A stretch of 33,591 bases of DNA. It comes from a virus (Duplodnaviria; Caudoviricetes). The stretch spans positions 1 to 33,591 of IMG/VR virus record IMGVR_UViG_3300011338_000415; one strand, 5' to 3'. Positions 1 through 33,591 of the stretch are shown here, piece by piece. Position 1 is the first letter of the stretch. The number at the start of each line of letters is the position of its first letter. Made by a program: the position numbers and the translations under genes. A model generated the notes under the pieces. That model saw only the letters and a program-made list of their open reading frames with translations. It was not told where the DNA came from and did not search any database.

Positions 1-125
1 GTGCTTTAAATAGTCAAATAGGTTAATTAAATGGTAATAGATTTCAAAATATTGATAATGTTCAAAGTGAAGAAAGACAAGGTAAAAGCAATATGTTTTC
101 TACATCATTTAAAGGACAATTTAAT
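1..125 (+). repeat. Terminal direct repeat, left copy (assembly overlap)
   Basis: Matches 33467..33591 with 3 mismatches (positions 22, 26, 49); 50..125 identical. Confidence 0.95.
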
Positions 126-509
126 TTTGATGATATTTATGTAGACCAAAACCAAATAAAAGATATTTTTAATTATATTGATTTATATCCTTTTGGAGTT
201 TATAGTCCTAATAATTTACCTAATACATTTTTAGCAACTTTTAATCAAAACGTTCAAAGTGTAGAATACATTAAACTTTTTAATTCGAGTACAAATGCTT
301 TAATTGAAAATTTAACTACTTATCCTTTATCAGCAAATGAGATTGAGGGTAATTTACCAACTTTAGGATTAGGTAAATATTACATTACTTTTAAATGTAT
401 TTCTACGGATAATGAAGTATTAGAAGTGGTTAATAAAACGTGGAATTTTACTATAAAAACTGGAGATTACTTTATATCAGATTACAATATTAATCAATAC
501 TTAATATAA
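93..509 (+). CDS. C-terminal part of a tail/structural protein that starts at 32830 and wraps around the circle
   Basis: MFSTSFKGQFN is also read in frame at the end of the open ORF 32830..33591. Confidence 0.8.
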   Translation: MFSTSFKGQFNFDDIYVDQNQIKDIFNYIDLYPFGVYSPNNLPNTFLATFNQNVQSVEYIKLFNSSTNALIENLTTYPLSANEIEGNLPTLGLGKYYITFKCISTDNEVLEVVNKTWNFTIKTGDYFISDYNINQYLI

Positions 510-510
510 A

Positions 511-972
511 ATGAGTACAAAAACAAATATACAAAATTTAATAAATACTAATTTAGCAGATGCTAGTAGTATAACAGCTTCTGAACATAGGTCGGTAGAA
601 AATTCTTTATTGAATGAAGTATACCCTACACCTATTTACGAAACTCAAGCCACAACAAATACTATAACTGCTAAAAATGCAACTATTAATAATCTTAATT
701 ACGATATATCTATTGTAAAACAAGGAAGATTAGTTACAATATCAGGTATTTTATGGAATAATACCGGTAGTATAATTGATGATTCAGAAAATTACTTTTT
801 TGAAATAATTAATAGTGAATATTTTCCGGATACAACAAAACCTACTATAATTTATAGAATGGGTAATAATAGACAATTAATTTTTCAAGTTACTAGTAAA
901 CGTTTTGGTATATATGGTGCCGGAGTTGGTAGTCAAAATGAATTTCAAATAACTTATTTAACACTAAATTAA
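511..972 (+). CDS. Putative minor tail protein
   Basis: In tail module; beta-rich C-terminus (KQGRLVTISG); tightly coupled to neighbours. Confidence 0.6.
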   Translation: MSTKTNIQNLINTNLADASSITASEHRSVENSLLNEVYPTPIYETQATTNTITAKNATINNLNYDISIVKQGRLVTISGILWNNTGSIIDDSENYFFEIINSEYFPDTTKPTIIYRMGNNRQLIFQVTSKRFGIYGAGVGSQNEFQITYLTLN

Positions 973-973
973 A

Positions 974-1969
974 ATGGCAAAAGCTTTTTATATTCAAGAG
1001 GAAATAGCAAATTACGCACCAAATATATTACCGTATTCATCTACATTTGATAATGCGGTAAGTATTAATAAAGTTAGTGGTAATGTTTCATCTGCTGCAA
1101 CATATACTAATAAATTTGCATACGATGGAGTGAAATCTATTTTTGCTTTTAATCAAAGTACATCAACACCTTTAAATTTTAATTTAAATAGTGCTTTAGA
1201 AAAAACATTAAATAATACAGGAAGTTATATAGTTTCTTTAAGATTATTACACGAAAATAATACAGTCTATACCGATAAAATTATAATTAAAATAACTGTT
1301 AATGGAGTGGCTTCATTTTATACAATGGATTGTCAGTTTACTTCGGATATGGTTAAAAATAAATGGTACACATTTGCTCAATCTTTTAATTTTTCTACTG
1401 GCGATGTTATAAACTTTTCATTTGAGCAAGTTTGTGCAAATGCTTCAAGTACTGGAACTTATATTGATGGTTTCAAAATGGAATTATCGGATAGGTTAAA
1501 TGGTTTGCCAACAATTTACAATAGACCAACCGATGATTTAACTGGGTGGCAAAGTAGAGTAGATACAACTAACACTCAATCACTAACGGCAAATACAAAT
1601 AATTTAATAGTTTTTACAGGAACTTTAGAAAGTAACGGATTTTTAAGTTTATTAGATGTAAATAGTAAAGTAGTTCCTTTAAAGCAAGGAGATTTTATAA
1701 TAGTTGATTTTGCATTTACAGCAGTTACACCAAGTGGAAGTGGAAATTATATAACTATAATATTTGAAGTAAACGGATTTGCATATCGTTCAGAAATACA
1801 TAGTTTCTTAAAAGGTTCGGGAGTAGATGATAACATATCCGTAAGTTATGGATTCCCAGTAACATCTGATTTCTTAACTTATGGTGGAACTTTTAAAATA
1901 AATCCAAATATTGCTGTAAATATTAAAAATAGATACATTTCAGTTTGTAGAACACATAAAGGTATATAA
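974..1969 (+). CDS. Putative tail protein, possibly with carbohydrate-binding jelly-roll domains
   Basis: 331 aa, Asn/Thr/Ser- and beta-rich; YIDGFKME resembles the end of a CBM-like module; precedes the fibre gene. Confidence 0.55.
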   Translation: MAKAFYIQEEIANYAPNILPYSSTFDNAVSINKVSGNVSSAATYTNKFAYDGVKSIFAFNQSTSTPLNFNLNSALEKTLNNTGSYIVSLRLLHENNTVYTDKIIIKITVNGVASFYTMDCQFTSDMVKNKWYTFAQSFNFSTGDVINFSFEQVCANASSTGTYIDGFKMELSDRLNGLPTIYNRPTDDLTGWQSRVDTTNTQSLTANTNNLIVFTGTLESNGFLSLLDVNSKVVPLKQGDFIIVDFAFTAVTPSGSGNYITIIFEVNGFAYRSEIHSFLKGSGVDDNISVSYGFPVTSDFLTYGGTFKINPNIAVNIKNRYISVCRTHKGI

Positions 1970-4293
1970 TGATAACAACTAAAATAAATAACGGAGATAG
2001 TTTAACGTATGCTTTTACAATTACGGGAGTAGAAGCAAATGACATTTTAAATTTAGAATTTGCAATAGGTAATTTAAGTTTTACTTTAGCAAATGGTAAA
2101 TTAGTACAAAGCAATACTAATCCTTTGTTATTTTATATTTATTTACTTTCTAAAGATACTTTCTGTCTAAATGGAAATTATCCTATTTCTATTGCAATAA
2201 ATACTGAATTATTAGGGGTTTTAAAAAAGAATTTATTAGCAAATTTATCTGTTGTAAAAACAAATACAAAAATGAATTTGCCAGTAGAAACTACTATAAT
2301 AAGTGCCACATTTGATTTGACAGTTGATGATAGCGGAATTATAGTTAATGAATACTTGCAACTAATTGCAAAAGGAGAAAAAGGTGACCAAGGTATTCAA
2401 GGTATTCAAGGTATACAAGGTATTAAAGGTGATAAAGGAGATAAAGGTGACGCTGGAGATGGGCAAACCCTTCAATCAGTTACCGATTTAGGTAGTGCTA
2501 CAACTAATCAAATTTCATCAGATGTAGGTTTTTTTATAGGTGAAAATAATAATGTAGCTTATTTATCAAAACAAAATGAAATTTTATCCATCTATATACA
2601 AGATATGGATACAGAATTTGGTTCTAATATTTTTGCTGTTTCTACTGAAGATGGAATATCTTATGATAAAATTCAAGGATTAAGAAAATGTATATTAAGA
2701 GTTACAGAAAATTTACTATCTTATAGGATATTGGATGATAATGATAATGAATTAAATAATTTTGTAGTAGATGAATTATCAACATCTTCAAAAAATGGTT
2801 TTAAATCTTTATGGGGAGAATTTGGTGATAATGGGGAATTTAGTGCAGGAACTTATTATGATGGATTGACAAGAAGATTTTATTTCTTTTCTGGGGCAGC
2901 AGATTATGGATATGCTCAACAAAGTGCATCTATAAAAACAACAGCAGAGGAAGGAATTTCAATGCAAGCAACTGGAACTGATGGCCCTTTAATTTTTTCA
3001 TCCTCAATTTATAATACTGTTGATACATTAGCTTTAAGAAAAAGTTTTTATAATATTGATACATTAGAAAATATAATTGTTAATGAATTAATACTTGGAG
3101 ATAATGATACATATTCAAAAAAATCATATAGCACAGAGGAAGGTTTTAATGGAAGTTTTATACTTTTTAATACTGGTGCAGCAGTTAATAATAATTTAAC
3201 TGGTCAATTAAGTTGGAATGATATTGATGGAACATTAGATTTAGGTCTTAAAGGCGGAAATGTTACTTTACAAATTGGACAAGAAAGTGTAATAAGAGTA
3301 GTTAATAAAACATCAACAAATATAACTTTACAAGAAAGTGCTTATCAAGCAGTTAGAATAACAGGTGCTCAAGGAAATAGATTAAAAGTAGATTTAGCAC
3401 AAGCAACAACAGATAATTTATCAGCTGAAACTATTGGTTTAGTTACTGAAACTATTGCTAATAATCAAGAAGGATTTATCACAACATCAGGTTTAGTTAG
3501 AAACATAAATACAACAGGTTCATTACAAGGTGAGACTTGGAATGATGGTGATATACTTTATCTTTCACCAACAGTTGCTGGTAGAATTACAAAAGTAAAA
3601 CCAGTTGCTCCTAATCATTTAGTAATTGTTGGTTATGTTGTTAGAGCACATATTACACAAGGTCAGATTTTTGTTAAAGTTGATAATGGTTATGAGTTAG
3701 ATGAATTACATAATGTAAAAATAAATTCAGAAACAAATAATCAATTATTAGCTTACAATAATAGTAATTCAGTTTGGGAAAATAAATCATTATCTGACAT
3801 AGGAGGTCAAAGTTTTTTTAAGAATTTACCTTACAAATATTTTAATTCTAATCAATCAATCGGAAGTAATGTTTCGGGAGAAACACAATTAATAAGAGTA
3901 GAAATACCAGCGAATACATTTTCAAGTTCGGACAAACTTTATTTTAGATTTGCATTGAGTAAAACAGGAATTATAAATGCCACAACAATTAGAGCAAAAA
4001 TATCAACTTCTCCATCAATGCCAGTTGGAGCGGCATCAATAATAGCTACTGGTTCTATTGGTGGTACTGCATTATACTGCCCAGTTGAAAGAACAATGGC
4101 AATAAATGGGGGAAATTTAAAAGGGTTTCCTTTTGCAAGTGCAAACGTTTCAGATAGTGCCACAACTACAACTGCCTGGTCAAGTGTTGCTTTTGATGTA
4201 ACACAAACACAATATTTTTATGTAAGTGCAACTCCTACCGCTATAACAACAGATGTGAGCTATTTAGAGTATTTAGAAATAACAAATATATAA
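1969..4293 (+). CDS. Tail fibre / receptor-binding protein with collagen-like segment
   Basis: 774 aa; Gly-X-Y run; modular composition; last large tail gene before lysis genes. Confidence 0.8.
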   Translation: MITTKINNGDSLTYAFTITGVEANDILNLEFAIGNLSFTLANGKLVQSNTNPLLFYIYLLSKDTFCLNGNYPISIAINTELLGVLKKNLLANLSVVKTNTKMNLPVETTIISATFDLTVDDSGIIVNEYLQLIAKGEKGDQGIQGIQGIQGIKGDKGDKGDAGDGQTLQSVTDLGSATTNQISSDVGFFIGENNNVAYLSKQNEILSIYIQDMDTEFGSNIFAVSTEDGISYDKIQGLRKCILRVTENLLSYRILDDNDNELNNFVVDELSTSSKNGFKSLWGEFGDNGEFSAGTYYDGLTRRFYFFSGAADYGYAQQSASIKTTAEEGISMQATGTDGPLIFSSSIYNTVDTLALRKSFYNIDTLENIIVNELILGDNDTYSKKSYSTEEGFNGSFILFNTGAAVNNNLTGQLSWNDIDGTLDLGLKGGNVTLQIGQESVIRVVNKTSTNITLQESAYQAVRITGAQGNRLKVDLAQATTDNLSAETIGLVTETIANNQEGFITTSGLVRNINTTGSLQGETWNDGDILYLSPTVAGRITKVKPVAPNHLVIVGYVVRAHITQGQIFVKVDNGYELDELHNVKINSETNNQLLAYNNSNSVWENKSLSDIGGQSFFKNLPYKYFNSNQSIGSNVSGETQLIRVEIPANTFSSSDKLYFRFALSKTGIINATTIRAKISTSPSMPVGAASIIATGSIGGTALYCPVERTMAINGGNLKGFPFASANVSDSATTTTAWSSVAFDVTQTQYFYVSATPTAITTDVSYLEYLEITNI
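2374..2460 (+). repeat. Collagen-like Gly-X-Y coding repeat
   Basis: GEKGDQGIQGIQGIQGIKGDKGDKGDAGD; ggtattcaa and ggtgataaa-type 9-bp units. Confidence 0.9.
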
Positions 4294-4297
4294 TATT

Positions 4298-4459
4298 ATG
4301 ATGTATGCTATTTTAGAAAAAGAAACAGGAAAAGAACTTTATTACAAAGGTGATAATGAAGTATTAGAAAATGAAATTGCGGTTACTGAATTAAGAAGTG
4401 AGGATATGCAAAACCCACATTTTAATTTTGAAACTAGAACTTATTACGATAAAATATAA
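4298..4459 (+). CDS. Small acidic protein (53 aa), possible tail-fibre assembly chaperone
   Basis: Hand-translated MMYAILEKETGKELYY...NPHFNFETRTYYDKI; directly follows fibre gene; below ORF-track cutoff. Confidence 0.65.
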   Translation: MMYAILEKETGKELYYKGDNEVLENEIAVTELRSEDMQNPHFNFETRTYYDKI

Positions 4460-4465
4460 AATAAA

Positions 4466-4666
4466 ATGAGTAGAAAAGAGAAAATAGATTTGCTTTTGAG
4501 TAAATGGGTAAGCAGAAAATTAACAGTATTTGTTATAGCGTCCGTTGGTTTATTCAGCGGATATATAACTTCTGATAATTGGGTTATAGTTGCAACGGCT
4601 TACATAGCCACTGAAGGAGCGACAAGTATTGTAGAACGTTTAATAAAAGCAAAAAATGTCGCATAA
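4466..4666 (+). CDS. Putative holin
   Basis: 66 aa, two hydrophobic segments, basic termini, upstream of endolysin. Confidence 0.65.
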   Translation: MSRKEKIDLLLSKWVSRKLTVFVIASVGLFSGYITSDNWVIVATAYIATEGATSIVERLIKAKNVA

Positions 4667-4829
4667 CGATTTGAAACTATATTTTTTTAATGCTATATCT
4701 ATGTTATTAAGTTTCTCAAATATTGAGAGCTTTTTAAAAATAATTCTATTAATAGCTTCTATATTCTACACGATTTTAAAAACTATTGAAACTTTAAAGA
4801 AAAAAAACAATGGCGAAAATAACGAATAA
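4656..4829 (+). CDS. Second holin/antiholin-like membrane protein (57 aa)
   Basis: Hand-translated MSHNDLKLYFFNAISMLLSFSNIESFLKIILLIASIFYTILKTIETLKKKNNGENNE; overlaps both neighbours. Confidence 0.65.
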   Translation: MSHNDLKLYFFNAISMLLSFSNIESFLKIILLIASIFYTILKTIETLKKKNNGENNE

Positions 4830-5184
4830 TTTTAGTTTAGAAGAATTTAATTGTAAAGATGGTTCTTTAATGCCTAATAATGTATTAATAAACATTATTA
4901 AATTGGCTAAAAATTTACAAGTATTGCGAGATTCAGTAGGTAAAACTATTACTATTAATTCTGCATATCGTTCACCGGAATATAATAAAAAAATAGGTGG
5001 TGTTAAAGATAGCCAACATTTAAAAGGCAATGCTTCAGATATTACTATAAAAGGAATGACACCAAAAGAAGTTGCAAAAGTAATTGAGGGTTTAATACAA
5101 AATGGTAAAATGCAACAAGGTGGTATAGGAATATATCCAAACTTTGTCCATTATGATATTCGTGGAGTTAAAGCTCGTTGGTAA
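4810..5184 (+). CDS. Endolysin, peptidase M15A-like zinc peptidase
   Basis: NFSLEEF.C, SAYR, SQH..G.A.D and FVHYD.R motifs. Confidence 0.9.
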   Translation: MAKITNNFSLEEFNCKDGSLMPNNVLINIIKLAKNLQVLRDSVGKTITINSAYRSPEYNKKIGGVKDSQHLKGNASDITIKGMTPKEVAKVIEGLIQNGKMQQGGIGIYPNFVHYDIRGVKARW

Positions 5185-5188
5185 AATC

Positions 5189-5222
5189 AAAAAAACCCTT
5201 ACAACTAATGCAAGGGTTTTTT
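5189..5222. terminator. Bidirectional intrinsic terminator, better formed on the minus strand
   Basis: Minus strand cccttgca-ttagt-tgtaaggg then T7, with a G.U pair; the same position is an A.C mismatch on +. Confidence 0.85.
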
Positions 5223-5254
5223 CTTAACTATTAACTAAACAAAGAAATTATGAA
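5189..5254 (-). ncRNA. Putative ~65-nt small antisense RNA
   Basis: Lies between a complete minus-strand promoter and a minus-favoured terminator; too short for a meaningful ORF; 5' end approximate. Confidence 0.6.
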
Positions 5255-5258
5255 TATG

Positions 5259-5289
5259 CAAATATAACATATTCCATTTAATATACAAA
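5259..5289 (-). promoter_or_regulatory. Bacteroidota sigma promoter, leftward
   Basis: TTTG (5289-5286), 19-nt spacer, TATATTTG (5266-5259): full -33/-7 consensus. Confidence 0.75.
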
Positions 5290-5297
5290 TAATTTTA

Positions 5298-5305
5298 TAT
5301 ATTTG
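5298..5305 (+). promoter_or_regulatory. Bacteroidota -7 promoter box
   Basis: TATATTTG ending 24 nt before ATG 5330. Confidence 0.7.
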
Positions 5306-5329
5306 TGAAAACTTTTAAACAAATAATTT

Positions 5330-6496
5330 ATGATTGTTTCAAAATGGAAGAATTACGATACACAATTAACTGATTTATTGCAAGATAATCGAAATTGTAG
5401 TGATACAGAAATTGCAAAAAAACTATTAAATACAAATGAAGGTGGATACCTTAATAAAGAAGTAGATTTACTTCGTACTTACATTAAAAGAAATAGAAAG
5501 CGTTTATTAGATACTCACGAGGGTGTATTTGATGCAACAGATGAGTTAGATGTACCAAATACTTCTGTTAAACATTTGTGGCTTAAAACAAAGAAAAGTA
5601 GTATATTTATTAAAAATCCTAATTTTTTAGAAAATTCTGAAAATGATTTAGAATTAATTAAAACGGAATTATTAAAAGAATTACAAAATTACGTACCTAA
5701 ATATCCAAAAATTAAAAGAAAAGAAAATAACAAAAATAAAAGGTTATTTGTTTTTGACCCTGCAGATATTCATATTGGTAAATTATGTAGCTCTTTTGAA
5801 GTTGGTGAAACTTATAATAATCAAATAGCAGTACAAAGAGTTTTAAAAGGGTGTAAAGGAATTTTAAATGAAATTAAAGAAAATAGTATTGATAAAATTT
5901 TATTTGTTATAGGTAATGATATTTTACATATTGACAATACTAAAAGAACCACAACAAGTGGAACACCACAAGATACAGATGGAATGTGGCACACAAATTT
6001 TTTAATTGCAAAACAATTATATGTAGATATTGTAGAAATTTTAATGAGTATTGCAGATGTTCACGTAGTTTACAATCCAAGTAATCACGATTATACAAAT
6101 GGTTTCTTTTTAGCACAAGTAATTGAAACGCATTTTAAGGATTGTAAAAATGTTACATTTGATACTACAATAGCACATAGAAAATACTTTGTATATGGTA
6201 AAAACTTAATAGGTACTACTCACGGTGATGGTGCAAAAGCTCAAGATTTACCTTTACTAATGGCAAATGAAAGTAAAGATTGGAGTACTTGTAAGCATAA
6301 ATATATTTATACACACCATATGCACCACAAAATTAGCAAAGATTATATGAGTGTATGTGTTGAAACATTAAGAAGTCCAAGCGGTACAGATAGTTGGCAT
6401 CATAGAAACGGATATCAACACGCACCAAAAGCAGTTGAGGGATACATACACGATAAAGAACACGGACAAGTACAACGTTTAACATTTATTTTTTAA
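5330..6496 (+). CDS. Calcineurin-like metallophosphoesterase with N-terminal extension (possible HTH)
   Basis: D.H (ADIHIG), GND, SNHD, HGD and HHMHH metal-binding motifs. Confidence 0.85.
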   Translation: MIVSKWKNYDTQLTDLLQDNRNCSDTEIAKKLLNTNEGGYLNKEVDLLRTYIKRNRKRLLDTHEGVFDATDELDVPNTSVKHLWLKTKKSSIFIKNPNFLENSENDLELIKTELLKELQNYVPKYPKIKRKENNKNKRLFVFDPADIHIGKLCSSFEVGETYNNQIAVQRVLKGCKGILNEIKENSIDKILFVIGNDILHIDNTKRTTTSGTPQDTDGMWHTNFLIAKQLYVDIVEILMSIADVHVVYNPSNHDYTNGFFLAQVIETHFKDCKNVTFDTTIAHRKYFVYGKNLIGTTHGDGAKAQDLPLLMANESKDWSTCKHKYIYTHHMHHKISKDYMSVCVETLRSPSGTDSWHHRNGYQHAPKAVEGYIHDKEHGQVQRLTFIF

Positions 6497-6502
6497 ATTA
6501 TT

Positions 6503-7126
6503 ATGATAGGTATTTATAAAATAACAAACCCAAAAAATAGGGTTTATGTAGGGCAAAGTATAAACATAGAAAAAAGATTTAAAACATATAAATCTGAATT
6601 TGGAAAAGGTCAATCTAAATTATATAATTCATTTATTAAATATGGAGTAGAAAATCATATTTTTGAAGTAATACAAGAATGTAAAACGGATAAATTAAAT
6701 GAGCTTGAAAGATACTATCAAGAATTATATAATTGTTTAAATCACGGACTAAATTGTGTTTATGTTAGTACCAATGCAAGAAGTGGAAAAGTAAGTGAAG
6801 AAACAAGGTTAAAAATGATTAAAGCTCAAATTGGTAATAAAAAGTGGTTAGGTAAAAAACATACTGAAGAAACAAAATTAAAGATGAGTAAATCTATGAA
6901 AGGGATAAAAAGAAGCTCTGAATTTTGTAAGAATATAAGTGAAAGAATGAAAGGTAAACATACAGGAATGATTAGCCCAAATACAAAATTAGTATTAGAT
7001 GTTTTTAATGGTATTTATTACGAAAGTTTACGAGAAGCATATAAATCATCTAATATAAATTACAATACATTAAAAGCTAATTTATCAAGATATAAAATAA
7101 ACAAAACTAATTTTATTTACGTATAA
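6503..7126 (+). CDS. Free-standing GIY-YIG homing endonuclease with NUMOD3-type repeats
   Basis: GIYKITN...YVGQS, conserved R and E; SEETRLKM and HTEETKLKMS repeats. Confidence 0.92.
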   Translation: MIGIYKITNPKNRVYVGQSINIEKRFKTYKSEFGKGQSKLYNSFIKYGVENHIFEVIQECKTDKLNELERYYQELYNCLNHGLNCVYVSTNARSGKVSEETRLKMIKAQIGNKKWLGKKHTEETKLKMSKSMKGIKRSSEFCKNISERMKGKHTGMISPNTKLVLDVFNGIYYESLREAYKSSNINYNTLKANLSRYKINKTNFIYV

Positions 7127-7128
7127 CT

Positions 7129-7251
7129 ATGACAAATTTACAAAGAGTATTAAGAATTATAAAATTTAATTACAATAGAGGTTGTAATAAAGAAAGTGTA
7201 AATAAAGTTTACTATTCACTATTAAAAGTAAAATATGAAAATAGAAATTAA
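7129..7251 (+). CDS. Small basic protein (40 aa)
   Basis: Hand-translated MTNLQRVLRIIKFNYNRGCNKESVNKVYYSLLKVKYENRN; paralogue at 17895. Confidence 0.6.
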   Translation: MTNLQRVLRIIKFNYNRGCNKESVNKVYYSLLKVKYENRN

Positions 7252-7399
7252 ACATTACGGAAATACTTATACAGTAGAAACTGAAAACGATGATTTAGAT
7301 GCTGTAGAAATAATTGATATAATAACAGGCTTATTAATTCAATTAGGATATCAACAACAAAGTATTAACGAAGCAATAAAAGAATTAGCAGATGAGTGA
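7235..7399 (+). CDS. Small acidic hypothetical protein (54 aa)
   Basis: Hand-translated MKIEIKHYGNTYTVETENDDL...KELADE; fills the gap and overlaps both neighbours. Confidence 0.65.
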   Translation: MKIEIKHYGNTYTVETENDDLDAVEIIDIITGLLIQLGYQQQSINEAIKELADE

Positions 7400-7598
7400 T
7401 ATAGCAAAATGTGAGGATTATAAATGTCCATCAAGATTAATGTGTTATAGATTTACAGCACTTGCTTCAGAGTTTAGGCAATCTTATGGTATCTTTAATA
7501 GAGAAGAAGATGCTAATAATTGTGATATGTTTTGGAATAATAAACAAGAAAATATATTAAACCAATTAAAATATATAAAAAATGGAAAAGAAGATTAA
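7392..7598 (+). CDS. Small Cys-containing hypothetical protein
   Basis: DIAKC....CP....CYR...C pattern, possible metal binding. Confidence 0.65.
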   Translation: MSDIAKCEDYKCPSRLMCYRFTALASEFRQSYGIFNREEDANNCDMFWNNKQENILNQLKYIKNGKED

Positions 7599-8208
7599 TT
7601 TATTAGATGTATTTGTGTGGCTAGGTTGGGTATTATTATTTGGTATGCTTTTTTTTAAAGGTTGCAATCCGGAGCCACAAATAGCCGAAAAGATAAAAAT
7701 ACAAACCAAAGAAGTAAAAGGTGATGCAATAATAAAAACTAATATAGTACATATTCCAATTACTAAAAAGTTTAGAGATACTGCTGGAGTTGGTTTTTAC
7801 GTTTCACAAATTGACAAACTTTTTGAAGAAAATAATCGTATGCAATTAGAATTTATGCAAATGGATAGTTTGCAGAAAATAGAAGCATATAATAAAGCAA
7901 TCGAAATAAGCTCTTTTAAGCAACAATTTGATGATGTAAACATAAATGCTTACATTAGTGGAGAAGTAAGTGGTAAAATACACGCTATGAAGTTTGATTA
8001 TACTTTAAAGCCAATGACAATAGAAGTAGATGCACCAAAGCCAAAAAACAATTTATATTTAGGTATTAACGTAGCCAATAGTTTGCAATTAAATAAACCA
8101 TTATTTTCTGCAGGAATTGGTTTAAAAAATAAACGTGGAAATATGCTAAATGCATCATTTGACACAGAAAAAAGAATAGGTATTGGATATTATTTAAAAA
8201 TATTTTAA
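7582..8208 (+). CDS. Spanin-like membrane protein
   Basis: N-terminal hydrophobic helix ending KGC, helical middle, C-terminal amphipathic beta strands ending in Phe; last gene before terminator. Confidence 0.5.
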   Translation: MEKKINLLDVFVWLGWVLLFGMLFFKGCNPEPQIAEKIKIQTKEVKGDAIIKTNIVHIPITKKFRDTAGVGFYVSQIDKLFEENNRMQLEFMQMDSLQKIEAYNKAIEISSFKQQFDDVNINAYISGEVSGKIHAMKFDYTLKPMTIEVDAPKPKNNLYLGINVANSLQLNKPLFSAGIGLKNKRGNMLNASFDTEKRIGIGYYLKIF

Positions 8209-8229
8209 GTTAATTTTATCAATGTTTTC

Positions 8230-8261
8230 AAGGTCTTACGTAATTGTAAGACTTTTTTTTT
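8230..8261 (+). terminator. Intrinsic terminator ending the late/lysis region
   Basis: gtcttacg-taat-tgtaagac followed by T9. Confidence 0.9.
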
Positions 8262-8281
8262 GCATAAATTTTAAAAATAAT

Positions 8282-8323
8282 TAGTAAAAAATTTTTTTAT
8301 TAAAAATAAACGTTTTATATTTG
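8282..8323 (+). promoter_or_regulatory. Early promoter with operator-like palindrome
   Basis: TAGTAAAA-N5-TTTTATTA at 8282 and TATATTTG at 8316-8323. Confidence 0.75.
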
Positions 8324-8365
8324 CCCTATCAAACAATAACAAATAACAATTTAAAACACAAAATT

Positions 8366-8572
8366 ATGACAACTTACAAACATTGCGGAAACATTTACAC
8401 AGTATTAGTTAAATATTCCGATACAACAAATGAAGAAGTTATTTTATTTAAAGATAAAAAATATACTATAGTAAGATTACCAAGACCAACAAAAACAGAA
8501 GCAGAATTAGCTTGCGTTTTTGTAAATGGAGTAAAATATAATTCATTTGCTAAATTTTTAAAAACAATATAA
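8366..8572 (+). CDS. Early hypothetical protein (68 aa)
   Basis: ATG 8366 in AAATTATG context; the track start at 8321 lies inside the promoter. Confidence 0.7.
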   Translation: MTTYKHCGNIYTVLVKYSDTTNEEVILFKDKKYTIVRLPRPTKTEAELACVFVNGVKYNSFAKFLKTI

Positions 8573-8585
8573 ATAAAAAAAATAT

Positions 8586-8608
8586 GGGGAGCAGCATCCT
8601 ACACTGCA
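8586..8608 (+). promoter_or_regulatory. GGGG-hairpin intergenic element, copy 1
   Basis: GGGGA-GCAG-catcctaca-CTGC; GC-rich island; related to 17121..17140. Confidence 0.45.
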
Positions 8609-8630
8609 TTAACTTTTAAAAAACAAAATT

Positions 8631-8846
8631 ATGAAAACACTTTGGGAAAAATTATCATTAGAAAACAAAAGTAAATTATTACTTTACAAACAACAATACC
8701 CATATTCCGGTATGGCTTTAATTACTAAACTTGAGCAAGAAGTTAGTTTTACAAATTTATCGGTAGAAAATGCTTATAGGTTATTACAAGAAACAACTGG
8801 CAAGGAAATTACTATTACAAATTTAAATGAATTATTTTATGCGTAA
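8631..8846 (+). CDS. Hypothetical protein
   Basis: 71-aa ORF with good start context. Confidence 0.7.
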   Translation: MKTLWEKLSLENKSKLLLYKQQYPYSGMALITKLEQEVSFTNLSVENAYRLLQETTGKEITITNLNELFYA

Positions 8847-9048
8847 CGTTTTAAACAGAACAGATTTAGAAGATTTAGCAGTAGACATTCACGAATTATA
8901 TTGTAGTGAAGCTGTAGATTATGAAGTAATGGAGCAAACTGAAATAGGTTTAGCTTTTATTAAAATTGAAGATTATTTAACAAAATTAGAAAAGCAAAAT
9001 AGAGAATTAGAAAAAATGATTGAACAACTTAAAAATCAAATAAAATGA
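8839..9048 (+). CDS. Hypothetical protein with C-terminal coiled coil
   Basis: Probable start MRNVLN at 8839; ATGA overlap with next gene. Confidence 0.65.
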   Translation: MRNVLNRTDLEDLAVDIHELYCSEAVDYEVMEQTEIGLAFIKIEDYLTKLEKQNRELEKMIEQLKNQIK

Positions 9049-9299
9049 CACCAAAAGAAAAGGCTTGGGAAATTTTTTATAAATTTAAAACAATTCCTGA
9101 CAAGTGGAAAGATGAAAAAGTATTCCAAAACTATTATGCCAAACAATGTGCATTAATAGCAGTTGATGAAATATTGAGTATAAGACCTGGAAGCCCTTAT
9201 CCTCAAGATGTAGGATTAGTAGTAAATGGTGTTTATAATATAATAAACTACCCTGAAAAATATTGGCAAGAAGTTAAACAAGAAATAGAAAAATTATAA
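9045..9299 (+). CDS. Hypothetical phage protein (MTPKEKA...CALIAVDEI...YWQEVKQEIEKL type)
   Basis: Motif pattern I recognise from aquatic Bacteroidota phage proteins; function unknown. Confidence 0.7.
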   Translation: MTPKEKAWEIFYKFKTIPDKWKDEKVFQNYYAKQCALIAVDEILSIRPGSPYPQDVGLVVNGVYNIINYPEKYWQEVKQEIEKL

Positions 9300-9301
9300 T
9301 T

Positions 9302-9517
9302 ATGGCAAATGCAATCGAACAATTATTAAGACAAACTAAATTAACTGCATATCGGTTAAGTATTTACACAGGAGTAAGCCCACAAGCATTACACTATCAA
9401 AAGAAAAAAGAGTATAATTTAAAAGAAGCTGTAAACCTTGCTAAAATACTTAAACAAAAAGGAATACTTAAAAAAGATTTGGTATTAGTAGAAAATGAAA
9501 TTATAACTAAAATTTAA
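9302..9517 (+). CDS. Cro/XRE-like helix-turn-helix regulator
   Basis: LTAYRLSIYTGVSPQALHY fits the HTH pattern; 71 aa, basic. Confidence 0.7.
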   Translation: MANAIEQLLRQTKLTAYRLSIYTGVSPQALHYQKKKEYNLKEAVNLAKILKQKGILKKDLVLVENEIITKI

Positions 9518-9521
9518 AATT

Positions 9522-9611
9522 ATGAAGTATTTATTAATATGGTTAGGATATGAATTTATAAGACCAAAATTAATTTGGTTATTTAATTATTTAGCAAGTA
9601 AAGGACAATAA
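9522..9611 (+). CDS. Small hydrophobic peptide (29 aa)
   Basis: Hand-translated MKYLLIWLGYEFIRPKLIWLFNYLASKGQ; AAATTATG start. Confidence 0.55.
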   Translation: MKYLLIWLGYEFIRPKLIWLFNYLASKGQ

Positions 9612-9692
9612 AAAAAAACAAATTTAGATAATATTTGTTACAAAAAAATATAATAAAATAAGGTTGTAACCTTAAAAAAATATAATAAAATT

Positions 9693-9974
9693 ATGAAAAA
9701 CAGATTAACAAATTATTTTAACATTTTATTTAATGTTAAAAACCAATCAGAAAATTTACAAGATTTAAAAGCAATTATTTTTAGAGATAAAACAACTGCT
9801 GAAAGTATTAATTTATTTTTAGAATTAAAACGTGATTTTGAAGAGGAATTATCTAAACGTAAATTAGAAGCAATAAACGAAAATAATAACGTTAGTAGTT
9901 ATTTTAATCGTAGAGCAAATTTGCCTTACACAACAGTAAAAGATGCAGTATTTAACCAACCAATACAAAACTAA
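9693..9974 (+). CDS. Hypothetical protein
   Basis: 93-aa ORF with AAATTATG start. Confidence 0.7.
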   Translation: MKNRLTNYFNILFNVKNQSENLQDLKAIIFRDKTTAESINLFLELKRDFEEELSKRKLEAINENNNVSSYFNRRANLPYTTVKDAVFNQPIQN

Positions 9975-9975
9975 T

Positions 9976-10248
9976 ATGAAACTAAATAACAATAAAAAGC
10001 ATAATTTAAGTACACATAAAATAGCTACTTTAACTTATTTATTAATTACAGAGTTAAATGATATAGGTGCTAATAGTTTTTTAGCAAAAGAAATTATAGA
10101 GAAAGGTAAAGAATTAGAAGATTCTTTAGAGCCTATGATGGAAGCAATTTTTGAAAGTAAACAAATATCTAAAGGTACTTATTTAAACCAATTAGGGCAT
10201 CAAGTAGATACGGTTATTAGAAGAAATTACACAATAATAACTGAATAA
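9976..10248 (+). CDS. Hypothetical protein
   Basis: Probable start MKLNNN at 9976, 1 nt after the upstream stop. Confidence 0.65.
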   Translation: MKLNNNKKHNLSTHKIATLTYLLITELNDIGANSFLAKEIIEKGKELEDSLEPMMEAIFESKQISKGTYLNQLGHQVDTVIRRNYTIITE

Positions 10249-10250
10249 AG

Positions 10251-10292
10251 TAATAAAATATTTTTTTATTAAATAAATTATATTTACATTTG
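10251..10292 (+). promoter_or_regulatory. Promoter of recombination operon with operator-like palindrome
   Basis: Perfect TAATAAAA-N5-TTTTATTA at 10251 and TACATTTG at 10285-10292. Confidence 0.75.
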
Positions 10293-10320
10293 CAATATTA
10301 TTAACATAAACAAAAATATT

Positions 10321-10824
10321 ATGAGTAAAGAAAAAAAACACCATTACAGAAATGTATTTAAGTCAGACCATTTGGGAAGTGCTGATTTAGAAGATTTAAT
10401 TGAACAAGGTAGTAATCTATGTTTTACAATTAGAGAAGTTAAACAAGAATTTGGAGCAAAAGTAGCAGGTAAAAAAGGAGATTTTAATATTGCTTATTTT
10501 GTTGAACCAATTAAACCTTTAGTTTTAAATGCAACAAATTCAAAAATAATTAGGTCTTTTGCCGGTAATAATTCATTTGTAGAAAATTGGAAAAACATAG
10601 CAATAGAATTATATATAGATGAAAACGTAAGAGCTGTTACTGGAGGCATAACACAAGGTGTTAGAATTAGACCAATACAACCTCGTATTAAAGTTAAACA
10701 AGATTTTATAGTAGATATGTTTGATAGAGCTAAAAATGCTGGAGCTACAATAGAAAAAATAAAAACTACTTACAATGTAACACCGGAAATTGAAAAAAAA
10801 TATAACGATTATGTTACAACGTAG
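10321..10824 (+). CDS. Putative single-strand annealing / recombination protein
   Basis: Positional only: directly upstream of exonuclease and SSB-like genes; no RecT/ERF/Sak motif recognised. Confidence 0.45.
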   Translation: MSKEKKHHYRNVFKSDHLGSADLEDLIEQGSNLCFTIREVKQEFGAKVAGKKGDFNIAYFVEPIKPLVLNATNSKIIRSFAGNNSFVENWKNIAIELYIDENVRAVTGGITQGVRIRPIQPRIKVKQDFIVDMFDRAKNAGATIEKIKTTYNVTPEIEKKYNDYVTT

Positions 10825-11428
10825 TAATGATTGGTTTGAAGCTCGTAAAGGTAGATTTACAGCTTCAGAAATCCATAAACTTTTAGGTGTTCGTGGATTA
10901 GGGCAAACAGGAGAAAGTTATATATTTGAGAAAGCAATAGAAGATGTTTTTGGTTTAGATGAAGAAAATAATTTTACATCTTTTGATATGCAAAGAGGTG
11001 TTGCTTTAGAACCTTTAGCTTTTAGAAAGTTTAAAGAAATAAAAGAATTTGAATTTTTAGATGTACAAGAAACTTCATTTTTTTCTTATGGTTTAGATGC
11101 TGGTGCTTCTCCAGATGGTTTAGTTGGAAACAATGCAATTTTAGAAATTAAATGCCCAAGACCAACAAAATTTTTTAATTTAGTAGCTAAAGGTTATGAT
11201 GCTATTGATAAAGAATACATTGCACAAATGCAAATGCAAATAATGTGTACAAATTCTGAAAAAGCATATTTTTTTAATTACATTATTTTTAATGGAGTTG
11301 AAATGTGGCACGAAATAGAAATTAATCGTGATGAAAAAATGATTGATTTAATTAAAGAAAGAATTGAACAAGCAATAAAAATTAAAAACGAGTACAAAGA
11401 ATATTTAATAACAAATAAACAATTTTAA
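10811..11428 (+). CDS. YqaJ / lambda-exonuclease-family nuclease
   Basis: QRS.DW...R....TASE, G...E, ASPDG, LEIKCP, Y..QMQ.Q; probable ATG 10811. Confidence 0.92.
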   Translation: MLQRSNDWFEARKGRFTASEIHKLLGVRGLGQTGESYIFEKAIEDVFGLDEENNFTSFDMQRGVALEPLAFRKFKEIKEFEFLDVQETSFFSYGLDAGASPDGLVGNNAILEIKCPRPTKFFNLVAKGYDAIDKEYIAQMQMQIMCTNSEKAYFFNYIIFNGVEMWHEIEINRDEKMIDLIKERIEQAIKIKNEYKEYLITNKQF

Positions 11429-11429
11429 A

Positions 11430-11783
11430 ATGAGTGAAGTAATTGGTAGTATTATCCATATTGGAAATACAGAATTAGTAGGAAGTGCAGGTACTTTCAA
11501 AAAAAGATTATTAGTAGTTAAAACAAATGAGCAATACGCTCAAGAAGTGCCTATTGATTTTGTACAAGACAAATGCGAAGTATTAGATAAATATGCATTA
11601 GGAGATAATGTAAAGGTAGCTATTAATATTCGTGGTAATAAGTACAATGATAAATGGTATTGCTCTTTAAATGGATGGAGAATAGATAAAGAAAGTACAG
11701 AAAGTGTAATTAATACACAAGTAGAAACTTTTACAGCACCATCAGAAGTATTACAACAAGCTGAAAACGACTTACCGTTTTAA
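11430..11783 (+). CDS. DUF3127-family OB-fold, SSB-like protein
   Basis: FKKR..V..T.EQY.Q...F.QDK, NIRG...W..SL.GWRI; acidic tail ending DLPF. Confidence 0.85.
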   Translation: MSEVIGSIIHIGNTELVGSAGTFKKRLLVVKTNEQYAQEVPIDFVQDKCEVLDKYALGDNVKVAINIRGNKYNDKWYCSLNGWRIDKESTESVINTQVETFTAPSEVLQQAENDLPF

Positions 11784-11792
11784 AAATTGTTA

Positions 11793-11822
11793 ATAAAAAC
11801 CTACTATTAATTTAGTAGGTTT
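11793..11822. terminator. Hairpin/terminator after recombination operon
   Basis: aaacctacta-ttaatt-tagtaggttt; longer U-tract on the minus strand. Confidence 0.7.
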
Positions 11823-11834
11823 AAATTTATTTTT

Positions 11835-11842
11835 TATATTTG
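11835..11842 (+). promoter_or_regulatory. Bacteroidota -7 promoter box of replication operon
   Basis: TATATTTG. Confidence 0.7.
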
Positions 11843-11846
11843 CAAA

Positions 11847-11945
11847 GTAATGAAGTGAGAAGCATTGCAAATTTATTGAAAAAATTATACAAAATCCTAT
11901 TAGGAAAGCACTTCTCACAATACTGCTGACTTAATGGGATTTTTT
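11847..11945 (+). ncRNA. Structured leader RNA: two hairpins with complementary loops
   Basis: Loop GTGAGAAG (11855-62) complementary to loop CTTCTCAC (11911-18); 14-bp basal stem with G.U pairs and U-tract. Confidence 0.7.
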
Positions 11946-11984
11946 AATTTAATAGTTTATAGGTATCTTAAAACCTTTATTATT

Positions 11985-12209
11985 ATGGCAAAATTTGAAT
12001 TAAAATTTATTGATTATTTTAATCAAAATGGATTTATTAAATGTGAATTTACTGATTATGAAGATGGAGAGGATTTTATTATGATTTCCGGAGAATGTGA
12101 AGATGGTACTTTTGATATTTTTTTAGATAAATCTACTGCAATAAAATTTGCAAAAACACTTCGAACAGAAATTAATAAAATTACAGAAAGTGAGGTAAAT
12201 AATGGCTAA
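11985..12209 (+). CDS. Hypothetical acidic protein (74 aa)
   Basis: Probable start MAKFELKF at 11985; the track start at 11934 lies in the leader stem; overlaps initiator start. Confidence 0.7.
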   Translation: MAKFELKFIDYFNQNGFIKCEFTDYEDGEDFIMISGECEDGTFDIFLDKSTAIKFAKTLRTEINKITESEVNNG

Positions 12210-12882
12210 AGAACTTCCTTACTTTAAATTTGAACCAGCAGAATATTTAACTAAAGATATATCATTTTGTAGTTTATCTGCACAAGGTTTATTTATTAAT
12301 ATTTGCAGCTACTATTGGCAACGTAATTGTAAACTTACAAAAGAACAGCTTTTAAAACGTTTAAATCACGAAAATGAACTTAATGAACTTATACAAGAAG
12401 GTGTTATTGATTTAATAGATAATAATATTTTTATTAAATTTTTAGATAACCAACTTAATGAAGTTGAAATTAAAAGTAAAACTAATTCTATCAATGGTGG
12501 TAAGGGTGGTAGACCAAAAAAAAACCCAATTGAAAGCGAAATAAAACCGAAAGAAAACCCAAATAAAAGCGAAAGCATAAGCGAAACAAAAGGCATAAGA
12601 GAAGATAAGATAATAGAAGATAAAATAAAAGAAAATAATAGTAAGGCGAATTTAGAAATTCGCACACTCGCATTTAAAGAAAAATTAGTACCATTTAAAA
12701 ATAAATATTCTATTGACTTATTAAAAAACTTTTTTCAATATTGGACAGAACCAAATCACTCAAAAACTAAAATGCTTTTTGAATTACAAAAAACTTTTGA
12801 TATTGAACGTAGATTAGTAACTTGGGCAAGAAATGATAAAACATTTGCACCTAAACAAAAAATTAAAGAGGATAGATTATGA
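12202..12882 (+). CDS. Replication initiator (YdaU/DUF1376-like N-terminus)
   Basis: LPYFKF.P..YL, NG.KGGRPKK, low-complexity iteron region, C-terminal F..YW...RL.TW; upstream of helicase. Confidence 0.75.
   Translation: MAKELPYFKFEPAEYLTKDISFCSLSAQGLFINICSYYWQRNCKLTKEQLLKRLNHENELNELIQEGVIDLIDNNIFIKFLDNQLNEVEIKSKTNSINGGKGGRPKKNPIESEIKPKENPNKSESISETKGIREDKIIEDKIKENNSKANLEIRTLAFKEKLVPFKNKYSIDLLKNFFQYWTEPNHSKTKMLFELQKTFDIERRLVTWARNDKTFAPKQKIKEDRL
12522..12588 (+). repeat. 11-bp tandem iteron-like repeats (putative replication origin)
   Basis: aaacccaattg, aaagcgaaata, aaaccgaaaga, aaacccaaata, aaagcgaaagc, (a)taagcgaaaca. Confidence 0.65.
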
Positions 12883-13391
12883 TAACTACAGACGCACTTA
12901 AAAGATTAGCATTTACAATAGGTAAAGAAAATAAACCAAATCATACAGATAAAGTTGCATTAAATTCTATAATAAAATTTATTAACCTTTCAGATAAAAA
13001 AGCAGTACAAGAAAATATTTTATTTGCAAAACTTTATATATATTTATTAAAAGAATTTTTAGTACATTATAATTATGATATTGATTTTGCTAACAAACAA
13101 TTAAATAGAGAATTAATGATTCCTTTAAATGTTCATATAGAGTTATTAACTAATTATTTGAAGTCAGGAGAATTAAGCAGATTTTTTAAAGAAAAAGGTT
13201 TACAAGATGCATTTTATACAGATAAACCTTATTCAGAGCAAATAGAAATACATAAAGAAAATAAAGCAAAATTAAAAGATGTAGATATTAAAGAATGTAT
13301 GGAAGCTTTTGAATTTTGGGATAAAGATAATATAGAAGCTCAATTAAACAGAATTATTAACGAAGCACTAACACAATACAAAAATGATTGA
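12879..13391 (+). CDS. Hypothetical protein in replication module
   Basis: 170 aa, overlaps initiator and helicase genes. Confidence 0.7.
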   Translation: MITTDALKRLAFTIGKENKPNHTDKVALNSIIKFINLSDKKAVQENILFAKLYIYLLKEFLVHYNYDIDFANKQLNRELMIPLNVHIELLTNYLKSGELSRFFKEKGLQDAFYTDKPYSEQIEIHKENKAKLKDVDIKECMEAFEFWDKDNIEAQLNRIINEALTQYKND

Positions 13392-14217
13392 TTTATTAGA
13401 TTTAGGAGATAATAATATAGTTAGTGGTATTGACTATAAGAAAATATTTAAAGATGCTTTAATTGACCCGTCAGAGGAAATAAAACAGCAACCGATTGCA
13501 TTAAGTATAGGAGAAAGTAATTATAAAGGTGTAAGTTATCCTATTCCATTTGGAAGTTATGGTGATTTTAGTTGCATTGTAGGTGCTTCTAAAAGTAGAA
13601 AAACATTTTTTAAATCTATGATTGAAGCAGCTTTTATTGGTGGTAAATCAAACATTTACAATCCTAGTATTAAAGGGCATAATGGAGATAAAAAATTTGT
13701 ACTTTCATTTGATACAGAACAATCTCATTTTCACGCACAAAGAGTACAACGTAGAGTTTTGGAATTAATAGGTGGTAATTGTGATTTTTATAAAACATTT
13801 GGTTTAAGAGGTTACACACCAAAAGAAAGATTTGATTTTATTGATTGGGTAGTATTTGAAAGTGAATTTAAAGATAATATAGGTTTAATGTCTATTGATG
13901 GTTATGTAGATTTAGTTACTGATTTTAATAGTTTAGAACAAGCAACAGGTTTAACTGAAAAATTACTAAATTGGACTGCAAAGGGTAAAATGCATTGCAC
14001 AGGAATATTACATAAAAACTTTGGTACTGCAAAACCTGTAGGACACGTAGGAAGTAGTGTATTAAAAAAAGCAGAAACAGTAGTATTTGTAGAAAAAGAT
14101 GAAGATGATGTAACTGTAGTAAAATGTGAGTACTCAAGAAACCAACCATTTAAAGAAATTAAATTTAACGTAGATGATAACGATTGGCTACCTAAAGAAA
14201 TAAAAGATTTTATATAA
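13384..14217 (+). CDS. AAA_25 / RecA-like replicative helicase
   Basis: Variant Walker A GASKSRKT, FDTEQ, Walker B MSIDG, ILH.N, GH.GS...KKAE. Confidence 0.8.
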   Translation: MIDLLDLGDNNIVSGIDYKKIFKDALIDPSEEIKQQPIALSIGESNYKGVSYPIPFGSYGDFSCIVGASKSRKTFFKSMIEAAFIGGKSNIYNPSIKGHNGDKKFVLSFDTEQSHFHAQRVQRRVLELIGGNCDFYKTFGLRGYTPKERFDFIDWVVFESEFKDNIGLMSIDGYVDLVTDFNSLEQATGLTEKLLNWTAKGKMHCTGILHKNFGTAKPVGHVGSSVLKKAETVVFVEKDEDDVTVVKCEYSRNQPFKEIKFNVDDNDWLPKEIKDFI

Positions 14218-14219
14218 TT

Positions 14220-15068
14220 ATGAAAACAGTAAATAGTATAAGCGGTGGTAAAACTTCTGCTTACATAGCAAAACACTTCCCGGCTGATATAAATATTTTT
14301 TCATTAGTTAGAATTGATGATAAAGATAATCTTTGGATGAAAGGTAAAGATGAAAAAACAAGGCAATTAATATCTGATAAATTAGGAATTGAATTTATAG
14401 GAACTGCTGAAATGGATGAAATAATTTATACTATTTTAGATTTAGAACAACATATTGGTACTAACATAACTTGGATAACAGGTAAAAGTTTTGAAGAAGT
14501 AATTAAACAAAATTACAATTATTTGCCTAACAAAATGACAAGATATTGCACAGTAGAAATGAAACTAAAACCTATATTTAATTGGTTAAGAGAAAATACA
14601 GAGCTACCTGTAGAAATGAGAATAGGTTTTAGACCAAACGAATTAGCAAGAGCAGAAGGAGTTTTAAAACGTGCAGATGAAAATGGTTTAGAATTATTTG
14701 ATGCTGTTATAGGTAAAGCAGGTAGCAGAAATAAATGGGGAAAAGTACCATATAGATATTGCAAATTTCCTTTAATTGAAAATAATATAAATAAAGATAC
14801 AATTTATAATTATTGGGCAGATAAAAATGTTAGATTTGCATATAGAAATAATTGTGTAGGTTGTATAAATAGACAGCCATTAATGATTTCACATATGGCT
14901 ACAAAAGATATAGATAAAGTAAAATGGTTTGAGAAACAAGAATTAGAAACAGGAAATAGATTTTTATCAGATGTATCATTTAGTCAAATATTAAAATATA
15001 ATACTCAAGGTAATTTATTTACAGATGAAGATTTTAATGAATGTGATAGTGGTTTTTGTGGAATTTAA
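14220..15068 (+). CDS. PAPS-reductase-family (PP-loop adenine nucleotide alpha hydrolase) protein
   Basis: SISGGKTS PP-loop, R.CT..MK..P, IGFR..E..R, NCVGC, C-terminal ECDSGFCG. Confidence 0.85.
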   Translation: MKTVNSISGGKTSAYIAKHFPADINIFSLVRIDDKDNLWMKGKDEKTRQLISDKLGIEFIGTAEMDEIIYTILDLEQHIGTNITWITGKSFEEVIKQNYNYLPNKMTRYCTVEMKLKPIFNWLRENTELPVEMRIGFRPNELARAEGVLKRADENGLELFDAVIGKAGSRNKWGKVPYRYCKFPLIENNINKDTIYNYWADKNVRFAYRNNCVGCINRQPLMISHMATKDIDKVKWFEKQELETGNRFLSDVSFSQILKYNTQGNLFTDEDFNECDSGFCGI

Positions 15069-15077
15069 TTTAATACT

Positions 15078-15509
15078 ATGAATTTTGAAATAATTAGCGA
15101 GGTTAAAAACGGAAGTTTAACACGCAATCGAAATTTAATTAAAGATGCAATAGTAAGTTTTGAGGGTAAGCAAGTAGTAATAAAAATAGAAAAGTTTAAA
15201 AAGAAAAGAAGTACGCAGCAAAACAGATTTTATTACGGAGTGATTATTCCAATAGTACAAAATTGTTTAAAAGAAGCAGGGCATATAATGACAAACGAAA
15301 GCACTCACGATTTAATTAAACTAAAGTTTTTAAAAGAACCACTATTTGTAAATGAAGAAACAGGCGAAGTAATAGAACGAATAAAATCAACTACAGAACT
15401 TTCAACAAGTCAATTTATGGATTTACTCGCAGAAATAAACAACTTTACATTTGAATATTTTGGTGTTACGTTACCAAGTCCAAACGATGATTTAACTTTA
15501 AAATTATGA
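15078..15509 (+). CDS. NinB/Orf-like recombination accessory protein
   Basis: KRSTQQNRFYY, H...K..FL, STTELST..F, GVTLP.P motifs. Confidence 0.7.
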   Translation: MNFEIISEVKNGSLTRNRNLIKDAIVSFEGKQVVIKIEKFKKKRSTQQNRFYYGVIIPIVQNCLKEAGHIMTNESTHDLIKLKFLKEPLFVNEETGEVIERIKSTTELSTSQFMDLLAEINNFTFEYFGVTLPSPNDDLTLKL

Positions 15510-16054
15510 TAAAAAAAGTATATCAAAGAAAATGTGTGCAGTGCAAAGATAAATTTACACCGCAAAATAATACGCAAGTCGTTTGTTCTGTTTTTTGTTC
15601 AATACAATTTATGAAAAGTAAAAAAGCAAACGATTGGAAAAAAGAAAAGAAAGTATTGAAAGAAAAGTTAATGACAAAATCTGATTACTTAAATATTTGC
15701 CAAAAGGTTTTTAATACTTATATACGCACAAGGGATAAAGATAAAAATTGTATTAGCTGCAATAAAAAGTTAGTAGGTAAATACGATGCAGGGCATTTTT
15801 TTTCAGTAGGAGCTTATCCAAACTTACGCTTTAATGAAAATAATGTATTTGGGCAATGTGTTCACTGCAACAGAGATAAACACGGAAACGTAAAAGAATA
15901 CGATTTAAGACTTCAAAACATATTAAGCACAGAAGATTATAACCAACTATTAAACGATAGAAATAAACCTGCTTTATTAGGTATTGAAGATGTAAAAGAA
16001 TTAATAGCGATATACAAAGTAAAAACTAAAGAACTAATTAATGGCAAAATTTAA
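15506..16054 (+). CDS. ninG: NinG/Rap-family endonuclease
   Basis: C..C...F.P.....CS..C, FN.YIR.RD....CISC, DAGHF, N...QC..CN. Confidence 0.88.
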   Translation: MIKKVYQRKCVQCKDKFTPQNNTQVVCSVFCSIQFMKSKKANDWKKEKKVLKEKLMTKSDYLNICQKVFNTYIRTRDKDKNCISCNKKLVGKYDAGHFFSVGAYPNLRFNENNVFGQCVHCNRDKHGNVKEYDLRLQNILSTEDYNQLLNDRNKPALLGIEDVKELIAIYKVKTKELINGKI

Positions 16055-16274
16055 AAAAATAGAAAGTTTACAAGATACTAGTAAACAATATTATGAGCTT
16101 ATTAAACAAGGTTATAAAGTTTATCCAATTTACCATAAATATAAATGGTGGATTGAATATGAATATAAAGGAGAAATAACAAGATTTACAAAACCAATAT
16201 CATCAAACGAAATAAATTTATCAATAAACAAAACAATTATTCATTTATATAAAAACATAAACAATGACAATTAA
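16041..16274 (+). CDS. Hypothetical protein
   Basis: 77-aa ORF overlapping both neighbours. Confidence 0.65.
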   Translation: MAKFKKIESLQDTSKQYYELIKQGYKVYPIYHKYKWWIEYEYKGEITRFTKPISSNEINLSINKTIIHLYKNINNDN

Positions 16275-16836
16275 CGAAATAAAAGAAAATTTAGGTGTTG
16301 ACATAACACAAAAAAATAGAAAGCCAGTATTTGCAATTTTAAGAGCTTTATATGTTGAGCAGCAATATAAAGAATTAAAACATTTAAAACCTTCAGAAAT
16401 ACCAAGAATAATTTGTAAGGAAATAAATTGCGATAGAACAAATATTTACAACTACTTAAAAAAAGTAAAAAACTATAAATTTGATGTTGCTACTAAATTA
16501 ATAGTTAAAGCATTTAATACTAAAAATAAAAAATATTTAGATGAATATTATGCATATTTAAAAAAACAAAAAGATATTTATAATAGAAGATTTAAAGAAG
16601 ATAATATTTTTATTAGCCAAGTTGATAGTATTACAAAAATAAGTAAACCTGTTATTCCTAGAAAACCAAAAATTATAAAAAAGATGAATAACTTACAAGT
16701 TGCAAATTATTTAAAAGAAAATAAAATTTTTAAAGATTGCAAATATTGGGATAAAATGTTATGTAAATATACTAATGAAGATTGGGATGGCTTAAGAGAA
16801 ATTAACCCTAAAATGTTTGATAGTTACATAAAATAA
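16264..16836 (+). CDS. Putative DNA-binding protein (DnaA domain IV-like HTH)
   Basis: DITQKNRK....R...I.KEINCDRTNIYNYLK resembles the DnaA C-terminal HTH; very basic. Confidence 0.5.
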   Translation: MTINEIKENLGVDITQKNRKPVFAILRALYVEQQYKELKHLKPSEIPRIICKEINCDRTNIYNYLKKVKNYKFDVATKLIVKAFNTKNKKYLDEYYAYLKKQKDIYNRRFKEDNIFISQVDSITKISKPVIPRKPKIIKKMNNLQVANYLKENKIFKDCKYWDKMLCKYTNEDWDGLREINPKMFDSYIK

Positions 16837-16854
16837 AAAAAAAGTAAAAAAAAG

Positions 16855-16895
16855 TAGTAAAAAATTTTTTTATTAAAATAATGTTTATATATTTG
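16855..16895 (+). promoter_or_regulatory. Early promoter with operator-like palindrome
   Basis: 24 bp identical to 8282..8305; TATATTTG at 16888-16895. Confidence 0.75.
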
Positions 16896-16926
16896 TCAAA
16901 GAAATAACAACTAAAAAATATAAATT

Positions 16927-17112
16927 ATGGCAAATTATAAAGTACATTTAGAAGGAACAAATAAAACAAAAAATTCATTTCAATATTCATTACCTATTTG
17001 CGGTAAAATTTCAACTGGGATTGAATATGACACATTATCAAAAGAAGAATTTTTAAAAAAACCAATTGAACATAGATGCAAAAATTGTAATAATATTTTA
17101 AATAATAAATAA
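16927..17112 (+). CDS. Small putative zinc-binding protein
   Basis: H...CG...CKNC pattern, 61 aa. Confidence 0.65.
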   Translation: MANYKVHLEGTNKTKNSFQYSLPICGKISTGIEYDTLSKEEFLKKPIEHRCKNCNNILNNK

Positions 17113-17120
17113 TTAAACAA

Positions 17121-17140
17121 GGGGTGCGACTTCAACGCAC
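17121..17140 (+). promoter_or_regulatory. GGGG-hairpin intergenic element, copy 2
   Basis: GGG-GTGCG-acttcaa-CGCAC. Confidence 0.45.
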
Positions 17141-17167
17141 AATTTTTAAACTTTAAACTAAAACATT

Positions 17168-17254
17168 ATGAAAGCAGAATTAAAATTATCAGATGTATTA
17201 TTAATCACAGTTTATTGGGTAGTATTTTTTACAATATTATTCTTTTTACTTTAA
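17168..17254 (+). CDS. Small membrane peptide (28 aa)
   Basis: Hand-translated MKAELKLSDVLLITVYWVVFFTILFFLL. Confidence 0.55.
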   Translation: MKAELKLSDVLLITVYWVVFFTILFFLL

Positions 17255-17267
17255 AAACAAATAAGAT

Positions 17268-17663
17268 ATGGAAACAGCAATGCAAAAATTGTTAGAAGAA
17301 GTAATTTTAGAAAGAGAAAAATCTATTAGTGTAGAATTTAGAGATGCATTAGATTTTGTAATTAATGCAATTAAAACAGATTATATAGAACAACCTAAAC
17401 AAGAAACACTTGAAGAAGTTTTAGGAACTCGAATGTGTAAATATAGTGTAATAGAAAATAAACTTGCTATTTTATATAGAAATCAAGTTAAAATTTATAA
17501 TGCTATTACAAAAGAACAAGACAAGAATAAGTACAGTGAAGAAGATATAGCAAAAGCCTTCGATGAGGGTGTAGCTTATGAAACACAAGGAAAACTAATT
17601 AAAGGAAAAGAGTGGATTAAAACCCATAAAAAAGAATGGTTTGAACAATTTAAAAACAAATAA
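17268..17663 (+). CDS. Mosaic hypothetical protein
   Basis: Contains short motifs KQETLEE, EQDKNKYSEE, WFEQFKNK. Confidence 0.7.
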   Translation: METAMQKLLEEVILEREKSISVEFRDALDFVINAIKTDYIEQPKQETLEEVLGTRMCKYSVIENKLAILYRNQVKIYNAITKEQDKNKYSEEDIAKAFDEGVAYETQGKLIKGKEWIKTHKKEWFEQFKNK

Positions 17664-17666
17664 GAT

Positions 17667-17891
17667 ATGAAACAAACAGCAGTAGAATGGTTATTAAATG
17701 AATTTCAAGAAATACATAAAGATTATAGCGGTCTTGATTTAGAATGGTTGAAACGGTTTGAACAAGCCAAAGAAACGGAAAAGCAACAAACTATTGAGTT
17801 TGCGGAGTGGTGTTTAAGTGAATTATTAGATGGTAGTGAGCCAAAAGCAGAAACGATGCAAGGTTTATTAGAAATATTTAAAAACAAATAA
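17667..17891 (+). CDS. Hypothetical protein (MKQTAVEWL type)
   Basis: MKQTAVEWL...FEQAKE.EKQQ...FKNK. Confidence 0.7.
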   Translation: MKQTAVEWLLNEFQEIHKDYSGLDLEWLKRFEQAKETEKQQTIEFAEWCLSELLDGSEPKAETMQGLLEIFKNK

Positions 17892-17894
17892 GAT

Positions 17895-17972
17895 ATGACA
17901 AACTTAGAGAGAATAGAACTAGTATTAGAATTTTATTATCATAGAGGACAAACAAAAAGAATATATAAATAA
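17895..17972 (+). pseudogene. Short, possibly truncated paralogue of 7129..7251
   Basis: MTNLERIELVLEFYYHRGQTKRIYK versus MTNLQRVLRIIKFNYNRGCNK... Confidence 0.45.
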
Positions 17973-17981
17973 TATATAGAT

Positions 17982-18077
17982 ATGATAACAATTTATGTAA
18001 TTATAGCAATCTTATTACCTTTATGGTTTATAGTTTTTATATTAAATGATATTAATCAAAAAATTAATAAAAAATAA
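17982..18077 (+). CDS. Small membrane peptide (31 aa)
   Basis: Hand-translated MITIYVIIAILLPLWFIVFILNDINQKINKK. Confidence 0.55.
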   Translation: MITIYVIIAILLPLWFIVFILNDINQKINKK

Positions 18078-18080
18078 GTT

Positions 18081-18185
18081 ATGGAACAATATAGTAATTG
18101 TTGTGGTGCAGAAAGGCATCACATTTGGGAAGATTTATGTAGTGAATGTTTAGAGGATTTTTGCGAAACTGAAGAGGAGAATTAA
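18081..18185 (+). CDS. Small Cys-rich peptide (34 aa), possible Zn ribbon
   Basis: Hand-translated MEQYSNCCGAERHHIWEDLCSECLEDFCETEEEN. Confidence 0.6.
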   Translation: MEQYSNCCGAERHHIWEDLCSECLEDFCETEEEN

Positions 18186-18217
18186 AAATAATTAATATTT
18201 AGTTATTTAAATTTTAT

Positions 18218-18225
18218 TACATTTG
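18218..18225 (+). promoter_or_regulatory. -7 promoter box of terminase genes
   Basis: TACATTTG ending 17 nt before ATG 18243. Confidence 0.65.
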
Positions 18226-18242
18226 TAAATTAAATTAAAATT

Positions 18243-18680
18243 ATGGCTTACTCAATAGATGAAATAGATAAAATATTTAATTATGTGTGTACTGAAATAG
18301 AAAAAGGGCGTGCATTAAGAAATATATTGAAAGAAAAAGAAATGCCAAGCAGCTCAACTTTTTATCAATGGTTAGACAATAATATAGAAAAATCAAAACA
18401 ATACGCACGCGCGACAGAAGTTAGAGCAGAGATAATTTTTGATGATATTATAGCAATTGCAGACGAAAATACAAATGATACTTATATTGATGATAATGGA
18501 TTTGAAAAAGTAAACAAAGATGTAATACAACGTTCACGTTTGCGTATAGATGCAAGAAAGTGGGTATTGTCAAAATTAAACCCTAAAAAGTTTGGTGAAA
18601 AATTAGATGTTACTTCTGATAATAAACCAATTACACAACCTCCTATATTTGGTGATAATCCTTTAGATGCAAAACAATAA
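18243..18680 (+). CDS. terS: Terminase small subunit
   Basis: HTH MPS.STFYQWL, QYARA.E, RSRLRIDARKW.LSKL.PKKFG; precedes TerL. Confidence 0.9.
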   Translation: MAYSIDEIDKIFNYVCTEIEKGRALRNILKEKEMPSSSTFYQWLDNNIEKSKQYARATEVRAEIIFDDIIAIADENTNDTYIDDNGFEKVNKDVIQRSRLRIDARKWVLSKLNPKKFGEKLDVTSDNKPITQPPIFGDNPLDAKQ

Positions 18681-19938
18681 TTTTAAATACAAACCTACAA
18701 CAGCTTTTTGGAAAATACAAAAGCTTATAAGAGATGGTTTGCCAAAATTTAAGGATAACCAACAAAAGGTATTTATAATACAAGGTGGTCAAGGAGCCGG
18801 TAAAACTATTGCAATTTTAATGAATATTATTGATGCAATAGAACGCACAAAGCAAGAAATAACAATATGTTCAGCAGAGCTTTCAAAAGTAAAAGATACA
18901 GTAGTAAATGACTTCTTAAAAATACTAATTGATTATAACCTTTTTGAACAAAAAAGATACAATAAAGCAGAAACTTCATATAATTACGATAAAGGGCATT
19001 TTGTTGAATTTATAGGATTAGATAAAGCCGATGTAGGAAAAGGTCGTAGAAGAAACATAGTGTATATAAATGAGGCTAATAAAATAACCTTACAACAATT
19101 TACAGATATTTCTGCACGTGCTGAAATTGTAATAATTGATTATAATCCAGATGGAATATTTTGGGGAAATGATTTAATAAATGATTTTAACTTTATAAAT
19201 CTTACTTATTTAGATAATGAGTATTTATCAAAAAATGAGGTTAGAAACATTTTAGCGTATAAAGAAAAAGGATATAATGATGATGGAACTATAAGAAATC
19301 AATATTGGGCAAATAAATGGCGAGTTTATGGTTTAGGAGAAGTTGGTTCTGTTGAAGGTAGAATTTACTATTGGAAAAAAATAGATTATAAAGAATACTT
19401 AAAAATAGATAAATCAATTTATTATGCAGTCGATTGGGGAGGACAAGACCCGTTTGCAGTTGTTGAAATGAAATATCACGATGGTAATTTATACGTTCAC
19501 GAATTAAACTATAAAAGCGAAAATGAAATTAGAAGTAAATTAAATCCTACTCAATTACACCAAATTAATGCTTCTGAAAATGATGGATTAATAACTTGGC
19601 TTTTTTCAAATTGGGGTATTAGAAAAGATAGACCAATAATTTGTGATAACAATAGACCAAATAAAATATTAACATTAAGGCGTTCAGGTTGGGAATATGC
19701 ACAAGCAGTTGGAGGTAAATCAAGGTTATTAGATAGAATAACAATGCTACAAAACATAAACGTTTATTTTACTGATACGTCAACAAATATAAACTTTGAG
19801 CAATTAAATTATTGCTATGAAAAAGATAAATTTGGTAACACTTTAGAAACTCCTTTAGATAAAAATAATCATACTATTGATGCTATTGCTTACGGATTAC
19901 AAAAGTTAGTTTCAGATGGTTTAATAAAAAATATTTAA
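18667..19938 (+). CDS. terL: Terminase large subunit (PBSX-like)
   Basis: Walker A QGGQGAGKT, Walker B YINEAN, DYNP, nuclease DWG...DP and NHTIDA. Confidence 0.93.
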   Translation: MQNNNFKYKPTTAFWKIQKLIRDGLPKFKDNQQKVFIIQGGQGAGKTIAILMNIIDAIERTKQEITICSAELSKVKDTVVNDFLKILIDYNLFEQKRYNKAETSYNYDKGHFVEFIGLDKADVGKGRRRNIVYINEANKITLQQFTDISARAEIVIIDYNPDGIFWGNDLINDFNFINLTYLDNEYLSKNEVRNILAYKEKGYNDDGTIRNQYWANKWRVYGLGEVGSVEGRIYYWKKIDYKEYLKIDKSIYYAVDWGGQDPFAVVEMKYHDGNLYVHELNYKSENEIRSKLNPTQLHQINASENDGLITWLFSNWGIRKDRPIICDNNRPNKILTLRRSGWEYAQAVGGKSRLLDRITMLQNINVYFTDTSTNINFEQLNYCYEKDKFGNTLETPLDKNNHTIDAIAYGLQKLVSDGLIKNI

Positions 19939-19966
19939 TAAAAAACAATTATTATTAAAAAAGTTG

Positions 19967-19974
19967 TAATTTTG
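19967..19974 (+). promoter_or_regulatory. -7 promoter box upstream of portal
   Basis: TAATTTTG in the intergenic gap. Confidence 0.55.
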
Positions 19975-20021
19975 TCAAAATCAATGTTGTGAAAAATACT
20001 AATTTAAACAATAAAAAAAAA

Positions 20022-20057
20022 CCATTATACCTTATTAAATTAGGGTATATAGGCTTT
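20022..20057 (+). terminator. Hairpin in portal leader (possible attenuator)
   Basis: tatacctta-ttaaat-tagggtata followed by a T-rich run. Confidence 0.45.
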
Positions 20058-20070
20058 ATTTCTTTATAAT

Positions 20071-21279
20071 ATGGGGTTCAATTTTAACTTTTCTTATGGT
20101 AATAATAATATGCCTACTTATGTAGAGCGTGATAATACCGGTAATTTTTGGTATCAAATAACTGATATGTTTGGTAATAGTAACTCTAAAAAGTTTAAAT
20201 CTGAACAAAATAAGTTAAATACTGTTTTATCTAATCCAGCAGTTTTAAGAGTTGCTACATTATTATCTGATATTACTTGTCAAGGTAAAGTTGAAAGCTA
20301 TGTTAATAACGAATTAGTAGATAATAATTATTTATATACTTATTCAAGTAAACCAAACGAATGGCAAACTTGGACAGACTTTTTATATGATTATCAATTT
20401 TTTAAATTTCTAGGTAATGCTTATTTGTATGTATCTGGAGATGTTATGTATTTTTTAAGACCACAAGGTTTAAAACTTACTGATAAACAAATTAAATCTT
20501 TTCAAAGTATTTCATTAAGTAAATATGGAAGTAATACAAAAAAGAGTTTAAAAAAAGGACAATTTGAATATGAACAACCTAATGGTATTGTTATAAATTT
20601 AGAGTTATCAAATCTTTATGTTATTTCTGATATAAGTAATAATGTTAGTGGTAATTGGTTAATAGGAAATAGTCGTTTAGATGCCTTATACAATGTAATT
20701 TTAAATAGTGCTTTATCTATTACTTCAAAAGGTAAAAATTTAGAATATACTCAAAAGTTTTTCGCAACAGGACAGCATAATCCTAGTGATGTAGTTTCAA
20801 CTCCAATGAGTGATAATGAAAAGCAAAGTATAGAAAAAGCTTTTAATTCATCAAGACAAATACACGCTACAAAATCAAAAGTAGACTTTACGCATTTAGT
20901 AGAGGATATGAATAAGCTAAAACTAAATGAAGCTTACACACACGATTTATTAGTTATTGCAGATATGTATGGAATACCAAAAGAATTAATTAGCGTTTTA
21001 CAAGGTGGTTCTACATATGAAAATCAAGAAAAAGCAACAGGAAGATTAATTGATTATACTATTAGACCATCTTGCCAACAATTAACCGATATTTTAGAAA
21101 CAATAACATTACAAGAAGATTTAAGAATTTCATTTAAACACTTACCTTTTAACGCAGTATTTGAAGCTGAAAAGATAACAAACCAAACAAGCGAGTTAAA
21201 TAATTTAAAAATAGCTTCTGAATTGGGTTTACCGGAAAATGTAAAAGAAAATAAATTAAAAATGATTTATGGATACTAA
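20071..21279 (+). CDS. Portal protein (HK97-like)
   Basis: PNEWQT..DF, GNAY, G.SRL, IA..YGIP..L, STYENQE; follows TerL. Confidence 0.88.
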   Translation: MGFNFNFSYGNNNMPTYVERDNTGNFWYQITDMFGNSNSKKFKSEQNKLNTVLSNPAVLRVATLLSDITCQGKVESYVNNELVDNNYLYTYSSKPNEWQTWTDFLYDYQFFKFLGNAYLYVSGDVMYFLRPQGLKLTDKQIKSFQSISLSKYGSNTKKSLKKGQFEYEQPNGIVINLELSNLYVISDISNNVSGNWLIGNSRLDALYNVILNSALSITSKGKNLEYTQKFFATGQHNPSDVVSTPMSDNEKQSIEKAFNSSRQIHATKSKVDFTHLVEDMNKLKLNEAYTHDLLVIADMYGIPKELISVLQGGSTYENQEKATGRLIDYTIRPSCQQLTDILETITLQEDLRISFKHLPFNAVFEAEKITNQTSELNNLKIASELGLPENVKENKLKMIYGY

Positions 21280-21382
21280 TAAAGAACAATTACAAAAGAT
21301 TGCTGAAACTACTAAAAATGAAAATTTAAAGCAATCAATAGCAGATAAAATATCTAAAAATGATAAAACCATAGAGAAATGA
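21269..21382 (+). CDS. Small hypothetical protein (37 aa)
   Basis: Hand-translated MDTNKEQLQKIAETTKNENLKQSIADKISKNDKTIEK; ATGA overlap with protease gene. Confidence 0.55.
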   Translation: MDTNKEQLQKIAETTKNENLKQSIADKISKNDKTIEK

Positions 21383-22197
21383 ATATAAATGAAGTAGAAC
21401 AAGTTTTTAAAAATAAGGAGTTACTTATTTCACAAAAACAAAACGCTATGAAGCGTGGCGATGTAATTATTGGAAGTATTCTAAAAGAAGAGTTAAATAA
21501 AGAAGTAGTTACAAAAGCAGAAGGTGATGTTATAGATATGTCAAATGTTGATGTTATTAATGTTAAAGCAATTATTAATACTACTAACGTTATTGATAGT
21601 CATATGGATTGCCATATTCCTGGATTATGGAATAAAACATTAAAAGAAACTAAACTTTTGTATTTACTTCAAGAACACGAAATGGAGTTCGAAAAGATTA
21701 TTGCAGATAGTGTAAATGATGAATTAAAAGCATATACTCAAAATATTGCTTGGAATAAATTAGGGCAATCATTTGAAGGTAATACACAAGCATTAGTATT
21801 TGAAGCTAAAGTAAAAAAAGATGTAAACGAATTTATGTTTAATCTTTATAAAAATGGTCGTGTACTTAATCATTCTATTGGTATGCGTTATGTTAAAATT
21901 TATTTATGTATTAACTCAAATGAAGCTACATACGCAGCTGAAAAAGATAATTGGGATAAATACTATAATGAAGTAGCAAACAAAGAAATAGCAGATGAAA
22001 AAGGCTTCTTTTGGGCAGTTACTGAAGCAAAAATAATTGAAGGTTCAGCAGTTGTAAAAGGAAGTAACGAATATACACCTACATTAGAAATTGAAGCAGA
22101 AAAAATAGAGCCGGCAGAAGTCACTCAAGAAACTGAAATAAAAGATGAGCCGATTATTGAAATCACTCAAATGCGTAAAAAAGGATTATTAATTTAA
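21379..22197 (+). CDS. Prohead maturation protease
   Basis: IDSH.D, L..H, HSIG, E.SAV..GSN..TP; between portal and capsid. Confidence 0.82.
   Translation: MNINEVEQVFKNKELLISQKQNAMKRGDVIIGSILKEELNKEVVTKAEGDVIDMSNVDVINVKAIINTTNVIDSHMDCHIPGLWNKTLKETKLLYLLQEHEMEFEKIIADSVNDELKAYTQNIAWNKLGQSFEGNTQALVFEAKVKKDVNEFMFNLYKNGRVLNHSIGMRYVKIYLCINSNEATYAAEKDNWDKYYNEVANKEIADEKGFFWAVTEAKIIEGSAVVKGSNEYTPTLEIEAEKIEPAEVTQETEIKDEPIIEITQMRKKGLLI
22108..22169 (+). promoter_or_regulatory. Tandem GAG-CC-stem-A-CTC hairpins upstream of capsid gene
   Basis: 22108-22126 and 22146-22169 share the internal loop with different, fully paired upper stems. Confidence 0.45.
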
Positions 22198-22208
22198 AAT
22201 TTAAAAAA

Positions 22209-23420
22209 ATGTTTGTAGAAAAAACAATCGCACAACTTGAAGCAATGACTGCTGAAGAGTTACAAGCTTACAAAACAGAAGAAAAAGCACATAACGAGGC
22301 TAAAACAAAATCCGTTATTGAAGCTGAAGTAAAAGCACAAGTAGAAAAAGCAAAAGATGTTTTAGGTGCTGAAATTGATAATCAATTAACTGAAAAGTTA
22401 GCTGATAAATCAGAAAAAAAAGAAACACTTTTAGAAGTTGTAAAATCTAATCGTGAAAAAATTGACAATTCAACTCGTTCAAAAGGTAACGGACAAATGA
22501 CAGAATTTGTTGTTAAAGCTGATACTTTAAGAGCTAGCGTTACTAACAATGGTTACGCAATGGATTTAACCGATGTAGGACAATATGCTACTCGTAAATT
22601 AACTGTTTACGATTTATTTCCTAAAGTACCGGTTGCACCAAATATGAATGGTGTTGTGCGTTATGTAGATTGGGATACTGCTACATTAGCAAGAGCTGCC
22701 GCTGCAATTGCAGAAGGTGGTGCATTTCCAGAGTCTACTGCCAAATGGGCTACTTATACAATGGCTTTACAAAAAGTTGGTGTAACTATTCCTGTTTCTG
22801 AAGAGTTTACTTATGATGATAGAATGTTTGTTACTGAAGTTGAAAATTTCTTAAGAAACGATGTATCAGTTAAAATTGATACGGATTTAATTAATGCAAA
22901 TGGTACTGCTCCAAACATTAATGGTTTAATTAACCAAGCTACAGCTTATACTGCTGCTGCTTCAGGTATTTCAGACGCTTCAATTTACGATTTAATTGTA
23001 GATGTTAAACGTTCAATTACTTCTGCTTATGGTTCTAAATATGCTCCAGACTTTGCTTTAATGAACATTACTGACATTAACAAAATGTTATTGAAAAAAG
23101 ATGTTAATAAGCAATACGTTGCACCTCCATTTTCACAAAATTCTAATGGAGTTGGTGAATTTATTGTTGCCGGTATTAGAGTTATTGAGTGTAATGCTAT
23201 TACTGCTAATCAAATGGTATTAGGAGATAGTCGTTATGCTAAAATCTATGAAGAGCCAGGATTTGTTGTTGCAACCGGTTATGATGGTTCTGATTGGTCT
23301 AACGATATGATGACTTTAAAAGCTCGTAAGCGTTTAAACTTATTATTAAGAACGGTAGATAGAACTGGATTTGCAAAAGTTTCTTCTATTTCTGCTGCTT
23401 TAACAACTTTAGCATCGTAG
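22209..23420 (+). CDS. Major capsid protein (HK97 fold) with N-terminal coiled-coil delta domain
   Basis: AEGGAFPES, VSEE...D, G...P...GL, MN..D; 403 aa. Confidence 0.92.
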   Translation: MFVEKTIAQLEAMTAEELQAYKTEEKAHNEAKTKSVIEAEVKAQVEKAKDVLGAEIDNQLTEKLADKSEKKETLLEVVKSNREKIDNSTRSKGNGQMTEFVVKADTLRASVTNNGYAMDLTDVGQYATRKLTVYDLFPKVPVAPNMNGVVRYVDWDTATLARAAAAIAEGGAFPESTAKWATYTMALQKVGVTIPVSEEFTYDDRMFVTEVENFLRNDVSVKIDTDLINANGTAPNINGLINQATAYTAAASGISDASIYDLIVDVKRSITSAYGSKYAPDFALMNITDINKMLLKKDVNKQYVAPPFSQNSNGVGEFIVAGIRVIECNAITANQMVLGDSRYAKIYEEPGFVVATGYDGSDWSNDMMTLKARKRLNLLLRTVDRTGFAKVSSISAALTTLAS

Positions 23421-23424
23421 TAAT

Positions 23425-23586
23425 ATGATAAAGGTAGAATTTACAAGTGATTTTGCTACCAAAAAGAAAGGTGATGTTTGGGAGTGTGACTCCCAGCTTG
23501 CCTCTCAACTTGTTCACGTTGAAAAAGTGGCAAAATACACTACAGAAGATAAACCAAAAGTAAATAAAACTAAAAAAGAAGAGTAA
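23425..23586 (+). CDS. Small head-associated protein (53 aa), ribosomal L9 N-terminal-like pattern
   Basis: Hand-translated MIKVEFTSDFATKKKGDVWECDSQLASQLV... Confidence 0.6.
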   Translation: MIKVEFTSDFATKKKGDVWECDSQLASQLVHVEKVAKYTTEDKPKVNKTKKEE

Positions 23587-24218
23587 TGTTTATAATAGAC
23601 GATTCATATTTTACAGGAAAAATTAACGTTCCAAACGTTACGGAATATAATGGTAGCACAATTGAAGCAATTGATGACTACATTAATAAATATGGGCGTT
23701 TATTTATGCGTGAAACTCTTGGAAATGTTTTATTTAAAGATTTGATGTTAAACCTAGATAATGGTGAGCTAAAAGAAGATGCTTCTCAAAAATGGGTTGA
23801 TTTGATAAATGGTAAAGAATACACTAAAAACGGGGAAACTTATACTTGGCAAGGAATTAAAGGAGGGTGCGATTTGTATAAAGACTCCGTTTTAGCGTAT
23901 TTTGTTTACTTAAATTATTTTGAAATTACTTATTTTACTGGATTTAGTTTAGCTTCAACAGAGGCAAAAAATAGCACTATAATCAATCCAAGTAATCATT
24001 TAGTTGAAATACATAATGACTTTGTTAGTTTGTATCAAGGTTCATCAACTTATAATCCTATTAATTATTTTCATTCTAATGAAGTAATATTTAGAGATTT
24101 TTATCATTCAAATGATAGTGGTTTTGTAAGTTATATGCAATTTTTATTGGATAATGAAGCTAACTATCCAAAAGTTTCAATTAAGCCATTACAATTTAAA
24201 AATAGTTTAGGTATATGA
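23586..24218 (+). CDS. Putative head-tail adaptor
   Basis: Position after capsid; mainly helical, 210 aa. Confidence 0.6.
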   Translation: MFIIDDSYFTGKINVPNVTEYNGSTIEAIDDYINKYGRLFMRETLGNVLFKDLMLNLDNGELKEDASQKWVDLINGKEYTKNGETYTWQGIKGGCDLYKDSVLAYFVYLNYFEITYFTGFSLASTEAKNSTIINPSNHLVEIHNDFVSLYQGSSTYNPINYFHSNEVIFRDFYHSNDSGFVSYMQFLLDNEANYPKVSIKPLQFKNSLGI

Positions 24219-25417
24219 TAATTGGCGAAGCACTTAAAAATATTTTTTCTGGTTTAACTTTACAAATTGAAAATCGTATACACGATGTTCAGTTTCACTA
24301 TGGTGACCAAAAGGAGTTACAACAATGGATTTTAATGCGTAATCGTTCAAAGTTGCAAAAATACCCTTTAATATGGTATGTAACTAACAACTATGAACAA
24401 ATTACAAAGGATAAATTCAAAGTTGAAAGTCAGTTAATTTTATTTCAATTGACTAAAAGGGAATATTTAAATACACAACGTTCTAAACTAACCTATTTAA
24501 ATAGCTTAAATCCTTTATATGATTTGGTTAATAAAACTCTTTCTAGAAGTCCATATGTTTCTTTAATGAACAATGGTAAGCCTATTAAGTGTAAAGATGA
24601 GCCAAATTATGGAGTTGAAACAAATGAGCCTTTATCAACATCAAATGATTTTGCTAAAAAAACAGCTAAAGGAGAAAAATCAATTACTTTAGATGTAGTA
24701 GATGCAAAAGTATTACGTTTAAATATGGTTATTAAGCCTTATTGTGCAATTGGTGGTAATGTATTTAGTGGTGGTGGAAATGTTACACCTCCAGAACCTC
24801 CTCCTTGTCAAGTACCTATTATTAGTGGAATACCTAACAATCAATTTAATGATAGGATTTATGTAACTGTAGGCTTACAAAAAACTTGGCAAATAATAGG
24901 TAGTAACAATCCAACTTCTTATAATGTAAATTATGGAAGTTTGCCAAATGTAACTATAAATACTACAACAGGAGTTGTAAATTATACACCGGTAATTGAA
25001 AACTTAAATCAAACTCTTACAATGAGTTTTGAGGCAACAAATTCTTGTGGAGTTGGTAGTTTATTACGCTTTATACAACCTATTTTAAGTAATGTTACAA
25101 TTTTAAATGCTCCAATTAATCGAAATGCTTTTAATATAAATCCATCACTACCTCAAAGGTCTTTTACTTATGAAGATGAGGTATTACCATACGATGGAAT
25201 TATAACAAATTACGAGGTTTGGGTAAGAGGTGGCATTTATGGTAGTGGCTCTTTATATGCAAATTATACAACAAGTATTCAAGATTTAATAGGAAATATA
25301 CAAACGTTTATTCCTTTAGGACAAAATCCCGGTACTTACTTTGTAAAAACACGAGTTAAAAATAATTTAGGGGAATACTCTCCTTACACAACAGAATTAC
25401 AGGTAATTGTACCTTAA
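24215..25417 (+). CDS. Putative neck/tail-terminator protein fused to Ig/FN3-like domains
   Basis: YPLIW N-terminal domain, GGG..TPPEPPP linker, TI...TG...YTP and Y.V..R.KN..G..S.Y motifs. Confidence 0.55.
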   Translation: MIIGEALKNIFSGLTLQIENRIHDVQFHYGDQKELQQWILMRNRSKLQKYPLIWYVTNNYEQITKDKFKVESQLILFQLTKREYLNTQRSKLTYLNSLNPLYDLVNKTLSRSPYVSLMNNGKPIKCKDEPNYGVETNEPLSTSNDFAKKTAKGEKSITLDVVDAKVLRLNMVIKPYCAIGGNVFSGGGNVTPPEPPPCQVPIISGIPNNQFNDRIYVTVGLQKTWQIIGSNNPTSYNVNYGSLPNVTINTTTGVVNYTPVIENLNQTLTMSFEATNSCGVGSLLRFIQPILSNVTILNAPINRNAFNINPSLPQRSFTYEDEVLPYDGIITNYEVWVRGGIYGSGSLYANYTTSIQDLIGNIQTFIPLGQNPGTYFVKTRVKNNLGEYSPYTTELQVIVP

Positions 25418-25435
25418 CTTTTAAAATAAAAAAAA

Positions 25436-26347
25436 ATGATTACATTAAATGCGTTCGGAAATTGTGCTACCGATGTAGCCGGAACAGGAACAGGACAATG
25501 CCCTATCGACCAATTAGGTGATATGGTAGGAATTGGTGCTTTATCAAAAGGCACAACTTTAGATGTTGTAACAGATAGTTTAACTGAAACATCTTTTAGA
25601 ACATTAATTACAAGTGGAAAATTACACCAATTATTAGATAGAGAAGCGTTTGAGCAAAACACTCCGGATAATGATTTGTATACTTCTCCAGAAGGTTTAA
25701 TTACTTCTATTCGTTCGGGAAAACCTCAATTTGCTTTTACTTATTCAAAAGGTTTATGTTTTCACAAAGCATTATATAGCCTACAAGGTAAAAACAAATG
25801 GGATATTGTATTATACTTTGAAAAAGGTATGTTAATGGCTTCTAACACAGCTAATACAAAAATCAAAGGTTTTGATGCCGGTTCTTTAATTGTAGGTTCT
25901 TATATGTTCCAACAAGGAAATGAAATTGAAAAAGGTAAAGCTACTATTCAATTTAAATCTGCTGAAGAATTTAACACTAAATGGGTTTATTTTCCATATG
26001 ATGATTTAGGGTTTAGCCCTTTAGAAATTGATGGTGTTATTGATACTCAATTAACATTTGCAGAAGCTCCAGCTAATGCCGGTACTACTGTTAAAGTTAG
26101 TGTATTAGATGGATGTAATACTTCAATCAATTATACTACTTTATTTGATACAATTTCAGATTATTCATTAAAAGTAAATGGAGTTACAAAAGTAATTTCA
26201 GCAGTTGCAATAGCTAATGGAGTTGCTACTTTAACTTTCACCGGAGCTTTAGCTACTGGAAATAAAGTTGAGGTTTCACTTAATGGAATTGTTCCAGATG
26301 CTGAATTAAATTACTACAAATCAAGTATTTTAGTAAAAACTATTTAA
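25436..26347 (+). CDS. Major tail tube protein with probable C-terminal Ig-like domain
   Basis: 303 aa, Thr/Gly-rich, A-rich start context, followed by a terminator; position before tape measure. Confidence 0.72.
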   Translation: MITLNAFGNCATDVAGTGTGQCPIDQLGDMVGIGALSKGTTLDVVTDSLTETSFRTLITSGKLHQLLDREAFEQNTPDNDLYTSPEGLITSIRSGKPQFAFTYSKGLCFHKALYSLQGKNKWDIVLYFEKGMLMASNTANTKIKGFDAGSLIVGSYMFQQGNEIEKGKATIQFKSAEEFNTKWVYFPYDDLGFSPLEIDGVIDTQLTFAEAPANAGTTVKVSVLDGCNTSINYTTLFDTISDYSLKVNGVTKVISAVAIANGVATLTFTGALATGNKVEVSLNGIVPDAELNYYKSSILVKTI

Positions 26348-26366
26348 TTAGTTATAATTAATTTAT

Positions 26367-26401
26367 AAAATCCCTTTCTGCTATTGTGGGAAGGGATTTT
26401 T
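26367..26401 (+). terminator. Intrinsic terminator after major tail gene
   Basis: atccctttctgc-tatt-gtgggaagggat with G.U pairs on +, then T-tract. Confidence 0.85.
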
Positions 26402-26418
26402 ATTAAAATTTAAATATT

Positions 26419-26625
26419 ATGAAAATATTAAATGTATCAATTAATAAAGATTATCCTCCAACAAAAGAAGTTTTAGTATCTTTGTGTAAATTAGTTAATA
26501 ATGAATTAGCTGAAAAGGAAATAGTAAAAGAAATAGAAAAAAATGAACTTTACAAACCTATTAAACAAAGCAAATCAGGAAAAAAGCCAAATACCTCAAG
26601 TATTAGGGACACTGATAATATTTAA
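26419..26625 (+). CDS. Hypothetical protein
   Basis: 68-aa ORF; overlaps next gene by 83 nt. Confidence 0.55.
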   Translation: MKILNVSINKDYPPTKEVLVSLCKLVNNELAEKEIVKEIEKNELYKPIKQSKSGKKPNTSSIRDTDNI

Positions 26626-26980
26626 TAGTAGTGAAATAATTGATGGAATAAAACAAAGATGGCTTTTTGGTAAAGATTCCAATGGTGATATTATAGGACA
26701 ATATAGAAATTCAGAATACCAAGCTTTTAAAGTTTCTTACAATAGTAAAGCAAATGGTTATGTAGATTTAACTTTAACAGGTGATTTAGGTAATGCATTA
26801 AAAATATCAAAAAAAAGTGAAACTGAATATGAAATATTTTCTACTGATTGGAAGTTTGGGCAAATTGCAGATAAATATGGTTTAAAGCAATTTAATTTAG
26901 ATAAGGTACAAAGATTAGAATTATTTGAAATGCTTACTTATTTTGCTTTAGAAGAGTATTATAGAAATGTATGGTTATGA
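26543..26980 (+). CDS. Putative tail completion / virion morphogenesis protein
   Basis: VDLTLTGDL motif; tail module position. Confidence 0.6.
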   Translation: MNFTNLLNKANQEKSQIPQVLGTLIIFNSSEIIDGIKQRWLFGKDSNGDIIGQYRNSEYQAFKVSYNSKANGYVDLTLTGDLGNALKISKKSETEYEIFSTDWKFGQIADKYGLKQFNLDKVQRLELFEMLTYFALEEYYRNVWL

Positions 26981-27189
26981 GTTGTATTGTATGTGGTAAA
27001 GCTCTAAATAATGAATTTAGAGAAACAATTAAAAGAAAACAACAAGAATATTTAAAATATGGGAAAGTTTATATGGTTTACGAAGTTAATAAGGTTTGGC
27101 AATATTGCAGAGGCGAATATTTCGAATATATTAAGAAAACGGAAAACGTTGGAGAATTCTACCATATATCGGAGTTTAAAATCGATTAA
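26971..27189 (+). CDS. Hypothetical protein (possible tail assembly chaperone)
   Basis: 72 aa, N-terminal C..C; position before tape measure. Confidence 0.55.
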   Translation: MVMSCIVCGKALNNEFRETIKRKQQEYLKYGKVYMVYEVNKVWQYCRGEYFEYIKKTENVGEFYHISEFKID

Positions 27190-27784
27190 TATAGGTTTGT
27201 GGTTTGAAATATTAGAAACTCAAAATATATCTTTATTAGATAAAAACTATTTTGAAGGCAAAGTTTACAATAAATTTCAATTAAATGAAATAAATGAAGT
27301 ATTTTCAACATTATATGATGATTTCTTTATACGTTTAAATAACAAAAAAGCAAAAAGTAATCTTATTAATAGTCAAGATAAAATGATGCTTTCAGTAAAA
27401 GTTATGGTATTAAATGAATGTTTAAATACTTTAATTTTTATAAGTAAAAATTATTCACGTATTCATAATGCGTATAAAAAAGAATTACAAATTTATAAGA
27501 CTATTGAAAATATATCAAAAAACACTAAATTTAAAGAAACTAATACTTTATTAGATAACATTAATAAAATTAAAGAATTAATTGAAACTAATAAATTATC
27601 TTATGAAAGAAAATATTCAGAGCAAATTTCTGAAAAAGCATATTCATTTGAAAAGCAATTAATAGATGTTGAACAAGTTTTAGGAAGAAGTTTAAACGTT
27701 AAAGAATGTAATGTAATTCAATGGATTGAATACATAAATAAAGTACAAGATATTATTAAATTAAAAGAAAAGCAAAATGGCTGA
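27059..27784 (+). CDS. Putative tail assembly chaperone; start uncertain (TTG at 27149 is an alternative)
   Basis: Helical ORF immediately upstream of tape measure gene. Confidence 0.55.
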   Translation: MGKFIWFTKLIRFGNIAEANISNILRKRKTLENSTIYRSLKSINIGLWFEILETQNISLLDKNYFEGKVYNKFQLNEINEVFSTLYDDFFIRLNNKKAKSNLINSQDKMMLSVKVMVLNECLNTLIFISKNYSRIHNAYKKELQIYKTIENISKNTKFKETNTLLDNINKIKELIETNKLSYERKYSEQISEKAYSFEKQLIDVEQVLGRSLNVKECNVIQWIEYINKVQDIIKLKEKQNG

Positions 27785-30410
27785 AGTTAAAGACAATTTA
27801 CTACAACTTGATAAAGTAGTACAGGATTTAAATAAAAGACTTGATGAAAATATTGATAGAATAGATAAACTATCGGTAGTTTACAATAAGTTTTCTAAAG
27901 AAAGTGCCAATATGCCTAGTCAATATGTAGCAGTTTTAAATAACACTAAAAAAGCTGTTGATGATGTTACAATATCTTCTAAAAAATTAGAACAACAATC
28001 TATAAAAGAAAGTAACGCAAGAAACTCCTTAAATAAACAACGTGAGCAATCTTTAGCACAATTAGAAAAGGAAAAAGTTAAATTAGAAGCAGCTTCAAAT
28101 ATGTACAATAAAGTACAAGCTAAAATGAATGCTTTATCTAATGAATATAAAAATTTAGCTACTAAAAAAGAATTAGGAATATCTTTAACTGATAAGGAAG
28201 CAAAAAGATATGATTTTTTACAAGGTAAAATACAAACTTACGATAAAACATTAAAAGCTGTAGATGGCACGATGGGTAAATACCAAAGAAATGTAGGTAA
28301 TTACGCTGGTGCATTTAATCCTTTAAATAATTCAATTAATCAATTAAGTAGAGAAATGCCGGCTTTTGCAAATAGTGTGCAAACCGGATTTATGGCAATA
28401 TCTAATAACTTACCTATTTTCTTTGATGCAATGGGTGGAATTATTAACCAAAATAAAGAATTACAAGCACAAGGAAAACCAACAAAATCTGTATTTAGCC
28501 AATTAGCCGGAGCAATATTTAGTTGGGGTACAGCTTTAAGTGTTGGAGTTACTTTACTTACTATTTATGGAAAAGATATTGTAGAATTTGCTTCTAATTT
28601 AATGAAAGGCTCAAATGCTATTGACTCTATGAAAGAAAGTCAAAAATCTATGAATGAAATATCTACACAAGCTAGTAAAGATTCTGTAGAAGAAATTACT
28701 AATATGAAACTTCTTTTAGGAGTTGCCAAAGATACTTCATTAAGTTATAAAGAAAGAATGATTGCGGTAAAAGAATTACAAAGCACTTATCCGGCTTATT
28801 TTGGTAATTTATCTCAAGAAAAAATATTGGCTGGAGAAACAGCAAACGCAGAAAGAGATTTAACAAATGCAATTTTATCTAGAGCAAAAGCAAATGCGGC
28901 AGTTGCTAAAATTACTGAAAATCAAAGTAAAATTATTGATTTAGAATTAGAAGCTTTACAAAAACAAAAAGAAGTAATTAAGTTAAGAGAAGATGTAAGA
29001 AGACAAGAAAAAGTACAATCAGGAACTATTGGTGGTGGTACTGTAGCTGGAACTTATGATTTATCAACAACAGCAGTTAATAGATTAGCAAGTGCAACAA
29101 GAAGTTTAAATAATATAAATAAAGAAAAAGATTCACTTACAAAAATAAATAATATTCTTACAACTTTTGCTTTAGAAAATCAAAAAAAATCTATAAATTT
29201 AGACCAAGAAGAAGTAAAAGTAAAAAAGGAAAAAATAAAAAAAATAAAGGAAGAAAAAGTATACATACTTGGAACAGTTAGTTTTTTAGAACAACAAATA
29301 AATAAGTTAGAAGAATTAAGAAATACAACTGCTACAAATAATGAACAATATAAAGAAATAACTGGAGCCATAAGATATTATCAAAAATGGCTAGATAGTT
29401 TAACTAATTCAATTAAAAATGTTACTGAAGCACAAGATAATTTTACAATACAAATCCCGGAATTAGATGAAAATATATTTGATAAAATATCAAAAGATAA
29501 AGAGGAATTAGATAATTGGTTAAAAGACTTTAAGGATGGATTTAAACAAGATTTTATTACAAATAGTGGTTTTAGCAAAATATTTGAATTAATAGAAAAT
29601 TTTGATAAATTAAAAACAGATGGAGTTGCAACAGCTTTAGCAATATCGGAAGCATTTCAACAAGCATTTAATACTATATCTAAATCTAGTCAAGCCAATT
29701 TTGATGCAGAGTATTCAAGATTAGAACAACAAAAAAATGTATCATTACAATTTGCTGGAGAAAGTGCAACAGCAAAAGAAGAGATTGAAAAGCAATATGA
29801 AGTAAGAAAAAAAGAAATACAAAAAAGAGAAGCCGAAGCACAAAAACGTTTAGCAATTTTTAACATCGCTATTAATACTGCCCAAGCAATTGCCGCTACA
29901 TTTTCAAAAGCAGGATTTCCGGCAGGTATTCCTTTAGCTGCAATTATGGCTACAATTGGAGCTGCACAAATAGCAATGGTATCATCTCAAGAAATTCCAC
30001 AATTTTGGAAAGGTACGGATAACGCTCCAGAAGGATTAGCTTGGACACAAGAAAAAGGAGCAGAGGTTATTACAGATAAAAAAGGAAATGTAAAAACTTA
30101 TGGAAGCAATAAAGGTGCTCAATTAACTTATTTAAATAAAGGAGATAAAGTTTATAAGTCGCACGAAGATTATATTAATAAAGAGCTTTCTAAAAGTGGA
30201 ATACAACCTATTGGGCAAAGTTTTGGAAATGTAAATATTAATGGAGGTCTAACAAAAGAAGATTTGACAGAGCAAATAACACGCTTAAGCAAGACAATTA
30301 ATCAAAAAGAAAACATCAATATCAATATAGATAAAAAGGGCTTTAGAACAATTGTAAATGGCAAAGAAAACCTAAATAATAGATTAACATTAAAAGGTAG
30401 AAACGTATAA
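27777..30410 (+). CDS. Tail tape measure protein
   Basis: 877 aa, long coiled coil, RNVGNY, hydrophobic segments, C-terminal KGT..EKG.E. Confidence 0.88.
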   Translation: MAEVKDNLLQLDKVVQDLNKRLDENIDRIDKLSVVYNKFSKESANMPSQYVAVLNNTKKAVDDVTISSKKLEQQSIKESNARNSLNKQREQSLAQLEKEKVKLEAASNMYNKVQAKMNALSNEYKNLATKKELGISLTDKEAKRYDFLQGKIQTYDKTLKAVDGTMGKYQRNVGNYAGAFNPLNNSINQLSREMPAFANSVQTGFMAISNNLPIFFDAMGGIINQNKELQAQGKPTKSVFSQLAGAIFSWGTALSVGVTLLTIYGKDIVEFASNLMKGSNAIDSMKESQKSMNEISTQASKDSVEEITNMKLLLGVAKDTSLSYKERMIAVKELQSTYPAYFGNLSQEKILAGETANAERDLTNAILSRAKANAAVAKITENQSKIIDLELEALQKQKEVIKLREDVRRQEKVQSGTIGGGTVAGTYDLSTTAVNRLASATRSLNNINKEKDSLTKINNILTTFALENQKKSINLDQEEVKVKKEKIKKIKEEKVYILGTVSFLEQQINKLEELRNTTATNNEQYKEITGAIRYYQKWLDSLTNSIKNVTEAQDNFTIQIPELDENIFDKISKDKEELDNWLKDFKDGFKQDFITNSGFSKIFELIENFDKLKTDGVATALAISEAFQQAFNTISKSSQANFDAEYSRLEQQKNVSLQFAGESATAKEEIEKQYEVRKKEIQKREAEAQKRLAIFNIAINTAQAIAATFSKAGFPAGIPLAAIMATIGAAQIAMVSSQEIPQFWKGTDNAPEGLAWTQEKGAEVITDKKGNVKTYGSNKGAQLTYLNKGDKVYKSHEDYINKELSKSGIQPIGQSFGNVNINGGLTKEDLTEQITRLSKTINQKENININIDKKGFRTIVNGKENLNNRLTLKGRNV

Positions 30411-32785
30411 TGAACAATCCAATAGAAATAAATGCATTTAAGCACTATTTAGAAATAGATAATGTTAGAACTGAAATATTAGAGCCTATCGGATTTGATG
30501 CCTCTAATTTTGTATGTGAACAAGATAAAGATGGATATGGTAGAGATATTTTTTATGGAAATTCTGAAATTGATTTGGAATTTCATAAAGAGTATGGAAT
30601 TAATTTATTACCTACCGGATTACACTTATTATTACAACAAGAAAACTTAAATGGTAGTGAGTCTAATGTTAATTATATTCTTACTAAAAATAATGTTGAT
30701 TTTAATATAGGACAATTAGATTTTGCTGGAGCAATAACAGATTATGAAAGTTATTTTAAATGTAAAGTAATTCAAAATAATGAACAAGCTAAAATTAAAA
30801 AACGTTCAAAGGTTAAAATAGATGCATTTGCAATAAAAGATTTAGATGATAATACAATTATACCTATTGAAACTAAAAGCATTTTATTAAAGGCAAAACC
30901 AATTGATAAAATTAGTAATTGGACACAAAAAACTTTAACAAATATTCAGCAAACAGGCTCGGCTTTCAATTGCCAAATTTCAATCCCTATTGCTAATGCT
31001 TTAAGTAAATATGGTATTGGAGTTACTTATTCTCCATTTGATGAAGTATTTAAAGGATTAGATGTTTCTTTTGAGCAAAATAATGCTTATAGATATGCAA
31101 ATAGATTAATAACAGCAGAAAACACACTTACTAACGCTAAATTAAAAATTAAAAATTTAAACGTTCAAGGTTTTACAAATTATGGAACTTTTAGTGTTAG
31201 ATATTCAAGAGCAATATTTGATAATAACGGTAATTGGATTTCAAACGTAGGAAGTACAACTTTTTTACATCAAAGCAATGGAAGTATAAATCTTGTTAAT
31301 CAAAGTTATGAAGTAGATTTACCTATTATGCAACAAGGCGAATCTTTAATAGTTGATGTTGGTTGCTTTTTTGCAAGTTCCGCTTTTCTTTCATTTGATA
31401 TGCAATTTATGAGTTATTCGGTAGATAATGTAGAAATAACAGCAACAGAAACAGCTTATGATAGCGTTATAAAAGGAGTTAGATATATCGATTTAATTAA
31501 GCAAAATTATAAAGGAATAGGAAGCTTACCGGTTAATGCACCAAAATTTGATGTAGGTGGAGAATTTTATAATCAATTTTGCTTTAGTGGTAAATTAATA
31601 AGACAAATTACCAACGAGCCTTTTTATTTAGAGTTAGATAAAACTATTGAAAGTTTATTAGAAGTAAATGCAGCACCACAAATAAACGATAATGAAATTT
31701 ATATAGGACAATACCAAGATTTCTATAATGATGTAGAAATGGGTACTTATTTACAATTACCGGAAGCAGAGGCAAAATTTACTAAAAATGAAAAATATTT
31801 AATAAATACTTTTAAATTTGGATATAATAAATTTGAACAAGATAGAGATGAAGATAATACTTTAGATAGTATCCATACTGATAGTGAATGGTATTTACCT
31901 TGTGATAATTCAATAAATACTAAAACTTTAAAATTGCCATTTATTAGAGATGCTTATAATATTGAAAGTGTTAGAAGGCGTGCTACTGAAAAAGATAATA
32001 CTTCAAATGATAATGATGATGATATTTTTATTATTGATGTTATAGAAGTTTCACCTGGCACAACTAGAACAATAAGTGGAACATTTGCAATTGAGCAATC
32101 AGATGGTAACAATACATATAAAATTTTATCAAATAGAACTTTTAGATGGGATTTATTAGGTTTTAAAGTTGGAGATTATGTTATAGTTGCCGGAGGAGGA
32201 CAAAGTAATTCTATTTTAGTAACTGAAATCACAAGCTCTATACTTACATTAAATTGGTTAGGTGGTGATTATAGTGGAGTGCAATTTCTTACAATAACAT
32301 ATCCTATTACAGATGTTCAATACACAACTAGAACTAACGAAGGATTATTATTTAGTGAAAATTTATTAAATGCTAATAACTATGCTAATTTAAGATATTC
32401 CATTAAACGTAATATGTATCATTGGTTTCCTTATTTAGCAACTGCATCTAAATTTATACCAACTAAAATAATTAAAAATAGTTATTTTAAATCAAATGGA
32501 AATGCAACTACTAAATTTGTAGGTGAATTAACAAATATAAAAGAAAATGAAAATATTTTAGTTGCTGATATATCGAGTAAAAAAATACTTTCTCAAAATC
32601 TTTATATGACTACTTTAGTTATAGAATTTGAGGATTTAGCAACGTTAATAGGTAAAATTCAAACTGAAAGAGGTTATATAAATGTTCAAGACCATAACGG
32701 AAATATAATTAGTGGTTACATTGTAAGTTTAGACCATACTTGGGCAACAAATGAGTGTATAATAAATTTAGAGGTTAAAAACTAA
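30410..32785 (+). CDS. Tail tip / hub protein
   Basis: 791 aa directly after tape measure; N-terminal EPIGFD. Confidence 0.65.
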   Translation: MNNPIEINAFKHYLEIDNVRTEILEPIGFDASNFVCEQDKDGYGRDIFYGNSEIDLEFHKEYGINLLPTGLHLLLQQENLNGSESNVNYILTKNNVDFNIGQLDFAGAITDYESYFKCKVIQNNEQAKIKKRSKVKIDAFAIKDLDDNTIIPIETKSILLKAKPIDKISNWTQKTLTNIQQTGSAFNCQISIPIANALSKYGIGVTYSPFDEVFKGLDVSFEQNNAYRYANRLITAENTLTNAKLKIKNLNVQGFTNYGTFSVRYSRAIFDNNGNWISNVGSTTFLHQSNGSINLVNQSYEVDLPIMQQGESLIVDVGCFFASSAFLSFDMQFMSYSVDNVEITATETAYDSVIKGVRYIDLIKQNYKGIGSLPVNAPKFDVGGEFYNQFCFSGKLIRQITNEPFYLELDKTIESLLEVNAAPQINDNEIYIGQYQDFYNDVEMGTYLQLPEAEAKFTKNEKYLINTFKFGYNKFEQDRDEDNTLDSIHTDSEWYLPCDNSINTKTLKLPFIRDAYNIESVRRRATEKDNTSNDNDDDIFIIDVIEVSPGTTRTISGTFAIEQSDGNNTYKILSNRTFRWDLLGFKVGDYVIVAGGGQSNSILVTEITSSILTLNWLGGDYSGVQFLTITYPITDVQYTTRTNEGLLFSENLLNANNYANLRYSIKRNMYHWFPYLATASKFIPTKIIKNSYFKSNGNATTKFVGELTNIKENENILVADISSKKILSQNLYMTTLVIEFEDLATLIGKIQTERGYINVQDHNGNIISGYIVSLDHTWATNECIINLEVKN

Positions 32786-32805
32786 ATTTACATCAAAAAT
32801 TTTTA

Positions 32806-32813
32806 TAAATTTG
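32806..32813 (+). promoter_or_regulatory. -7 promoter box before distal tail genes
   Basis: TAAATTTG in the only gap after the tail tip gene. Confidence 0.45.
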
Positions 32814-32829
32814 TAAAAATAAAAAAGTA

Positions 32830-33591
32830 GTGAGTAAAGTAGATAAATCATTTTTAAGGCTTTTAAAAGATTTTAGTTTAGCCAAAAGCGAAGTAATGAT
32901 AGATAGTGAGTTTATTTATAACTCGCCTATTTGTTTGCACCCTTTAGAAAGGTATTTACAAATCACTAATTTAAATGAATATGGGTTTGATGAATTAGTA
33001 ATTGAGAAAGTAGAATTAATAGATTGCAATGAAAATTTACTTTTAAATATTGATGATAAGGTATATTATACTAATTTTTACGATATAAACGATTTTTCAC
33101 AAATTGCTTTTGAAATTTTACCAATACAAAATGATTTCTATTTTCAAAAATGTTATTTAAAATTTACTTTTGAAAACGACATAAAACTATATTCAAATGG
33201 ATTTTATGTAACTGCTGAAGAAGAGAACAAAACATTTAGATTAGACTATAAAAATATAGGCTATTATCAAGGTATTTCATATGATAAAGTAGACTTATAC
33301 CAATCTATAAGATTGTTAGGGTATTTTGACCAACAAAGCACAAAAGATAGTGTTACAATTTATACACAATTAAATGGACAAGTAAGACGTTCAAGACCAA
33401 TTCAAGGTTTAGAGTATAAGTATAATATTGATTTAATTGATACTTTTACTTTTGAACGTTTATCTTGTGCTTTAAATAGTCAAATAGTTTATTTAAATGG
33501 TAATAGATTTCAAACTATTGATAATGTTCAAAGTGAAGAAAGACAAGGTAAAAGCAATATGTTTTCTACATCATTTAAAGGACAATTTAAT
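32830..33591 (+). CDS. Tail/structural protein, N-terminal 254 codons (about 381 aa after circularisation)
   Basis: Hand-translated from GTG 32830 (MSKVDKSFLRL...), open to the window end and continuing into 126..509; absent from ORF track. Confidence 0.8.
   Translation, partial: MSKVDKSFLRLLKDFSLAKSEVMIDSEFIYNSPICLHPLERYLQITNLNEYGFDELVIEKVELIDCNENLLLNIDDKVYYTNFYDINDFSQIAFEILPIQNDFYFQKCYLKFTFENDIKLYSNGFYVTAEEENKTFRLDYKNIGYYQGISYDKVDLYQSIRLLGYFDQQSTKDSVTIYTQLNGQVRRSRPIQGLEYKYNIDLIDTFTFERLSCALNSQIVYLNGNRFQTIDNVQSEERQGKSNMFSTSFKGQFN
33467..33591 (+). repeat. Terminal direct repeat, right copy
   Basis: Matches 1..125; this copy keeps the reading frame open. Confidence 0.95.

Follow-up and report, generated by a model that had tools for sequence, protein, structure and literature searches.

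A conserved promoter-to-terminator unit in Flavobacterium-type phages encodes a predicted small RNA that likely pairs with the leader of the phage recombination operon

Introduction

Bacteroidota ribosomes use an A-rich initiation region instead of a Shine-Dalgarno site (PMC7366714). In Bacteroides thetaiotaomicron, the small RNAs FopS and GibS combine a canonical TAnnTTTG promoter with a single-stranded 5' part and an intrinsic terminator, and, in a phylum that does without Shine-Dalgarno pairing, their long AU-rich duplexes cover the start codon (PMC11697453, PMC7366714). Binding of RbpB and repression of susC-type mRNAs are further features of this group. FopS is a chromosomal family of 12-15 copies that represses polysaccharide-utilisation mRNAs, and one phage occurrence is mentioned (PMC11697453). 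Among phages, the c4 RNA of P1/P7 acts in trans on the phage's own ribosome-binding region. It carries its seeds in loops, its seed/target pairs differ between relatives, and it blocks antirepressor synthesis in these temperate phages (PMC12197685). P22 sar, lambda OOP and aQ, and PAK_P4as15 are likewise small phage RNAs that lower phage-gene expression by pairing. In the parts of this 2025 phage-sRNA review considered here, most examples come from temperate enterobacterial phages, and the words Bacteroid- and Flavobacter- are absent from its text (PMC12197685).

Here we analyse a Caudoviricetes sequence of 33,591 nucleotides (hereafter the window; IMG/VR record IMGVR_UViG_3300011338_000415), in which a first-pass annotation had proposed a stand-alone small RNA gene directed against start codons. 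The predicted RNA resembles FopS and GibS in its promoter, its single-stranded 5' part, its intrinsic terminator and its long AU-rich pairing over a start codon, all as predicted here. Unlike FopS, the phage unit is usually single-copy, its seed is variable and its predicted targets are the phage's own leaders. A multicopy chromosomal family in the host was not found, with at most two loose matches per genome among 101 Flavobacterium-genus genomes.

As for c4, the computed pairing and its co-variation point to phage-specific seed/target pairs at the phage's own initiation region and to action in trans. However, the seed is here a linear 5' tail, predicted to be unpaired, and the predicted target is a YqaJ exonuclease/SSB operon or another early operon. 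The sar, OOP, aQ and PAK_P4as15 RNAs overlap their targets, being cis-antisense, whereas this unit lies 5 kb from its predicted target and the pairing is imperfect.

By analogy, the RNA would work like GibS/FopS and P1/P7 c4, without a match in Rfam. As the first-pass annotation anticipated, it matches no Rfam family: the window gave 0 matches at E<=5, and only sub-threshold, terminator-driven matches were obtained for the region (29) and for 10 homologous loci (8). The Rfam C4 model gave no match. Neither did any FopS or GibS model that Rfam 15 may hold, at the gathering score or at E<=10. No description of the unit family was found in the open-access literature, although supplements with lists of candidate phage RNAs may contain it.

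Genomic setting and structure of the unit

The record is 33.6 kb long, 87% complete and 27% G+C. Its plus strand carries head, tail, lysis and replication genes of a siphovirus-like phage, and among annotated genomes it is closest to Flavobacterium phages from the Baltic, Lillamyvirus hemulen6-1 being one example. The minus strand has three long ORFs (99-124 aa and shorter), which overlap plus-strand genes and look spurious; thus, the earlier statement that all genes lie on the plus strand holds in practice. The unit sits within the 145 bases that separate the M15 endolysin gene from gene 5330 (Table 1). A GIY-YIG-type homing endonuclease is encoded directly 3' of gene 5330 (6503-7126).

The leftward Bacteroidota promoter described in the first-pass annotation is indeed complete, with a -33 element, a spacer and a -7 element on the minus strand. 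There are 94 TAnnTTTG boxes on the two strands of the window, seven of which have TTTG 17-23 nt upstream, and among these seven only the box at 5266-5259 falls outside an ORF. The -7 element is identical in all seven aligned units of the lineage to which the window belongs (lineage A). In F. johnsoniae the G of the -7 box lies at -5 (PMC6847099), which places the predicted +1 at 5254 and gives a predicted minus-strand RNA of ~65 nt (5254-5189). Its 5' end would consist of an anti-AUG seed, UCAUAAU, followed by many U residues; this 5' part is antisense to an A-rich leader plus ATGAA. A simple sigma-70 scanner, which models the wrong promoter type, did not list this terminator.

The terminator hairpin folds at -18.7 kcal/mol on the minus strand, with one G.U pair (z -4.7; 0 of 200 shuffles), and at -12.0 kcal/mol on the plus strand, where it is followed by six U instead of seven. 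Because the plus-strand version also folds and has a U tail, the hairpin can also end the late (endolysin) transcript. The earlier view that the terminator pairs properly only on the minus strand is therefore right as to the better fold, and slightly overstated in its "only", since the element can serve both directions. Covariation in the stem is uninformative in lineage A, where 0 of 20 pairs have two-sided changes. On the plus strand an ATG at 5250 opens the five-codon ORF MNMQI, as first described. The promoter-to-terminator unit in the 145-base gap is a real feature of this genome.

Table 1. Coordinates of the unit, its neighbours and its predicted target in the window.
Feature	Position	Strand	Basis or remark
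Peptidase M15 endolysin, end of the late module	4810..5184	+	context
Intrinsic terminator hairpin with U7 tail	5189..5223 (core stem 5196-5216)	-	fold
Unpaired 5' part of the predicted sRNA	5224..5254	-	31 nt, predicted unpaired
-7 element TATATTTG	5259..5266	-	19-nt spacer from TTTG
-33 element TTTG, leftward Bacteroidota promoter	5286..5289	-	consensus per PMC7366714
-7 box for gene 5330, rightward, back-to-back with the leftward promoter	5298..5305	+	context
PHROG 704 'DNA repair exonuclease' family gene	5330..6496	+	context
-7 box TACATTTG of the predicted target operon	10285..10292	+	
Predicted target: entire 24-nt leader and start codon of gene 10321	10297..10325	+	pairing
Predicted target operon	10321..11783	+	PHROG 21613 protein (uncharacterised), YqaJ-type exonuclease, DUF3127 / single-strand binding protein

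Distribution of the unit

The same unit recurs in related phages, behind close relatives of the endolysin and before relatives of gene 5330. A strict box-seed-tail pattern matches an estimated ~240 IMG/VR stretches, and a hairpin, which the pattern does not demand, precedes the U tail in 115 of 120 among the matches listed. Across 185,579 prokaryote genomes the same pattern gave 36 matches, 13 of them with a hairpin. One of them comes from a Flavobacterium bin, on a 34.6-kb contig where an amidase gene adjoins the unit. A looser pattern gave 27 matches in 25 of the 101 Flavobacterium-genus genomes (control, 6), few of which have an evident hairpin when judged by eye. Thus, the unit is enriched in phages. 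An earlier loose pattern had returned mostly noise, with at least 15 of 120 matches flagged as having a terminator.

Most phage records carry one anti-AUG unit. The recurring units differ in their lysins, hairpins and spacers, and they are also found behind unrelated lysins and terminators. In a second group of related records (lineage B) the box lies just ahead of the first early promoter and starts on the stop codon that ends the last gene after the lysin, a placement that resembles that of a 3'-UTR sRNA. The cultured phage Lillamyvirus hemulen6-1 (host Flavobacterium sp. LMO6) has the unit, unannotated; in its GenBank record one part of the unit falls at each end. Both NC_048833.1 (L614) and G037 have their first base exactly between the unit's terminator and its payload; this split hides the unit from annotation and from pattern scans.

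Other records vary the payload. L008, L010 and L011 (~3375-3540) and L604 (G040, near 3121) have two tandem promoter-payload-terminator units after the endolysin, one with the anti-AUG seed and the other with an unrelated payload. The same leftward promoter with different payloads occurs in L009, L048 and L078, either behind the lysin or ahead of the gene-5330 relative, and in L600 (G038, near 386). A terminator is also present in L009, L048 and L600, and one alternative payload contains a run of CAA repeats. The slot looks like an exchangeable sRNA cassette.

Predicted pairing with phage leaders

Pairing was computed with RNAduplex as hybridisation energy only, excluding accessibility. The first 30 nt of the predicted RNA pair best, among 52 starts, with gene 10321 (-21.4 kcal/mol), which is also the best of all 50-nt plus-strand windows scanned (next best, -17.6). 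None of 300 shuffles reaches -21.4 at any start. An RNA that starts at 5254 would pair at -19.9 kcal/mol with 10321, -16.3 with 9522 and -15.9 with 7235. With host starts as background (1/750, see below), one such site among 52 starts is expected by chance in ~7% of cases, a figure that applies to this genome alone. The first-pass annotation had pointed to the recombination operon as a target on the strength of a match of 23 nt over 27 with its leader. The match holds with one gap, and the operon stands up as the best predicted target. In the protein atlas, gene 10321 is a 'hypothetical protein' only.

Three further starts had been named as targets because they match the first 10 nt of the RNA. 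Their common sequence, AAATTATGAA, is indeed located at 5245, 8626, 9517 and 9688, but genes 8631, 9522 and 9693 are weak matches and find no support as specific targets: 9522 reaches -16.3 and 8631 -13.8 kcal/mol, and 9693 is outside the best 8 of 52.

To compare phages, 30 RNAs were paired with the promoter-proximal leaders of 30 records, with lineages set by eye from the seeds. Mean pairing within lineages A, B and C is -16.4, -18.4 and -13.0 kcal/mol, against -10.6 to -13.9 with other lineages. The double-centred diagonal residual is -2.84 kcal/mol (0 of 20000 permutations), although the records are related and the permutation p values therefore overstate independence. With one record per group, the median p is 0.006 (12 groups). 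Leaving out G015 and G026 (10 groups), it is 0.0125, with 87% of draws below 0.05 and 13% without significance. The effect is weaker at non-promoter starts, with a residual of -1.12 for best pairing (22/5000) and -0.08 for mean pairing (983/5000). For 7 of the 30 RNAs the own record ranked below 10th of 30, and several such records are incomplete.

For lineage A, the partner leader belongs to the operon with the SSB gene at its end, even where the first gene of that operon is unrelated to that of the window. The window allele pairs at -19.5 kcal/mol with its own leader and at -10.8 to -15.4 with those of relatives, and the G007 allele also pairs best with its own SSB-operon leader. An allele common to G005, G006, G013 and G028 reaches -16.8 to -17.5 with the leaders of its carriers and -12.6 with that of the window. 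The G008 allele, also of lineage A, fits none of the SSB-operon leaders well (-7.6 to -10.5), and an SSB-operon leader was not located in G009 or G001. The lineage-B RNA has a second seed, antisense to AACAATTAA. Several early leaders, among them the one for an Erf-type annealing protein, have this sequence as a tag at their 5' end. The best partner in lineage C is a metallophosphoesterase leader in three of four records. In hemulen6-1 (-17.5) and G037 (-18.8) the best partners are not promoter-proximal, and a strong promoter-proximal partner of the Lillamyvirus unit was not found. Overall, the computed pairing shows lineage-matched complementarity, in which predicted seed and leader change together.

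Our preferred reading, to which we give a probability of roughly 0.6, is that a conserved unit of Flavobacterium-type phages makes a ~65-nt trans-acting sRNA that likely pairs at 10297-10325 and likely lowers translation of the recombination operon. Host RNA polymerase would transcribe the sRNA from phage entry onward, and the accumulating RNA would cover the A-rich, Shine-Dalgarno-free initiation region. In lineage B, one RNA would cover several early leaders that have the 5' tag in common. The outcome could be that output of early and recombination proteins is braked with a delay, in phages without a detected integrase. The tyrosine integrase PF00589 was found in 0 of 27 records, 15 of which are at least 90% complete, and the published account of the Baltic isolates calls them virulent (PMC7077304); both favour the delayed brake. 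If so, a cassette that is widespread among apparently lytic Flavobacterium phages of aquatic habitats would give lytic development a further, post-transcriptional layer of timing, and its many natural seed/leader pairs would offer material on antisense repression without Shine-Dalgarno pairing or Hfq.

More tentatively, and with considerable doubt, the unit may be a swappable, RNA-only master repressor of 60-70 nt in integrase-less Flavobacterium phages. Its anti-AUG and anti-5'-tag seeds would co-evolve with the tags of the phage's own early leaders, and the repressor would govern the switch from early to late expression and sort lytic phages into RNA-based immunity groups.

The lineage-specific seed/leader pairs, with their fine-scale co-variation, would also fit a homoimmunity, superinfection-exclusion or carrier-state device. 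Such an RNA, once abundant, would shut off incoming kin at their early leaders, with self-pairing as its lock-and-key signature, as for P1/P7 c4. Cross pairing inside lineages often equals self pairing, and c4 and STnc6030 provide precedents (PMC12197685). However, with PF00589 in none of the 27 records there is no evident lysogenic state to protect, and we regard exclusion as unlikely, even though sequence alone does not separate it from a self-timer.

Host targets

A receptor gene of the host had also been suggested as a target. We found 16 matches in 14 of 61 Flavobacterium genomes, on scattered genes, and no conserved host or receptor target among these 61 genomes; by eye, the matches are not enriched for one type of gene. 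The receptor-gene part of the original proposal is thus not supported, whereas support was obtained for the stand-alone anti-start-codon sRNA gene at its core, for its conservation, for better-than-shuffle pairing and for the recombination operon as target.

Less likely again than exclusion, in our view, is a general translation damper whose main targets are host mRNAs, or which acts broadly at any AUUAUGAA-type start, in which case the match with phage leaders would follow from a common leader style. Consistent with such a role, the anti-AUG seed is the most conserved part of the unit, host matches exceed the control (16 against 6), and known Bacteroides sRNAs of like shape hit chromosomal mRNAs (PMC11697453, PMC7366714). 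Moreover, one of 750 host starts, drawn from 800 kb of sequence in two genomes of the genus Flavobacterium, reaches -18 kcal/mol (at -21.9), and a 3-Mb host would at that rate hold a few equally good sites. Against it, the host matches fall here and there on unrelated genes, and no promoter-proximal host leader out of 106 has a pairing energy below -14.6 kcal/mol, an indirect test in which genomes of the genus Flavobacterium stand in for the host. In addition, the second seed follows the leader tag of its own phage lineage, and this tag, AACAATTAA, is rare in host leaders (1 of 106).

Controls on the pattern

Searches that demanded only part of the pattern were used as controls on circularity. 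With box and tail only, 24 of 69 unique hairpin units have TCAT in their first 20 nt, compared with 3 of 48 non-hairpin matches; for the control ATG, the same search gave 20 of 69 and 11 of 48. With seed and tail only, lineage B has the box in 56 of 56 unique hairpin units, which are not independent because the records are related to each other, and in one of six non-hairpin matches (promoter-box background, 85 of 3380 random windows). The same search with the lineage-A pattern found the box in 14 of 24 hairpin matches and 0 of 20 non-hairpin matches, and the 10 hairpin matches without a box resemble ordinary gene ends.

Orientation was scored in 36 records, whole or in large part and including the window, of which 30 have the standard box and seed. 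The unit runs against the majority coding strand in 11 of these 30 and with it in 19. Of 82 unique units, 69 have the more stable hairpin on the sRNA strand and eight have it on the opposite one. A conserved micro-peptide read from the ATG of the opposite strand was considered and rejected: gaps occur in all three frames, and the ORFs range from 2 to 100 aa (median 10.5; 86 unique units). The pattern match in G015 is the true start of a 152-aa gene on the opposite strand, and that in G026 is doubtful. The sequencing runs examined for RNA, seven of 12 listed, yielded unstranded contigs, mostly from relatives or probably of DNA origin.

The least likely reading is that there is no regulatory RNA and that the locus is a plus-strand leader that follows a leaky terminator and contains the micro-ORF MNMQI, or else an inverted leader relic beside a bidirectional AT-rich promoter that yields noise transcripts only: the low G+C (27%), the back-to-back divergent boxes and the real gene start in G015 would fit it, but a conserved peptide is absent from the 86 unique units, in 19 of 30 records the AUG lies on the minority strand, and promoter, seed and terminator strand concur in independent searches.

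Other elements in the window

Several other regions of the genome drew our attention. Before gene 8631, a short non-coding stretch (8575-8615) has a G+C content above its surroundings. In G007, the related gene is preceded by part of this stretch, which is possibly a small cis element. In comparison with the close relatives L554, L557 and L558, the first two genes of the SSB operon (10321-11428) are swapped for unrelated ones, and the promoter, leader and first codons of the operon are retained despite this swap.

A second leader, at 11847-11945 on the plus strand, lies between a promoter at 11835 and the replication genes and is conserved in seven other records, including Lillamyvirus hemulen6-1. 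It has no Rfam match. Two complementary segments of this leader co-change between phages, and one of them alternatively forms a terminator-like hairpin with a U tail, which suggests a putative attenuator. A minus-strand box at 11875 could yield a cis-antisense RNA over the 5' part of this leader.
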